Under the pieces are notes generated by a model, which saw only the letters and a program-made list of their open reading frames with translations, was not told the origin of the DNA and did not search any database. This document shows positions 1-64,000 of a stretch of 64,000 nucleotides of DNA, one piece after another (positions within the stretch are counted from its first letter, which is position 1; each line of letters starts with the position of its first letter). Source of the DNA: Polyangiales bacterium (GTDB lineage: Bacteria > Myxococcota_A > Polyangia > Polyangiales > JADJQN01); contig CAXNJO010000003.1 of assembly GCA_964202905.1 (NCBI GenBank), positions 544,001 through 608,000 on the forward strand, read 5' to 3'. Position numbers and translations under genes: made by a program.

Positions 1-1
1 G

Positions 2-832
2 CGGTCGGGCTCGGCGTACGAGCGACACCTCGTCCGTAGGGGCCACGAAGTGCGGGCCACCGTCGAAGGGATCGACGCGCTCCGCGTAGCGGAATCCGAT
101 GCGCCGCAGGAGTTTCTCGACCCCGCGGGTCTGCGGACCGACCTTGCCGATGACGTCCTGGGCCTGCGGCGAGAGCAGCGACGCGTAGATGTCGCCCTCG
201 GGCCAGAGGCCACGGATGAACTCCTTGTTCTTCTTCGAGAGGCGATCCGCCTCGCGGTAGGAGAGGCCCGTGAAGTGCCGGCCGACCGCCTCCCAGAGGT
301 GCGAGGTGCCATCGGGTTCGAGGGGCGGCAGGAGCTCCGCGAGCAGTTCGGCCTGCATGTCTTCGCGGTGCATCCGGATCCAGAGGAACCGGACGTAGCT
401 GATGAGCATGCCGAGGCGCTCGGGGGCGCGACGGCAGGCCGGGTGCATCACGAGTCCGCCGATTTCCGTGGGGCCGTTGAACGAGTAACCGATCGACAGG
501 ACCTTGTGGATGAAGTGCTTGTCGAGGGTCGCGCTGTACTTCTCCTCGGTCATCACGTCGACGTAGATGTACGGGGCCTCGCGTCGGCCGAGCTGGCCGA
601 TGATCATCGAGGTGCCGATGGCGCGCTGCTCGACGAGGTCGCGCAGGACGAAGACGTACTCGCGACGGCGCGGGTCACCGATGTTCCCGGAGAACGAGCG
701 CTCGGACACGTCGAGGAGTTCGTCGATCGCGACAGGGTCGTGCGGGAGATTGACGGAGTCGAGGAAGCGGGCGAGCTCGAGGAGGTCGTCGTGGTCGCGG
801 CGCGTCGCGGCGCGGATCTCGTAGCGGTTCAT
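2..832 (-). CDS. astA: Arginine N-succinyltransferase (AstA family), runs off left edge
   Basis: Not in ORF track. Manual translation from ATG at 832 (GAGGA RBS): MNRYEIRAATRRDHDDLLELARFLDSVNLP...GPTEIGGLVMHP...LWEAVGRHFTGLSYREADRLS...IGFRYAERVDPFDGGPH, which matches AstA motifs. Confidence 0.85.
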   Translation of the reverse strand, partial: MNRYEIRAATRRDHDDLLELARFLDSVNLPHDPVAIDELLDVSERSFSGNIGDPRRREYVFVLRDLVEQRAIGTSMIIGQLGRREAPYIYVDVMTEEKYSATLDKHFIHKVLSIGYSFNGPTEIGGLVMHPACRRAPERLGMLISYVRFLWIRMHREDMQAELLAELLPPLEPDGTSHLWEAVGRHFTGLSYREADRLSKKNKEFIRGLWPEGDIYASLLSPQAQDVIGKVGPQTRGVEKLLRRIGFRYAERVDPFDGGPHFVAPTDEVSLVRRARP

Positions 833-881
833 GGTTCCTCGAAGCGGCGCGCGACGTGCGGGCCCGGTTTGACGGAGCAAC

Positions 882-1331
882 TCAGAAGCGTTTCCGCGTG
901 TCGACGAGCAGGGTGACGGGCCCGTCGACGTCGGCACGGACGCGCATCATTGCGCGGAAACGGCCCGTCGCGACGGGGAGACCCGTGTCGCGGAGTCGCG
1001 CGCAGGTGTCCTCGTAGAGCGCGCGCGCGGGCTCGGGCGCGGCGGCACCGACGAAGGACGGTCGACGACCGGCGCGGACGTCACCGAAGAGCGTGAATTG
1101 CGAGACGACGAGGACGGCGCCGCCGATGTCCTGAACGCTGCGGGACATCTTGCCGGCCTCGTCCTCGAAGAGGCGGAGGTGGGAGACCTTCGCCGCCATC
1201 GTCGCCGCGTCTTCGGCGGTGTCGTCCGCGCCCACGCCGAGATACACGAGCAGACCGCGCGCGATTGCGCCGACCGTCTCGTCCTCGACGGTGACGCTGG
1301 CGGATGCGACCCGCTGCACGACTGCCCGCAC
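882..1331 (-). CDS. dtd: D-aminoacyl-tRNA deacylase
   Basis: MRAVVQRV start, SQFTL, GRRPSF, DGPVT motifs. Confidence 0.96.
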
Positions 1332-1387
1332 CGCACCGCGCTAGCACGAGCGGATGGACCGCGGCAACGAGGCGGCTCGCCGACTGC

Positions 1388-4300
1388 TCAGACGGTCCTT
1401 TGCAAGTGAAGTGCATGCGAACGGGCCATCTCGGGGCTCGGGAAGCCGCGCTGATCGAAGAGGGCGAGACGTGCGGGGGCCTCCGGATCGGGAACGGCGG
1501 GCGCCCGGAGTCGCTCGAGTTGCTCGAGGACCGCGGCGAGGGCCCAATCCGCGAGGCGTCCACCGGTGTCGACGGCATCGAAGCGGGGCGCGGGCGGGAG
1601 AAACGGCTCGTCGAGGCGCGCGCCGGGGCGCGACGCGAGCGCGAGCGCGGTGCGGAGGGTCTCGACGGCGAGCCCGCGTTGTCCGGAGGCCCATGCGATG
1701 CGCGCGAGCGTGAGGAGCCTCGCGAGGTCGGTGAGGTTTTCGATCGCGCCGAGGGCCCGCTCGAGGGCGCGACGCAGCGCGGCGGCACGCACCGCAGGGG
1801 GCTGCCGCGCGTCGGACGCAAGCGCGAAGTGGGCGAGCGCCTCGCGGTAGGCGGACTTGCCGGGGGTGTCCAAGTCGAGGGCGGCGCGGAGGGCGGGATG
1901 ACGCGCGAGAAGCGTCCGGGGGAGCGCCGTTTCCCACGATGGGAGCGCGGGGAGCGGCGATGCGGCCGTCGTCGCGAGGAGCCCGCGTTGCTCGAGGGCG
2001 CGCGCGCACGCGGCGTTGGCCGCGAAGAGCGTGTGCAGAAAGGCGTCGTTCTCGGTGCCCGGGGGATGCGGCTGCAGCAGCCCGAGACCGGGGACGAGGC
2101 GGTAGACGTCGTGGCCGCGGGCGCGGAGCGGCGCGAGCGGGTCGGGCGCCGCAGGGTCCGTGGAGCCGGGGGCCGCGAGCGTGACGACCCAGAGCGGATC
2201 GCCCTCAACGGGCAGGGGGAGGTGTTGGAAGGCCGCTTCGAGGGAGACGACGCCGGTGTCCACGCGCACCACTGCGATCGGGCCCGGACCGAATTTGGCG
2301 AGGGTCTCGCCAGGGGCGGACACGTCGGCTGCGCGCGGCATCGCGACGTCGACGTCGGGGCGCGGCTCCGCGACGGGGGCGCCCGATGGGCTGGGCGGCC
2401 GCGGCGCGTCGCCGACGATCAGGTGGCCGAATCGGTTCGCTGCGGCGCTCGCGCGCAGCCTCGCGGCGGGGACCGTGCGGGACTCGAGGGCGAGCACGCG
2501 GCCGGTGGGCCCGACCGCGCGCGCGAACGACAGCGCGTGCACGCCGGGCGCGGCGCCCACATCGACGGCGCGTCCGCCCTCTTGGAGCACGCCGCAGAGG
2601 AAATGCAGCGCGTCGTCGCTCGCCTCGCGGTCCAGCGCGAGCCCCGACGCGCACGGATCGTCGCGATCGGCCGGCGCCGCGATCCGAAGACCCGGGCCGA
2701 CGACGCGCCACGCCGCGTCGGGGTCGGGAAGCGCGACCTCGACGGGCCCAGCCTGCCAGGCGCTCGGACCCCTCGTCACATCCGCCACGTCGACGTCGGC
2801 GCGGGTTTGCGCGGCGCGGCACAGCGCGTCCTCGAGCGCGCGCGTCATGCGGGGCGCGTCGGTGAGGCCGCCCGCGTGCAAACGGGCGCGGGCCTCGGCA
2901 CGAAACGCGACGCGACGCGGCACATCGCGGAGCAGGTCGCGCGCGATGCGCACGTAAGCCTCCGCGGTTGCAGCGACGAGGTCGTCGAGGCCTGCACGCC
3001 GCAAGAGGCTCACACCCACGCGCGCGACGTGTGTCGCGCCCGCGAGCGTGACGACCGGCACGCCCATGAAGAGCGCGTCGCAGGTCGTCGTCGTGCCGTG
3101 GTAGGGCGACGTGTCGAGCGCGACGTCGACCTGGCGGTAAGCCTCGAGATGCGCGTTCAGGTCGGCGTCGAAGCCGACGAGGTCGACGCGCTCGAGCGGC
3201 AGACCGTGCGCGCGCAGGCGGTCCGCGAAGCGCGCACGGCTCTGTGGGTGCGAGAGATAGCCGTGCTTGAGGAGCAGCCGCGCCTCGGGGGTCTCGCGCA
3301 GGAGCGTGGCCCACAGAGAGAGCGTCGAGGCGGAGACCTTGGCGAGCGCGTTGAACGAGCCGAAGGTGGGCGAGCGTCCGGTCGTCGAGGGCGTCGGCGC
3401 GACGTCGGGGGCCCCAGGGGGCGCGCCGTAGCAGAGGAAACCCGGCTCCATGCGGAGCAGCTGTTCGGTGTGCAACGCCTCGGTGAGCCCTGCGGGATCG
3501 CAGTCTGCGTCGGTGAGGCGGACATCGATCGACGCGAGGCCGGTGGTGTCGGGATAGCCGAGCCAGGTCACCTGCATGGGCGCCGGCTTGCGGGCGAAGA
3601 CGCCGAGGCGGTTGCCGTTCGTGTGGCCGGAGAGGTCGACGAGCACGTCGATCTCGTCGGCGCGGATGAGCGCGGCGGCCTCGTCGTCGCCGAGCGGCGT
3701 GAGGTCGCGCCATGCGTCGACGCGCGACACGAGGCGGCGGCTGACCTCGTCGAGCTGGCGCGTCTGGCTGTAGAGCGTCACCGCGAAGCGCGCGCGGTCG
3801 TGGTGGGCGAGCAGTGGCTCGAGGAAGAACGCGACCGAGTGCCGGCGGAGGTCCGCGGAGACGTAGCCGATGCGCAGGCGTCTGCCGTGACCGATGGGAA
3901 TCGTACGCGGCGGGAGCCGCGAGACGGCTCGCTCGACACGCTCCCCGAAGCGGCGGTGGAGATCCGCGATCGCGGCCGCATCGAGCGTGTCCGCGTAGTG
4001 CGCGACGAGGAGCAGCGTGTCGTGGTGGGAGAGGTTCTCGGGCGCGCGAGCGACGGCCTCGCGCAGATGCGGGATCGCGAGGTCGGAGTCACCCCGCGCC
4101 GAGAGCGCCGCGCCGAGATGGGCGCGCGTCTCGGGGTCGTCGGGGACCTGCGCGTGCGCACGCTCGAGCGCGTCGATCGCCTCCTCGAGGCGCGGACCGG
4201 TGCGCAGCAGCGCACCATGGTTGCGGAGCGCGAGCGGGTGCGTCGGACGGAGCGCGAGGGCGGCGGCGTACTGCGCGATGGCCTCGTCCGTCGCGCCCCG

Positions 4301-4558
4301 GCGCGCAAGCAGCACACCGAGCTGCACGTGCGCCTCGAACGGCGCCCCGGGGAGCGCGACCGCCTTGCGATAGAGCTGTTCCGCGGCGATCCGGTCGCCG
4401 CGATCGCGCGCGAGATCGCCGAAGAGGCACCACGCGTCGGGCTCGCGAGGGTGCGCGGCGAGGCGCGCGCGGATCGCGGCCTCGGCACGCCCGGGCTCGC
4501 CGCGCCGACACAGCCGGACGATCTCGGCGAGCGGGAGCACCGCAGGCGGCTTCGGCAT
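1388..4558 (-). CDS. TPR-containing GT41 (O-GlcNAc transferase/SPINDLY-like) glycosyltransferase with C-terminal FkbM-like methyltransferase region
   Basis: N-terminal TPRs; RLRIGYVSADLRRHSV, DVLVDLSGHT, PMQVTWLGYPDTTG, FGSFNALAK, LDTSPYHGTTTTCDALFMGVPVVTL; then VDVGAAPGVHAL...VLALE. Start moved to MPKPP (4558) to avoid overlap with the divergent gene. Confidence 0.85.
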   Translation of the reverse strand: MPKPPAVLPLAEIVRLCRRGEPGRAEAAIRARLAAHPREPDAWCLFGDLARDRGDRIAAEQLYRKAVALPGAPFEAHVQLGVLLARRGATDEAIAQYAAALALRPTHPLALRNHGALLRTGPRLEEAIDALERAHAQVPDDPETRAHLGAALSARGDSDLAIPHLREAVARAPENLSHHDTLLLVAHYADTLDAAAIADLHRRFGERVERAVSRLPPRTIPIGHGRRLRIGYVSADLRRHSVAFFLEPLLAHHDRARFAVTLYSQTRQLDEVSRRLVSRVDAWRDLTPLGDDEAAALIRADEIDVLVDLSGHTNGNRLGVFARKPAPMQVTWLGYPDTTGLASIDVRLTDADCDPAGLTEALHTEQLLRMEPGFLCYGAPPGAPDVAPTPSTTGRSPTFGSFNALAKVSASTLSLWATLLRETPEARLLLKHGYLSHPQSRARFADRLRAHGLPLERVDLVGFDADLNAHLEAYRQVDVALDTSPYHGTTTTCDALFMGVPVVTLAGATHVARVGVSLLRRAGLDDLVAATAEAYVRIARDLLRDVPRRVAFRAEARARLHAGGLTDAPRMTRALEDALCRAAQTRADVDVADVTRGPSAWQAGPVEVALPDPDAAWRVVGPGLRIAAPADRDDPCASGLALDREASDDALHFLCGVLQEGGRAVDVGAAPGVHALSFARAVGPTGRVLALESRTVPAARLRASAAANRFGHLIVGDAPRPPSPSGAPVAEPRPDVDVAMPRAADVSAPGETLAKFGPGPIAVVRVDTGVVSLEAAFQHLPLPVEGDPLWVVTLAAPGSTDPAAPDPLAPLRARGHDVYRLVPGLGLLQPHPPGTENDAFLHTLFAANAACARALEQRGLLATTAASPLPALPSWETALPRTLLARHPALRAALDLDTPGKSAYREALAHFALASDARQPPAVRAAALRRALERALGAIENLTDLARLLTLARIAWASGQRGLAVETLRTALALASRPGARLDEPFLPPAPRFDAVDTGGRLADWALAAVLEQLERLRAPAVPDPEAPARLALFDQRGFPSPEMARSHALHLQRTV

Positions 4559-4684
4559 CGCGGCAGCGTGCGCCTCGGGTCGAGCTTTGTCAGCGGGACA
4601 CACCGCGGCTCGCGTGCAGCGTGGGTCGAAGTCGTCTCCCGCGGGACACCGGTCCGTCACGGACACTTGCGAAGGTGCTCCGCG

Positions 4685-5386
4685 ATGAACGAGCGCATTC
4701 TCGTCGCGGACGACGACGCGACCTCGCGCGAGCCGCTCGTCGCGCACCTCGCCGAGTGCGGCTGGATGGTGGGTGCGGTGCCCGACGGCCACGCGGCGCT
4801 CGCGGACGTGCGCGCGCAGCGCCCCGGTCTCGTCGTGCTCGAGCTGGCGCTTCCGGGGGTATCCGGGCTCGACGTGTGCCGCCGCATCCGGCGCGACGCA
4901 GACACCGCGACGCTACCGCTCATCGCGGTGAGCCGACGCGCCGACGAGGTCGAGCGTGTGGTCGCCTTCGAGGTCGGCGTCGACGACTTCGTGGCGAAGC
5001 CATTCAGCGTACGCGAGCTGGCGCTGCGCGTGCGGGCCGTGCTGCGACGCGCGAGTCCCGCACCGACGCAGAGTGCACCACGGCTCGCGATCGGGGCGCT
5101 GGTGGTCGACCGCGCGCGGCACCGCGTGCTCGTCGGCGGGCGGGAGATCGCCCTGACCGCGCTCGAGTTGAAGCTGCTCGATCACCTCGCGACACACCGC
5201 GACCGCGTGCAGTCGCGCGAGGTGCTGCTCGAGCGCGTGTGGGGACTCGACCCGGACATGGAGACGCGCACCGTGGACACGCACGTGAAGCGGCTCCGCG
5301 CGAAGCTCGGCGAGGCCGGCACGCTGATCGAGACGCTCCGCGGCGTCGGCTACCGCATCCGCGACAGCGCCACGCGCAAGCGGTAG
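4685..5386 (+). CDS. OmpR/PhoB-family response regulator (atypical receiver, Glu at the phospho-Asp site)
   Basis: C-terminal part of ORF 1304..5386: MNERILVADDD...LVVLELALPG...DDFVAKPFS...LTALE...RTVDTHVKRLRAKL...TLRGVGY. Confidence 0.92.
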   Translation: MNERILVADDDATSREPLVAHLAECGWMVGAVPDGHAALADVRAQRPGLVVLELALPGVSGLDVCRRIRRDADTATLPLIAVSRRADEVERVVAFEVGVDDFVAKPFSVRELALRVRAVLRRASPAPTQSAPRLAIGALVVDRARHRVLVGGREIALTALELKLLDHLATHRDRVQSREVLLERVWGLDPDMETRTVDTHVKRLRAKLGEAGTLIETLRGVGYRIRDSATRKR

Positions 5387-5441
5387 TCGCGCGCCGCGCG
5401 GCGGACGAGCACGCGTCGCGAGGCGCGCACGGACTGCTGGG

Positions 5442-6110
5442 TCAGCGGAGGCCGCACCCCGAGACATGCCTGGGCGGCGTGTGCGGCGGCGCGACGACGG
5501 GGTGCGGCACGCGCGGCGAGTCGGCGCACGCGATGCGCCGAAAGACGACGGGGATATCGCGAAATGATTGTCCGTCGTTGAGCACGGACACGAACTCCAT
5601 CCGCGCGAAGTCGATCCGACCGCTGAACGTGTCGAGCGCGTAGCCGCCGCCCCACCCGCAATACGTGCGCTCGCCGACGTAGGAGGTCGCGGCGAAACGG
5701 ATGGCGCCATCGGTGGCGACCGTGCCGACCGCAGGCTCGCGGACCTCGGCGCGCACGGTTCCGGGGCCGCAGGCGGGCGGCTCGACGGCGCGCTCGTCGC
5801 CCGTCCAGAAGTGCACGCGCATCTGACCCACGAGGCGGTCGGGCGCGGCGCCCTCGCGGCGCACGTCGAGGTGCACGACGTACCACTGCGCCACGTGCGG
5901 GTACCACGCATGCGACATCCACGTCCCCGTGATCGGATCGCTGCAATCCGTCGCGGCGGGCGGCAGACGCGCGCGCTGCTCTTGCACGTTCGCCGGCGCG
6001 ACCGAGGGCCACGCGGTGCAGGCGAGCAGCGTGACGCCGACCGCCAGCGCGAGACGACGGCGTCGATGGCGTCGAGCGTGGGGCGCGCGGGGCGAAAGCG
6101 CGGGGTTCAT
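5442..6110 (-). CDS. Hypothetical secreted protein
   Basis: Basic N-terminus plus hydrophobic signal peptide, ordinary composition, paired Cys. Confidence 0.7.
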   Translation of the reverse strand: MNPALSPRAPHARRHRRRRLALAVGVTLLACTAWPSVAPANVQEQRARLPPAATDCSDPITGTWMSHAWYPHVAQWYVVHLDVRREGAAPDRLVGQMRVHFWTGDERAVEPPACGPGTVRAEVREPAVGTVATDGAIRFAATSYVGERTYCGWGGGYALDTFSGRIDFARMEFVSVLNDGQSFRDIPVVFRRIACADSPRVPHPVVAPPHTPPRHVSGCGLR

Positions 6111-6209
6111 CGGGGTTCGCGGCAGAGAGTACCGCGCCGTGCGGCCGCGGGGCGCACGAAGGCGCGGCGCACGACGGTGGGGCGACCGGGGGCGCCCCCG
6201 CCGCTGCGC

Positions 6210-7199
6210 TCAGCTGCGGAGCAGACCGGCGCCGTGCAGGGCCGCTTCGCGTGCGTGCGCGAGGAGGCGGTCCGCGCCGCGCGCGAGGAGCGTCGCGGCG
6301 AGCTCGTGGCCCGCGTCGATCGCGGCGCGGAGCCTCGCGTCAGCGGGGGTCGCAGGGAGCCAGATCTCCGTGCCGGCGCGCAGGAGTTCGTCGCCGTCGA
6401 CCGAGCCGACGAGCGCGTCGAGGTGCAAGCGCGCGCCGTCGGACGCGAGGCGGGCGTGCGCCGCGAGCGGGGCCTGACACCCGCCCTCGAGGCGCCCGAG
6501 GAAGGCGCGCTCGGCCTCGACGCACAGGCGCGTCGCAGGGTCCTCGAGGGGAGCGAGCAGCGCGCGCGTGCGGGCGTCGGCGGCGCGCGCCTCGAGCGCG
6601 AGGACGCCCTGCCCCACCGCGGGGACGCAGACGTCGGGCGGGATCGGCCAGAGCGCGCGGTCGGCGAGGCCGAGGCGCCGCAGCCCCGCGAGCGCGAGGA
6701 CGATCGCGTCGTAACGGCCCTCGTCGAGCTTGCGGAGGCGCGTGTCGACGTTGCCGCGGAGCACGGTGTACGCGAGGTCGTTGCGTGCCGCGCGGAGCTG
6801 GCAGCTGCGGCGCAGCGAGCTCGTACCGACGCGCGCACCGGCGACGAGGGCGTCGAGCTCGAGGCCCTCGCGGGTCACGAGGACGTCGCGCGGGTCTTCG
6901 CGAGGGGGCACGCACACGAGCGAGAGGCCGGGCGCGAGGACCGCGGGGACGTCCTTCATCGAGTGCACCGCGAAGTCGGCCCGGCCATCGACGAGCGCCG
7001 CCTCGACCTCGCTCACGAAGAGGCCCTTGCCACCGAACTTCGAGAGCAGATCCGTCTGGTTGCGGTCGCCCTCTGTGACGATCTGCACCTCTTCGACGAC
7101 GAGGCCGGGCCAGCGCGCGCAGAGATCCGCGGCCACGGCGCGCGTCTGCGTGAGGGCGAGCAGGCTCTTGCGCGTCGCGACCCGGAGGAGCCCGCTCAT
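6210..7199 (-). CDS. hemC: Hydroxymethylbilane synthase (porphobilinogen deaminase)
   Basis: ATRKSLLALTQ, GGKGLFVSE, AVHSMKDVP, GTSSLRR, RGNVDTRL, LEGGCQAP; ATGA overlap with the hemA stop. Confidence 0.97.
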   Translation of the reverse strand: MSGLLRVATRKSLLALTQTRAVAADLCARWPGLVVEEVQIVTEGDRNQTDLLSKFGGKGLFVSEVEAALVDGRADFAVHSMKDVPAVLAPGLSLVCVPPREDPRDVLVTREGLELDALVAGARVGTSSLRRSCQLRAARNDLAYTVLRGNVDTRLRKLDEGRYDAIVLALAGLRRLGLADRALWPIPPDVCVPAVGQGVLALEARAADARTRALLAPLEDPATRLCVEAERAFLGRLEGGCQAPLAAHARLASDGARLHLDALVGSVDGDELLRAGTEIWLPATPADARLRAAIDAGHELAATLLARGADRLLAHAREAALHGAGLLRS

Positions 7200-8542
7200 C
7201 GCTTGCCCTCGGCGATCGCGGGCGCCGCAGCCTCGACCTCTGCGGGCGCGTCCGCAGCGGAGCGATCGGCCGGCTCGGCGGGCTGCAGCGCGAAGAGCTG
7301 CTGCGCCGCGTCGAGCAGCTGCGCGCTGCCCTCGCTCTCGGCGTCCTTCTTCAGTGCGGTGAGCGGCTGGTGCAGGAGTTTGTTCACGATCGCGTCGGCC
7401 ATCCTGTCGAGGGTCTTCCGGTCCTCGTCGCCGAGTCCCTGCAAGCGCGGCACCGTGCGCGCGAGCTCGGCGACGACGATCTCTCGGAACCGCGCGCGCA
7501 GCGCGACGATCGTCGGAGTGAGCGCGAGGCTCTTGCGCCAGAGTTCGAACTCGGCGACCTCCTCGTGGACGATCCGCTCCGCGGACTCGGCCTCGCGGCG
7601 CCGCGCGTCGGCCGCGCCGCGCGAGACGCTCTCGAGGTGGTCGACGTCGTAGAGGAAGACGTTCTCGAGATCGCCGACGCGTGGGTCGATGTCGCGCGGG
7701 ACGGCGATGTCCACGAGCAGCATGAGACGGTGCCGGCGCGCCTTCACGACCGCCTGCATCGCCTCGCGCGTGATCACGAAGCCGGGGCTCGCCGTGGAGC
7801 TGATGACGACGTCCGCGAGGATCAACTCCGCTTGGAGTTGATCGAGCGTCCGCGCCTCGCCGCCGTGCTCGCGCGCGAGGGCCTCCGCGCGCTCGAGGCT
7901 GCGGTTGGCGACGACGATGCGGGCGCCGGCGCCGTGCAGGTGTCGCGCGGCGGCCTCGGCCATCTCGCCCGCGCCGACGAGCAGCACGCGTCGCCCCTCG
8001 AGCCGGCCGAAGACCTTGGCCGCGAGCTCGCACGCCACGCTGCTCACGCTCACCGCGCCGGCCGCGATCGCGGTCTCGCTGCGCACGCGCTTGGCGACCG
8101 CGAACGCGCGCTGGAAACAGCGCGAGAGCAGCGTGCCCGTCGTGCCCGCGGCCTCGGCGGCGCCGAAGGCTTCCTTCACCTGCCCGAGAATCTGCGGCTC
8201 GCCGACCACCATCGAGTCGAGGCTCGAAGCGACGCGGAAGGCATGCTGCACCGCGTCACCACCTGCGCGCTCGTAGAGGTGCCCCTCGAGCGACGTCGCG
8301 ACTGCGCGGGAGGCAAGCCAGGCGCGCGCGGCGCCCGCACCGGCGCGGGCGTCACGGGCGGCGAGGTAGACCTCGACGCGGTTGCACGTCGAGATGACGA
8401 CGGTCTCGTCGAGCGCGCCGGTCGCGAGCAGGCCGCGCAGATCCGCGCCGAGCTCCGCCGCGGGCACGGCGAGGCGCTCCCGCAACGCGAGCGGCGCGGT
8501 GCGGTGCGAGAGTCCGATGACGACGATGTCGCGGCTGCTCAC
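7196..8542 (-). CDS. hemA: Glutamyl-tRNA reductase
   Basis: GLSHRTAP, STCNRVE, SLDSMVVGEPQILGQVK, GAGEM, DIAVPRDID; GTG start overlaps the ccsA stop. Confidence 0.97.
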   Translation of the reverse strand: MSSRDIVVIGLSHRTAPLALRERLAVPAAELGADLRGLLATGALDETVVISTCNRVEVYLAARDARAGAGAARAWLASRAVATSLEGHLYERAGGDAVQHAFRVASSLDSMVVGEPQILGQVKEAFGAAEAAGTTGTLLSRCFQRAFAVAKRVRSETAIAAGAVSVSSVACELAAKVFGRLEGRRVLLVGAGEMAEAAARHLHGAGARIVVANRSLERAEALAREHGGEARTLDQLQAELILADVVISSTASPGFVITREAMQAVVKARRHRLMLLVDIAVPRDIDPRVGDLENVFLYDVDHLESVSRGAADARRREAESAERIVHEEVAEFELWRKSLALTPTIVALRARFREIVVAELARTVPRLQGLGDEDRKTLDRMADAIVNKLLHQPLTALKKDAESEGSAQLLDAAQQLFALQPAEPADRSAADAPAEVEAAAPAIAEGKR

Positions 8543-9342
8543 GAGGCCTCCGCGCGGAGCACGTAGCCGACGAGCACGAGCACGGCGCACGCGAAGCCGA
8601 GCATCGTGCCGATCGCGGCACGGCGCCCCCGGAAGCCCGCGAGCGCGCGCAGGCCGAGCACCGCGCCGAAGCACGCCCACGCGAGCATCGCCGTCAGGCG
8701 CGACGGCGTGAGCCCGACCTCGCCGACGCCGAGCCGCGCCGCGACCACGGCCCCGGTGACGATCCCGACGGTGAGCAGCGGAAAACCGATCGTCACCAAC
8801 CGAAGCCCGAGCGAGTCGAGCTCGTCGAGCGGCGGCAGGCGCTGGAAGAGGCCGCCCAGCTGCTTGCGTCGGAGCAGGCGCTCCTGGATGACGTAGGCGA
8901 GCGCGACGGCGAACGCGAGCGCGAACGCCACCACGCCGAGGATGTTGACGCCGATGTGCACCGGCAGGAGCGCGGAGCGCACGGGCTCGGGGACGCGCGC
9001 GACGTCACGGTGGAAGCCGGCGCCGAGCAGGAGCAGCAACGTGACCGGCGTGATGAACGCCCCGAGCACGGCGAGTCGGTGGCGACGCAGCGCCGCGAGG
9101 TACCCGATCGCGACGAGCAGCGAGGTCGTCGCGAGCATCTGCCGGATGTCGTCCGTCGGGTGGTGTCCGCCCGTGGCGTAGTCGAGCGCGACGAAGGCCA
9201 CGTGCGCGGCCACCGCGACGCCGAGGCAGCGCGTGGCCCAGCGGGCGACGCGCTCCGCGCCGCGGGCCGCGAAGACGAGGTACAGCGCGCCCGCGACCGC
9301 GTAGAGGGCCGAGGCCGAGAGGAACGTCGCTGAGACGAGCAC
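8539..9342 (-). CDS. ccsA: Cytochrome c assembly protein CcsA/HemX-like membrane protein
   Basis: Multiple TM helices, PVHI...YVIQERLLRRK...RLPPLDELD...GFPLLT; typical position upstream of hemA. Confidence 0.8.
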   Translation of the reverse strand: MLVSATFLSASALYAVAGALYLVFAARGAERVARWATRCLGVAVAAHVAFVALDYATGGHHPTDDIRQMLATTSLLVAIGYLAALRRHRLAVLGAFITPVTLLLLLGAGFHRDVARVPEPVRSALLPVHIGVNILGVVAFALAFAVALAYVIQERLLRRKQLGGLFQRLPPLDELDSLGLRLVTIGFPLLTVGIVTGAVVAARLGVGEVGLTPSRLTAMLAWACFGAVLGLRALAGFRGRRAAIGTMLGFACAVLVLVGYVLRAEAS

Positions 9343-9358
9343 GCCGCGCCGCCCTGTC

Positions 9359-9742
9359 TCAGCGCGATCCCAGGAAGACCCGCGCGAGCAGCGCGACCTC
9401 TTCGCCGCCCGCGTGTGCGTCTCGCGCGTCGGGGCGCGCGTCCTCGACGGGGGTTCCGAGGAGACCCTCGATGACCTCGTAGGCGTCGGGGTCGATCACG
9501 ACGGAGCCGGAGGAGTAGTCGCCGCCGAGCGCGCGGACCTGCCCGAGGTCCTTCACGCGGCCGACCAGGCGGTGCATGTCGCCGCCGCCCGCGACCTCGG
9601 CGACGAAGCGCACCCCCGTCTGCAGCCGGAACCGCTGGGTGCCGGAAGCCAGCGTGAGGTGTTCGCCCTCGATCGCGACGCGGCCCTCCGAGAGCCAGAC
9701 GTCGAGCGCCTCCTGCGGAATGAACACGCGGTGTGGGGACAT
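9359..9742 (-). CDS. Hypothetical protein
   Basis: MSPHRVFIPQEALDVWLSEG...; coding-like composition; stop 16 bp before the ccsA start. Confidence 0.7.
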   Translation of the reverse strand: MSPHRVFIPQEALDVWLSEGRVAIEGEHLTLASGTQRFRLQTGVRFVAEVAGGGDMHRLVGRVKDLGQVRALGGDYSSGSVVIDPDAYEVIEGLLGTPVEDARPDARDAHAGGEEVALLARVFLGSR

Positions 9743-9909
9743 GGGCGGAGGCGCGGCGCCGGACCGAGCGCGCCGTGCGTTCCTAACACGGCGCCCGCGC
9801 CCCGGGTAGCGGACGCGCGGTCGCGCACGGAGCACGACGTCGCTGCGCGCGATCGGGGGCGGGCGGTCCCGGGGAACGGCAGCGGCGCACGGGTCCCGCG
9901 CCGGGGCGA

Positions 9910-9939
9910 TTGACAGCGTGCCCCGCGGCGCCCCATGTT
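9910..9939 (+). promoter_or_regulatory. Putative sigma70 promoter of trxA
   Basis: TTGACA (9910-9915), N18, CATGTT (9934-9939). Confidence 0.45.
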
Positions 9940-9958
9940 GCCGCCCGAGGTGAGACCC

Positions 9959-10288
9959 ATGGCAGGCAAGAACGTCCTCTCTGTGAACGAGCTCAACTTC
10001 GAAGCGGAGGTCCTGAAGAGCGACGTCCCCGTGCTCGTCGATTTCACGGCGACGTGGTGCGGCCCGTGCCGCCAGATCGCGCCGCTCGTCGATCAGGTCG
10101 CGGACGAATACGTCGGCCGCGCGAAGGTCGCCAAGCTCGACATCGACGACTCACCCGGGATCGCCCAGAAGTACGGCATCCGCGGCGTGCCGACGCTGTA
10201 CGTGTTCAAGGGCGGTCAGGTGGTCGCGCAGCAGGTCGGCGCCGTGCCGAAGACCGCGCTCACCTCGCTCGTCGAGCGCGCGCTCTGA
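9959..10288 (+). CDS. trxA: Thioredoxin
   Basis: VLVDFTATWCGPCRQIAP, IRGVPTL; GAGG RBS before ATG 9959. Confidence 0.97.
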   Translation: MAGKNVLSVNELNFEAEVLKSDVPVLVDFTATWCGPCRQIAPLVDQVADEYVGRAKVAKLDIDDSPGIAQKYGIRGVPTLYVFKGGQVVAQQVGAVPKTALTSLVERAL

Positions 10289-10395
10289 TCGCGGGCTGAC
10301 GGCGGCGGGGCGCGGAGGCGCGCGCCGCGAATCGCGTCCGGATGGGGCGCAGCCTCGCCAGACCCGCAGCCTCTCTGCGCGCCACTTTGCAGCGC

Positions 10396-10605
10396 GCGCA
10401 GCCTCGCCGGATGCGGCGGCGGTCCCCGAAGGCGGGCCCCACGCCGCAGAGGAAGACACCACCAAGCGTCGATGTGAACGGCCCCGCGAGGGGCCGTTTG
10501 CGCGTGGGCGTCGCCGCCGCGGAAGTGCCCCGATTCGGTGTGGTGCCGCAGGGGGGCGGGCTTCCGCGCAGGCGCACGCGCGCCCACGCCTGGCAAGGGC
10601 TGCAC
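10396..10605. ncRNA. Candidate structured RNA or palindromic element (unassigned)
   Basis: Closing stem 10398-10410/10590-10603 enclosing three hairpins, including AACGGCCCC-GCGA-GGGGCCGTT; lies in the intergenic gap between convergent genes. Confidence 0.35.
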
Positions 10606-10675
10606 GCCGCGATCGACCGCGCTTCGCTGGCGCCGCGCTCTGCCCGCGGGCGCGGGTCAAGGCCTGCGCCGACGG

Positions 10676-13368
10676 CTACCGGCGTTGTCGTTGGACTTGC
10701 TCGTAACGGTCCTGAAGGAGTCGCTCGCGCTCCTCGGTCGCCGCGGCCTGACGGCGCCACGCGATGAGCGCGCCCATGGCGACGATGAGCAGCGCGATGG
10801 CGAGCGACAGGCCGATGATGCCGCTGCCGCCCGGCCCACGAGCCGATGGAGGCGCGAGGTCCTCGGCCCGTGCGACCGGGCCGCGCTGACGCGGCCGCGA
10901 CGCCGCAGACACAGACGCCGACGACGCAGACGAGCCCCCGCGCGACGCGATCGGGAGCGCGCCCGGCAGCTCGGACGCAGGGGGGCGCGACGCGAGGGGG
11001 ATCGTGCCCGGCGGTGCAGCGGGCGACCCGAGCGAGGCCGGCGCCGCGCGCGCGACCTGCACGGGCACGGGCGCAGACTGGACCGCAGGGGACGCGGGAC
11101 CGCTCCGAAAGGGACGCGGCGACGACGACGAAGCGCGCTCGGGCGCGCCGGACGGGCTCGGGGACGCGGAAGGCGCGCGCGGCGCCGAGACCGCGGCCGC
11201 GGCAGGCGCGGGCGGCAGCGCGGCCGGGGACGCTCGCTCGCTGGCACGCGGGGCGCGGGCGGCAACGCACCCGGGGGACGCACGCTCGTCGGCGCGGGAG
11301 GGAGTCGGTTCGGCACGCCGGGCGCCCCGGCCGCGAGGAGGAAAGGCGCAGCCGACGGACGCGGCGCCTCGTGATCCGCTACAGCGCCATCTTGTGTGAT
11401 GGCCTCGCTTCGCGGGCTGCGAGCGCCCGTGGGGAGCGGCAGCGTGCCCGCGATGGGCCCGTCCGACGGGCGGCGGAGGGCCGGGAGCCGTGACCGCGCG
11501 GGGGCGTCCGGCGCCCGGCGCACCTCGAAATGCGGGACGCCCGCGACGGCCGCGGCGGGGCGCGCGGACGCTGCGGCCTGTGCGTCGTCGCGCATCTCCG
11601 CGAGATCGGCGGCGCTGAGTTGCTGCGTCTCCGCGCCACGGCGGGCGGGGCGCCGCGCCGACGCGACGGCGCGCGGGGCGGGCGGGCCGCCCTGCTCCGC
11701 CGTCTCCGGGGCCCGCGGGACGGGTCCGGCGGCGAGCGCGGCGCGGACGAGACGCGGGTCGAGGCCCTCCGGCTCGGGCGGCTTCTGCGCAGGGCGCGTC
11801 TCGAAGATTTCGTCCATCGAGATCTCCTGCGTCCCCCCGGCCGCTGCGCCGGCGATAGGCTGCCGACGCGGCGCCGCGAGCGGCCCTGATGCGGCATCCC
11901 CGGAGATCGGCGGCGTGGCGCGAACCGGGAGCCCGAGGGCCGGGCGACGCGACACCGACGCGAGCACCGCGGGCGCGAGGGCCTCGGGCAGCGCGACGAC
12001 GCGGCGCGTGTCGCGGGCGCGCTCCGGCAGGGTCTGCCCCTCGTCGAGCCGGTAGGCGGATGGCAGCGCGTCGGGCAGGAGCGGGAGCGGAGCGCGGGGA
12101 GAGTCGGAGGACTTGGAGACGGAGGAGGAGGTCGCACCGCTCGAGGACAACGCGGGGATGGACGCGGGCTGCGTCTCGGCGTCGGTCGGGAACGGGAACG
12201 CCCCGACCCGCGCCAAAACCTCCAATTCCTCTAGGGTTTCCGATACTTCGAGTGCGACCGGGGGCGCGACGGGGCGCCCCTCGGCGTCGAGCGCGGCCGT
12301 GCGCAGCGTGGCGTCGGACCGCGCCGTGGGCGGCGCCGTCGCGGCCGACGCCTCACCGAGCGCCCCCGGCGACGCGGACGGGGCGGCCGTCCCCAACAAG
12401 CTCGTCCGCGGCGCACCGGCGCGTCGGACACGGCGGAACGGACCCGGGTCGAGATCGGGCACGGGGAGGCGCGCGCACGCCGCGAGCGCCTCGATCAGCC
12501 CAGCGAGGGAGCCCGGGCGAGCGGCCGGTTCCGGGGCGAGCAGCGCGCGCAGCGCCTCCTCGACGGGCTCGAGCCCACGCCGGAGCGTCGGGAAGGCGGC
12601 CCCCGGCGGCGCCCCCGCGAGCGCCTCGAGCGCGATCCCCGCGACTCCGTAGCGGTCCGCCGCGTCCCCCGCCGTCCCGCGGAGCACCTCCGGCGCGAGC
12701 GCCCGCCGCCAGGCCGCGTCTCCCGCGACCGCGCGGACGAGCGCGGCGCCCGAGAGCACCGACAGCAGAAACGGCGAGATGAGCCGCAACCCCTCGCGGC
12801 CGACGACGACGCGCTCTGCCCGCACGTCACCGTGCCGATGCGGCGGCGGCAGCCCGGCGAGCGCCGCCGCGAGCTGCGCGACCACCGGGAGCACCTCGCT
12901 CACCTGCATCGTCTCGCCGCGCGCGCGCCGGGCGTCGAGCACGCTCCGCAGGGACGTCCCCTGGACGAGCGGCTCGACCACGAAGAGCAGCGCGCGCTCG
13001 CGGTCGACGTCGAGCAGCCCCGGCAGATAGCGGTTGCCGACCCCGACGCTCGCCGCGAGGCGCTCGCGCACGGCCTCGCGCTCCGCGGCGCCCGGCCACA
13101 TTTCACGGGCGAACACGGTGACGACGACGCGCGCGTCGCTCTCCTGATCGATCGCGCGGTAGCGGGCGAACGGGCCGTCGAGGCCGAGGCGCTCTTCGAG
13201 TTCCCAGCGCTCCGCGAGCACCTCACCGAGGCGGAGCAGCGTGCCTGGGTCGAGCCAGCGTGGCCCCGCGACGGTCGCCCCGTCGTCGTCGGGGTAGACC
13301 TCCGCCCCGCACGCCGCGCAGGTCGACGAGTCCGCGCCGACCGGGGTCTGGCACACCGCGCATTCCAT
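10676..13368 (-). pseudogene. Zinc-ribbon + Ser/Thr pseudokinase + Pro/Ala linker + C-terminal TM protein, frameshifted near 11231-11242
   Basis: CxxC..CxxC N-terminus; degenerate kinase (HGDVRAERV, APE, ADRYGVAG). The frame of ORF 10657..13389 turns Arg-rich after VPASE, while another frame continues Pro/Ala/Ser-rich to TM GIIGLSLAIALLIVAMGALIAW and stops at 10676. Confidence 0.7.
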
Positions 13369-13459
13369 CCGGGCGGGGGACGCTACCACGTCGGCCCCGC
13401 GCCCCGCGAGCGGCGCCGACGCGGCGCGCGCGCGCGGGCGGCCCTATAGTCCCGCCGCC

Positions 13460-14914
13460 ATGCCGCCCCGCGATCCGCCGCCGACCCCCGACGCGACCGG
13501 TTCCGCCGCGCACCCCGACGCCGCCGCGCACCCCGACGCCGAGGGCTGGACGCCGACGAGCTGGGCGGCGAAAGAAGCGCGGCACCTGCCCAGCTACCCG
13601 GACGCGGCCGCCGTGACGCGCGCCGTGTCCACGCTGCGCGCGCTGCCGCCGCTGGTCACGTCGTGGGAGGTCGAGCGCCTCAAGCGCCAGCTCGCGGACG
13701 CGCAGCGCGGTCGGCGCTTCGTGCTCCAGGGCGGCGATTGCGCGGAGACGCTCGCGGACTGCAAGCCGCAGGTGATCACCGACAAGCTCAAGATCCTGCT
13801 GCAAATGTCGCTCGTGCTCGTGCACGGGGGCAAGCTGCCGGTCGTCCGCATCGGCCGCATGGCGGGCCAGTACGCCAAGCCGCGCTCGGCCGCGACCGAG
13901 ACGCGCGGCGGGCTCACGCTGCCGCCCTACCTCGGCGACCTCGTCAACCATCCCGAGTTCGACGCCGTCGCGCGCACGCCCGACCCCGCGCAGATGCTCG
14001 CCGGCTACCACCACGCCGCGCTCACGCTGAACTTCGTGCGGGCGCTGACCGAGGGCGGCTTCGCCGATCTGCACCACCCCGAGTATTGGGATCTCTCCTT
14101 CCTCGGGCGTCGCGGCATGAACGACGAGCTGCGCGCCGAGTACCAGCGCACGAGCGCGTCGCTCGCGGAGGCGTTGCACTTCATGGAGGCGATGGGCGAG
14201 ACGACGATCGACGAGCTCAGCCGCGTCGAGTTCTACACCTCTCACGAGGGGCTGAACCTGCACTACGAGAGCGCGCAGACGCGCACGGTGCCGCGGCGTC
14301 CCGGCCACTACGATCTCACGACGCACCTGCCGTGGATCGGCGAGCGCACGCGCGGCCTCGACGGCGCGCACGTCGAGTTCTTCCGCGGCATCCGCAACCC
14401 GATCGGCGTCAAGCTCGGTCCCGCCGCGCGCCCCGAGGAGCTCGAGCCGCTGCTCGAGGCGCTCAACCCCGGGGACGAAGCGGGCAAGATCGTGCTCATC
14501 GCGCGACTCGGCGCCCACCGCGTCGAGGACGCGCTCCCGCGGCTCGTGGACGCCGTGCGCCGCGCGGGGCGCACGGTCCTCTGGCTGAGCGACCCGATGC
14601 ACGGCAACACGATCACCACCGCCTCGGGCCGCAAGACGCGCGACTTCGCGGACATCGTGCGGGAGCTCGAGGCCTCGTTCGACGCGCACGCGTCCGAGGG
14701 CTCACGGCTGGGCGGCGTGCACTTCGAGCTGACGGGCGACGACGTCACCGAGTGCATCGGCGGCGGTCTCACCGAGTCCGACCTCGACGCGCGCTACGCG
14801 AGCCTGTGCGACCCCCGGCTCAACTACGGGCAGGCGCTCGAGATGGCGTTCGTCCTCGCGCGGCGCATGGCGCGGAGCCCACGCCCCGCCACGCTGCCCC
14901 CACCCGGCCGCTGA
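13460..14914 (+). CDS. Class II 3-deoxy-7-phosphoheptulonate (DAHP) synthase
   Basis: QGGDCAE, GRMAGQYAKPRS, FYTSHEGL, WIGERTR, NPIGVKLGP, DPMHGNT, GGVHFELTG, CDPRLN. Confidence 0.96.
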   Translation: MPPRDPPPTPDATGSAAHPDAAAHPDAEGWTPTSWAAKEARHLPSYPDAAAVTRAVSTLRALPPLVTSWEVERLKRQLADAQRGRRFVLQGGDCAETLADCKPQVITDKLKILLQMSLVLVHGGKLPVVRIGRMAGQYAKPRSAATETRGGLTLPPYLGDLVNHPEFDAVARTPDPAQMLAGYHHAALTLNFVRALTEGGFADLHHPEYWDLSFLGRRGMNDELRAEYQRTSASLAEALHFMEAMGETTIDELSRVEFYTSHEGLNLHYESAQTRTVPRRPGHYDLTTHLPWIGERTRGLDGAHVEFFRGIRNPIGVKLGPAARPEELEPLLEALNPGDEAGKIVLIARLGAHRVEDALPRLVDAVRRAGRTVLWLSDPMHGNTITTASGRKTRDFADIVRELEASFDAHASEGSRLGGVHFELTGDDVTECIGGGLTESDLDARYASLCDPRLNYGQALEMAFVLARRMARSPRPATLPPPGR

Positions 14915-14930
14915 CGGCGACCGGCGAGCG

Positions 14931-15071
14931 CGCGACGCGACACGTCGAGGACGTTGCGGTGTCCGCGACGCGACACGTCAAGGACGTTGCGGTGTCCGCG
15001 ACGCGACACGTCAAGGACGTTGCGGTGTCCGCGACGCGACACGTCAAGGACGTTGCGGTGTCCGCGATGCG
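14931..15071. repeat. Tandem repeat, 4 x 33 bp plus a partial copy
   Basis: Unit CGCGACGCGACACGTC(A/G)AGGACGTTGCGGTGTC at 14931, 14964, 14997 and 15030; no spacers. Confidence 0.95.
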
Positions 15072-15105
15072 CCCCCTCGCGGGCTTGGCGACAGGCGCTC
15101 GCGGC

Positions 15106-15612
15106 TCAGCGGGACACGCCGCCGACGCCGCCCGTGCTGCCGAAGCCGCCCTCGCCTCGCGCCGTCCCGCCGAGCGCCGCCGCGTCTTCGACCAGGACGA
15201 CGCGCGCACGCGCGACGGGCGCGACGACGAGCTGCGCGATGCGGTCCCCCGGGTGCACGGTGAAGTCGTGCGGGCCGAGGTTGACGAGGAGGACCTTCAC
15301 CTCGCCGCGGTAGTCCTCGTCGATCGTCCCCGGCGCGTTGAGCACGGTGACGCCGTGCCGCGCGGCGAGCCCGGAGCGCGGGCGCACCTGCCCCTCGTGG
15401 CCCGGCGGCAACGCGATCGCGAGCCCCGTGGGCACGGCCTCCCAGCCGCCGCGGGGCAGGCAGAGCGGCGCCTCGAGCGCCGCGGAGAGGTCGAGGCCCG
15501 CGGCCCCCTCGGTCGCATACGCCGGAAGCGAAGCGAGCCCGGGCTTCAGGATGCACACCTGGAGCGCCGGGCCCGTCTCGCCCCCGCGCGACTTCGCGCG
15601 AGAGTCATCCAT
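15106..15612 (-). CDS. dut: dUTP diphosphatase
   Basis: [46 protein letters not shown]. Confidence 0.97.
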
Positions 15613-15632
15613 GTCGGAGCGGGGTCCGCGTC

Positions 15633-17846
15633 TCAGCGGCGCGGGCCGCGGTCGCGTCCGCCGCCGCCGCCGCCGCGATCGTCGCGACGCGGGCCACGGT
15701 CACGTCCGCCGCCGCGATCACCGCGGTCGCCACGGTCCTCGCGGGGCGGCGGCTCGATGTAGCCCTCGGGCTTCGGCAGAAGCTCCTTGCGGCTGAGGCG
15801 GATGCGCCCCTCGCGGTCGATGTTGGTGACCTTCACCTCGACGACGTCGCCGAGCTTCATCACCTCTTCGACCGAGTCGATGCGCGCCCAGTCGATGTCG
15901 GAGATGTGCAGCAGGCCGTCGTTGCCCGGCATGACCTCGAGGAAGGCGCCGTAGGGCTCCACGCGCCGCACGGTGCCCTTGTAGGTCATGCCGATCTCCG
16001 GCTCCTGCGTGATCCCGCGGATGATGTCGATCGCGCGCTGCGCGGCGACGCTGTCCGAGCTCGCGATGGCGACGGTGCCGTCGTCCTGCACGTCGATCTG
16101 GACGCCCGTCTGGTCGACGATCGCCTTGATCATCTTGCCGCCGGGCCCGATCACGAGGCGGATCTGGTCGGGCTTGACCTTGATCGTGACGATGCGCGGC
16201 GCGTACTTGGACATGTCGGCGCGCGCGGCCGGGAGCGCCTCGTTCATCTTGCCGAGGATGTGGAGGCGGCCGTCCTTCGCCTGCGCGAGGGCGCGCGAGA
16301 CGACGTCCCGCGCGAGACCGCTGATCTTGATGTCCATCTGGATGGCGGTGATGCCCTTCGAGGTGCCGCACACCTTGAAGTCCATGTCACCGAGCGCGTC
16401 CTCGTCGCCGAGGATGTCGGTGAGCACGGCGAACTTGCCGTTCTCCGAGATGAGGCCCATCGCGACGCCGGCGACGGGCGCCTTCACGGGGACGCCCGCG
16501 TCCATCAGCGAGAGCGAGCCGCCGCAGACGGTCGCCATCGAGGAGGAGCCGTTCGACTCGGTGATCTCCGAGACGATGCGGATCGTGTAGGGGAAGTCCG
16601 CCTTGTTCGGCAGGACCTTGCTGATCGCGCGCTCGGCGAGCTTGCCGTGGCCGACCTCGCGGCGGCCGGGGCCGCGCATCATCTTCGCCTCACCGACCGA
16701 GTACGGCGGGAAGTTGTAGTGCAGCATGAACGGCTTGAACGAGCCGCCGATCAGCGCGTCGATGCGCTGCTCGTCCTGGCCCGTGCCGAGGGTCACCGTG
16801 ACGATGCCCTGCGTCTCGCCGCGCGTGAAGAGCGACGAACCGTGGACGCGCGGGAGGAGGCCCGCCTCGATGGCGATCGGGCGCACCGTCGTGAGGTCGC
16901 GGCCGTCGACGCGGCGCCCCTCCTCGACGATCTGCAAGCGCATCGTGACGTAGCGGAGGTCTTCGAAGGCCGTCTTCGCGTGGGCCTCGGCCTCGGCGCC
17001 GAGCTCGGCGACGACCTTCGCGACGACCGCCTTCTTGGCGGCCTTGAACGCGCCGTAGCGCTCGTGCTTGACGCGGACGTTGCACGCCTCGCGGACGAGG
17101 GCGAGGCCGTGCGCCTTGACGCTCGCCGTGATGTGCTCGGGCGTCGCGGGCGGCGAGAAGGTCATCTTCGCCTTGCCGACGGCCTCGCGCATACGCTCGA
17201 TGAGGCCGATCGCCTCCTGCACGGCCTGCTGGCCGAAGAACATCGCGTCGACGAGGTCCGACTCCTGGGCCTCGTTCGCCTCGCCCTCGACCATCATGAT
17301 CGCGTCCTTCGAGGCAGCGACGACGATCTCGAGGTCGGCGCGCTCGATCTCCGCGAAGGTCGGGTTGGCGACGAGGCGGCCGTCGATGCGCGCGACGCGC
17401 ACGCCGCCGATCGGGCCGTCCCACGGGATGTTCGAGATGTGCAGCGCCGCCGAGGCGCCGAGCATCGCGAGCATGTCCGAGGGGTTCTCCTTGTCGTAGG
17501 AGAGGACGGTCGCGATGATCTGGACCTCGTTCTTGTAGCCCTCGGGGAAGAGCGGGCGGCAGGGGCGGTCGATGAGGCGCGAGATGAGCACCTCCTCGTC
17601 ACGCAGGCGCCCCTCGCGCTTGAAGAAGCCGCCGGGGATCTTGCCGGCGGCGTACGTCTTCTCGACGTAGTCGACGCTCAGCGGGAAGAAGTCGATGCCG
17701 GGGCGCGGGGAGTCCGTGCCGACGACCGTGACGAGCACGATGGTCTCGCCGCAGGTGACGAGCACGGAGCTCGCCTGCTTGGCGATGCGGCCGGTCTCGA
17801 GCGTGATGAGCCGATCGCCGATCTTGACGTTTTCGCGGATGAACAT
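15633..17846 (-). CDS. pnp: Polyribonucleotide nucleotidyltransferase (PNPase)
   Basis: [45 protein letters not shown] and S1 domains; downstream of rpsO. Confidence 0.99.
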
Positions 17847-18114
17847 GGGACGAACCTCGAACCTGCGCGCGCCCCGCGGGCGCAGGTGATGGGCCCTCGA
17901 TCGGGCGTCCGGGGAGGCTCGGTCCTCGGTTCCAGGGTTCGACGGGGCCGCAGGGGCGGGCGTCGACGACTCGAAACGAAGTCCGAACAGCGTCCGAGGG
18001 CGCTCGGGCTCGGGCGGGGGGTGTCAGAGCGACGCGCGGGGCCGCGGAGCGACCGCGCGCATCGAACGAGAAGGGCCAGCGACACCATGTCGCCGGCCCT
18101 TCGTGTTCAGCCAA

Positions 18115-18381
18115 TCACTTGCGGATGCCGAGTGACTGGATGAGGTTGCGGTAGCGCTCGACGCTCCGGCTGCGGAGGTAATCGAGGAGGCTGCGGCGCT
18201 GGCTGACCAGCTGGAGGAGGCCGCGGCGCGAGTGGTGGTCCTTCGCGTGGGTCTTGAAGTGCTCGGTGAGGTACTGGATGCGCTCCGTGAGGATGGCGAT
18301 CTGGACCTCCGGCGAGCCGGTGTCGCCCTCGTGGCGGGCGTACTTCGCGATGATCTCGGTCTTCTTCTCGGCTTGCAGCAT
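18115..18381 (-). CDS. rpsO: 30S ribosomal protein S15
   Basis: [26 protein letters not shown]. Confidence 0.99.
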
Positions 18382-18438
18382 GCGTATCTCCGTGGCGCGG
18401 AGCCGGAGCCCCGACGCCCGTTTCTCGAAAGGGGCGCA

Positions 18439-18466
18439 ATTCTAGCGGCCCGGGGTGGCGGGTCAA
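18439..18466 (-). promoter_or_regulatory. sigma70-type promoter of rpsO-pnp
   Basis: TTGACC-N16-TAGAAT on the minus strand; -10 box ends ~57 nt upstream of the rpsO start. Confidence 0.65.
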
Positions 18467-18494
18467 GCGCCGCGGCGAGGGCGCGGGGCGCGGC

Positions 18495-19463
18495 TCAGAT
18501 CAGCGTGATCGGCGCGCAGATCGAGACGCCCGCGCCGACGATGATGCGGCCGGTGTCGTTCACGACCTTCGTGACCGAGCCATCGCCCTCGGGCGGCAGG
18601 TTGAAGCGCCAGACCTCGGAGTTCGTCGCGCCGGTCGCGCGGATGAAGACGTAGAAGCGGCCGCCCCAGAACGCGAAGGCGTACTGCGACTCGAAGTCGC
18701 CGCCCATCGCCGCGAGCTCGAAGGCGCGCGTCTCGGCGCCGGTGTTGCGGTCGAGTTCGACGATGCGGCCCGGCGTCACGCGCGAGAACACCGTGTCGGG
18801 CTTGTAGAAGGCGTAGAGGCCACCGGCGGCGTTGCCCGAGAGCTCGGGCCAGCCGGCGAGGTCGCCGATCGGCGTCGCCGCGCGCGTCGAGGGCACGACT
18901 CGGCCGAGCTTCGCCGGCCGCAGTGAACTCATCTCGAGCAGGTCGATGAAGGTGCCGCCCGAGACGAAGAGCAGCTCGGAGCTGCCGTCCGCGGAGAAGC
19001 CCATGCCGAAACGCTCGAAGGGCGCGGCGAGCGGAAAGGCGTCCGCGCCGCAGCTCGCGTCGAGCGTGCTGACGAGGCGGATGTTCCCGTCGTTGAAGAG
19101 CACCCAGGCGTTGGCGCTCTGGTCGACGGACATCGAGAAGGGCCGGTTGCCCGCGGCGCAGGGGATGACGCCGACGTTCGTGAACGTGAGCGTCGCCGGG
19201 TCGAAGCGCGCGAGCGTGTTCGCGCGGTCGATGACGTAGACGTACTCGGCGCGCTCGTCGCAGGCGGGGGGCGTCGGGCCGAGGTCGGGGGGCGGGCCGA
19301 AGTCCGGTCGGGGCCCGGCGTCGATCGGGCCGCCGAGGTCGGTGCCGCCACCAGAGCCGCCGTCGCGGCCGCGGGTCGGGACGCGGTCGTCGGAGCCACA
19401 CGCGACGCCGGCGAGCGCGAGCATGGAAAACAAGGAAGTAAGGAGGACGCGAGAGAGACGCAT
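18495..19463 (-). CDS. Lipoprotein, probable beta-propeller (myxobacterial family)
   Basis: MRLSRVLLTSLFSMLALAGVAC lipobox; DAG linker; FAFWGGRFYVF and IVGAGVSICAP C-terminus. Confidence 0.8.
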   Translation of the reverse strand: MRLSRVLLTSLFSMLALAGVACGSDDRVPTRGRDGGSGGGTDLGGPIDAGPRPDFGPPPDLGPTPPACDERAEYVYVIDRANTLARFDPATLTFTNVGVIPCAAGNRPFSMSVDQSANAWVLFNDGNIRLVSTLDASCGADAFPLAAPFERFGMGFSADGSSELLFVSGGTFIDLLEMSSLRPAKLGRVVPSTRAATPIGDLAGWPELSGNAAGGLYAFYKPDTVFSRVTPGRIVELDRNTGAETRAFELAAMGGDFESQYAFAFWGGRFYVFIRATGATNSEVWRFNLPPEGDGSVTKVVNDTGRIIVGAGVSICAPITLI

Positions 19464-19537
19464 GGCACGCACCCTACCCCGCACGATCGGGCCCGACCAT
19501 CCCGAAATCGTTGACGCGGTGCGCGACTCGCAGCGCG

Positions 19538-20716
19538 TCAGGCCGTCGACGGAGGCAGCGAGAGCCCGCGCTCGACACGGTCGCGGCCGGTCTGCTTGGC
19601 GGTGTAGAGCGCCGCGTCCGCACGGCGGAAGAACGACTCCCAGTCTTCCGGGCGCGCCGGGTCGAAGGCCGCGACGCCGAAACTCGCCGTGACGCGCAGC
19701 GACGGGCCGCGCGTGACGACGGGAGCGCCGACGAGCGCCTCGCGGAGACGGCCCGCGAGGGTCGCGGCTCCCTCGATGTCCGAGTCGCGCATGAGCACGC
19801 AGAACTCCTCGCCGCCGTAGCGCGCGACGGTGTCCGAGCCGCGCGCGCCGCGGCGCAGCACCCCGCCGAGGTGGCGGATGACGTCGTCGCCGATGGCGTG
19901 TCCGTGCGTGTCGTTGACCGACTTGAAGCGGTCGATGTCCGCCACGATCAGCGCGAGCGGCTTCTTCGTGCGCGCGGCGTACTCGAGCTCGGCGCGGACG
20001 CGCTCCTCGAGGGCGCGGCGGTTCGCGCAGCCAGTCATCGGATCCATGAGGGCGAGCTCGCGCGAGCGGGCGTCGCTGCGCTCGCGGTGCATGACGAGGA
20101 AGCCGAGCCCGGTGCCGAGCGCGTAGAGTATCTCCGGGAAGAACGCGATCGAGCGCTCGAGGGAGGGGCCGAGGAAGCGCTCGTCGATGTGGTCGGAACT
20201 CCAGAGGATGCCGATGCGCACGGCCATGCAGGCGCTCGTGAGCGCGCCGAGCCCGATGCCGATCACGCGCGAGCGCTCCTTGCGGATGCCGCCGCCGCGC
20301 GCGAATTCCCACGATCCGGCGGCGGTGAGCGCGCCGATGACCATGGAGGAGAACGTCGACCGCAAGACGTAACTCGCGCCGGCTCCCCACAGGATCGCGA
20401 AGACGGGCACCATGGCGACCGTCGCCGAGAGCAGCCGACGCGGCGAGGCGTCCGGGTCGTTGAAGCGGCGGTACGCGTTCCAGTGCAGCGCGATCGCGAT
20501 CCAGATGAGGCCATTCCCGAAGAGAATCGGGATGAACGCCGGCGCATGCCCACGCGTGAGTTGCGCGGTGAAGGCGACCGCGAGCACCCACGAGCCCAGC
20601 GTCGCCTCGCGGAAGCCGGGGACGGTGCGCGCGTCGCGCGCCGACGGCAGGATGAGCCCGACGAGCAGCGACGAGGCGATGACCATCACCATGATCGTCG
20701 GGACGTCGAGTTGCAC
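19538..20716 (-). CDS. Membrane-bound diguanylate cyclase (GGEEF)
   Basis: About 6-7 TM segments, then DPMTGCANRR, DIDRFKSVNDTHGH, I-site RGSD, RYGGEEF, ADAALYTAKQTGRD. Confidence 0.93.
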   Translation of the reverse strand: MQLDVPTIMVMVIASSLLVGLILPSARDARTVPGFREATLGSWVLAVAFTAQLTRGHAPAFIPILFGNGLIWIAIALHWNAYRRFNDPDASPRRLLSATVAMVPVFAILWGAGASYVLRSTFSSMVIGALTAAGSWEFARGGGIRKERSRVIGIGLGALTSACMAVRIGILWSSDHIDERFLGPSLERSIAFFPEILYALGTGLGFLVMHRERSDARSRELALMDPMTGCANRRALEERVRAELEYAARTKKPLALIVADIDRFKSVNDTHGHAIGDDVIRHLGGVLRRGARGSDTVARYGGEEFCVLMRDSDIEGAATLAGRLREALVGAPVVTRGPSLRVTASFGVAAFDPARPEDWESFFRRADAALYTAKQTGRDRVERGLSLPPSTA

Positions 20717-20786
20717 GGCGGCGCACCGTAGGCGCTGCGCTGCGCGGCGCGTCAACCGGACCGCGGCGGCGCGCCGCGACGCGCGA

Positions 20787-21548
20787 TCAGCCGGTGAACG
20801 GGATGCGCTCGCGGAGCAGGCGCGCCCGCTCGCGGGCGAGCGGCACGCGCGGCGTGTCGGGGTGATCGAGCACCAGCTCGAAGGTGCCGGCGCCCGCGGG
20901 CTCGATGGCGGCGATGCGGTCGAGCCGCACGAGCACGCCGCGGTGCGAGCGGAAGAAATCACGCTCGTCGACGGCCTGCTCGACGGCGGCCAGCGTGAGG
21001 TCGAGGGCGAAGCGGTCGGAGGCCGTGACCGCCCAGACGAGCTCGTCCTTCATCTCGAAGTAGACGACGTCCGCGATGTCGAGCACGACGTAGACGCCGC
21101 GCCGACGCACCGCGAGCCGCGCGAGCGGCGCCTCGCCCGGCTTGCGCAACGCGGCGGGCGCCGGCGCGCCACCGGCGACGGGCGCAGCCTCGCGGACCCG
21201 CTCGAGCGTCTTCTGCAGCCGCGCGAGGCGCACGGGCTTGAGGAGATAGTCGAGCACGCGCGCTTCGAAGGCGCGCAGCGCGCCCTCGTCGTGCGCCGAC
21301 ACGACGACGACGGCGAGCTCGGGCCGCCGCGCGAGCAGCGCCTCCGCGAGCGCGACGCCATCGGGCCCCGGCATGCGCAGGTCCACGAAGGCGACGTCCG
21401 GCGTCTCCCGCTCGGCGAGCGTGAGCGCCTCGGCCGCGTGGCGCGCGGTGCCGACGACCTCGACGCCGCCCGCCTCTGCGAGCAGGAACACGAGCTCGTC
21501 GCGCGCGAGCGGCTCGTCGTCGACCACGATGGCGCGGAGCGTCGTCAC
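20787..21548 (-). CDS. LytTR-family response regulator
   Basis: VVDDEPLAR, FVDLRMPG, DYLLKP, FFRSHRG; overlaps the kinase stop. Confidence 0.93.
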   Translation of the reverse strand: MTTLRAIVVDDEPLARDELVFLLAEAGGVEVVGTARHAAEALTLAERETPDVAFVDLRMPGPDGVALAEALLARRPELAVVVVSAHDEGALRAFEARVLDYLLKPVRLARLQKTLERVREAAPVAGGAPAPAALRKPGEAPLARLAVRRRGVYVVLDIADVVYFEMKDELVWAVTASDRFALDLTLAAVEQAVDERDFFRSHRGVLVRLDRIAAIEPAGAGTFELVLDHPDTPRVPLARERARLLRERIPFTG

Positions 21549-22846
21549 GCGGCGTCCCGCGCGTCGCTGACACCGGGGCCGGGCGACGCCGCGGACGCGG
21601 CGCGCGAGACGAGCAGACCGGCACGCCCGGCGGGCAGCGCGACGCGCGCGATGGTGCCGCGGGCCGTGGGCTCGAGCGCGATCGACGCGCGCGGTCCGAA
21701 GCGCTTCGCGAGGCGCTCTCGCAGCGTCGCGAGCGCGATCCCCGCGCCGAGCTCCGCGTGGGCGACGTGCGCCGCTTCGGGCACCGCGTCCGCGGCGTCC
21801 TCGACCTCGAGCACGAGCAGATCCCCCTCGAGCCGCGCGCGGACCTCGATCTCGCCCGCGCCCTCACGCGGCGCGATCCCGTGTTTCACCGCGTTCTCGA
21901 CGAGGGGCTGCAGGAGCAGCGCCGGCACCAGGATCCCAGCGGCCTCGGGCGCGATGCGCTGCCGCACGGTGAGGCGCTCGTCGCCGAGGCGCGCGCGCTC
22001 GATCGCGAGGTAGGCGCAGGCGTGCGCGACCTCGTCGCGGACGCTCGCTTCGTCGGGGTGCGAGAGCAGGTAGCGGTAGAGGTCGGCGAGATCGGAGACG
22101 AGCTCGCGCGCGCGCGGCGGATCGCGGCGGATCGTCGCGCGGAGCGCGTTCAGCGCGTTGAACAGGAAGTGCGGCTCGAGCTTGCGGCGCAGCGCCTCGA
22201 GCGCGGCAGCGTCCGCGGCGGCGCGGGCCTCGACCAGCGCGACGGCCGCCTCCTCGCGCGCGACGACGAGCCGTGCGACGACGACGAAGAGCGTGACGCC
22301 CGAGGCATTGACGACGAGCTTGATGAGGTGCGCCGGCCACGCGGGCAGGTAGCGCGCGGCGTGCCCGATCAGCAGGAGCGCGACACCCACGACGACGAGG
22401 TGGATCGCCTGGATCGCGAGGGAGCTCGCGAAGGCGCGCCACCCCTGAAACAGACGGGGCGCGCGCTTGGCGACGACGCCCGCGAGCAGGCCGTCGAGCA
22501 CCGACGCGAGCACGACGAAGGGCGCCGCCTGCGCGTCCGCGCGGGCCGCGGAGAAGAGCCCCCCGACGAGCCCCGCGAGCGCCCCCGCTTTGCGCCCGCC
22601 GAGCACCGCCGCGATGATCACGCCGATCGCGCGGACGTTGATGTGCTCGCCCTCGATCTCGATGCCGAGCATCGAGCCCCAGATCGCGAGCGCCATCCCG
22701 AGCAGCATGCCCGCGGCCTTGTCGACGCGGCGCCCGACGCCGAGCACGCGGTTGCGGAGCGGCGGGAAGAGCACCGCGACGAGCGCCGCGGCCGCGAGCA
22801 GGCCCATCTTCTCGGCGAGCTCGATCAGCAGCGTCCCCGGCGTCAC
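21545..22846 (-). CDS. LytS/YehU-family sensor histidine kinase
   Basis: 5TM-LYT N-terminus (NVRAIGV), EPHFLFNALN, LLQPLVENAVKHG. Start could be 22855; 22846 chosen from -10 spacing. Confidence 0.92.
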   Translation of the reverse strand: MTPGTLLIELAEKMGLLAAAALVAVLFPPLRNRVLGVGRRVDKAAGMLLGMALAIWGSMLGIEIEGEHINVRAIGVIIAAVLGGRKAGALAGLVGGLFSAARADAQAAPFVVLASVLDGLLAGVVAKRAPRLFQGWRAFASSLAIQAIHLVVVGVALLLIGHAARYLPAWPAHLIKLVVNASGVTLFVVVARLVVAREEAAVALVEARAAADAAALEALRRKLEPHFLFNALNALRATIRRDPPRARELVSDLADLYRYLLSHPDEASVRDEVAHACAYLAIERARLGDERLTVRQRIAPEAAGILVPALLLQPLVENAVKHGIAPREGAGEIEVRARLEGDLLVLEVEDAADAVPEAAHVAHAELGAGIALATLRERLAKRFGPRASIALEPTARGTIARVALPAGRAGLLVSRAASAASPGPGVSDARDAA

Positions 22847-22890
22847 TGGGAGCACGCTAGCACGCAGCCGGGCGCCGCCGCGGGAGGCAG

Positions 22891-25245
22891 TCAGGGCCCG
22901 GAGAGCCCGCGCACGTCCTCGAGGCGCACGGCGTCACCGAAGGCACCATCGACGCCGCTCGCCGCCGCGTCCCCGAGCTCGAGGATCGGCGGGGGAGGCG
23001 CGGCCTCCGTGTAGACGGGGTAGCGCACGATCACAGTGCCCTCGAAGCGCGGGACCTCGAGGGCGTCAAGGGCGCCGAGCAGACAGGCGCGCAGCGCGGG
23101 CGCGAGATCGCCGCCGAGCTCCGTGGAGACGAGCTCCCGGTCCGCGAGCGCGAACGCGATCGAGGCGCGCACGGCGTAGTCGGCGCGACCGGCCCGATCC
23201 GCCCGGAAACAGGCCCTCGCCGCCGGCACGACGCGCGCGCGGAGCATCGCGAGGAGGGTCTCGGCAGGCACCCCGCGGCCCTCCCGCGGGTTGCGCGACC
23301 GCGTCGTCGGGAGCTCCCCGGGCTCGCGCGGACGGAGCGGCGCAGGCGGGGCGGAGCGGCACGTCCGCGGCTCGACGAGCGCGACCGGCGCGGCGTCGCT
23401 GCTCACGCCGGACGCATGCGTCGCAGGGCCATGCGGCGTGCACGACGCGGCACGCTCCGCGACCGCGCTGGCGGGCACGGGCAGGCGCACGGCCGAAAGC
23501 GACGCGCCCTCCCCGGCCGCGCTGAGCCCCGCGGCGAGCCCCACCGCGAGCGCCCCGGACGCCGCACGCGCGCCGACACTGAGTCGCGGATATTCCTGTT
23601 TGATTTGATGCACTTCCGTAGAACTACCGGCGCGCATGCCCGCGAAGGAGAGCCGCGCGACGCCCGGCGCGTGGGGCGCCTGCCAGACGCGCTCCTCGCC
23701 CGCGCGGAGCGGCGGCAGGCGGTGCACCACGCCCCCGACGCGGACCGAGATTCCGTCGGCCACGACGGGCGCGAACAGCGCGGCGAGCCGCTCCTCGAGG
23801 CGCGCCGCGCCCGGATCACGGGGCGACGCATGCACGACGACACCGCCCGTCGCCGACGCGGCCTCCGCAAGCCGGGCCGCGGGCGGTCGCTCGCCGAGGT
23901 CGATGACCGAGAAACGCGCGCGCCCCGCACGCCACGTCGCGAACGCCGCGTCCAGCTCCGGGCTCGCGGTGAGGCCCCCGTCGCCCACGAGCACGACGTG
24001 CACGGGGAGCGGCGCGGCCGGGGCCTCCAACCACGGCGCGATCGCGCGGAGCGCGACGTCGAGGCGCGTGGCCGAACCGAGCTCCGTCTGCGCGGCCTGC
24101 GCGAGATCGCCGAGGGGCGCCTGCGCGGCGGCGACCGGCGCCGAGAGGACCGTCTCGGCGCGCGCGCCGAACGCGACCGCGCGCACCTGCGAACCGGACG
24201 GCGCCGCGCCGAGCAGGGCCGCGAGCGCGGGCTCGACGCGACCGCGCGCCGGGCCGAGCGTCGAAGGCGACGCGTCGAGGAGCAGCACGATCGACACAGG
24301 CCCGCCTTGCCGCGCCCCCGACGCGACGCGAAACCGCGTGCACGCGCGCTTCCCGCAGCGGGCGCGCCACCCGCTCAGCGTCAGCGGCGCGCCGCGCGGC
24401 AGCGTGGCCGCCAGCTCGACGGGGAACCACGGCTCCACGGTGGCCGCGACCTCGTCCGTCGGCAGACCATCGGCGGTCGCGGCGAGCATCGCCGGCGCGC
24501 GCACCGTGAGACGTGCCGCCGCCGCCCGCGGGTCCTCCCCACGCGCGGGGATCACGACGCGCGCGACGCCGCCCACGACCGGCGCCGACGCGATCCAGCG
24601 CACGCGCACGCGCAGCGGATGCCCCGGCCGCACCGGCGCCGCGCGCACGATCACGGCGTCTCCGCGCGCGTCGGTCACGCGCCGCGCATGGGCGACGGGG
24701 GCCGGTGCGTCGGTCGCCTCGGCGGGCCGCGCACGCACCGCGTCGTCGTAGGCCGCGTCGCCCTCCGGCCCGGCCGTGAGCCCCTCGCGGCAGCGCGTGT
24801 CCTCGCAGACCTCGAGCCCGGCGAGCCACGCGCCGACGGGCACCGCGAGTCGGTAACGGAGCTCGACCGGTCCACGCGACGTCGTCACGACGTCGAGCGT
24901 GTGCGCCACGCTCGCGAGCCCGTCGTCGAGGACCGCCTCGATGGCGTGCGCGGTCTCGCGTACGCCGCTCGGCGCCGTGAGCACCTCACCCTCGCGCACG
25001 GGCAGTTCCGGCGGCACCGGCCCGCGCGACGCGCGCTCCCGGCGGGCGCGCGCTTCGGCCTCGGCGAGCGCGTCGAGGTCCCCGTCCGCGAGCGGATCCG
25101 CGTCGCCCGCGGATGCCGTCGGCAGCCCGTCCCCCATCGATACGCCCTGCCCTCTCACGCGCGGCGGGTCCGCATGCACGCGCCCGCGGCCCGCGGGACC
25201 GAGCGCGCAGGCGAGCGCACAGGCGAGCAGAGCGACGCGACGCAT
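22891..25245 (-). CDS. Secreted VIT/vWA-like protein with AgmX/PglI-like C-terminal domain
   Basis: Signal MRRVALLACALACAL; VIT-like segment; MIDAS DASPS...VLVGDGG; C-terminal ARACF...LRACL...VIVRYP. Confidence 0.7.
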   Translation of the reverse strand: MRRVALLACALACALGPAGRGRVHADPPRVRGQGVSMGDGLPTASAGDADPLADGDLDALAEAEARARRERASRGPVPPELPVREGEVLTAPSGVRETAHAIEAVLDDGLASVAHTLDVVTTSRGPVELRYRLAVPVGAWLAGLEVCEDTRCREGLTAGPEGDAAYDDAVRARPAEATDAPAPVAHARRVTDARGDAVIVRAAPVRPGHPLRVRVRWIASAPVVGGVARVVIPARGEDPRAAAARLTVRAPAMLAATADGLPTDEVAATVEPWFPVELAATLPRGAPLTLSGWRARCGKRACTRFRVASGARQGGPVSIVLLLDASPSTLGPARGRVEPALAALLGAAPSGSQVRAVAFGARAETVLSAPVAAAQAPLGDLAQAAQTELGSATRLDVALRAIAPWLEAPAAPLPVHVVLVGDGGLTASPELDAAFATWRAGRARFSVIDLGERPPAARLAEAASATGGVVVHASPRDPGAARLEERLAALFAPVVADGISVRVGGVVHRLPPLRAGEERVWQAPHAPGVARLSFAGMRAGSSTEVHQIKQEYPRLSVGARAASGALAVGLAAGLSAAGEGASLSAVRLPVPASAVAERAASCTPHGPATHASGVSSDAAPVALVEPRTCRSAPPAPLRPREPGELPTTRSRNPREGRGVPAETLLAMLRARVVPAARACFRADRAGRADYAVRASIAFALADRELVSTELGGDLAPALRACLLGALDALEVPRFEGTVIVRYPVYTEAAPPPPILELGDAAASGVDGAFGDAVRLEDVRGLSGP

Positions 25246-25391
25246 CGGTCGGGAGCCTGTCACGCACGTCCCGACGCCGCCCGGGGCGGGAGGTTCCACG
25301 AGGCCATCTTCCCGACGCACATCTCGACCCGCACGCTGCTATGCTCGCGCCCACGTGTGCCGCGTCGGCGCGCCAAGGAGAGACGAGCGAG

Positions 25392-26615
25392 ATGGGGATC
25401 GTCGATTTCATCCGCAGCGGCGTTCAGGAGATCGCGATCGCGCGGCCCGCCGACAAGAAGGACCTCCTCGTCTTCAAGTGGCCGGACCCGACCGTGCCGA
25501 TGTTCAGCCAACTCACCGTCGATGCCGACGAGGCGGCGGTCTTCTTCCGCGACGGTTCGATCGTCGGCACGCTGCGCACGGCCGGCGCGGGCCAGCGGCA
25601 CACGCTCTCGACGCAGAACATCCCGTTCCTCTCGAACTTCGTCGACTCCTTCACGGGCGGCCGCGTCTTCAAGACGGATCTCTTCTTCGTCACGACGCGC
25701 CCCGTCTACGACCTCACCTTCGGGGGCGAGCTCGGGCCGGTGAGCGATCCGATGCTCGGCGAGCTCGTGGTGCCGAAGATCTACGGATCGGCCGCCTTCC
25801 AGGTCGTCGATCCGGAGGCCTTTCTCCTGAAGTACACGGGCATGCGGCAGTCGGGCGCCGACGATCTCAAGTGGATCAAGGGCCTGCTGATGAACAGCAT
25901 CCGCACGGTCGTCGGCGAGGTGCTCGTCAGCGAGCAGAAGTCGATGCTCGAGCTGCTGCCGATGCAGTCGATGCTCGCTGAGCGCTTCCTCGCGCGGGCG
26001 CCCGATCTCAACGCGATCGGCGTGCGGCTGCTCGGGATGGGCGAGTTCCGCCTGAACCTCGGCGACGCCGACATGGAGAAGCTCTCGGAGGCGCAGTCCG
26101 AGCTCGGCAAGGCGCAGCGCAGCGCGCGCATCGCGAACATCGGGATCGCCGAGGCCGAGGCGAAGGCGAAGCAGCGCCAGTTCGAGCTCGACCAGTCGTT
26201 CCAGAACGAGGCGCGCTACGTCCAGCAGCTCGCCGGCGGCGACGTCGGCACGTACGCGGCGAGCCGCGCGATGATCGGCGCCGGCGCCGGGATGGCCAAG
26301 GGCGGTGAGGGCGGCGCGGGCAGCCCGATGATGGCGGGCGCGGGCCTCGGTGTCGGCATGGGGATGGCCGGGATGCTTCAGCAGGGATTGCAGGCGCGCC
26401 CGCAGGCTGCCCCGCCCGTGGCTGCCCCGGCGGCCGCCGGGGGCGCCGCGAGCGTGACGTGCGGCGCGTGCAATGCGACCGTCCCGCCCGGCAAGTTCTG
26501 CCAGGAGTGCGGCGCGAGCCTCACGCCGCGCCCGAAGTTCTGCCCCTCGTGCGGGACGCAGGGCGCCGCGGGCGCGAAGTTCTGCGCCAACTGCGGCACG
26601 AATTTCGGCACCTGA
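25392..26615 (+). CDS. SPFH/band-7 domain protein with C-terminal double zinc ribbons
   Basis: AGGAG RBS; SQLTVDADEAAVFFRDG, GAGLGVGMGMA, CGAC..FCQECG..CPSCG..FCANCG. Confidence 0.88.
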   Translation: MGIVDFIRSGVQEIAIARPADKKDLLVFKWPDPTVPMFSQLTVDADEAAVFFRDGSIVGTLRTAGAGQRHTLSTQNIPFLSNFVDSFTGGRVFKTDLFFVTTRPVYDLTFGGELGPVSDPMLGELVVPKIYGSAAFQVVDPEAFLLKYTGMRQSGADDLKWIKGLLMNSIRTVVGEVLVSEQKSMLELLPMQSMLAERFLARAPDLNAIGVRLLGMGEFRLNLGDADMEKLSEAQSELGKAQRSARIANIGIAEAEAKAKQRQFELDQSFQNEARYVQQLAGGDVGTYAASRAMIGAGAGMAKGGEGGAGSPMMAGAGLGVGMGMAGMLQQGLQARPQAAPPVAAPAAAGGAASVTCGACNATVPPGKFCQECGASLTPRPKFCPSCGTQGAAGAKFCANCGTNFGT

Positions 26616-26684
26616 GCGGCGCTGGGACGGGCGCCGCACGCGCTTGCGTGCGCGCCTCGACCCTCGTTAGACTCGTCGTCCCCG

Positions 26685-28421
26685 ATGCGCTTCTGTCCCC
26701 GCTGCGGCACCCGCTTCCTCGCGGCCGAGCCATTCTGCCCGCACGACGGCTCGGCGACCCAGGACCTCCCCGACGAGGTCCAGGTCGACACGCTGCTCGG
26801 CACGGTCGTCGACGGGCGCTACCGCATCGAGAAGCGCATCGGCGAGGGCGGCATGGGCATCGTGTACGCGGCGACGCACACGATGCTCGGCAAGCGCCTC
26901 GCGCTGAAGGCCCTGCGCGGCGAGGTCGCGCGCGATCCGGACGTCGTGCAGCGCTTCATCACCGAAGCGCAGGCCGCGACGTCGATCGGCCACGAGAACA
27001 TCATCGACATCTCGGACTTCGGCCGGTTCCCCGACCGCACCGTGTACTTCGTCATGGAGTACCTCGACGGCGAGGCGCTGACGAGGCTCATCCGGCGCGG
27101 CGGGTCCATCCCCGTCCGCGAAGCGGTGCACATCATCCGGCAGATCGCCAGCGCGCTCGGCGCGGCGCACACGCGCGGGATCGTCCACCGCGACCTCAAG
27201 CCGGACAACATCTATCTGATCAAGCGCGGCGGGGGAACGACCGCCAACTTCGTGAAGGTGCTCGACTTCGGCATCGCGAAGGTCGGCGGCGCCTCCAGCA
27301 AACTCACGAAGACGGGCATGGTCTTCGGCACGCCGCACTACATGTCCCCCGAGCAGGCCGCCGGGCAGACCGTCGATCAGCGCACGGACATTTATGCGCT
27401 CGGCGTGATCATGTACGAAATGTTCGTCGGCAAGGTGCCCTTCGACGCCGACACGTTCATGGGCATCCTGACGAAGCACATGTTCGAGCCGCCCGTGCCG
27501 CCGTCGCAGACGTCGTCGGGCGCGGGCAACCGGCTCGGTGCCCTCGAAGACATCACGCTGAAGGCCCTGCAGAAGAGGCCCGAGCACCGGCACCAGTCGA
27601 TGGGCGAGCTGCTCGCGGACCTGGACCGCGTCGCAGGCGGGGGCCAGATGGTCCTGGGCGCTGCGGCGGGGATCACGCCCCCCGACAACCTCGCCGACGC
27701 GCTCGAGCCCCCCTCGCGCACCGAGTTGCGGCTCTCGACCCCGTCGCCGCCCTTCGACATGCGGGGCGCCGGTGGCGGGGGATCCGTCGAGCCCGCTGCC
27801 AGACCGCGGCGCGGACTCCCGCTCGTCGTCGTGGGGAGCGTGCTGCTCGCGCTGGTCGGCGTCGTCGTCGGAGGCTTTGCGTTCTTGTTGACCCGCGCCG
27901 GGGTCGCGGATGGGCTCGCGATGCGCGCGGCGGCCGAGCCCGCGGTGATCGACGCGCAGGCTGCGGCGGCGAGGGTCCCCGAGGACGCCACGCCGCAGGT
28001 CCCAGTCCCCGTGGTGCCCGCCCCCGTCGCGGCCATGGCGCCGATGGGCGCCACGCCGCTGGCGCCGCCCGCCGCGCCGCAGGCCCCGGTCGCCGCCCTC
28101 GAGCCGCTCTGGATCGACTCCAACCCCTCGGGTGCGGAGGTCTACCAGGGCGAGGCGCTCATCGGGAACACGCCCGTGCAGCTGCCGCGGCCGAGCGGCG
28201 CCGCGCAGTTGGCGCTGCAGGTCCGCGCCTCCGGGCACCGTCCGCAGGACGTCCTCGTCAGCGCGATGACCCCAGCGCGCCTGAACGTGCAGCTCTCGCC
28301 GACGGTCGGCACCTCGTCACCGCGCCCCGCGCGTCCGACCGGCACGGTCGCGGCGAGCCCCCCGCGGCCACGGCGGCTGACCCCCAGCGCCAGCGACCTC
28401 ACGGACCCGTGGGGGCCGTGA
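26685..28421 (+). CDS. Ser/Thr protein kinase with TM and PEGA-like domain
   Basis: IGEGGMGIVY, ALK, HRDLKPDN, DFG, GTPHYMSPE; TM; DSNPSGAEV; ends DPW. Confidence 0.95.
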   Translation: MRFCPRCGTRFLAAEPFCPHDGSATQDLPDEVQVDTLLGTVVDGRYRIEKRIGEGGMGIVYAATHTMLGKRLALKALRGEVARDPDVVQRFITEAQAATSIGHENIIDISDFGRFPDRTVYFVMEYLDGEALTRLIRRGGSIPVREAVHIIRQIASALGAAHTRGIVHRDLKPDNIYLIKRGGGTTANFVKVLDFGIAKVGGASSKLTKTGMVFGTPHYMSPEQAAGQTVDQRTDIYALGVIMYEMFVGKVPFDADTFMGILTKHMFEPPVPPSQTSSGAGNRLGALEDITLKALQKRPEHRHQSMGELLADLDRVAGGGQMVLGAAAGITPPDNLADALEPPSRTELRLSTPSPPFDMRGAGGGGSVEPAARPRRGLPLVVVGSVLLALVGVVVGGFAFLLTRAGVADGLAMRAAAEPAVIDAQAAAARVPEDATPQVPVPVVPAPVAAMAPMGATPLAPPAAPQAPVAALEPLWIDSNPSGAEVYQGEALIGNTPVQLPRPSGAAQLALQVRASGHRPQDVLVSAMTPARLNVQLSPTVGTSSPRPARPTGTVAASPPRPRRLTPSASDLTDPWGP

Positions 28422-28480
28422 CGTCGGCGCCCCGTGCGTCGACGCGCCCCACGCGACGCCGCAGCCAGACCGTGCTCGCC

Positions 28481-30139
28481 ATGTTTCGCGGCGGGCCCTT
28501 CCGCACGGCGCGCCTCGCCCTCACCTGCCTGGCGCTCGTTGGGGCCGGGCTCGCGGGATGCGGCGGGAGCGCGACGCCCGTTCGATTCGGCGGCGACGCC
28601 ATCACGGAAGATTCCATCACTGCGCCGGCCGCGGGCGCCGAGCGCTACGCGTCGTCCCCGACGCAGGCTGAGGCGGTGGTCGGCGGCGGCGACACGCGCG
28701 CGGTCGAGGCGGGCGTACGCCGCGCAGCGGGCGAGCGCGGCCTGACGATCGCGCCGGACGCGCGGCTCGGCCTGCTCGCGGCCTGGACGGCCGAGCGGCT
28801 CGGTGACGCGGGCGAGCCGCCTGCGCACGAGGTCGTCGAGTTCTTCACGCGGCACCTCGGGCTCGTCGAGGCCGTGCCGCACCTGCTCGTGCTCGGCCAC
28901 GGTGATCCGGCGGCGATCGAGGAGAGCGTGCGCGCCTCGGTCGCGCAGTTCCTCGCGCGCCAGCCCTACGACTATTACGGCGCGGCGGTCGTCCCACGCA
29001 CGGGCCTCACGCTCGTGGTGGTGACGCTCTCGTCGCGCCCGGTGGAGCTCGCGCCGATCGCGCGGCGGCAGCCGGTGGGCGCGCGCGCCGTGTTGCGGGG
29101 ACGCCTGCTCGGTGCGCTCCGCAGGCCCGCGTTCGCGGTCACGCAACCGAGCGGCGAGGTGCTGCGCGTGCCGGGTGGCGAGGGCCCGTCGTTCGACGTC
29201 GCGATCCCGCTCGAGGGCGCGGGCGTGCACCGCGTCGAGCTGCTCGCGCAGGGCGCGCGGGGCGACACGGTGGTCGCGAATTTCCCGCTTTTCGTCGGGG
29301 TCGAGCCGCCCGCGTCGGTCACGCTCGCGGCAGGCGGCGACGCGGCCAGCGAGGGCAGCACGGCCGAGGTCGAGGCGCGGCTCTTCGAGCTGCTCAACGC
29401 GTCGCGACGCGCGCAAGGGCGCGCACCGCTGACGCGCGACGCGGCGATCGATCGCGTCGCCGCCGCGCACAGCCGGGACATGGTCGCGAGCGGCTTCATC
29501 GGGCACGCCTCGCCGACGACGGGAAGCCCTGCCGAGCGCGTCGAGCGCGCGGGCTTGCGGAGCGGCCTCGTGCTCGAAAACATCGGGCGGGCCTACGGCG
29601 CGCGCGCGCTGCACGACGGACTGCTCGAGAGCCCTGGGCACCGCGCGACGCTGCTGAATCCCGACGTCACGCACGTCGGCCTCGGCGTCGTCGCGGACGC
29701 GGAGGGCGGGCGCACGGCCTGGGTCGCGACGGAGGTCTTCCTGCGCATGGCCCGCGAGATCGACCTCGCGGCCGCGCCCGGCGAGCTGCTGGCGCTGCTC
29801 AACCGCGCCCGCACCGCGCGCGGGAGCGCCCCGCTCGAGAGCGAGCCCAACCTCACGCGGGCCGCGGGCGAGGCCGCCGCGCAGTTCTTCGCCGACCCGC
29901 GCAGCACGCAGCAGGACGTCGTCGACGACGCGAGCGCCAGCCTCCGCCGCTTCGCCATCCAGTTCCGACGGATCGGCGGCTTGATGGCCGTCGTCACCGA
30001 TCTGTCCGAGGCCGGCAGCCTCGAGCCGGCGCTCGACGGCGAGGTCCGCTACGTCGGCGTCGGCGTCGCGCAGGGGACACGCGCGGACTCGGGGGCGAAC
30101 GCGATCGCGGTCGTCATCCTGCTCGGCTGGAGCCGCTGA
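28481..30139 (+). CDS. CAP (SCP) domain lipoprotein
   Basis: LAGC lipobox; LNASRRAQG, AHSRDM, GH, ENIG, LLESPGHRATLL, THVGLG. Alternative GTG start at 28418 overlaps the kinase stop. Confidence 0.85.
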   Translation: MFRGGPFRTARLALTCLALVGAGLAGCGGSATPVRFGGDAITEDSITAPAAGAERYASSPTQAEAVVGGGDTRAVEAGVRRAAGERGLTIAPDARLGLLAAWTAERLGDAGEPPAHEVVEFFTRHLGLVEAVPHLLVLGHGDPAAIEESVRASVAQFLARQPYDYYGAAVVPRTGLTLVVVTLSSRPVELAPIARRQPVGARAVLRGRLLGALRRPAFAVTQPSGEVLRVPGGEGPSFDVAIPLEGAGVHRVELLAQGARGDTVVANFPLFVGVEPPASVTLAAGGDAASEGSTAEVEARLFELLNASRRAQGRAPLTRDAAIDRVAAAHSRDMVASGFIGHASPTTGSPAERVERAGLRSGLVLENIGRAYGARALHDGLLESPGHRATLLNPDVTHVGLGVVADAEGGRTAWVATEVFLRMAREIDLAAAPGELLALLNRARTARGSAPLESEPNLTRAAGEAAAQFFADPRSTQQDVVDDASASLRRFAIQFRRIGGLMAVVTDLSEAGSLEPALDGEVRYVGVGVAQGTRADSGANAIAVVILLGWSR

Positions 30140-30212
30140 GCCGCGCGTCCACGTTGTAGCGCGCACGACGGGATGACCCCGCGGTGCACGCAAATCAGAG
30201 AGAAGAAAGACC

Positions 30213-30845
30213 ATGAAGATCGGTGTCGTCGGATCGGGCGACGTCGGGCAGACCCTCGCCGCGGGGCTCGCGAAGCTGGGGCACGAGGTACGGATCGGCA
30301 GCCGCGAGGGCCATCGCCTCGCGGCGTTCTCGGCGTCGTCGGGCGTGCCCGAGGGCCGCTTCGCCGACGTCGCGCGCGAGGCGGAGGTCGTCATCCTCGC
30401 CGTGAAGGGCGAGGTCGCGGAGGGCCTCGTGCGGGACCTCGCGGACGCGCTCGCGGGCAAGCCGGTGCTCGACACGACGAACCCCATCGGCGGTCCGCCG
30501 AAGGACGGCATTCTCCCCTACTTCACCGCCGCGAACGAGTCGCTCCTCGAGCGCCTGCAGGCCGCCGTGCCCGCCGCGAAGTTCGTGAAGTTCTTCAACA
30601 GCGTGGGCACCGGACTCATGGTCCACCCGAAGCTGCCGGGCGGGACGCCGTCGATGTTCGTCTGCGGCAACGACGCCGACGCGAAGGCGACCGCCGCCGC
30701 CCTCGCGCGCGCGCTCGGCTGGAACGTCGAAGACCTCGGGACCGCGGCCGCCGGCCACGTCCTGGAGGCCCTTTGCCAGCTGTGGTGCGCCCCCGGCTTC
30801 CTGCGCAACGACTGGGCGCACGCCTTCGCCGTCCTGCGCCCCTGA
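30213..30845 (+). CDS. NAD(P)-dependent oxidoreductase, F420-dependent NADP oxidoreductase family
   Basis: MKIGVVGSGDVG, LDTTNP, VKFFNSV, CGNDADAK. Confidence 0.88.
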   Translation: MKIGVVGSGDVGQTLAAGLAKLGHEVRIGSREGHRLAAFSASSGVPEGRFADVAREAEVVILAVKGEVAEGLVRDLADALAGKPVLDTTNPIGGPPKDGILPYFTAANESLLERLQAAVPAAKFVKFFNSVGTGLMVHPKLPGGTPSMFVCGNDADAKATAAALARALGWNVEDLGTAAAGHVLEALCQLWCAPGFLRNDWAHAFAVLRP

Positions 30846-30963
30846 CCCCGGCGCGCCGGGGCTCGCGCTACGCGGCGGCGAGCCCCGGTGGCACACCGCG
30901 CGGGCGAACGCTGCCACGCGATTGACCCTTGGCCGCCGGGGCCCCCTCCAGTACGGTCTCCCC

Positions 30964-32835
30964 ATGGTCGCGGCTTCACACGTGCTGAGTGCGATCCACG
31001 TCCTGCGCTCGCTTCGTGTCCCTGCAGGGGCCCTCGCCGCGTCGCTGCTCCTCGCGGCGTGCAGCGATGCGGGGCCTGCGGCGTGGCGCGTGCGGTTCGC
31101 CGAAGGGAGCGCCCCCCGCGGGACCGTCCTCGTGCACGGCGAGGTTCGCGAAGGCGGGTGCGACGGCCGTGTGCGCTTCGCGACCGACGTGCGCAGCGGG
31201 GGGCCCGACGGGATGTCGCCGGGCGCGCTTCCCGCCGGACGGTACGGCTTCCACGCAGAGGCACGCACAGCGAATTGTGAAGTGATCGCGGAGGGTTGCG
31301 CCGAGGTGACGCTGCCCACCGACGGCGCGATCGTCGTCGTGCTCGATGGGAGCGCGCGGCGCGCAGCGTGCACGGCGGATTCTTGCCGCGACGGCGTCTG
31401 CGCCACGGCCGACATGGGCACCGACGCAGCCGCCGGCGACGCGGGGCAGGACGACGCGGGGCAGGACGACGCGGGACCGCGCGACGCCGCGGTCGATGCA
31501 GCGACCACCGATGCGGGGGAGCGCGACGCCGCGGTCGACGCCGCGACCACCGACGCGGGCCCGCCCGACACGCGCGTCGTCCGCGCGCTCGCCGCCGGCG
31601 CGCTGCACACCTGCGCCCTGATGGGTGACGGGACCGTGCAGTGCTGGGGCTACGCGGCGATGCTGGGCCGCCGCTACACCGAGTACGAGTTGGCAACCCT
31701 CACGGACGGCCTCGCAGCGATCGTCGCGGTGCCGGGTCTGCCCCCTGTGCAGGCGATCTCGGCAGGTACGTTTCACACCTGCGCGATCACCGTCGCGGAG
31801 GGTGCCGTGTGGTGTTGGGGATCGGACAACAACGAACGCCAGCTGGGAGATCCCGACCTCGGGCCCGAGACGTTCTGCACCTGCAGCGAAGCCTGCGACT
31901 GCACCGGTTCCGTCATCCGCGCGGCCATCCCACCGAGCGAGCTGCCCGCGGTGTCGATCGCAGCCGGGCGTTCTCACTCTTGCGCCATCGTGAATGATGG
32001 CTCCGTGTGGTGCTGGGGCCGCGACGATGCGCGGCTCGGTACCCGCGCCGACCCGCCGGCAGACGCCGGCGCGCCATCGGTCGGAGGCCCGGGTCGCGTC
32101 GTGGGTGTGGCGGACGCCGTCGCGGTCGCCGCGAGCGAGGATGCCACCTGCGCGGCCCTCCGCGATGGGCGTGTGCTCTGCTGGGGTCTCGCGACACATG
32201 GCCAGCTCGGCGACGGCACGACAGGAGGCGCACGCGCGGTACCCGTGCCCGCCACGCTCCCCGCCGACTTCGTCGCGATCGACATCGCCGGCGGCTCCCA
32301 ACACTTCTGCGCACGCGCAGCCGATCGACGGGCGTATTGCTGGGGAAGAACCACCGATGGGGAGGTCGGCGACGGAAGTCGCAACGCCAACGGCGCGATC
32401 TGTACGAACAGCACCGTGGAATCGACTCCCGTCTCGTGCATGTTGGCGGCCGTCGATCCCGTGCGCGCGCTCTCCGCGGGCGGCGTCGCGGGCCTCACCG
32501 CGCCATCGTGCAGCGACGGGCACACGTGCGCGCTGGTCGAGCAAGCCGCGGACGGTGGAGTGACGACGCGCCTGCGCTGCTGGGGGTCCAACCAGATCGG
32601 GCAGTGCGGCGCTCGCAGCATGCTCGTCAACGCACTTTTTGACGGCACGAACGTCCCGCTGGAGACACCGGTCCGCGCCGTGGAGGCCGGCGGACAGCAC
32701 ACGTGCGCGGTCACCGGCGAAACCTGGGACCGCGTGTGGTGCTGGGGCCGCTCGTCGACCTTCTCCTACTTGCTGACCGGACCGGCAGCGGCGATCGGCG
32801 AGCCCGTTCTCATCCCCGTCCCGGGCACGCGCTGA
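30964..32835 (+). CDS. RCC1/BLIP-II repeat lipoprotein
   Basis: LAAC lipobox; DAG linker repeats; repeated AGxxHTCA...VxCWG units. Confidence 0.9.
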   Translation: MVAASHVLSAIHVLRSLRVPAGALAASLLLAACSDAGPAAWRVRFAEGSAPRGTVLVHGEVREGGCDGRVRFATDVRSGGPDGMSPGALPAGRYGFHAEARTANCEVIAEGCAEVTLPTDGAIVVVLDGSARRAACTADSCRDGVCATADMGTDAAAGDAGQDDAGQDDAGPRDAAVDAATTDAGERDAAVDAATTDAGPPDTRVVRALAAGALHTCALMGDGTVQCWGYAAMLGRRYTEYELATLTDGLAAIVAVPGLPPVQAISAGTFHTCAITVAEGAVWCWGSDNNERQLGDPDLGPETFCTCSEACDCTGSVIRAAIPPSELPAVSIAAGRSHSCAIVNDGSVWCWGRDDARLGTRADPPADAGAPSVGGPGRVVGVADAVAVAASEDATCAALRDGRVLCWGLATHGQLGDGTTGGARAVPVPATLPADFVAIDIAGGSQHFCARAADRRAYCWGRTTDGEVGDGSRNANGAICTNSTVESTPVSCMLAAVDPVRALSAGGVAGLTAPSCSDGHTCALVEQAADGGVTTRLRCWGSNQIGQCGARSMLVNALFDGTNVPLETPVRAVEAGGQHTCAVTGETWDRVWCWGRSSTFSYLLTGPAAAIGEPVLIPVPGTR

Positions 32836-32845
32836 ACGCCCGATC

Positions 32846-32911
32846 CGGCGCATCGATGCGCCGACGCCGCACAGCCAGCCGGCTGGCTGTCACGGCCAGC
32901 CGGCTGGCTGT
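32846..32911. repeat. Cluster of palindromes between convergent genes
   Basis: CGGCGCATCGATGCGCCG (32846-32863); ACAGCCAGCCGGCTGGCTGT (32871-32890), repeated at 32892-32911 with one mismatch. Confidence 0.85.
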
Positions 32912-32971
32912 TCACCCCCACCTCGCAGGCGCCCTTCGCACGGCGCCGCGGTCTTCGTCGCAGCGGCGCGC

Positions 32972-34915
<1,944 letters not shown>

Positions 34916-34938
34916 CGTCGTGCCCTCCCGCTTCGCGC

Positions 34939-38532
<3,594 letters not shown>

Positions 38533-38564
38533 GCCGCCTCCCCCTCCGTCACGCAGCGCCGACT

Positions 38565-38586
38565 CTGGCACTGACGTCAGTGTCAG
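38565..38586. promoter_or_regulatory. Putative TetR operator palindrome
   Basis: CTGGCACTGACGTCAGTGTCAG: 22 bp, one mismatched pair, 14-bp perfect core; between the activase start and the divergent tetR. Confidence 0.7.
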
Positions 38587-38708
38587 CGGCGGAGATTACC
38601 TCTCGAGGTAGGCACGGACACCGCGGACGTGATGGCGGCGGCAGAATTTTCCGGCGCGCGCGCGCCCACGCGCGCGCGGCGCGCCGCCGCGCATGGTAGC
38701 TTCGACGC

Positions 38709-39439
38709 GTGTCGTCGCCCCGCACCGCTGCACGGCGCGCACGGTCGAGCGCGGCCGGTGCTGGCGCGCAGCCCGGCGACGACGCGTCCTCCACCGCGCC
38801 GCGCGGCGATGCCCGGCGCGCGGAGCGCCGCGTCGCGCTGCTCGCCGCCGCGCGCGACGTGTTCGCCGAGCGCGGCTACGGGGCGGCGACGGTCGACGAC
38901 GTGGTCGCTCGGGCGGGCGTCGCGCGGGGCACGTTCTACTTGTATTTCAAGGACAAACGCGATGTCTTCCGCGCGCTCGTCGACGACTTCTTCGCGCGCG
39001 TCGCGGCGAGCATCCGGCCGATCGACGTCGCACATCCGACGGAGCCGCCCGCCGCGCAGCTCCGCGCGAACCTCGCGCGCATCGTGGCGCTCGCGCTCTC
39101 GGAGCCCGCGCTGATGACGCTCGTGCTGCGCGACGCCGCGGGCCATGCGCCGGAGGTCGGAGGCGCCCTCGAGGCCTTCTACGAGGGCCTGCACGGGCTG
39201 CTCGACGAGAGCTTCGCGCTCGGACAGCGGATCGGGCTGGTGCGCGGGGGCGACCGCCGCGTGATGGTGGCGATCGGCCTCGGCGGGCTGAAGGAGCTCG
39301 TCTACGACGCCGTGCGCGGGGCGATGCCGCGGAGCGCGGACGTGCTCGTCGAGGAGATGATGCGCTTCCTCGGGGGGGCCTGCTCGCGCCGGCCCCCCCG
39401 GGAAACGATGCGCCGCTCAGCCGCCCGCGGACGCGCTGA
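38709..39439 (+). CDS. TetR/AcrR-family regulator (apparent 1-nt frameshift at G7, 39372-39378)
   Basis: LLAAARDVFAERGY...VDDVVARAGVARGTFYLYFKDK. As given it reads through to 40736; one extra G gives ...RFLGGGLLAP...RTR* ending at 39439. Confidence 0.85.
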
Positions 39440-40640
39440 CCGAGGCCGAGACCTCGATGCTCACCGAGACCGAGACGGTCGCGGGCGCGAGCGACGCCGC
39501 GGCCGAGCTGATGCACGAGGCCGCCGAGAGGCCGAGCGTGCCGACCGCGCCCGGGAGCTGACGGGCCGTGCGGCCCATCGCCTCCGCCGAGGCCGCGAGA
39601 CGGCGGAGCTTGAGTTCCGTGACGCGCACGTTCGCGAGGCCGATGCGCAGCGCCGCCTTGAGGTGGTTGACGCGCTCCTCGAGGTTCGAGGAGACGTTGC
39701 CCGTGATGGTGACGTCGACGGAGCCCGGCGTGCACTCGGCCTGCGCGTTGAGACGCGCGTCGCACGACGCCTGACACTCGGCCTCGATGCGCGGCGGCGT
39801 CACGGTTCCGGTGCAGCGCGGTGCGGTCATCTCGACCGAGCAGCCCCCGCGGCACTCACCCTGGCAGCTCGCCTGCGCCTGCACGACACACTGGCCTTGG
39901 CACGAGCCCGTGCAGCCCGCCGAGCAGGTGCCGCGGCAGGTGCCCTGGCACGCGCCGTTGCAGGAGCCGTCCGCGGCGCGCGTGCGGCAGGTGCCTTCAC
40001 AGGTGCCCTGGCAGACGCCGGTGCAGCCCGCCGAGCAGGTGCCCTCGCAGGAGCCGCTGCACGTGCCGCTCGCCTCGACCGCGCAGCTGCCGGTGCACTG
40101 CGCCGAGCACCCGCCGCGGATCTCGCCGCCCTCGCACTGGATCTGCGCGCTGCCCGGCGTGTACGAGGCGTCGCAGCCCGCGGCGCACTGGGCGTACGCG
40201 TCGACGCTCACTTCGCAGACGGGGGGCGTCGAGACGACCTGGATCTGCAGGCGCGCCGAGGCGCGCAGATCGCTCATCTCTGCGCGGAGCTTCTGGGCGA
40301 CGGCGTCGCACGCGACCTTGACTGCGGGCGTGTTGCCGCTCGCCGTCATCTGGCTCTCGGGGATGCCGAGCTCGGCGCCCATCTGGAGGCAGGTGTCCTT
40401 GAGGGACGACTCGAGCTCCGCGGCCGTGCCGGTGAAGGTCGAGGTGGCCTGCAGGAAGGCCTCGAGCTTGCCGGCCGCCGCGCTCGCGCCGAAGTCGCGG
40501 TCACAGCGCGCCTCGCCGCCACCCATGCCGCCCCCGGAGAGGCCGCCTGTACCGCCGAGCGTCCCGAACCCGCTGCCGCAGGCCGTCGCCAGGACGGCCG
40601 CCGCACACAACATCACACCCGACTTGAGTCGATTCATCAC
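39417..40640 (-). CDS. Cysteine-rich lipoprotein (CxxxC repeats)
   Basis: LATAC lipobox; 28 Cys in the central region with CxGxC periodicity; helical flanks. Confidence 0.85.
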   Translation of the reverse strand: MMNRLKSGVMLCAAAVLATACGSGFGTLGGTGGLSGGGMGGGEARCDRDFGASAAAGKLEAFLQATSTFTGTAAELESSLKDTCLQMGAELGIPESQMTASGNTPAVKVACDAVAQKLRAEMSDLRASARLQIQVVSTPPVCEVSVDAYAQCAAGCDASYTPGSAQIQCEGGEIRGGCSAQCTGSCAVEASGTCSGSCEGTCSAGCTGVCQGTCEGTCRTRAADGSCNGACQGTCRGTCSAGCTGSCQGQCVVQAQASCQGECRGGCSVEMTAPRCTGTVTPPRIEAECQASCDARLNAQAECTPGSVDVTITGNVSSNLEERVNHLKAALRIGLANVRVTELKLRRLAASAEAMGRTARQLPGAVGTLGLSAASCISSAAASLAPATVSVSVSIEVSASVSASAGG

Positions 40641-40729
40641 GCTGTCTCTCCCGATGACGTGAGGCGGCGCGCCGTCGCGGGGACGCGCAGGCGCGTCAGG
40701 CGCCGCCCCCCGGGACAGGCGCGACGCGC

Positions 40730-41179
40730 TCAGTAGTTCTGCTTTTTGGCGCTGTTCGGGCCTGTCTGCTCGCCGAGGCCTTCGACGACGCTGCCGCCCA
40801 TGTCCTCGTACTTGAACGCCTTCGAGATCCGCCAGGCCGGGCCGTTGTCGGCGCGGATCGTGATGTCGACGGGGCCCGGGGCATCCACCTGCGGCGACAC
40901 CGCGAGGAGCGTCTCCGGGTTGAGGATCGTGACGTTTCCGGCGCGCTTGCTACCGAAGTAGACCGTGTAGCCGATGTCGTTGCGGAAGTGCTGACCGAGG
41001 ATTTTGATCGGCTGATCGCCGATCGTCGCGCCGGCGCGCGGGTCGACGTTGAGGATGACCGTGTCGCCCTCGCTCGCGCCGCAGCCCGCCGTGCTGGCGG
41101 CGACGGCGCCGCCGGCGATGGCCAGCGACGCGACGAGGCCGGAGACCGATGCAGTGAGCGCGCGGTGACGGTGCGTCAT
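40730..41179 (-). CDS. IPT/TIG-domain lipoprotein
   Basis: GGAGG RBS; TAGC lipobox; VDPRAGATIG..IKILGQHF..VYFG..SP..PGPVDITI..FKY. Confidence 0.82.
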   Translation of the reverse strand: MTHRHRALTASVSGLVASLAIAGGAVAASTAGCGASEGDTVILNVDPRAGATIGDQPIKILGQHFRNDIGYTVYFGSKRAGNVTILNPETLLAVSPQVDAPGPVDITIRADNGPAWRISKAFKYEDMGGSVVEGLGEQTGPNSAKKQNY

Positions 41180-41245
41180 GGTTCCTCCAGGAGGCGACCC
41201 GGGTGGGCCGCAGGGCGCGCGTGGGCGCCCGGTCGAGCGGCGCGG

Positions 41246-41312
41246 ACGATACGTCGCGGGCGCTTCGCGGGTCAAGCCACGCTTGACACCCGGCGGCCAC
41301 GATCCGCAGACT
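41246..41312. promoter_or_regulatory. Putative back-to-back divergent sigma70 promoters
   Basis: Inverted repeat GTCAAGC-CAC-GCTTGAC (41271-41287). Plus strand TTGACA-N18-CAGACT; minus strand TTGACC-N18-TATCGT. Confidence 0.45.
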
Positions 41313-41547
41313 TCGACGGCCTGAGCGCAGGCGGCGCGCGTGCAACCGCTGACAGTGTCCGTGCGTGGACCGCTGGAATCTCCGCCCGCCGTGCCGGGTT
41401 GTGCCAGCGCTGGAGTGACCCGATATCCCGGATCCAAGGGCTTTTCGGCCGACGAGGTCGGAGGCACGAAGCCTGCACCAGGTCGGAACGAAGCCCGCGC
41501 GGGGGCACGCGGACCGGGGCGACACCGTCAGACAGGGAGACCACGGC

Positions 41548-42810
41548 ATGGCGAAGAAGGGCAAGCGCAAGAAGAGCGGCGAAGTGGGTCAGGCCGGCGT
41601 CTCCGTTCGCCCCGAGGCGGCTGCCGCCGAGAGCAGCAACGTCATCCAGTTCCCCGCGAAGGGCGCGCGGCTCGCCGGGGCGACGACGCAGATCGCGATC
41701 GGGTCCGGCACGGTCGTCGCGCACGACGCGGACGACGGCGAGTCCGAGGACGAAGGCGCACGCGCCTCGGTCCCGCCGGCCGCCGAACCGGCGGCGAAGG
41801 AGGCGGCGCTGGCCCGCGACGCAACCGACGCCCCCGCGCCACAGCGGCGCCGCCACAGCACCCCGACGCCGTCGCGCGGCCTCGCCGCCGTGCGGGCGGA
41901 TGGCACCGTCGCCTCGACGACCGGCGAGCACGCCGCGGTCAGCGACGATTTCTTCGGGGCGGAGCTCTACCCGACGCAGGACACGGGAGAGCCCGAAAAC
42001 TGGGACGACCTGAAGATCGCCGAGCCGATCTCGGCGAGCACGCGGCGCGCCATGGTCGCGACGGCCGCGATCCTCGGCGGTTTCCTGCTGCTCGGCGGCG
42101 CCTACCTCTTCGTGCAGAAGGTGGTGATGCCGCAGCCCGAGCAGTTGGGCGGCCCGCCGCCCGTCGCGACGCTCCCGACGCCCATCGCTGCGCCCGAGCC
42201 TGCCGAAGCGCCCTTCGCGGCGCCGCCGGCACCAGTGGCGCCCCCCGACCCCGCGCTGGCCGACCCCGCGCTGGCCGACCCCGCGCTGGCCGCGGCCCCC
42301 GTCGAGGGCGAGGCGATCCCCGAGGGCGTGGCGCCGCCGACGGACGACCCGACGGCGCCAACCGAGGCGCCCGCTGCAGCGCCGGCCGCCGTCGCCGCCG
42401 TCGTGCCCCCTGCCGCTGCGCCGCCTGTCGCCGCACCGGCTGTCGCCGCACCGGCTGTCGCCGCACCGGCCGCTGCAACGGGCGACGTCGCCTCGCTGCT
42501 CGAAGCCGCCAAGCAGCTCCGCGGCGCGCGCAAGCTCGCTGCCCTCAACGATCTCGCCGCGGCGAACCCGAGCAACGCCGAGGTCCTCGCGGTGCTCGGC
42601 TTCGAGTACCTCCAGCGCTCGGACAACCGCCGCGCCCTCGAGTTCGCCGCGCGCGCCGTCGCGATCGATCCGACGAGCTCGCAGGGCTGGATCACCGTGG
42701 GCTCCGCCCAGGGTGGACTCGGCAACAGAGCGGCCTCGCAGGCCGCGTACCGCAGCTGTGCCGAGCGCGGGCAGGGGCGCTTCGTCCGCGATTGTCGCGC
42801 GATGCGCTGA
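41548..42810 (+). CDS. Bitopic membrane protein with Pro/Ala linker and C-terminal TPR
   Basis: GGGAG RBS; single TM AILGGFLLLGGAYLFV; 15-bp repeats (DPALA x3, PAVAA x3); TPR-like end. Confidence 0.8.
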   Translation: MAKKGKRKKSGEVGQAGVSVRPEAAAAESSNVIQFPAKGARLAGATTQIAIGSGTVVAHDADDGESEDEGARASVPPAAEPAAKEAALARDATDAPAPQRRRHSTPTPSRGLAAVRADGTVASTTGEHAAVSDDFFGAELYPTQDTGEPENWDDLKIAEPISASTRRAMVATAAILGGFLLLGGAYLFVQKVVMPQPEQLGGPPPVATLPTPIAAPEPAEAPFAAPPAPVAPPDPALADPALADPALAAAPVEGEAIPEGVAPPTDDPTAPTEAPAAAPAAVAAVVPPAAAPPVAAPAVAAPAVAAPAAATGDVASLLEAAKQLRGARKLAALNDLAAANPSNAEVLAVLGFEYLQRSDNRRALEFAARAVAIDPTSSQGWITVGSAQGGLGNRAASQAAYRSCAERGQGRFVRDCRAMR

Positions 42811-42902
42811 AGCGCGCGGTGGAGGGAACCGCGCAGCACCGCTGACGCAGGCCGCGGAGCGCCGTTGAAGCGGGCCGCGCGGCTCCGCCATACTGCGCCG
42901 CC

Positions 42903-44138
42903 ATGACCTCCCCCCACGCCGCGCGCGGCGATCACGACGCCCTCCTCCTCGACGCCGTCCGCACGCCCATCGGCCGGCACCGAGGCGCCCTCGCCCGCGT
43001 GCGCGCGGACGACCTCGCCGCCGACCTCATCACGGCGCTGCTCGGGCGCACGGGAGGCGCGCGCGAAGCCGTGTCGGAGGTCGTCCTCGGCGCGACCAAC
43101 CAGGCGGGCGAGGACAACCGCAACGTCGCGCGCATGGCCGCGCTGCTCGCGGGGCTGCCGGACGCGGTCACCGGCGTGACCGTGAACCGGCTCTGCGCGT
43201 CGGGGCTCGAGGCCATCGTGCAGGCGGCCCGCGCCGTGCGGCTCGGCGAGGCGGATGTCCTCGTCGCGGGCGGCGTCGAGTCGATGACGCGCGCCCCTTG
43301 GTCGATGCCGAAGCCCGACGAGCCCTTCGCGCGGACGCCGCCGCCCGTCTACGACACGAGCCTCGGCTGGCGCTACCCGAACCCGCGCCTCGCGGCCCGT
43401 TTTCCCCTGATTTCCATGGGCGAGACGGCCGAGAACGTCGCAGAAACATACGGTATTTCGCGCGCGGACCAGGACGCGTTCGCCGTCGAGTCCCACCGGC
43501 GCGCGCACGCGGCCTGGGAGGCGGGGGACTTCGCGGCCGAGGTCGTGCCCGTGACGGTTCCGGCCGCCGAGAAGAAGGCCGCGCCCGCGGTCGTGTCGCG
43601 CGACGAGTGCGTCCGCGCGGACGCGAGCGTGGAGAAGCTCGCGACCCTCGCGGCGGTGTTCCGCAAGGGCGGGAGCGTCACCGCGGGCAACTCCTCGCCG
43701 CTGAACGACGGCGCGAGCGCTGTGCTCGTCGCGTCGCGCGCGTGGGCGAAGGCGCATGGCGCGCGGCCGCTCGCGCGGATCGTCGCGACCGGCGTCGCGG
43801 GCGTCGACCCGAACCTGATGGGGATCGGCCCCGTGCCGGCGACGCGGATCGCGCTCGCGCGCGCCGGGATCGGCGTCGCGGACCTCGATCTCGTCGAGCT
43901 GAACGAGGCGTTCGCCGCGCAGTCCCTCGCGTGCATCCGAGAGCTGGGCCTCGACCCGGCGAAGGTGAACGTGCAAGGCGGCGGCATCGCGCTCGGGCAC
44001 CCCATCGGCTCGAGCGGCGCGCGCATCGTCGGCACGCTCGCGCACGCGATGCGGCGGCGCGGCGCGCGCTACGGCCTCGCGACGCTGTGCGTCGGCGTCG
44101 GCCAGGGGCTCAGCGTCGTGCTCGAACGCGAAGACTGA
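42903..44138 (+). CDS. Thiolase (acetyl-CoA C-acyltransferase, PcaF/PaaJ-like)
   Basis: [45 protein letters not shown]. Confidence 0.96.
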
Positions 44139-44210
44139 CGACGACGCGCGCTCGATTCAGCGCCGATCGCCGCGGCGCGGCGTGGTGCCTGGCGGCGACG
44201 CGCCCGCAGT

Positions 44211-44957
44211 TCAGCGCGACGCGCGGGCCGCGAGGAGCGCGTCGACGACCTCGACGACGGACGCGACCCGGGGCGCACCCGTGTAGTCCGCGTAGTGCCC
44301 GAGGGGGTCGACGAGCACCGCGCGGAGGCCCGCGCCGCGCGCGCCGTCGATGTCGACCGAGGGGAGATCGCCCACGTAAAGGGCCCGCGACGCCGCGACG
44401 CCGAGCCGCGCGAGGGCGCGCCGGAAGATCTCCGGGTCGGGCTTGCGAACGCCCTCGAGCGCCGAGTCGACGACGCAGGCGAACGCGCCCTCGAGGCCGA
44501 CGTGCGCGAAGAGCGCGTCGAGCCGACCCTCGGAGTTGGACACCACGCCGAGCCGGAGGCCCCCTGCGCGGGCCCGTGCGAGGGCCTCGGGCACACCGGG
44601 CGGCACGCGGCGCCAGAGGTTCAGCGTGTCGTGCGCGCGGCGCAGGACCGGCACGACGGCGCGCGCATCGGACTCGGCGATCCCGAGCGCGCCGAAGAGC
44701 GCGACGAAGAAGAGCGTCCACCCGTCCTCGTGCGCGCCGCCCGCTGCGAGCAGGGCCTCGTAGCGACGCTTCGCCACGGCCTCGGCGACGCGCAGCGCAA
44801 CGCCCGTGATCGCGCCACCGTCCGGCGCCCGGAGCGTGTCGCGGACGAGCGTGGCGACCGCGTCGTGATCGAGGAAGACGAGCGTGTTTCCGGCGTCGAG
44901 CAGGACCGCGTCGACGGTCGTCCATTCCGCGGCCTCGAGCGCACGCGGGGAGTTCAC
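44211..44957 (-). CDS. HAD-family hydrolase (subfamily IA)
   Basis: LLDAGNTL, VVSN, KPDPEIF, YVGD...DIDGA. Confidence 0.9.
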   Translation of the reverse strand: MNSPRALEAAEWTTVDAVLLDAGNTLVFLDHDAVATLVRDTLRAPDGGAITGVALRVAEAVAKRRYEALLAAGGAHEDGWTLFFVALFGALGIAESDARAVVPVLRRAHDTLNLWRRVPPGVPEALARARAGGLRLGVVSNSEGRLDALFAHVGLEGAFACVVDSALEGVRKPDPEIFRRALARLGVAASRALYVGDLPSVDIDGARGAGLRAVLVDPLGHYADYTGAPRVASVVEVVDALLAARASR

Positions 44958-44958
44958 C

Positions 44959-45342
44959 TCAGAGCAGGTCGAGCAGGCGCTTCGCGCGCGCCTCGGCCGC
45001 CTCGAGCAGCTCCTTCGCCTCGTCCGGCGGGACGCGCAGCCGCGCGACGAGGTCCGCGAGGATCTGCTTCTCCTGCTCCGACTGGTGCCCGTCGATGTAG
45101 GTGACGATGAGCGCGTGCTGCAGGAGGATGCGGCGGTCCTCGGCGCCGAGCTCCGTGAGCGGCACATCTTCGAGCGTGCGGGGCGTGCGCGCATACGCGC
45201 GGAGCGCGTCGGCGTCCGCGCCGTGCACGTCGAACGCCGAGAGCAGCGCCTCGATGACCTCGTGCTCTTCGCCGTCCATGCGCCCGTCGGCCCACGCGAC
45301 CGCGACGAGCGACTTGAGCATGGCTTCCTGATGTTCCTGCAT
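44959..45342 (-). CDS. TerB-family protein
   Basis: VAWADGRMDGEE and IDGHQSEQE duplicated TerB motifs; GGAGG RBS. Confidence 0.85.
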   Translation of the reverse strand: MQEHQEAMLKSLVAVAWADGRMDGEEHEVIEALLSAFDVHGADADALRAYARTPRTLEDVPLTELGAEDRRILLQHALIVTYIDGHQSEQEKQILADLVARLRVPPDEAKELLEAAEARAKRLLDLL

Positions 45343-45429
45343 GCGCGCTGCCCTCCGTGACGGCGGACGGTAGCAGAGCAGCGCGCGCCGCGGGAAGCGG
45401 CCCCCGCACGTCGGCGCGGCGGTGCCCCC

Positions 45430-47934
45430 CTACTCTTCCACGCTCGACCAGAAGGCGTCGGCGCGGCGGCGGCACTCGCGGCGCGCTTCGCGGAACGCGT
45501 CGTCCGCGCGAAGCGGCCCGAGCGAGGGGCAGCGGTCGAGCCACTCGACGTCCGCGAGCCCCGCCTCGACCGCGCGCCCGAGGTAGCGCACCGCGTCCGG
45601 CACGCGCCCGAGCCCCGCGAAGATCTCGGCGCCGCTCTGCAGCGCGAGCCGGAGAAAGCGCGGGCTGACGACCGCGGGGATGAGCGCGCCGAAGATCGCC
45701 TCGCCCTCCGCGGCGCCGATGTCTCCGAGCGCGAGGCGCAGGTAGAGCGCCGAGAAACGCGCGACGGGGTCGTCGCTCTCGTCGAGCGTCGGCAGCAGCG
45801 CCCGCTGCCCCTCGACGTCGCGGTACCACACGGCGATGCGGGCCTGCAGCGCGAGGAGTTGCGCACCGCCGCCCGCGTCGTGCACCGCGAGCACCCGCCG
45901 GCTGGCCTCGCGATCGCCCGCGAGCGCGAGCGTGCGTGCGAGGTCGCGCGCGGCGACGATTAACGTCGGGTCGAGCTCGAGCGCGGCCCGGAGATGGCGC
46001 ACGCCGCGCTCGAGACGCCCCGTCTCCACCGCCATGGCGCCGAAGGCCTGGTGCGCGGCCGCGAAGGTGGGCGCGATCGCGACGGCGCGAGAGAGCGAGC
46101 GCCCGGCGCCCGCGTAATCCGAGACGTGCACCGCGTAGAGGCCCGCCGCGAGCTGCGTCTCGGCGACGTCGGGCGCGTGCAGCCGGGCGCGCTCGACGCT
46201 GCGCGCGACCGCGTCCGCGAAGCCCACCGGATCGACGGAGGACGGCGCGAACCACGCGCGCAGCGAGGCGAGCGCATGTCCAGCGAGGGCCGGCGTGAAG
46301 GAGGGCGCGCGCGCGAGCGCCTCGTCGAAGAGCGCGACCGCGCCCCCCGGCCCGTCGAGCCGCGTGAGCGCGAGCGCGCGCCGCCCGCGCATGTAGGAAT
46401 CCACCGCTTCGGCCGACGCCGCGCCGCGACGCGCGCCGACGTCGAGCGACACGCGGAGCGCCTCCGCGACGCGCCGGCTCACGCGCTCCTGCACCTCGAA
46501 GACATCCTCGAGCTGCGCGTCGAAGCGATCGCTCCACAGCTGCGTGCCGGACGCGACGTCGACGAGCCGCACGCTCAGGCGGAGCGCGTCCGCGGTGCTC
46601 TGCACGGTGCCGTCCACGACCGCGTCGACGCCGAGCGCGAGCCCGACGCGCTTCGGGTCGCGATCGTCCCGGAATCGCGCGGTCGCGGCGCTCCCTGCGA
46701 GGCGCAGCCCGCGCGTACGCGAGAGCACATCCGTCAGTTCCTCGGCGAGCCCGTCCCCCAGGTACGCGAGCTCGGCGGGGCCCCGGTATCGGAACGGCAA
46801 AACCGCGAGCGCGCGCACCGGCGCGACCGGCGGCACGCCCGACTGCGCATCCGAGGGCGCGCGCGATTCGTCGCCGGGCGTCCGCGTCGAGGCCACGCCG
46901 AGGAGCCCGCTCTCATACAGCTCCGTCCGCGCCTGCGCCTCGCCCGACGCCTCTGCGACGCCGGCCTCGCCGTCCTGCGGCGTCTCTTGCGCGCCGACCG
47001 AGAGTCCGTGAGCGCGCAGCCAGACACGCAGAGCCGCCGCGACCGCGCGGCCGTCCGCGGGGCGTCCCTCGGGCTCGCGCGAGAGGCAGGCGAGCACCAG
47101 CTCTGCGAGCGCGTCGTCGATCGCGACGGCTGCGCGCGGATCGGGCGGCGGCTGCTGGAGCCGGGCGAGCGCGGTCGCGATCGGCGTGTCGCCCCGGAAG
47201 GCGTGCGTACCGACCACCATCTCGTAGAGGAGCAAGCCGAGCGCGTAGACGTCGGTGCGCGCGTCGACGGGCAGGGCCTGCACCTGCTCGGGCGCCATGT
47301 AGAGCGGGGTGCCCACCGGGCCGAGCGTCCGGTGCAGCGAGGCCTCGTCGGCGAGGCCGCGCGCGATGCCGAAATCCGTGAGCACGACGCGGCCGGTCGC
47401 GTCGAGGAGCACGTTCGCGGGCTTGAGATCGCGGTGCACGACGCCGGCCGCGTGCGCCGCGCCGAGCCCATCGGCGACGGCGATCGCGAGGCGGACGGCG
47501 CGCTCGGGGGCGAGCTGTTTGTCGCGCTCGAGCAGCGCGTCGAGGTCGCCGCCCTCGACGTATTCCATCGTCAGGAAGTGCACGCCGGCGTGCTCGCCGA
47601 GGTCGTGGACGCGCGCGACGCACGGGTGCGAGACGCGGCGCGCGAGGCGGACCTCGCGCTTGAAGCGCTCGATGGACGCGGGGGATGGTGCCCGCGGGAA
47701 GCCGAGCTCGAGGGTCTTCAGCGCGACGCGGTCGCCGAGCAGCTCGTCGACGGCGAGGTAGACCGCGCCCATGCCGCCGCGCCCGAGCAGCCGCTCGACG
47801 CGGTAGCGCCCCGCGAACACCGCGCCCTCGCGCGGGCCGCCCGGCTGCGGCGCTTCGGGGCCCGCGGCCGCGGCGTGCTCGGCGGCGAGCGCGTCGCTGG
47901 TCGGCGGGAGTCGGGGGTCGGCGGATGGTCGCAA
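45430..47934 (-). CDS. Ser/Thr protein kinase with TolB-like and TPR domains
   Basis: LGRGGMGAVY, HRDLKPAN, TDFG, GTPLYMAPE; LAVLPF..GLAEEL..QLWSDRFD; TPRs. Confidence 0.93.
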   Translation of the reverse strand: MRPSADPRLPPTSDALAAEHAAAAGPEAPQPGGPREGAVFAGRYRVERLLGRGGMGAVYLAVDELLGDRVALKTLELGFPRAPSPASIERFKREVRLARRVSHPCVARVHDLGEHAGVHFLTMEYVEGGDLDALLERDKQLAPERAVRLAIAVADGLGAAHAAGVVHRDLKPANVLLDATGRVVLTDFGIARGLADEASLHRTLGPVGTPLYMAPEQVQALPVDARTDVYALGLLLYEMVVGTHAFRGDTPIATALARLQQPPPDPRAAVAIDDALAELVLACLSREPEGRPADGRAVAAALRVWLRAHGLSVGAQETPQDGEAGVAEASGEAQARTELYESGLLGVASTRTPGDESRAPSDAQSGVPPVAPVRALAVLPFRYRGPAELAYLGDGLAEELTDVLSRTRGLRLAGSAATARFRDDRDPKRVGLALGVDAVVDGTVQSTADALRLSVRLVDVASGTQLWSDRFDAQLEDVFEVQERVSRRVAEALRVSLDVGARRGAASAEAVDSYMRGRRALALTRLDGPGGAVALFDEALARAPSFTPALAGHALASLRAWFAPSSVDPVGFADAVARSVERARLHAPDVAETQLAAGLYAVHVSDYAGAGRSLSRAVAIAPTFAAAHQAFGAMAVETGRLERGVRHLRAALELDPTLIVAARDLARTLALAGDREASRRVLAVHDAGGGAQLLALQARIAVWYRDVEGQRALLPTLDESDDPVARFSALYLRLALGDIGAAEGEAIFGALIPAVVSPRFLRLALQSGAEIFAGLGRVPDAVRYLGRAVEAGLADVEWLDRCPSLGPLRADDAFREARRECRRRADAFWSSVEE

Positions 47935-48033
47935 GGCGCACCCACCTTACGGCCTCACGCAGGCGGCGACCATCGTCGCCGCGCGCGGCGCGCGCTGGTC
48001 AGCGCCGATCGCGGGGTTTACATTGCCGCCCAC

Positions 48034-49482
48034 ATGACGACGCTCTCCTCGCGGTACAAGGCCCCCTTCGCGCCGGGCGGGTCGGCGCCCGTCGACGCGG
48101 AGCTCGCGCGCCGGTTGCTCACGCTCGCCCTCTCACGCGGCGGCGACTACGCCGACCTCTTCTACGAATACGGCGTCTCCGGCAGCTACTCCTTCGACGA
48201 AGGCATCCTCAAGGCCGCGGGCCGCGCGGTGACGATGGGCCTCGGCGTGCGCGTCATGAAGGGCGACGCGACCGGCTACGCCTACGTCGAAGAGCTCACC
48301 CCCGAGGCGATGGACCACGCGGCGCGCACCGCGGCGCAGATCGCGGACGGCGGCGGCGCCCCCGCGCCGATCGGCGTCACGCCCCGCACGGTCGCGCGCC
48401 GCTACGAGCTCCCGCACCCGACGCTCGACGTCGCCGGCACGGAGAAGCGCGAGCTGCTCGCGCGGGCCGACCGCGTCGCGCGCGCCGAGGACCCGCGCGT
48501 CGTGCGCGTCGACGCGTCGTTCAGCGAGGAAATCCGCGAGATCCTCATCGCCTCCTCGGACGGCAAGCTCGTGCACGACGTGCAACCGCTCATGCGCTTC
48601 GGCGTGCGCGTGATCGTCGAGCACGAGGGCAAGCGGCAGTCGGGCTCGTCGGGCGGTGGCGGACGCTTCGGCATGGCCTACTTCGAGGGCCGCAGCCCCG
48701 AGTGGCACGCGAAGGAGGCCGTGCGCCAGGCCGTCGCGATGCTCGACGCGCGCGAGGCCCCCGCGGGCGAGCTGCCCGTCGTGCTCGCCCCGGGCGACAG
48801 CGGCATCCTGCTCCACGAGGCGGTCGGGCACGGGCTCGAGGCCGACTTCAACCGCAAGAAGACGAGCAACTACTCCGACGCCGTCGGCACCAAGGTCGCG
48901 AGCGAGCTCTGCACGGTGGTCGACGACGCGACGCTCGCCTTCTCGCGCGGGACGATCAACGTCGACGACGAGGGCAACGAGCCGACGAAGGCGACGCTCA
49001 TCGAGGGCGGCATCCTCCGCGGCTACATGCAGGACCGGCACTCGGCGGGCTTCTTCCACACGGCGCCGACGGGCAACGGGCGCCGCGAGTCCTTCCGCTC
49101 GCACCCGCTCCCGCGCATGACGAACACGCTGCTGCTCGCGGGCAAGGACGACCCGGCCGACATCATCCGCTCGGTCGAGCGCGGCATCTACGCGTGCAAG
49201 TTCGGCGGCGGACAGGTGGAGATCTCGAACGGCGACTTCGTGTTCTCGCTGACCGAGAGCTACCTGATCGAGAACGGGCGCATCACCGCCCCGCTCAAGG
49301 ATGTGAACCTCATCGGCAACGGCCCCGACGTCATGCGCAAGGTCGTGATGCTCGGACACGACGTCGAGGTCTCCGACGGCATCTGGACCTGCGGCAAGGA
49401 CGGGCAGTCGGTGCCCGTCGGCGTCGGCTGTCCCACCATCAAGATCTCCGCCGTGACCGTCGGCGGCTCACAGATCGGCTGA
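48034..49482 (+). CDS. tldD: Metalloprotease TldD
   Basis: GGDYADL, LLHEAVGHGLEADF, GNGRRES, PRMTNT, CGKDGQSVPVG. Confidence 0.95.
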   Translation: MTTLSSRYKAPFAPGGSAPVDAELARRLLTLALSRGGDYADLFYEYGVSGSYSFDEGILKAAGRAVTMGLGVRVMKGDATGYAYVEELTPEAMDHAARTAAQIADGGGAPAPIGVTPRTVARRYELPHPTLDVAGTEKRELLARADRVARAEDPRVVRVDASFSEEIREILIASSDGKLVHDVQPLMRFGVRVIVEHEGKRQSGSSGGGGRFGMAYFEGRSPEWHAKEAVRQAVAMLDAREAPAGELPVVLAPGDSGILLHEAVGHGLEADFNRKKTSNYSDAVGTKVASELCTVVDDATLAFSRGTINVDDEGNEPTKATLIEGGILRGYMQDRHSAGFFHTAPTGNGRRESFRSHPLPRMTNTLLLAGKDDPADIIRSVERGIYACKFGGGQVEISNGDFVFSLTESYLIENGRITAPLKDVNLIGNGPDVMRKVVMLGHDVEVSDGIWTCGKDGQSVPVGVGCPTIKISAVTVGGSQIG

Positions 49483-49487
49483 CGCGC

Positions 49488-50867
49488 ATGTCCATGAAAT
49501 CCAACGGAAAAGTGGATGCGCTCCTCGGCCTCGGGGACCGCATCGTGTCGATGGCGCGCGCGGCCGGCGCCGACGTCGCCGAGTGCAGCGTGCGCGAGGG
49601 CGATCACCTCAGCGTGAAGGTCCGCATGGGCGCGCCCGAGCTCGTCGAGGAGGCGGGCTCGCGCGCCGTGGGGCTCCGCGTGATGCTCGGGCAGCAGGTC
49701 GCGGTGACGTACACGAGCGACCTCACCGACGCGGGCCTGCAGCGCTTCGTCGAGGACGCGCTCGAGCTCGCGAAGCTCTCGCAGCCCGACCCGTTCGCGG
49801 GGCCGCCGGATCCGTCGCTCCTCTCGTCGCGCGCGGACCACGCGGACCTCGACCTCTTCGACCCCGAGATGCGCGCCCTCGACGCGGCCGAGGCGCTGCG
49901 GCGCGCCAAGGCCGGCGAGGCCGCGGCCTTCGCCGTCGACCCGCGCATCACGAACAGCGAGGGCGGCTCGTTCACGCGGGCAGCGGGCGCGAGCGCGCTC
50001 GTCACCTCGGGCGGTTTCCGCGGCGGCGGCGAGGGCACGTACGCCTCGATCGTCGTCTCGCCCATCGCCGAGGACGAGGGTGGCAAGAAGCGCAGCGGCC
50101 ACCACTGGGCGGCGCGCCGCAAGCTCGCCGGGCTCGAGGACGCCGGCGACGTCGGCCGCGAAGCCGCACGCCGCACCCTCGCGCGGCTCGGCGCACGCAA
50201 GGTCGAGACGCAGGAGGTCGCGGTCATCTTCGATCAGGACGCCGCGCGCGCGATGCTCGGCCTGCTCGCGGGCGCCGTGAACGGCAGCGCGGTCTGGCGG
50301 AAGTCGAGCTACCTCGCCGACCGCGAGGGCACGCGCGTCGCCTCCGAGCACGTGACGGTCATCGACGATCCGCTCCTCGTCGGCGGTCCCGGCTCGCGCC
50401 CCTTCGACGGCGAGGGCCTGCTCTCGCGCCGCAACGTCGTGGTCGAGAACGGCATCCTCCGCACCTTCCTGCTCGACACCTACAGCGCGCGGAAGCTCGG
50501 CAAGCAGAGCACCGCGAGCGCCTCGCGCGGCTCCTCGGGCGGCGTCGGCCCGGGCAGCACGAACTTCATCCTGCAGCCGGGGCCGCTCAGCGCCGACGCG
50601 CTGCTCCGCGCGACGCCGCGCGCGCTCTACGTCACCGACATGATGGGCTTCGGCTTCAACGCGGTGACGGGCGACTTCTCGCGCGGCGCGAGCGGCTTCT
50701 GGGTCGAACATGGAGAAAAGGTCTTTCCGGTGAGCGAGGTCACCATCTCGCTCAACGTCGACCAGATCTTCCAGCGCATCGACGCCGTCGCGAACGACCT
50801 CGACCTGCGGACCTCGGTCGCATCGCCGACGTTCCGCGTGAGCGCGATGACGCTCGCGGGCAAGTGA
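49488..50867 (+). CDS. pmbA: TldE/PmbA protein
   Basis: SRPFDGEG, TGDFSRGASGF, PVSEVTI; no HExxxH; follows tldD. Confidence 0.93.
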   Translation: MSMKSNGKVDALLGLGDRIVSMARAAGADVAECSVREGDHLSVKVRMGAPELVEEAGSRAVGLRVMLGQQVAVTYTSDLTDAGLQRFVEDALELAKLSQPDPFAGPPDPSLLSSRADHADLDLFDPEMRALDAAEALRRAKAGEAAAFAVDPRITNSEGGSFTRAAGASALVTSGGFRGGGEGTYASIVVSPIAEDEGGKKRSGHHWAARRKLAGLEDAGDVGREAARRTLARLGARKVETQEVAVIFDQDAARAMLGLLAGAVNGSAVWRKSSYLADREGTRVASEHVTVIDDPLLVGGPGSRPFDGEGLLSRRNVVVENGILRTFLLDTYSARKLGKQSTASASRGSSGGVGPGSTNFILQPGPLSADALLRATPRALYVTDMMGFGFNAVTGDFSRGASGFWVEHGEKVFPVSEVTISLNVDQIFQRIDAVANDLDLRTSVASPTFRVSAMTLAGK

Positions 50868-52369
50868 CGGCGCAGGGAGCCGACGCGCGCGACGACAAGC
50901 GCCTCCTGCGGCTGTTGCCCGTCGAGCGCTGGCCCACGGCGGCGGAGGCGGCCGCGGCGCGCTGGTTCCAGCCGCTCGCGCTCGGGCGCGGCGGCGCGCT
51001 GCCGGTGCGGACGCGCACGTGGGTCCCCGCGATGGTGCCCTGGCGCGCGACGCCCGAGGGCTTCGCGAGCGACGACGTCGTCGCCTGGTATCGGCGCTTC
51101 GCGGAGGGTCGGCCGGGCGTGCTCGTCGTCGAGGCGACGGGCGTGCGCGACGTGCCGAGCGGCCCGCTCCTGCGCATCGGCGACGACCGCTTCGTGCCCG
51201 GGCTGCGGCGCCTCGCGGACGCGGTGCGCGAGGCGAGCGGCGGCGAGACGCGGCTGTTCATCCAGCTGATCGATTTTCTCGCGATCAAGCGCCGTCCCGA
51301 GCGCACGCGCTTTCTGCAGCGGTTTCTGCCGCTCACCGCGGCGCTGCGCGCGCGCTTCGCGGAGGCGACGGGCACGCCCGCGCCGGCCAACGACGACGCG
51401 CTGCGGGACGCCCTCGTCGCCCTCGACGACGCGCGGCTCGCACGCGCGCTGCCGCCGCGCGACCTCGAGGCGCTCGAGCGCGGACACCGCGAGCGCGTCA
51501 CCGACGTGCACCTGCCGCACATCGCCGCGCTGCCCGAGACGCTGCCCCCGCTCTTCGCGGACGCGGCGCGGCGCGCGCGCGAGGCGGGCTTCGACGGCGT
51601 GGAGCTCCACTACGCGCACGCCTACACGATGGCGAGCTTCCTCTCGCGGCTGAACACGCGCGAGGACGGGTGGGGCGGCTCGCCCGAGGGCCGCGTGCGC
51701 CTGCCGCTCGAGGTCTTGCGCGCGGTGCGCGGAGCCGTCGGCGGGGACTACGTCGTCGGCTGCCGCTTCCTCGGCGACGAGGTCGTCGAGGGCGGCTCGC
51801 GGCTCGAGGACGCGCGCTTCGTCGGGGTCGCGCTCGCCCGGGCGGGGATGGATTTCCTGAGCGTCTCGAAGGGCGGGAAGTTCGAGGACGCGCGCGCGCC
51901 GAAGGTGGGCGAGGCGGTGTACCCGTACACCGGGGAGAGCGGCCACGAGTGCATGCCGACGGTGCGCATCGGCGCGCCCGGCGCCTTCGGCCGCAACGTG
52001 CCGCTCGCCGCCGCGGTGCGGGCCGCGGTGCGCGGGGCGGGGCTCGAGACGCCGGTCGTCGCGGCGGGCGGGATCAGCACCTTCGCGCAGGCCGAGCAGA
52101 TCCTCGCGGACGGACACGCCGACTTCGTCGCCGCCGCGCGGCAGTCGCTCGCCGACCCGGACTGGTTCGCGAAGATCCGCGCCGGCCGGGGCGACGAGGT
52201 GCGTCGCTGCTTCTTCACGAACTACTGCGAGGCGCTCGATCAGGCCCACAAGGAGGTCACCTGCCAGCGCTGGGACCACGCGCCCGACGTGCCCGGCGAG
52301 CCCGCGCCCGCGCGCAGCCGGGACGGTCGGCGCCGCCTCGTCGCGCCGCCCTGGCCCAGCGGCGGCTGA
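50864..52369 (+). CDS. NADH:flavin oxidoreductase (Old Yellow Enzyme family)
   Basis: VPAM, VVEAT, IQL, AGFDGVELHYAHAY, AAGGI, ARQSLADPDW, CFFTNYC; GTGA overlap with the pmbA stop. Confidence 0.9.
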   Translation: MTAQGADARDDKRLLRLLPVERWPTAAEAAAARWFQPLALGRGGALPVRTRTWVPAMVPWRATPEGFASDDVVAWYRRFAEGRPGVLVVEATGVRDVPSGPLLRIGDDRFVPGLRRLADAVREASGGETRLFIQLIDFLAIKRRPERTRFLQRFLPLTAALRARFAEATGTPAPANDDALRDALVALDDARLARALPPRDLEALERGHRERVTDVHLPHIAALPETLPPLFADAARRAREAGFDGVELHYAHAYTMASFLSRLNTREDGWGGSPEGRVRLPLEVLRAVRGAVGGDYVVGCRFLGDEVVEGGSRLEDARFVGVALARAGMDFLSVSKGGKFEDARAPKVGEAVYPYTGESGHECMPTVRIGAPGAFGRNVPLAAAVRAAVRGAGLETPVVAAGGISTFAQAEQILADGHADFVAAARQSLADPDWFAKIRAGRGDEVRRCFFTNYCEALDQAHKEVTCQRWDHAPDVPGEPAPARSRDGRRRLVAPPWPSGG

Positions 52370-52480
52370 ACGCGCGCCGCCGCGTGCAGCCGGCGTGCGT
52401 CGCCACCCAGCGCGCGCGCCCGGGTCCGCGGGGCGCGGGCACCATGGGAATGCGCGCGCTTCTGTGATACGCGGGGGACC

Positions 52481-53146
52481 GTGGGCGTGGTCGTAGGACT
52501 GACGGGTGGGATCGCGTCGGGCAAGAGCACCGTGGCGCGTCTCTTCGGCGCGCTCGGCGTGCCCATCGTGGACGCGGACGCCGTGGCGCGGGACGTCGTC
52601 GCGCCGGGCAGCGACGCGCTCCGCGAGATCGTCGCGGCCTTCGGCGAGGGCGTGCTCGCGGGCGGCGCGCTCGACCGCGCGTCGCTCGGCGCGCGCGTGT
52701 TCGCGGACACGGCGTCGCGCCGCCGACTCGAGGCGATCACGCACCCGCGCATCGCCGCCGAGAGCGCACGGCGGCTCGCGGCCGCACTCGCGGGCGGCGC
52801 GCCCTATGCGCTCTACGAGGCCGCCCTGCTCGTCGAGAACGGCGCGTACCGCATGTTCCCCGCGCTCGTCGTCGTCACCGCGCCCGAGGACGTGCAGCGC
52901 GCGCGCATCGCCGCGCGGGACGAGCTCGACGCGGCGCAGGCCCAGGCGCGCATCGCGGCGCAGGCGCCCGTCGACGCGAAGGTCGCCGTCGCCGACTGGG
53001 TCATCGAGAACGCCGGCGACCTCGCCGCGCTCGAGGCGCGCGTGCGCGCGGTGCACGGCGCGATCCTCGCGCGCTTCGCGGCGGAGGCCGTGCCCGGAGC
53101 GGCGCAGGGCGGGGTCGGGGCGGACACGCACGGAGGCGCACGATGA
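52481..53146 (+). CDS. coaE: Dephospho-CoA kinase
   Basis: GLTGGIASGKST, DAD, LEAITHPRI, EAALLVE. Confidence 0.96.
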   Translation: MGVVVGLTGGIASGKSTVARLFGALGVPIVDADAVARDVVAPGSDALREIVAAFGEGVLAGGALDRASLGARVFADTASRRRLEAITHPRIAAESARRLAAALAGGAPYALYEAALLVENGAYRMFPALVVVTAPEDVQRARIAARDELDAAQAQARIAAQAPVDAKVAVADWVIENAGDLAALEARVRAVHGAILARFAAEAVPGAAQGGVGADTHGGAR

Positions 53147-54273
53147 GCCGCGGACGCACGCTGGTGACGGGCTTCCCCTCGAGTTTCCTCGCGCGGCGCG
53201 TGGTGCAGAAGCTCCTCGCCGCCGAGCCCACGACGCGGCTCACCTGCGTGGTGCAGGCGAAGTTCCGCGCCCGCGCGGAGGAGGCGCTCCGCGGGCTCGG
53301 CGACGCCGAGCGGCGCCGCGTCGAGCTCGTCGAGGGCGACATCGCCGCGATGGACCTCGGGCTCTCCGGGCGCGAGTTCCGCGAGCTCGCGCGCGAGGTC
53401 GAGGTCATCCACCACTGCGCGGCGGTCACGTACCTAGGCGCCGATCGCCGCGCCGCCGAGCGCGTGAACGTCGGCGGCACGCGCGAGGTGGTCGAGTTGG
53501 CCGAGGCCGCGACGAACCTCTCGCGCCTCGTGCACTGGTCGACCGCGCTCGTGTCCGGCGCACGCCGCGGCTACGTGCTCGAGGGCGAGCTGCTCGCGCC
53601 GTCGGGGTTCCGCAACGCGGTCGAGGAGACGCGCTTCCGCGCCGAGCGCATCGTGCTCGAGGCGGGCGCGCGGGTGCCGACGACGGTGCTGCGCCCTGCG
53701 ACGATCGTGGGCGACTCGCACACCGGCGAGATCGACCGCTTCGAGGGCCCGTACCTGCTCGTGCAGCTGCTCCTCAGCGCGCCGAGCGATCTGCGCCTGC
53801 CGCTCCCCGGCCGCGGCGACATCCCGCTGAACCTCGTGCCCATCGACTACGCCGTCGACGCAGGCTGCGCGATCGCCCGCGACCCGCGCTCGGTCGGGCG
53901 CACCTTTCACCTCGTCGATCCACACCCGCTCACGACGCGCGCGGTGTTCGAGCGGCTCGCGCACGAGGCGGGGCGCCCCTCGCCGCGCGGCTCCGTCCCG
54001 ACGCGCGTCGCGGCCGCGCTCCTGCGCGCGCCCGGCCTCGATCGGCTCGCGCAGGCGCCGCGCGCCTTCCTCGAGCAGCTCGGCACCGAGGTCGTGTACG
54101 ACGCGCGCAACACCGAGGAGTTGCTCGCGCACACCGGCATCGCGTGCCCGCCCTTCGATCGCTATGTGGGCACGCTCGTCGACGCCGTGCGCCGCCAGCA
54201 GGCCGCGCGGCGCGCGCAGGTCGCGACCGAGCTCGAGGCCGTGCCCGAGCACGACGACCCGCTCGCGGATTGA
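53143..54273 (+). CDS. Extended SDR oxidoreductase (male-sterility/thioester-reductase-like)
   Basis: LVTGFPSSFLA, EGDI, HCAA, VNVGGT, RPATIVGDS, VPIDY; coupled to coaE. Confidence 0.85.
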   Translation: MSRGRTLVTGFPSSFLARRVVQKLLAAEPTTRLTCVVQAKFRARAEEALRGLGDAERRRVELVEGDIAAMDLGLSGREFRELAREVEVIHHCAAVTYLGADRRAAERVNVGGTREVVELAEAATNLSRLVHWSTALVSGARRGYVLEGELLAPSGFRNAVEETRFRAERIVLEAGARVPTTVLRPATIVGDSHTGEIDRFEGPYLLVQLLLSAPSDLRLPLPGRGDIPLNLVPIDYAVDAGCAIARDPRSVGRTFHLVDPHPLTTRAVFERLAHEAGRPSPRGSVPTRVAAALLRAPGLDRLAQAPRAFLEQLGTEVVYDARNTEELLAHTGIACPPFDRYVGTLVDAVRRQQAARRAQVATELEAVPEHDDPLAD

Positions 54274-54480
54274 GCCTCACGCACGCTCGACGAGCCTCTT
54301 CGCGCCGGCGCGAAGCGACGTGGTTTCAACCACTTGTGGCCGAATGCCACGCTCGTGCGCGGGAGTCCGAATCCGGCATCGTCGCGATGTTTGGGAGTTT
54401 GTTCGACGTCGCAGAACTTCGCGTGACCCCACGCGTCGGAGGCTCCACGGCGCGCAGAGACGCGCGCGAAGGAGCCCGCG

Positions 54481-55719
54481 GTGGACGTCACGCTCGTACT
54501 CACGCACGACTGCAACCTCGGCTGCGCCTACTGCTACGCGGGCGCGAAGTTCCAGAAGCGCATGAGCCCGGAGACGGCGTCGCGCGCGATCGCGCTCGCC
54601 TTCACCGACGGCGCGCCCCGCGTGCAAATCTCGTTCTTCGGCGGGGAGCCGCTGCTCGCGTGGGACGAGCTCGTGCGCTCGGCCGAAGAGGCGCGCGCGC
54701 TGGCCGAAGCGCGCGGCGTCGCGCTCGTGATGTCGGTGACGACGAACGGCACGCTGCTCGACGCCGACCGCGCCGCGACCCTCGACGCGCTCGGCGTCTA
54801 CGTCGCGCTCTCGATCGACGGCGTCCGCGAGGCGCACGACGCGGGGCGCCCGCGCGCAGGCGGCGGCTCGAGCTTCGATCAGGTCGCGCGCGGCCTCGAG
54901 GTGCTGCTGCGGCGCGGGACGCCCTTCGAGACGATCTCCGTCGTCACGCCGCAGAACGCACACCTCGTCGGCGCATCCGTCGAATGGCTCTTCGCGCAGG
55001 GCGTGCCGCGCGTGGGGCTCAACCCCTGCTACGAGGCGGCCTTCGACGACGCAGCGCTCGCGGCGTGGGAGCGCGGGCTCGAGCACGCGGCCGAGGTCGT
55101 CGCGGGTCATTTCCGCAGCGGGCGCGTCGTCTCGCTGACGACCTTCGACAACAAGATCCTCGCGGCCGTGAAGGGCGGGCTCTCGGCGGGCGATCGCTGC
55201 TCGCTCGGCACGCGCAGCGTGGCCGTCGCGCCGGGCGGGAACCTCTACGCCTGCGAGCGGCTCGTCGGCGAGGACGACGACGCCTCGCTCGTGATCGGCC
55301 ACGTCGACGACTGGGCGGGCCCCGCGGGCGAGGCGTGCGCGCGCGGCCCGGTGAACCCGGCGTGCGAGCCCTGCGGCGAGCGCTGGCGTTGCAGCAGCCA
55401 CTGCGCCTGCGCGAACCGCGCGGAGACGGGGCGCACCGACGTCGCGGGCGGCACGCAGTGCTGGCACGAGCGCACGACGGCGCGCATCGCCGATGGCCTC
55501 GCCGAGACGCTCTGGGCCGAGCAGAACCCGGCGTTTCTCGCGTGGTTCTACGGGCGCTCGCTGCCCGCCGGGACGACCGCCAACGGCGCCCACGAAGCGC
55601 ACGCGTCGGCACACGCGAGCACCCCCATGCGCACGCCGCACGAGCCGCGACGAAGCGTCGGACGCATCGATCGGCGGGCGCCCGTGACCGCACGAAAGCG
55701 CCTCGTGGTGGTGCGCTGA
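54481..55719 (+). CDS. Radical SAM/SPASM-domain protein (anSME/peptide maturase-like)
   Basis: AAGGAG RBS; CNLGCAYC, FFGGEPLL, TTNG, SIDG; SPASM Cys CSLG..GNLYAC..CEPC..CSSHCAC..C. Confidence 0.93.
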   Translation: MDVTLVLTHDCNLGCAYCYAGAKFQKRMSPETASRAIALAFTDGAPRVQISFFGGEPLLAWDELVRSAEEARALAEARGVALVMSVTTNGTLLDADRAATLDALGVYVALSIDGVREAHDAGRPRAGGGSSFDQVARGLEVLLRRGTPFETISVVTPQNAHLVGASVEWLFAQGVPRVGLNPCYEAAFDDAALAAWERGLEHAAEVVAGHFRSGRVVSLTTFDNKILAAVKGGLSAGDRCSLGTRSVAVAPGGNLYACERLVGEDDDASLVIGHVDDWAGPAGEACARGPVNPACEPCGERWRCSSHCACANRAETGRTDVAGGTQCWHERTTARIADGLAETLWAEQNPAFLAWFYGRSLPAGTTANGAHEAHASAHASTPMRTPHEPRRSVGRIDRRAPVTARKRLVVVR

Positions 55720-55784
55720 GCCGCCTCGCCCGACTTCCATCTTTTCCAGAATCACGTCCTCCATCGCTCGATCACGGAGCCGCC

Positions 55785-56504
55785 ATGACCGCGCCACGCC
55801 CTGTCCGCCGCAAGCCCGTCGCCGCACCGCTGGCCTCCTCGCGCACGCTCGCGCGCCCGCTCGCACCGCACGCCGTCACGGACGCGCCGCGCGGCTATCC
55901 GACGGCCGCCGCGCTCTTCGCCTCGGGCGGGCTCACGACGCAGCTCGGCGCCTCGCTGCGCGCGCTGCTCGGCCCCGCGGCGCTGATGGGCGCCGTGGGC
56001 GTCGCCGGCTGCGGGCCGCTCGACGCGCCGCCGAAGGCGGATCCCGCCGCAGACGTCTCGCCGGGCGACGCGAAGACGCCGCCCGACAAACCGGACGATG
56101 CCGCATCACCGCCGGACGACGCGCCGGTCTCGGGGACGCCCTCCATCGTGCTCACGCCGCTGCCGCCTCAGCCGCCTCCGATCCGGCCGCCCGTGCCGCA
56201 GGACGTCGACACCGGCCGCCCGCCACCCCGTCCGTGGACGCCGCCGGTCGTCTCCGGTCCGCTGCCGCCTCTGGTGCGCCCCCCGATCGCGCGCGGCGTC
56301 ATGCAGCACGTCGAGCCCGAGCCCCCGAGGCCGGAGCCCATGCCCCCGCGGCCCGAGCCGATCCTCCCGCGTCGGGACCCGATCCCGCTCGCGGGCGCGC
56401 CGATGCCCGTGCATCCGCCCCCGCTGCCGCCGCCTCCGATCCATCCTGCCCCCCACGCCCCGCAGGCGCCGGGGCGCATCATGGTGCGCCCGGACGTCGA
56501 ATGA
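55785..56504 (+). CDS. Proline-rich putative lipoprotein, candidate radical SAM substrate
   Basis: Tail of ORF 52506..56504; GGAG RBS before ATG 55785; PRGYPT, VAGC lipobox (Cys76), Pro-rich body with repeated G..M motifs. Confidence 0.75.
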   Translation: MTAPRPVRRKPVAAPLASSRTLARPLAPHAVTDAPRGYPTAAALFASGGLTTQLGASLRALLGPAALMGAVGVAGCGPLDAPPKADPAADVSPGDAKTPPDKPDDAASPPDDAPVSGTPSIVLTPLPPQPPPIRPPVPQDVDTGRPPPRPWTPPVVSGPLPPLVRPPIARGVMQHVEPEPPRPEPMPPRPEPILPRRDPIPLAGAPMPVHPPPLPPPPIHPAPHAPQAPGRIMVRPDVE

Positions 56505-56608
56505 CCGCGTCGTGCGGCGCCTGCCTCTGACCGCGCCGATCGCCGTGCGAAACAGGCCGATCACGCCGTGCGACGCGGCGCGGAGCGCGTGCTAGCGTCG
56601 CCCCGGCC

Positions 56609-57775
<1,167 letters not shown>

Positions 57776-57778
57776 CGG

Positions 57779-59290
57779 ATGCGGAGGGGATTCGTGGCGG
57801 TCGTGCTCGCGGCCGGGCAAGGCACGCGCATGAAGAGCGCGCTGCCGAAGGTGCTGCACCCGCTCTGCGGGCGCGCGCTCGTCGCGTGGCCGGTACTCGC
57901 CGCGCTCGAGGCGGGGGCGGCGCGCGTGGTGGTCGTCGTCGGGCACGGACGCGACGCGGTCGAAGCCGCGCTCGCCACGCGCTTCCCGGAGCACACGCGC
58001 GACGGGCGCGTGACGACCGCCGTGCAGCAGCGGCAGCTCGGCACGGGCGACGCGGTGCGCTCGGCGCTCCCCGCGCTCGCCGACGTGGCCGATCGCGACT
58101 ACGTCGTCGTCCTCTGCGGTGACACCCCGCTGCTGCGGCACGAGGCGCTCGAGGCGCTCCTCGACACCACCGCGCAGGCCGGTGCGCGCTGCGGGATGCT
58201 CACGGGCACCGTCGACGACCCGACCGGCTACGGCCGCATCGTGCGTGACGCGGGCGGCCGCGTCGTCGCCATCCGCGAGCACCGCGACGCGACCCCGGAA
58301 GAGCGCGCGATCCGCGAGATGAACCCCGGCGTCTACGCCGTCGAGAAGTCCTTCCTCACGCACGCGATCGCCGCGCTCGACACGAAGAACGCGCAGGGCG
58401 AGCTCTACCTGACCGACGTCGTCGCGCGCGCCGCCACCGAAGACGCCGCGGGCGTCGCCGCGCAGCCGTGGACGATGGAGGACCTGCACGGCGTCAACGA
58501 TCGCTTCGACCTCGCGCGCGCCGAGTCGCTCTTGCGCGCGCGCATCCTGCGCGACCTCGGGCGGAGCGGCGTGACGGTGCGCGACCTCGCGGCGACCTAC
58601 GTCGACGCGGAGGTCGTCGTCGAGCCCGACGTCACGCTCGAGCCCGGCGTGGTGCTGCGCGGCCGCACGCGCGTCGGCGCGGGCGCACGCCTCGACGTCG
58701 GCTGCGTGCTCGAGGACGTCGTCGTCGCGCCCGGTGCGCGCCTGCGTCCGTACACCATCGCGACCGACAGCACGATCGGCGAGCGCGCCCAGGTCGGCCC
58801 CTTCTCGCACCTGCGCCCGCGCTCCGCGCTCGGCCCCGACGCGCACGTCGGGAACTTCGTCGAGACCAAGGCGACGACGCTCGGCGCGCGCAGCAAGGCG
58901 AACCACCTCGCCTACCTCGGAGATGGTGTCGTCGGCGAGGACGTGAACATCGGCGCGGGCACGATCTTCTGCAACTACGACGGCTTTCAAAAGCACGTGA
59001 CGCGCCTGGAGGACGGCGCGTTCATCGGCTCGGACTCCCAGCTCGTCGCCCCCGTGACGGTGGGTCGCGGCGCCTACGTCGCGACGGGCACGACCGTCAC
59101 GCGCGACGTGCCCGCGGACGCGCTCGCGATCGGCCGCACGAAGCAGGAGAACAAGGCCGGCTACGCCTCACGCCTGCGCGCGACCATGAAGGCGAAGAAG
59201 GACGCCGCGGCCCGCGGCGCAGTGAACCCGAGCGCCGTGAACCCCGACGCGGGCCCCGTGGCCGCCCCGAAGAAGGACGAGACCCCATGA
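57779..59290 (+). CDS. glmU: Bifunctional UDP-GlcNAc pyrophosphorylase/glucosamine-1-P acetyltransferase
   Basis: LAAGQGTRMKS, QLGTG, GYGRIVR, ELYLTD, GNFVE, HLAYLGD, NYDG. Confidence 0.98.
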   Translation: MRRGFVAVVLAAGQGTRMKSALPKVLHPLCGRALVAWPVLAALEAGAARVVVVVGHGRDAVEAALATRFPEHTRDGRVTTAVQQRQLGTGDAVRSALPALADVADRDYVVVLCGDTPLLRHEALEALLDTTAQAGARCGMLTGTVDDPTGYGRIVRDAGGRVVAIREHRDATPEERAIREMNPGVYAVEKSFLTHAIAALDTKNAQGELYLTDVVARAATEDAAGVAAQPWTMEDLHGVNDRFDLARAESLLRARILRDLGRSGVTVRDLAATYVDAEVVVEPDVTLEPGVVLRGRTRVGAGARLDVGCVLEDVVVAPGARLRPYTIATDSTIGERAQVGPFSHLRPRSALGPDAHVGNFVETKATTLGARSKANHLAYLGDGVVGEDVNIGAGTIFCNYDGFQKHVTRLEDGAFIGSDSQLVAPVTVGRGAYVATGTTVTRDVPADALAIGRTKQENKAGYASRLRATMKAKKDAAARGAVNPSAVNPDAGPVAAPKKDETP

Positions 59291-60129
59291 CGAGCGGCTG
59301 GCTGGAGCACCCCTGGAAGAGCGTGCGCGTCGCGCGCCGCGACCCCGGCATCGTGACCGTCACGCTCTGCGGGCCCGGCCGCGGCAACGCGCTCGGGCCG
59401 GATTTCTGGCGCGACATGCCCGCGCTCTTCGCCGATCTCGATCGTGACGAGGGCGTGCGCGTGATCGTGATCCGCGGGAGCGGCGATCACTTCTCGTACG
59501 GACTCGATCTCCTCGGCATGATGCCCGAGCTCGGCCCGCTGCTCGCCGGTGCGCCCCTCGCGGCCGGCCGCACGAAGCTGCTGCGCCTCATCGAGGACAT
59601 GCAGCAGGCCTGCGACCGCGTCGCGCGCTGCCGGCGGCCGGTGATCGCGGCGATCCACGGTTGGTGCATCGGCGGCGGGCTCGATCTCGCGGCGGCGTGC
59701 GACGTGCGGCTCGCCTCGCGCGAGGCGAAGATCTCGCTCCGCGAGGTGCGCCTCGCCATGGTCGCGGACATCGGCTCGCTGCAGCGTCTGCCGCGCATCG
59801 TCGGCGCGGGCCACGTGCGCGAGCTCGCCTACACGGGCAAGGACATCGACGCCGCGCGCGCCGAGCGCATCGGGCTCGTCAACGAGGTCTTCGACACGCC
59901 GGACGCGCTCTTCGCCGCGGCCGACGGGCTCGCGGACGAGATCGCGACGCAGTCACCGCTCGTCACGAGCGGCATCAAGCAGGTCCTCGACTACTGCGAG
60001 GACAAGAGCACCGGCGACGGCCTCCGCTACGTGGCCGCCTGGAACGCCGCGTTCCTGCAGTCGAACGACCTCGCCGAGGCGCTGCAGGCCTTCATGGCGA
60101 AGCGCCCGCCGCAGTTCAAGGGAGACTGA
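59287..60129 (+). CDS. Crotonase/enoyl-CoA hydratase (delta3,5-delta2,4-dienoyl-CoA isomerase-like)
   Basis: FSYGLDL, PVIAAIHGWCIGGGLDL, ADIGSLQRLP; ATGA overlap with glmU. Confidence 0.92.
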   Translation: MTSGWLEHPWKSVRVARRDPGIVTVTLCGPGRGNALGPDFWRDMPALFADLDRDEGVRVIVIRGSGDHFSYGLDLLGMMPELGPLLAGAPLAAGRTKLLRLIEDMQQACDRVARCRRPVIAAIHGWCIGGGLDLAAACDVRLASREAKISLREVRLAMVADIGSLQRLPRIVGAGHVRELAYTGKDIDAARAERIGLVNEVFDTPDALFAAADGLADEIATQSPLVTSGIKQVLDYCEDKSTGDGLRYVAAWNAAFLQSNDLAEALQAFMAKRPPQFKGD

Positions 60130-60171
60130 ACCAGCGCCGGATTCCCCTGCAAGTCCGAGGGGATGGCGCGT

Positions 60172-62168
<1,997 letters not shown>

Positions 62169-62169
<1 letters not shown>

Positions 62170-63110
62170 CAGAAGGTCACCATCGGACCCGACACCGGCT
62201 GATCTCCCTGGGTCCCCGGGACGAGGAGCACGATCACGATCGCGGCCGCGACGAGCGCAACCCCGCCCCCGATCACCCAAGGCCACGGCGACATGCCGCC
62301 GCCCTCGTCGCTCGGCGCGCCACCCGCCGGCGCCTGCGCGGCCGCACCGCCCGTCGCCGCATCGCCCGCGCCCTCGGCGCGCGTCTCGACCGTCACCGCC
62401 GCGACGGCCGAGGCGATCGTCATGCGGAGCGGCGCGGCGTCGGTGCCCGCCGTCGCGAGCACGGCGCCGCCCGGCCCGACAGCCTCCGCGACGAACTCCA
62501 CCGTGGCGCCCGCTGCCGCGGGGAACTCGAGCGACGCCCGCTCCGAGCGTCGCCACACGCCGCCGGCGGTGCGAGCACGCACGCGCAACGCCTGCACGAG
62601 GCCGGCGTTGTCGTCGGTCACGCGGGCGACGAGGCGCGTGCCGCCGGGCATCACGGCCGCCTCGACGTCGACGCGCAGGAGCGCCGTGACCCGTGCGACC
62701 GCCTGCTCGTAGGCCCGACGCACCGGGGGCGGCGCCGAGCGGGGCAGGCGCACCTCGCGGTCGAGGTTGGCGAGGCGGAACGCGTCCGCCTCGAGGTCCT
62801 CGGGGTGCCGCATCGCGTGGTGCACCATCGCGCGGCGCGTGTAGAGCTGAACGATGTCGTCGCGGGTCAGGTCCGTCGCCTGCTCGGCGCGCGCGAACGC
62901 GTCGAGGGCGCCCTGGAAATCAGCCTCTTCGTACTTGCGCTTGCCTTCTTCGATGAGGGGGTGTGCGAGCGCGACCGCGGGCGCGAGCACGACGAGCACG
63001 AGCGCCCACAGCGCGGCGAACGCACGCACCGCGCCGACGCCGAGCGCCCACGGAGCGACCGTCCGCTTGTGCGTCGCGCGCCCGGAGGCGCCTGCATCCC
63101 GGATTGGCAT
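62169..63110 (-). CDS. Secreted TPR-like protein with C-terminal membrane anchor
   Basis: Signal peptide, EEGKRKYEEADFQGALDAF TPR-like helix, PWPWVIGGGVALVAAAIVIV TM. Confidence 0.78.
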
Positions 63111-63244
63111 CGCGCGGAGATACTAGATCACCTGCACCGCCCCGCGCCATCGATCCGCACAACCCGCGAGATGCGGGCGCGCAGCGCGGCTGCGAGTGGT
63201 TCGCGGATCCATCCCGGGCGCGACCATGGTAGCGTCGCCGGCCG

Positions 63245-63721
63245 ATGAGTCGTCCAGCCGCCTCCCGCTCCGGGCGACGCCCCTCCCGGGGCGCGCTCGT
63301 CCCCCTCACCCTCCTCCCGGCGGCGCTGCTCCTCGCCGTCGCGTGCTCCGGCAGCGGGCGCGACGCCCCGGAAGCGCCGGCCGCGCCGCGCGCCAACGCC
63401 GAGTCGCCGACCCCGGCGCCCGCGCCCGCGCCCAGCCCCGCGCCGACGCCGAACCCCGCACAGCCCGCGGAGATCGCCGCGGTCGAGAGCTGGGACGCCG
63501 CGGGCATCGCGGTCGAGCGCCTCCTCGACGGCTCGATCCGCCTGCGCGGCGTGGATCGCTGGGGCGTCCGCGTCGACACGGTCTACGCCGACGCGACGTA
63601 CTTCGCGAACGCCGTCCCGGTGTTTTCACGCGGTCTCACCGACGAGCAAGCCCGCGCGGTCACCGCGCTCGTCCCCCGTGTGCGCACGGCCGCAGGTACG
63701 CCCCCCGCACCGGCGCCGTGA
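63245..63721 (+). CDS. Hypothetical lipoprotein
   Basis: LLLAVAC lipobox, Pro/Ala linker, short globular domain. Confidence 0.7.
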   Translation: MSRPAASRSGRRPSRGALVPLTLLPAALLLAVACSGSGRDAPEAPAAPRANAESPTPAPAPAPSPAPTPNPAQPAEIAAVESWDAAGIAVERLLDGSIRLRGVDRWGVRVDTVYADATYFANAVPVFSRGLTDEQARAVTALVPRVRTAAGTPPAPAP

Positions 63722-63999
63722 GCCTCCGGCGCGCACGCGCCAGGCTGGCCCTCGCCGCGTTCGCCACACTCTTCGCGGCGGCCGTCACCGTCCCGGCGCG
63801 CGCGCAGCAGGGCCCCGCGCCGACCCTCGGGGTGAACCCGCAGCGCGTCGGAGCCGTCGCGCCGGAGCACGGCATCCATCACGCGGGGATGGCGCCTGCG
63901 CTCGAGGATCGCTCGAACGTCGCCGACGAGATCGAGTGGGTCGAGGAGCGCAGGGAGTGGTTCCGTGGGCCGGACCTCGAGCTCTTCGGGACGCAGGGC
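63718..63999 (+). CDS. Secreted hypothetical protein, runs off right edge
   Basis: GTG overlapping the previous stop: VSLRRARARLALAAFATLFAAAVTVPARAQQ... signal peptide; open to the window end. Confidence 0.6.
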   Translation, partial: MSLRRARARLALAAFATLFAAAVTVPARAQQGPAPTLGVNPQRVGAVAPEHGIHHAGMAPALEDRSNVADEIEWVEERREWFRGPDLELFGTQG

Positions 64000-64000
64000 G

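Follow-up and report, generated by a model that had tools for sequence, protein, structure and literature searches.

The 64,000-nucleotide stretch of Polyangiales DNA analysed here, referred to below as the window, encodes a two-gene cassette on its + strand: a radical SAM/SPASM enzyme of 412 amino acids (54481..55719, stop included) and, adjacent and co-oriented, a partner protein of 239 amino acids (55785..56504, stop included) composed of an N-terminal tag, a lipoprotein signal and a Pro-rich mature part. On balance, sequence comparisons tip slightly towards a reading in which the tag serves as a leader, providing a cytoplasmic docking site for the enzyme, with the cargo behind it being modified, exported and lipidated. 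The pair matches no characterised family, as the initial annotation had noted, the enzyme remaining below all specific cut-offs and the partner being without a model. A search of the openly accessible literature returned no description of the enzyme-partner pair.

The enzyme gene was delineated from its open reading frame, profile matches and alignment, and its GTG start lies 6 nt downstream of a Shine-Dalgarno-like GAAGGAG read in the sequence (54468..54474, +). The protein scores 66.5 bits against Pfam Radical_SAM (PF04055, cut-off 29.5) and carries the CxxxCxxC motif of the superfamily as C11-x3-C15-x2-C18 (codons 54511..54534, +), embedded in an N-terminus, M-D/H-V-x-L-x-L-T-H-x-C-N-L-x-C, that is common to 13 of 13 relatives. 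The GGEP motif (residues 54-57, codons 54640..54651, +) is invariant in the alignment. SPASM regions, defined here by the pattern Cx9-15Gx4C ... Cx2Cx5Cx3C ... C, are represented by a seven-Cys motif in residues 240-327 (55198..55461, +), which reads C240-x12-G253-x4-C258 ... C295-x2-C298-x5-C304-x3-C308 ... C327 in the alignment. The PapB profile alignment extends into this region as far as enzyme residue 319, and the Pfam SPASM model is not among the matches at E<=0.01. In an alignment of 50 sequences, none departs from the window enzyme at any cluster Cys of the radical SAM and SPASM motifs, including C11, C15 and C18. The complete radical SAM enzyme with a full SPASM Cys set proposed in the initial annotation is indeed present at this position. 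The C-terminal tail (residues 353-412, 55537..55716, +) shows no consensus in the alignment, and in metagenome contigs its variable positions occur at all codon positions. Among Pfam and NCBIfam models, only generic radical SAM models reach their cut-off with this enzyme. Pfam search and structure-profile comparison detected no N-terminal peptide-recognition (RRE/PqqD) domain; such a domain is thus not available to account for tag binding, which speaks against the leader reading.

The partner gene begins 65 nt after the enzyme stop, with a GGAG read in the sequence (55776..55779, +) located 5 nt upstream of its ATG, and is nested in a spurious 1332-amino-acid ORF (52506-56504). It had already been singled out from this longer frame in the initial annotation, a choice confirmed by GC3 and homologues. 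GC3 is 0.90 across the gene and 0.94 in the tag, similar to neighbouring genes, and the reading frame is maintained in protein homologues with 64-94% identity. In metagenome contigs, which are fragmentary and come from four DNA sequencing runs, five of the seven variable positions listed fall on the third base of a codon, while indels within the ORF total 6 nt, both being weak evidence for coding because only 40 of the 96 differences are listed. Judged from its composition and homologues, the partner ORF is a real coding gene. The pair is flanked by genes for CoaE (152.8 bits, cut-off 65.55), an NAD_binding_4 reductase, a Get3/ArsA-type ATPase and GlmU, in agreement with its earlier placement between coaE-SDR and arsA-glmU. 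Scans of 54100-56800 for promoters and terminators found none. A small precursor peptide encoded upstream of the enzyme was considered as well and rejected, the 207-nt gap there holding only ORFs of 30 and 40 amino acids, both unsupported.

The N-terminal tag of the partner comprises residues 1-58 (55785..55958, +). K10, R24, Y38 and P39 within it, together with P64, are invariant in all 28 aligned Pro-rich members, and an alignment of 22 sequences from two cargo types shows no variation at Y38, P39 or C76; the codons of the Tyr38-Pro39 pair are found at 55896..55901 (+). The sole hydrophobic peak of the protein follows at residues 60-75. Lipoprotein precursors were recognised by a positively charged n-region that leads through a short h-region to a lipobox, [LVI][ASTVI][GAS]C, and the partner presents R61, a hydrophobic stretch at residues 62-72 and then V-A-G-C76, the h-region and lipobox being assigned to 55959..56012 (+) from hydrophobicity and C76 invariance. 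Lipidation and cleavage by signal peptidase II (SPase II) are putative, with C76 positioned 76 residues from the start and far beyond the usual signal length. Profile searches identified genes for both LspA and Lgt in this genome. The mature part (163 amino acids, 56013..56501, +) is 36% Pro by composition and has no predicted fold, AlphaFold2 giving a pTM of 0.19 and no secondary structure beyond residue 74. C76 is the only Cys of the partner, leaving the mature part otherwise Cys-free; a single Cys is also found in 15 of the 27 Pro-rich sequences listed. Motif alignment identified three repeats of PPx[VIM]xGx[IVM]xxVxP in the mature part, specifically, residues 166-178 (56280..56318, +), residues 199-212 (56379..56420, +) and residues 226-236 (56460..56492, +). 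The partner matches no Pfam or NCBIfam model and has no usable match in the ESM Atlas.

The element common across homologues is the tag upstream of the signal peptide and not the Pro-rich part. A tag profile, against which the window partner scores 49-55 bits, matches 674 protein clusters from several phyla at E<=1e-3, the tag being N-terminal in every case, and most tag-bearing members have a proper lipobox following a short h-region. Among the best 150 of the 674 clusters, 105 carry globular cargo, and the rest comprise 20 Pro-rich proteins, 17 short ones and 8 of other kinds. A word-indexed search with the partner profile returned only 8 proteins, Pro-rich words having probably swamped its candidate list. 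The globular cargo of distant relatives had no Foldseek match against the PDB below E 0.1, and its best VIA-align hit, an endonuclease-like domain with a Z of 6.2, is under the level regarded as meaningful for this tool. A motif potentially common to the cargo types, L-x-G-[DEA]-[VIP]-[AIM]-x-[VIFL], was defined post hoc from the sequences and discarded as too weak, with 5 hits among 96 non-Pro-rich proteins compared with 0.6 +/- 0.8 after shuffling (shuffle maximum 5).

Tag-bearing partners, understood as products of a gene adjoining that of the enzyme in which a Tyr-Pro tag precedes the h-region and the lipobox Cys, as in the window, were identified with tag and cargo HMMs in 27 of 48 enzyme loci, plus one more weak match, and all HMM matches fall on ORFs adjoining the enzyme and on its strand. 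One short form (L027) resembles the partner by eye; it does not reach the tag HMM threshold of E 0.01 and is counted as 'seen by eye' only. In the enzyme tree, Pro-rich partners adjoin the enzyme in six of the seven rows of the clade containing the window, while a multi-phylum clade has globular partners in 18 of 21 rows, with two of the remaining three lacking the flank. Phyla with partner loci include Planctomycetota, Hydrogenedentota, Kiritimatiellota, Verrucomicrobiota, Nitrospirota and Bacillota, in which the tag fronts globular cargo. The adjoining YP-leader lipoprotein that the initial annotation had asked for among homologues is found across several phyla, an outcome that favours its interpretation. 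In four relatives, the partner start is offset from the enzyme stop by -4, -4, -1 and -1 nt, and by +22 nt in a fifth; the outer flanks of these five loci are dissimilar. Relatives can have several partner genes in tandem beside a single enzyme gene, as many as four at locus L063. Based on these locus comparisons, the enzyme-partner pairing is not chance synteny. Some relatives encode the enzyme without the partner, an observation that weighs against the leader reading. The genome with the enzyme sister to that of the window on the tree (G002, 67% identical enzyme) has no tag match despite being 94% complete and carries an unrelated 440-amino-acid lipoprotein gene downstream of the enzyme. Five loci of the same Polyangiales group (L036, L028, L038, L029 and L030) and a ten-row Polyangia clade of the enzyme tree have no adjacent partner.

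The best family matches of the enzyme are peptide and protein maturases, namely PapB, SCIFF and QhpD. PapB, which acts on PapA in the freyrasin ranthipeptide system (NF047865), is the top-scoring family with 165.3 bits (E 2e-48) over enzyme residues 3-319 including SPASM, a score under half of the 340 cut-off. Both systems combine a radical SAM/SPASM enzyme with a ribosomal product encoded alongside, the partner being the presumed substrate in the window. PapB acts on a short peptide, linking Cys with Asp or Glu within Cys-containing repeats, and substrates of its family contain several Cys to be bridged, unlike the partner, a 239-amino-acid lipoprotein precursor with the lipobox C76 alone. 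The nearest solved structure is the SCIFF thioether maturase CteB (PDB 5WGG, E 4.6e-18), in which residues 101-418 align with enzyme residues 5-310; CteB residues 1-100, which we take to be its peptide-recognition domain, have no counterpart in the window enzyme. Against the SCIFF maturase model TIGR03974 the enzyme reaches 97.1 bits (cut-off 425), and the SCIFF substrate is a six-Cys peptide, which the partner is not. QhpD (TIGR03906), which takes part in the maturation of quinohemoprotein amine dehydrogenase, matches enzyme residues 3-354 with 93.8 bits (cut-off 453), leaving profile positions 1-95 unmatched. Its substrate QhpC is Cys-rich, unlike the mature part of the partner. The QhpC leader is cut by a dedicated protease and QhpC is exported by an ABC transporter; in profile searches, no gene for a protease or ABC exporter of this type was found to flank the pair. 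Since PapB, CteB and QhpD all use Cys thiols and the mature part is Cys-free, their chemistry is not transferable unchanged.

Leader-dependent modification of whole proteins by radical SAM/SPASM enzymes is known from QhpD and CrpC, as set out in parts of a 2026 report (PMC13692751). There, QhpD is described as binding the leader via its recognition domain and modifying the leader-bearing subunit QhpC in the cytoplasm, before it reaches the periplasm (PMC13692751). In Methanococcus voltae, the SPASM radical SAM enzyme CrpC has as its substrate an entire protein, CrpA, from the same cluster, and the N-terminal part of the substrate is proposed in the discussion to engage the enzyme (PMC13692751). 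Unlike the cassette described here, this system is archaeal, has a Cys-rich substrate and an enzyme with a recognition domain, and forms ranthionine cross-links; the main text contains neither 'signal peptide' nor 'lipoprotein' and mentions no export signal (PMC13692751). In bufferins and other MNIO-modified precursors, Sec signal peptides replace classical leaders, lipoprotein signals being present in ~16% of Buf2 precursors, according to sections of a 2025 paper that calls the exit of modified precursors by the general Sec route highly unusual (PMC12452194). Its authors raise a problem shared by the window pair, specifically, how export is delayed until modification is complete (PMC12452194). 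Bufferin enzymes differ in belonging to the multinuclear non-haem iron superfamily, having DUF2063 partners and performing chemistry on Cys, and these sections describe no separate tag upstream of the signal (PMC12452194). The initial annotation had noted that radical SAM/lipoprotein gene pairs exist, and this holds for a curated pairing in Bacteroidetes, TIGR04133 (rSAM_w_lipo) and TIGR04134 (lipo_with_rSAM), in which a putative lipoprotein likewise accompanies a radical SAM/SPASM enzyme but which is a different family from the window pair. The genome has 11 weak matches to TIGR04133, which do not include the window enzyme and all fail to exceed the cut-off of 425, and no match to TIGR04134 at E<=0.1.

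We hypothesize that the enzyme, having no recognition domain of its own, docks on the Tyr-Pro tag upstream of the lipoprotein signal and modifies the product of the adjacent gene in the cytoplasm, prior to Sec export. The tag would act as a leader, in keeping with RiPP systems, where the leader is conserved and the cargo varies. Lgt and LspA would then lipidate Cys76 and remove the tag together with the signal, signal peptidase II doubling as leader peptidase, and the mature product would be an extended, lipid-anchored envelope protein. Because the mature part contains no Cys, Cys-based chemistry within it, including a Cys-based thioether, is excluded. That the three PPx[VIM]xGx[IVM]xxVxP repeats are modified, for example by epimerisation or a C-C or C-O cross-link, is a guess made with low confidence. 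The scheme as a whole, with a leader before the lipoprotein signal recruiting a recognition-domain-less enzyme, signal peptidase II as leader peptidase and a non-thioether modification at the repeats of a Cys-free cargo, is put forward tentatively, as a possible rather than a probable account.

The enzyme may instead modify the tag itself, at or near the invariant Tyr-Pro, and not the cargo, with signal peptidase II releasing a modified peptide or the modification controlling export. We consider this unlikely, even though across cargo types only Y38, P39 and the lipobox Cys are invariant, the Pro-rich, globular and acidic-repeat cargoes are mutually unrelated, and the mature part in the window has neither Cys nor a predicted fold. 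Enterococcal sex pheromones, which derive from lipoprotein signal peptides, offer a parallel for peptide release. However, RiPP precursors usually pair a conserved leader with cargo that varies, and conservation of the tag is thus not evidence against a leader role. Further, the Pro-rich cargo retains conserved repeats of its own, and the globular cargo contains an invariant Gly/Cys-rich stretch right after the signal, suggesting constrained sites beyond the tag. The location of the strictly conserved residues in a tag that would be removed counts against the leader reading in one respect, fitting a leader and equally well a tag that is the target.

A role of the partner other than substrate appears more doubtful still. 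Its cytoplasmic N-terminus could tether the enzyme to the membrane or control it there, the enzyme acting on another molecule such as another protein or a lipid, and without cleavage the hydrophobic segment could function as a signal anchor. The occurrence of the enzyme without partner in G002 and several Polyangiales relatives would fit such an arrangement, as would the missing recognition domain. However, the proper lipobox and short h-region of most members point to cleavage, the tandem partners at L063 suit several substrates better than several anchors, and the closest families are all peptide or protein maturases.

Anaerobic sulfatase maturases (anSMEs) are among the weaker matches of the enzyme (PDB 4K37, E 9e-13), with a TIGR03942 score of 82.7 bits that is far under the cut-off of 349.45 and sets the enzyme apart from sulfatase maturases. 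The genome encodes eight Sulfatase-family matches, seven of them above the Pfam cut-off, a point in favour of a sulfatase maturase; none of the eight is located on the contig of the window, extending the initial observation that no sulfatase is present in the window to the whole contig. The FGE-sulfatase (formylglycine-generating enzyme) family accounts for 12 matches in the genome; FGE-type enzymes likewise mature sulfatases, and a radical SAM sulfatase maturase would therefore not be needed in this genome. The partner, moreover, adjoins the enzyme across phyla despite differing other flanks. An anaerobic sulfatase maturase or other stand-alone maturase, next to an unrelated envelope protein that has stayed close by through common ancestry, is a highly improbable reading of the pair.

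Radical SAM/SPASM maturases are known mainly from short peptides and, to our knowledge, only few act on whole proteins. The tag ahead of a lipoprotein signal has no curated family, although several phyla contribute to the at least 674 protein clusters that carry it; if the enzyme truly modifies tagged proteins, this would represent a widespread, unstudied chemical alteration of cell-envelope proteins. If the non-thioether reading of the repeats is true, an undescribed modification of surface lipoproteins would extend from Myxococcota to Planctomycetota and Bacillota. The copy in the window is especially useful for studying the chemistry, its Cys-free mature part either narrowing the options or suggesting that the site lies in the tag and lipobox region.

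Pairing of the radical SAM/SPASM enzyme gene with a gene for a tagged lipoprotein, its partner, is well supported, both in close relatives and across phyla. A whole-genome search for enzyme orthologues covered 41 genomes, the window's own and 40 relatives, and returned high-scoring orthologues (38-67% identity) in 13 genomes besides the window's. A Pro-rich ORF bearing the tag, the conserved N-terminal stretch with an invariant Tyr38-Pro39 ahead of the signal h-region and lipobox, follows the enzyme in 6 of these 13 (loci L022-L026 and L031), a further locus (L027) carries a short partner form recognised by eye only, and no partner was found after the enzyme at the other six. At four partner-bearing loci there is a 1- or 4-nt overlap between enzyme stop and partner start, and at a fifth the two are 22 nt apart. 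Partner-bearing loci have differing outer flanks, so the pairing is not explained by conserved order with other genes. At L035 (in the genome of L023), two Pro-rich tag-bearing genes, at 2990-3493 and 4706-5287, lie on either side of the enzyme. The enzyme reading frame of L031 (5995-7500; same genome as L046) is broken, being split across three frames; just past the enzyme-matching part and ahead of the intact partner, both open frames translate as an Arg-, Ala- and Gly/Glu-rich tandem repeat. A pseudogene or a misassembly could account for this split enzyme.

Scanning a single genome for each species yielded 48 loci. All six frames of these were searched with HMMs built for the tag and for another, globular type of cargo (the cargo being the part of the protein after the lipobox Cys). 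Matches were obtained in 27 of the 48 loci, with a weak extra match at L044, and every match lies on the enzyme's strand and adjoins the enzyme; the 20 matchless loci include two without upstream flank, one truncated at a contig end and two where the match is weak, partial and to another radical SAM gene. Distant loci (enzyme identity 30-35%) are found in Planctomycetota, Hydrogenedentota, Kiritimatiellota, Verrucomicrobiota, Nitrospirota, Bacillota and one Myxococcales genome. They encode a 240-310-aa protein, in one to four copies, that shares the partner's N-terminal design, namely Tyr-Pro, a short helix-prone stretch, an h-region and a lipobox Cys, with a globular domain in place of the Pro-rich region. 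Over 22 tags of both cargo kinds, only the Tyr, the Pro and the lipobox Cys are invariant. The motif HGxGxGxxGC just past the signal is almost invariant in globular cargo. One such cargo (L065, 2648-3463; model m3e0481711c4f) is confidently predicted to fold (pLDDT 84.4) but has no clear structural relative: Foldseek returned nothing below E 0.1 for it, and its top VIA-align match, an endonuclease-like domain, reached only Z 6.2, short of a meaningful level. In a Clostridia assembly (L063, 220-3498), four tandem globular copies stand immediately ahead of the enzyme.

The enzyme tree comprises 48 rows after leaving out one broken sequence, three partial ones, two weak matches and eight duplicate loci. 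A Pro-rich partner is present in 6 of 7 rows of the window's clade (SH-aLRT 98), a partner in 7 of 13 rows of the wider Polyangiales group and in none of 10 rows of a long-branch Polyangia clade, and a globular partner in 18 of 21 rows of a multi-phylum clade, these counts being descriptive and not equivalent to a statistical test, since the rows are related. Against 1.84 billion representative proteins, the tag profile gave 674 matches at E<=1e-3 and 13 at E<=1e-10, N-terminal in every case. The best 150 of the 674 comprise 105 globular, 20 Pro-rich and 17 short proteins, the latter probably fragments, and 8 others, e.g. an acidic repeat protein.

The window's enzyme (54481-55719, forward strand, 412 aa) starts at a GTG codon with GAAGGAG six bases upstream, and this start is correct because the N-terminus, including the cluster motif from residue 11 on, is conserved in 13 of 13 relatives. 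Its only Pfam matches are Radical_SAM (66.5 bits, cut-off 29.5) and Fer4_12. The SPASM seven-Cys motif (C240, G253, C258, C295, C298, C304, C308, C327) is entire and none of the cluster Cys varies among 50 aligned family members, bearing out the initial annotation of a complete radical SAM enzyme with a full SPASM Cys set. It is a full three-cluster protein without a recognition domain, for which there is no space at the N-terminus.

The partner ORF (55785-56504, forward strand, 239 aa) begins with an ATG 65 nt past the enzyme stop, GGAG lying five bases ahead. Long spurious ORFs are common here because the G+C content of the region is 72-79%, and the 1332-aa open frame enclosing the partner (52506-56504, forward strand) is an artefact of this kind: it extends over coaE, a reductase, the enzyme and the partner, and of this frame the final 239 codons alone constitute a real gene. 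That the partner is real, as had been claimed for a co-oriented ORF inside a spurious longer one, is confirmed by its GC3 (0.90 overall and 0.94 over the first 84 codons; neighbouring genes 0.94-0.96) and by homologues in other assemblies (64-94% identity) that keep the frame intact from start to stop. Weak further evidence, resting on 40 listed differences of 96, comes from four metagenome runs: 5 of 7 variable positions listed within the ORF are third codon positions, and indels right after the start total 6 nt, in agreement with the homologue P0122, which is two residues shorter.

Residues 1-58 of the partner form the basic, conserved tag, the sole hydrophobic peak falls within residues 59-75 and the lipobox V-A-G-C76 contains the protein's single Cys. 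Proline makes up 36% of residues 77-239. The AlphaFold2 model, built from 28 family sequences, has predicted helices at 41-46 and 49-74 and no folded part beyond them (mean pLDDT 62.9, pTM 0.19). K10, R24, Y38, P39 and P64 are invariant in the Pro-rich family (n=28). The motif PPx[VIM]xGx[IVM]xxVxP occurs three times in the mature partner (166-178, 199-212 and 226-236) and one to five times in most Pro-rich relatives listed. Repeats such as L-M-G-E-P-A-I-V in linkers of some low-G+C members (P0208, P0248, P0213) were considered as counterparts and rejected, the motif being defined post hoc and its 5 matches in 96 proteins (0.6 expected) too weak. No Pfam or NCBIfam model matched either partner type, Pro-rich or globular.

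A variable cargo behind a conserved tag is the usual RiPP pattern, and here one tag sits on unrelated cargoes beside one enzyme family. On balance, we regard the partner as the probable substrate of the enzyme. We hypothesize that the tag would serve as a leader that binds the enzyme, perhaps delaying export, while the cargo would be modified in the cytoplasm; Sec export would follow, and lipoprotein processing would then remove tag and signal together. Genes for LspA and Lgt are present in the window's genome. QhpD/QhpC and CrpC/CrpA are protein-sized precedents for leader-dependent modification (PMC13692751) and bufferins are export-signal precedents (PMC12452194). The PPx[VIM]xGx[IVM]xxVxP repeats are a tentative candidate for the modification site. 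The window's mature partner is Cys-free and 15 of 27 Pro-rich sequences listed contain no Cys besides that of the lipobox; the reaction shared by the clade thus cannot be the Cys-to-carbon thioether formation of the nearest relatives, unless the lipobox Cys participates. In a Planctomycetaceae genome (L079, 1885-2031 and 2690-2818), T-R-R-E-V-L and an h-region directly follow Tyr-Pro, resembling a twin-arginine signal; part of the family may thus use Tat rather than Sec for export.

Some relatives lack a tagged partner, which argues against a strict pairing of enzyme and substrate. Downstream of the enzyme's tree sister (genome G002, loci L021/L045; 67% identity) lies the gene of an unrelated lipoprotein of 440 aa, whose signal is short and of the ordinary kind. 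That genome (94% complete) gave no tag match at all, nor did G032 and G034; the enzyme is therefore able to persist without a tagged partner. G018 has a weak tag match only, elsewhere in the genome, and in the window's own genome the tag occurs just once.

That the enzyme might be a sulfatase maturase is unlikely: the window's contig has no sulfatase, and 12 FGE-sulfatase (formylglycine-generating enzyme) family matches occur in the genome. The nearest solved structures are CteB (5WGG, E 4.6e-18), aligned from CteB residue 101 onward, and anSME (4K37, E 9e-13). No NCBIfam model attains its own cut-off with the enzyme; the top match, over the whole length, is PapB (165.3 bits, cut-off 340), followed by nif11-type (120.5), geopeptide (101.1), SCIFF (97.1), QhpD (93.8), DynA (88.0) and anSME (82.7). 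Nor is the window's pair matched by TIGR04133 or TIGR04134, the models of the Bacteroidetes rSAM/lipoprotein pair, in keeping with the initial failure to assign it to a characterised family. In its predicted working the cassette resembles leader-dependent radical SAM maturases that act on proteins, yet it belongs to none of the families named here. Compared with these families it has four new features: its putative leader precedes a lipoprotein signal, its enzyme has no recognition domain, a dedicated protease or transporter is absent and the window's cargo is Cys-free and proline-rich. Full-text searches of openly accessible main texts returned no description of the pair.

The next gene in the window (56609-57775, forward strand) encodes a Get3/ArsA-type ATPase with a mycobacterial BagB model as top match (332 bits, under the cut-off of 521); it has no adjoining BagA-like gene and is followed by glmU. 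Several more radical SAM genes are clustered outside the window, on contigs C2 (~687-702 kb) and C1 (~20-33 kb) of the same genome, and may represent peptide-modification clusters.

Follow-up and report, generated by a model that had tools for sequence, protein, structure and literature searches.

The window is a 64,000-nucleotide stretch of a Polyangiales genome, in which a gene for a radical SAM/SPASM enzyme (54481-55719) is followed, 65 nt downstream, by a gene for a proline-rich, predicted prolipoprotein. The genes flanking this pair encode a dephospho-CoA kinase, an SDR, an ArsA/Get3-like ATPase and GlmU and look like housekeeping context. A scan of 54250-56650 for promoters and terminators found none, and none had been expected. 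The following features were assigned:

54481..55719, + strand: radical SAM/SPASM enzyme, 412 aa, without an N-terminal RRE, of an unnamed family (Pfam Radical_SAM, structure model, fold matches)
54511..54534, + strand: CxxxCxxC SAM-cluster motif (C11, C15, C18), invariant in 102 non-fused and 20 fused homologues
55198..55461, + strand: SPASM domain with eight Cys (240, 258, 295, 298, 304, 308, 310, 327), including a PqqE-like CxC (alignment)
55450..55551, + strand: C-terminal helices 324-346 and 350-357 (E330, D338, F352, Y357), candidate leader-docking surface (conservation, model)
55776..55779, + strand: GGAG ribosome-binding site (sequence; same context at locus L073)
55785..56504, + strand: partner gene, 239 aa, predicted prolipoprotein and likely substrate (translation, alignment with close partners)
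55785..56009, + strand: leader and signal, 75 aa, with basic start, Y-P tag, helix and hydrophobic stretch (leader profile from relatives; hydropathy)
55896..55901, + strand: Y38-P39 tag, invariant in 12/12 close partners
56001..56012, + strand: lipobox VAGC with Cys76, predicted lipidation site (Cys spacing conserved; Lgt and LspA in the genome)
56250..56264, + strand: weak candidate cassette (Gly158), kept in L073, low score
56286..56303, + strand: cassette 1 (Gly171), a divergent copy; Gly column at least 90% conserved, poor matrix score in the window, good in L073
56388..56405, + strand: cassette 2 (Gly204), best matrix score (3.9); identical six residues in the distant partner P0139
56466..56483, + strand: cassette 3 (Gly230); Gly column at least 90% conserved, matrix score 0.6

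The partner gene has a GC3 of 0.90, and its ATG lies 5 nt downstream of the GGAG. As the earlier note had read from the translation, PRGYPT is present at residues 35-40 and VAGC at 73-76, Cys76 being the only cysteine of the protein. That note would have been undone by a true start further downstream. This does not hold, since codons 1, 68 and 71 are the only in-frame ATG, GTG or TTG upstream of Cys76, so that no alternative start drops the YP segment yet keeps a usable signal, and the start context is the same in L073. The hydropathy peak is the 19-residue window from residue 61, and the n-region before the hydrophobic stretch and lipobox is unusually long for a signal peptidase II signal. 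Export signals differ between the partners of the family: the RR at residues 8-9 of the window protein is not conserved in close partners, and a twin-arginine-type motif (RRx[FL]) after the YP was found in 1/14 close, 19/25 distant and 5/47 globular partners. TatC, Lgt and LspA are all encoded in the window's genome, with seven Lgt-family matches (G000 C1, C2, C4, C7, C10; two adjacent pieces on C4) and one LspA. The mature part consists of 36% Pro and contains one Trp and no Phe or Tyr. No match to the window partner was found in Pfam, NCBIfam or the Protein Atlas, and the tested relatives likewise gave none.

The structure model of the enzyme reached a pLDDT of 93.8, and its closest folds, CteB, anSME and ChlB, are all peptide or protein maturases. 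The CxxxCxxC motif begins at residue 11 and the model aligns to CteB only from CteB residue 94 onwards; an RRE is thus absent. Within NCBIfam, PapB (NF047865) was the best match with 165 bits at a cut-off of 340; none of the best 25 of 72 matches passed, and TIGR04133 was absent among these 25. Five relatives of the enzyme scored 157-232 bits against PapB, which is also below the cut-off. Among the 102 non-fused homologues, each of the eight SPASM cysteines was found in 100-102, and E330, D338, F352 and Y357 were kept in 99-100, whereas the latter four are not conserved in the 20 fused enzymes. The GYW motif of cyclopropyl synthases occurs in 0/122 enzymes. Radical SAM epimerases such as PoyD and EpeE use a Cys as hydrogen-atom donor and leave D-residues in their product, and a conserved spare Cys for this role is missing from the enzyme unless C310 serves. 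An export signal was not found in its sequence.

Homologues of the enzyme were collected from genomes and metagenomes. The closest named records belong to Polyangiales, Sandaracinaceae and Myxococcota, the more distant ones to Planctomycetota, Bacillota, Hydrogenedentes, Kiritimatiellae and others. For enzymes of at least 60% identity, 7/9 loci with sufficient flanking sequence, among them the window, have the same type of gene beside the enzyme. The 12 aligned close partners all share Y38 and P39, and a Cys follows 38-44 residues after the Tyr in 19/19 close partners. The remainder of PRGYPT varies among close relatives, and distant members carry P-x-Y-P; of the motif as originally proposed, the Y-P is what endures. 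In L073, where the enzyme is 87% identical, the partner agrees in start context, leader and Cys and retains the three main cassettes. The earlier reading would also have failed if its motifs were not conserved among orthologues, and the Y-P, the Cys and the cassette Gly are in fact retained.

A profile of the YP region matched 101 frames (87 distinct) among 9012 frames of the enzyme loci, with the leader Pro invariant in 83/83 leaders. The family is large: at E<=0.001, the leader profile retrieved 1107 clusters at 50% identity, and the match is nearly always N-terminal among the best 150. Considering non-fused enzymes flanked by 1200 nt or more on either side, a leader match is present at 46 of 67 loci, and at 24/45 of those not used as profile seeds. 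Of the remaining 21 loci without a match, 13 have a partner-like gene by eye; the profile misses some real neighbours, so blank loci are no proof of absence. In the window's own genome, the single leader match among 44,865 frames is the partner gene itself (next E 0.074). Behind the leader, two body types were distinguished, low-complexity cassette arrays and a globular domain. Some close leaders contain a lasso-type W-x-x-P-x-V stretch, which is absent from the window protein. In one partner subtype (L191, L192, L193, L029), a short helical insert follows the Cys and one cassette lies near the C-terminus, the L029 version being without YP and lipobox. In five further partners (L152, L154, L155, L162, L032), cassettes lie at both ends of a small folded domain, with the last one at the extreme C-terminus.

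Enzyme and partner are not always neighbours. In G002 they lie on different contigs, and the partner adjoins the SDR gene that precedes the enzyme in the window. A second partner, not linked to the enzyme, occurs in both G016 and G025, and four leader-bearing proteins are scattered over G001; here the enzyme was not found in an assembly that is 80% complete. Leader matches in G004, G024, G026 and G054 and weak genome-wide matches to the wider leader profile were rejected as partners on inspection. Linkage is also incomplete in the other direction: seven enzymes at 47-60% identity gave leader matches in 0/7 cases, and no genome-wide match to the close-partner profile was found in eight genomes with such enzymes. 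Three enzymes of 54-59% identity stand beside short lipoproteins (L012 2958-3269, L015 2796-3179, L027 3696-4019) whose Tyr-bearing leader reads Tyr-Ala or Tyr-Gln in place of Tyr-Pro and which lack a cassette.

The earlier note had described the mature region as an array of Gly..Met cassettes. All five segments it quoted are present (Gly 117, 158, 171, 204 and 230), but the pattern that recurs across the family is centred on Gly and reads aliphatic-x-Gly-[DEGR]-aliphatic, mostly followed by Pro, with Met optional. Met at +2 or +3 occurs in 2/29 cassettes of close partners, 13/54 of distant partners and 20/38 of fused tails. The motif was found in 21 copies versus 1.5 expected in 13 close partners, 27 versus 3.6 in 25 distant partners and 33 versus 3.3 in 20 fused tails (0/1000 shuffles each); these sequences had been viewed before the motif was fixed. 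In seven proteins found by their leader alone, with the motif fixed beforehand, 15 copies were counted versus 1.3 expected. A control of 218 other Pro-rich segments from the window's genome showed no excess (11 versus 10.4 expected), and shifted-register controls stayed near chance except for one in the fused tails (9/1000 shuffles). The truncated fragment L067 was omitted from all motif counts, and the poly-Gly protein L165 was omitted from logo, matrix and Met counts and retained in the 25-sequence test. Around the Gly, enrichment is strongest at -2 and +2, while the preceding residue is free. YG occurs in the mature regions of 1/14 close and 2/25 distant partners, and the cassette columns contain no aromatic residues. 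Unlinked partners showed a weak excess (5 versus 2.0; 89/2000 shuffles, one row mis-parsed), and the unlinked partner in G002 matches neither motif form.

In the window protein itself, no cassette fits the strict family motif. With the family weight matrix (95th percentile of the null at 0.4), LAGAPM scored 3.9, APGRIM 0.6 and ARGVM -12; the Gly of ARGVM aligns to a 90%-conserved column, however, and its L073 version scored 1.8. Of the two segments noted as weaker, VVSGPLP persists in L073 but with a poor score, and PVSGTP drops out as a cassette because its Gly is lost there. G-x(1,2)-M, a post hoc pattern, occurs three times versus 0.4 expected (2/1000 shuffles). Taken alone, a protein without a strict cassette would fit a chance adjacency of a low-complexity lipoprotein and an unrelated enzyme. 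Linkage of the two genes across many lineages, fusion, leader conservation and the cassette excess refute this explanation, to which we give virtually no weight.

The fusions concern 20 enzymes at 35-40% identity, in which the SPASM domain is followed by a basic segment, then a hydrophobic helix and lastly a Pro-rich tail with many cassettes. In a FastTree tree of 123 rows with one outgroup, they form one clade (0.999), so that the fusion is counted as one evolutionary event; this clade joins that of the window enzyme plus a single other enzyme (0.892). His9 is common to the fused enzymes (20/20) and the cassette branch (29/29). Several Aux II cysteines have been lost from the fused enzymes, and they may therefore act differently. 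No leader-bearing gene adjoins any of the 20. As far as sequences allow, the covalent union of enzyme and cassettes supports the view that the cassette is the substrate. The joint loss of the tag and of the C-terminal motif is what docking of the tag on the C-terminal helices would predict, and this correlation, which stems from a single event, likewise supports such docking. One fused enzyme (L045) was folded from a 20-row alignment with a mean pLDDT of 66.7; the tail was mostly below 50 and its cassettes no more confident than the surrounding poly-Pro, so the model is uninformative on docking. Two or three fused enzyme-tail genes stand in tandem at L044 976-5569, L105 1551-5496 and L107 1061-4063; in some of these tandem genes, long tracts of His-Glu dipeptides precede the hydrophobic helix.

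In the globular branch, the domain is preceded by HGxGxGxx-G-C-[VI]-x-[VIM]-x-P-P. The Cys form was found in 114 of 141 segments, mostly as G-C-[VI], with Gly before the Cys in 112; 22 of the 141 have no Cys there, and most of these are Gly-containing variants by eye. Some leader-bearing proteins have true cassettes at the G-C site, one of them with the same six residues as window cassette 2. Since Cys-free variants keep the Gly and true cassettes replace the G-C site, the common denominator of both branches is a Gly with an aliphatic residue two positions later and not the Cys. The barrel residues of the enzyme differ between globular and cassette branch, and one chemistry for both is therefore not assured. 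The globular body (L043 5827-6618) matched nothing in Pfam or NCBIfam; the D-G-x-D...I-A-V-E-F stretch of these partners resembles a PD-(D/E)xK-like core. One to four globular paralogues can stand beside a single enzyme (L054).

The well-conserved G-C, together with one mature Cys in 7/14 close partners, CteB as best fold match and PapB as best profile, would suit a thioether cross-link of the CteB/PapB type, in which Cys76 or a Cys that occasionally occurs in the mature part would be the donor and residues of the cassettes the acceptors. The donor is the difficulty: a mature Cys is absent from the window protein, from 7/14 close and from 12/25 distant partners, one Cys is insufficient for three to six cassettes, and Cys76 as donor would block its lipidation. 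The earlier note had judged thioethers unlikely for want of a Cys after the lipobox, and for this protein, with Cys76 as its only one, that judgement holds. The enzyme also departs from CteB and PapB (PDB 5wgg/5why; NF047865), with less than half of the PapB cut-off score, no RRE, a substrate without core Cys and eight SPASM cysteines instead of seven. According to PMC6231123 and PMC5715301, the CxC contributes to a fully ligated Aux I in PqqE, while the site is open in CteB, and SkfB has a CxC yet makes thioethers. In our enzyme, the eighth SPASM Cys probably fills the site left open in CteB, and eight SPASM cysteines with a PqqE-like CxC and no RRE would argue against thioether chemistry, which we hold to be very unlikely.

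Overall, we consider it fairly probable that the predicted lipoprotein is the substrate of the adjacent enzyme, a joint claim that covers linkage and fusion, leader docking, export with lipidation and modification of the cassettes. The Y-P tag in front of the export signal would be held by the enzyme's C-terminal helices, which would take the role of an RRE. The earlier proposal of the YP leader as docking site is strengthened by the fused clade without tag neighbour or C-terminal motif and by the leaders kept in trans. Since the enzyme has no signal and the cassettes come after one, modification would take place in the cytoplasm and precede export. The leader would be discarded afterwards, through export, lipidation of Cys76 and cleavage of the signal, so that no dedicated peptidase or transporter is needed, and the product would be a membrane-anchored, Pro-rich tether displaying several modified sites. 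That the Gly cassettes are repeated modification sites, as first suggested, likewise gains strong, if indirect, backing from motif enrichment and from the enzyme-cassette fusions, with the corrections that the motif is not Gly..Met and that one segment was spurious. Counting against the overall reading are the close enzymes that seem to have no partner, or one without cassettes, and the divergent cassettes of the window protein.

Alternatively, the cassettes could be binding motifs that stay unmodified; the partner would then regulate the enzyme or another protein, or tether it to the membrane, and the enzyme would have its real substrate elsewhere. Aliphatic-x-Gly-x-aliphatic would also be expected of a docking motif formed by a short beta-strand, and for some close enzymes no partner was detected. 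However, an unexported enzyme and cassettes that follow a signal would meet only before export, every one of the closest folds is a maturase of peptides or proteins, and no other conserved neighbour gene was seen in the enzyme loci examined. We regard this explanation as improbable.

With regards to the exact chemistry of the substrate reading, oxidation of the Gly alpha-carbon to a trapped iminium is a tentative suggestion. Gly alpha-carbon is favoured because Gly is the sole fixed residue and its neighbours are too varied for side-chain chemistry. The 5'-deoxyadenosyl radical would take the alpha-carbon hydrogen, a presumably fully cysteine-ligated auxiliary cluster would remove one further electron, and the resulting iminium would be trapped by a neighbouring group, corresponding to -2 Da per cassette if the trap is intrachain. 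The thiol of the Cys after the Gly could act as the trap in the globular branch. PMC13361665 describes rings from an alpha-carbon to an adjacent residue in threoglucins and a thiomorpholine ring in enteropeptins, and a ring of this kind could be the product at the G-C sites. The main rival to Gly chemistry keeps the same system and places the reaction on the aliphatic residues at -2 and +2 (epimerisation, desaturation or cyclopropane formation), with the Gly required for steric reasons only. The enrichment of just these two positions speaks for it, and the alternation of aliphatic residue, Gly and aliphatic residue would suit alternating D-residues; in PMC9062424, PMC10878394 and PMC10373908, the invariant Gly of TvgB, TigE and PlpX substrates adjoins the modified residue. 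We see flanking-aliphatic chemistry as rather unlikely, though as the one to be reckoned with.

Several known systems share parts of this architecture. In DAG-RiPPs (DybA/DybH and relatives), as predicted here, the precursor bears a lipoprotein signal, is modified while still in the cytoplasm and receives its lipid from the general pathway afterwards (PMC13056109). Their enzymes are MNIOs acting on a Cys motif, their products are expected to be leader-independent or guided by a follower, and radical SAM/SPASM enzymes are not mentioned in the available portion of that paper; here, the tag precedes the signal and the target is Cys-free. The cyclopropyl synthases TvgB and TigE are SPASM enzymes acting on repeated short aliphatic/Gly motifs free of Cys and aromatic residues. 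Their aliphatic residue is adjacent to the Gly (PMC9062424, PMC10878394), and here it lies two residues away; GYW and RRE, moreover, are lacking in the window's system, and its substrate is large and exported. PqqE shares the CxC, and presumably its ligation, with the enzyme, and the matches to PqqE, anSME and ChlB show no fused RRE in the aligned part. anSME modifies whole proteins, and ChlB was solved with the leader of its precursor according to the entry title. The substrates of these three differ, and neither an aromatic residue for a cyclophane nor a PqqD-like partner was seen here. Triceptide cyclophane synthases need an aromatic residue in a three-residue motif, which the window cassettes do not offer. 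TIGR04133/TIGR04134, which we take to be an rSAM-lipoprotein system, and the PlpX type resemble the present pair in that a radical SAM enzyme stands beside a lipoprotein with repeated Gly-centred motifs. Spliceases of the PlpX type follow an XYG rule (PMC10373908), whereas no Tyr precedes Gly here; the only Tyr of the window protein is Y38, followed by Pro, and the earlier note was correct in dismissing splicease chemistry.

The system resembles a leader-guided peptide maturase and would yield a hybrid of lipoprotein and RiPP. In view of the cassette branch without Cys, the fused clade and the partners kept in trans, Gly rather than Cys is the likely target. More broadly, the enzymes may represent an RRE-less radical SAM family for Cys-free modification of the Gly backbone in exported, membrane-anchored proteins, addressed by a disposable Y-P tag in cis or trans, with one self-modifying clade; this broader description is speculative to about the same degree as the proposed chemistry. 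If true, the logic of lipoprotein-RiPPs would extend from MNIO to radical SAM enzymes, with new chemistry on residues that lack a reactive side chain. A leader placed before the signal peptide would be an arrangement that the DAG-RiPP paper, in its available portion, did not expect (PMC13056109). A short tag and a five-residue cassette would also be a portable means to modify surface proteins. No published description of the family was found in the main texts of the mostly open-access papers searched; the 22 predicted pathways listed in the supplement to PMC9062424 could include the window's system.

A few further genes were recorded during the survey. At L188 1147-1806 (- strand), a gene for a lipoprotein-like myxobacterial protein with six repeats that contain Ala-Tyr-Gly-Ala in Pro/Gly spacers lies beside a different radical SAM gene and is likely a splicease-type parallel with the same architecture. 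Within the window, at 45994-50867, the C-terminal parts of two adjacent frames resemble a TldD/PmbA-type pair by eye. Elsewhere in the window's genome (G000 C2 686834-702894), several radical SAM genes are clustered, one of them HxsB-like, and a short ORF upstream is made up of repeated Gly-Ser-His units (L003).
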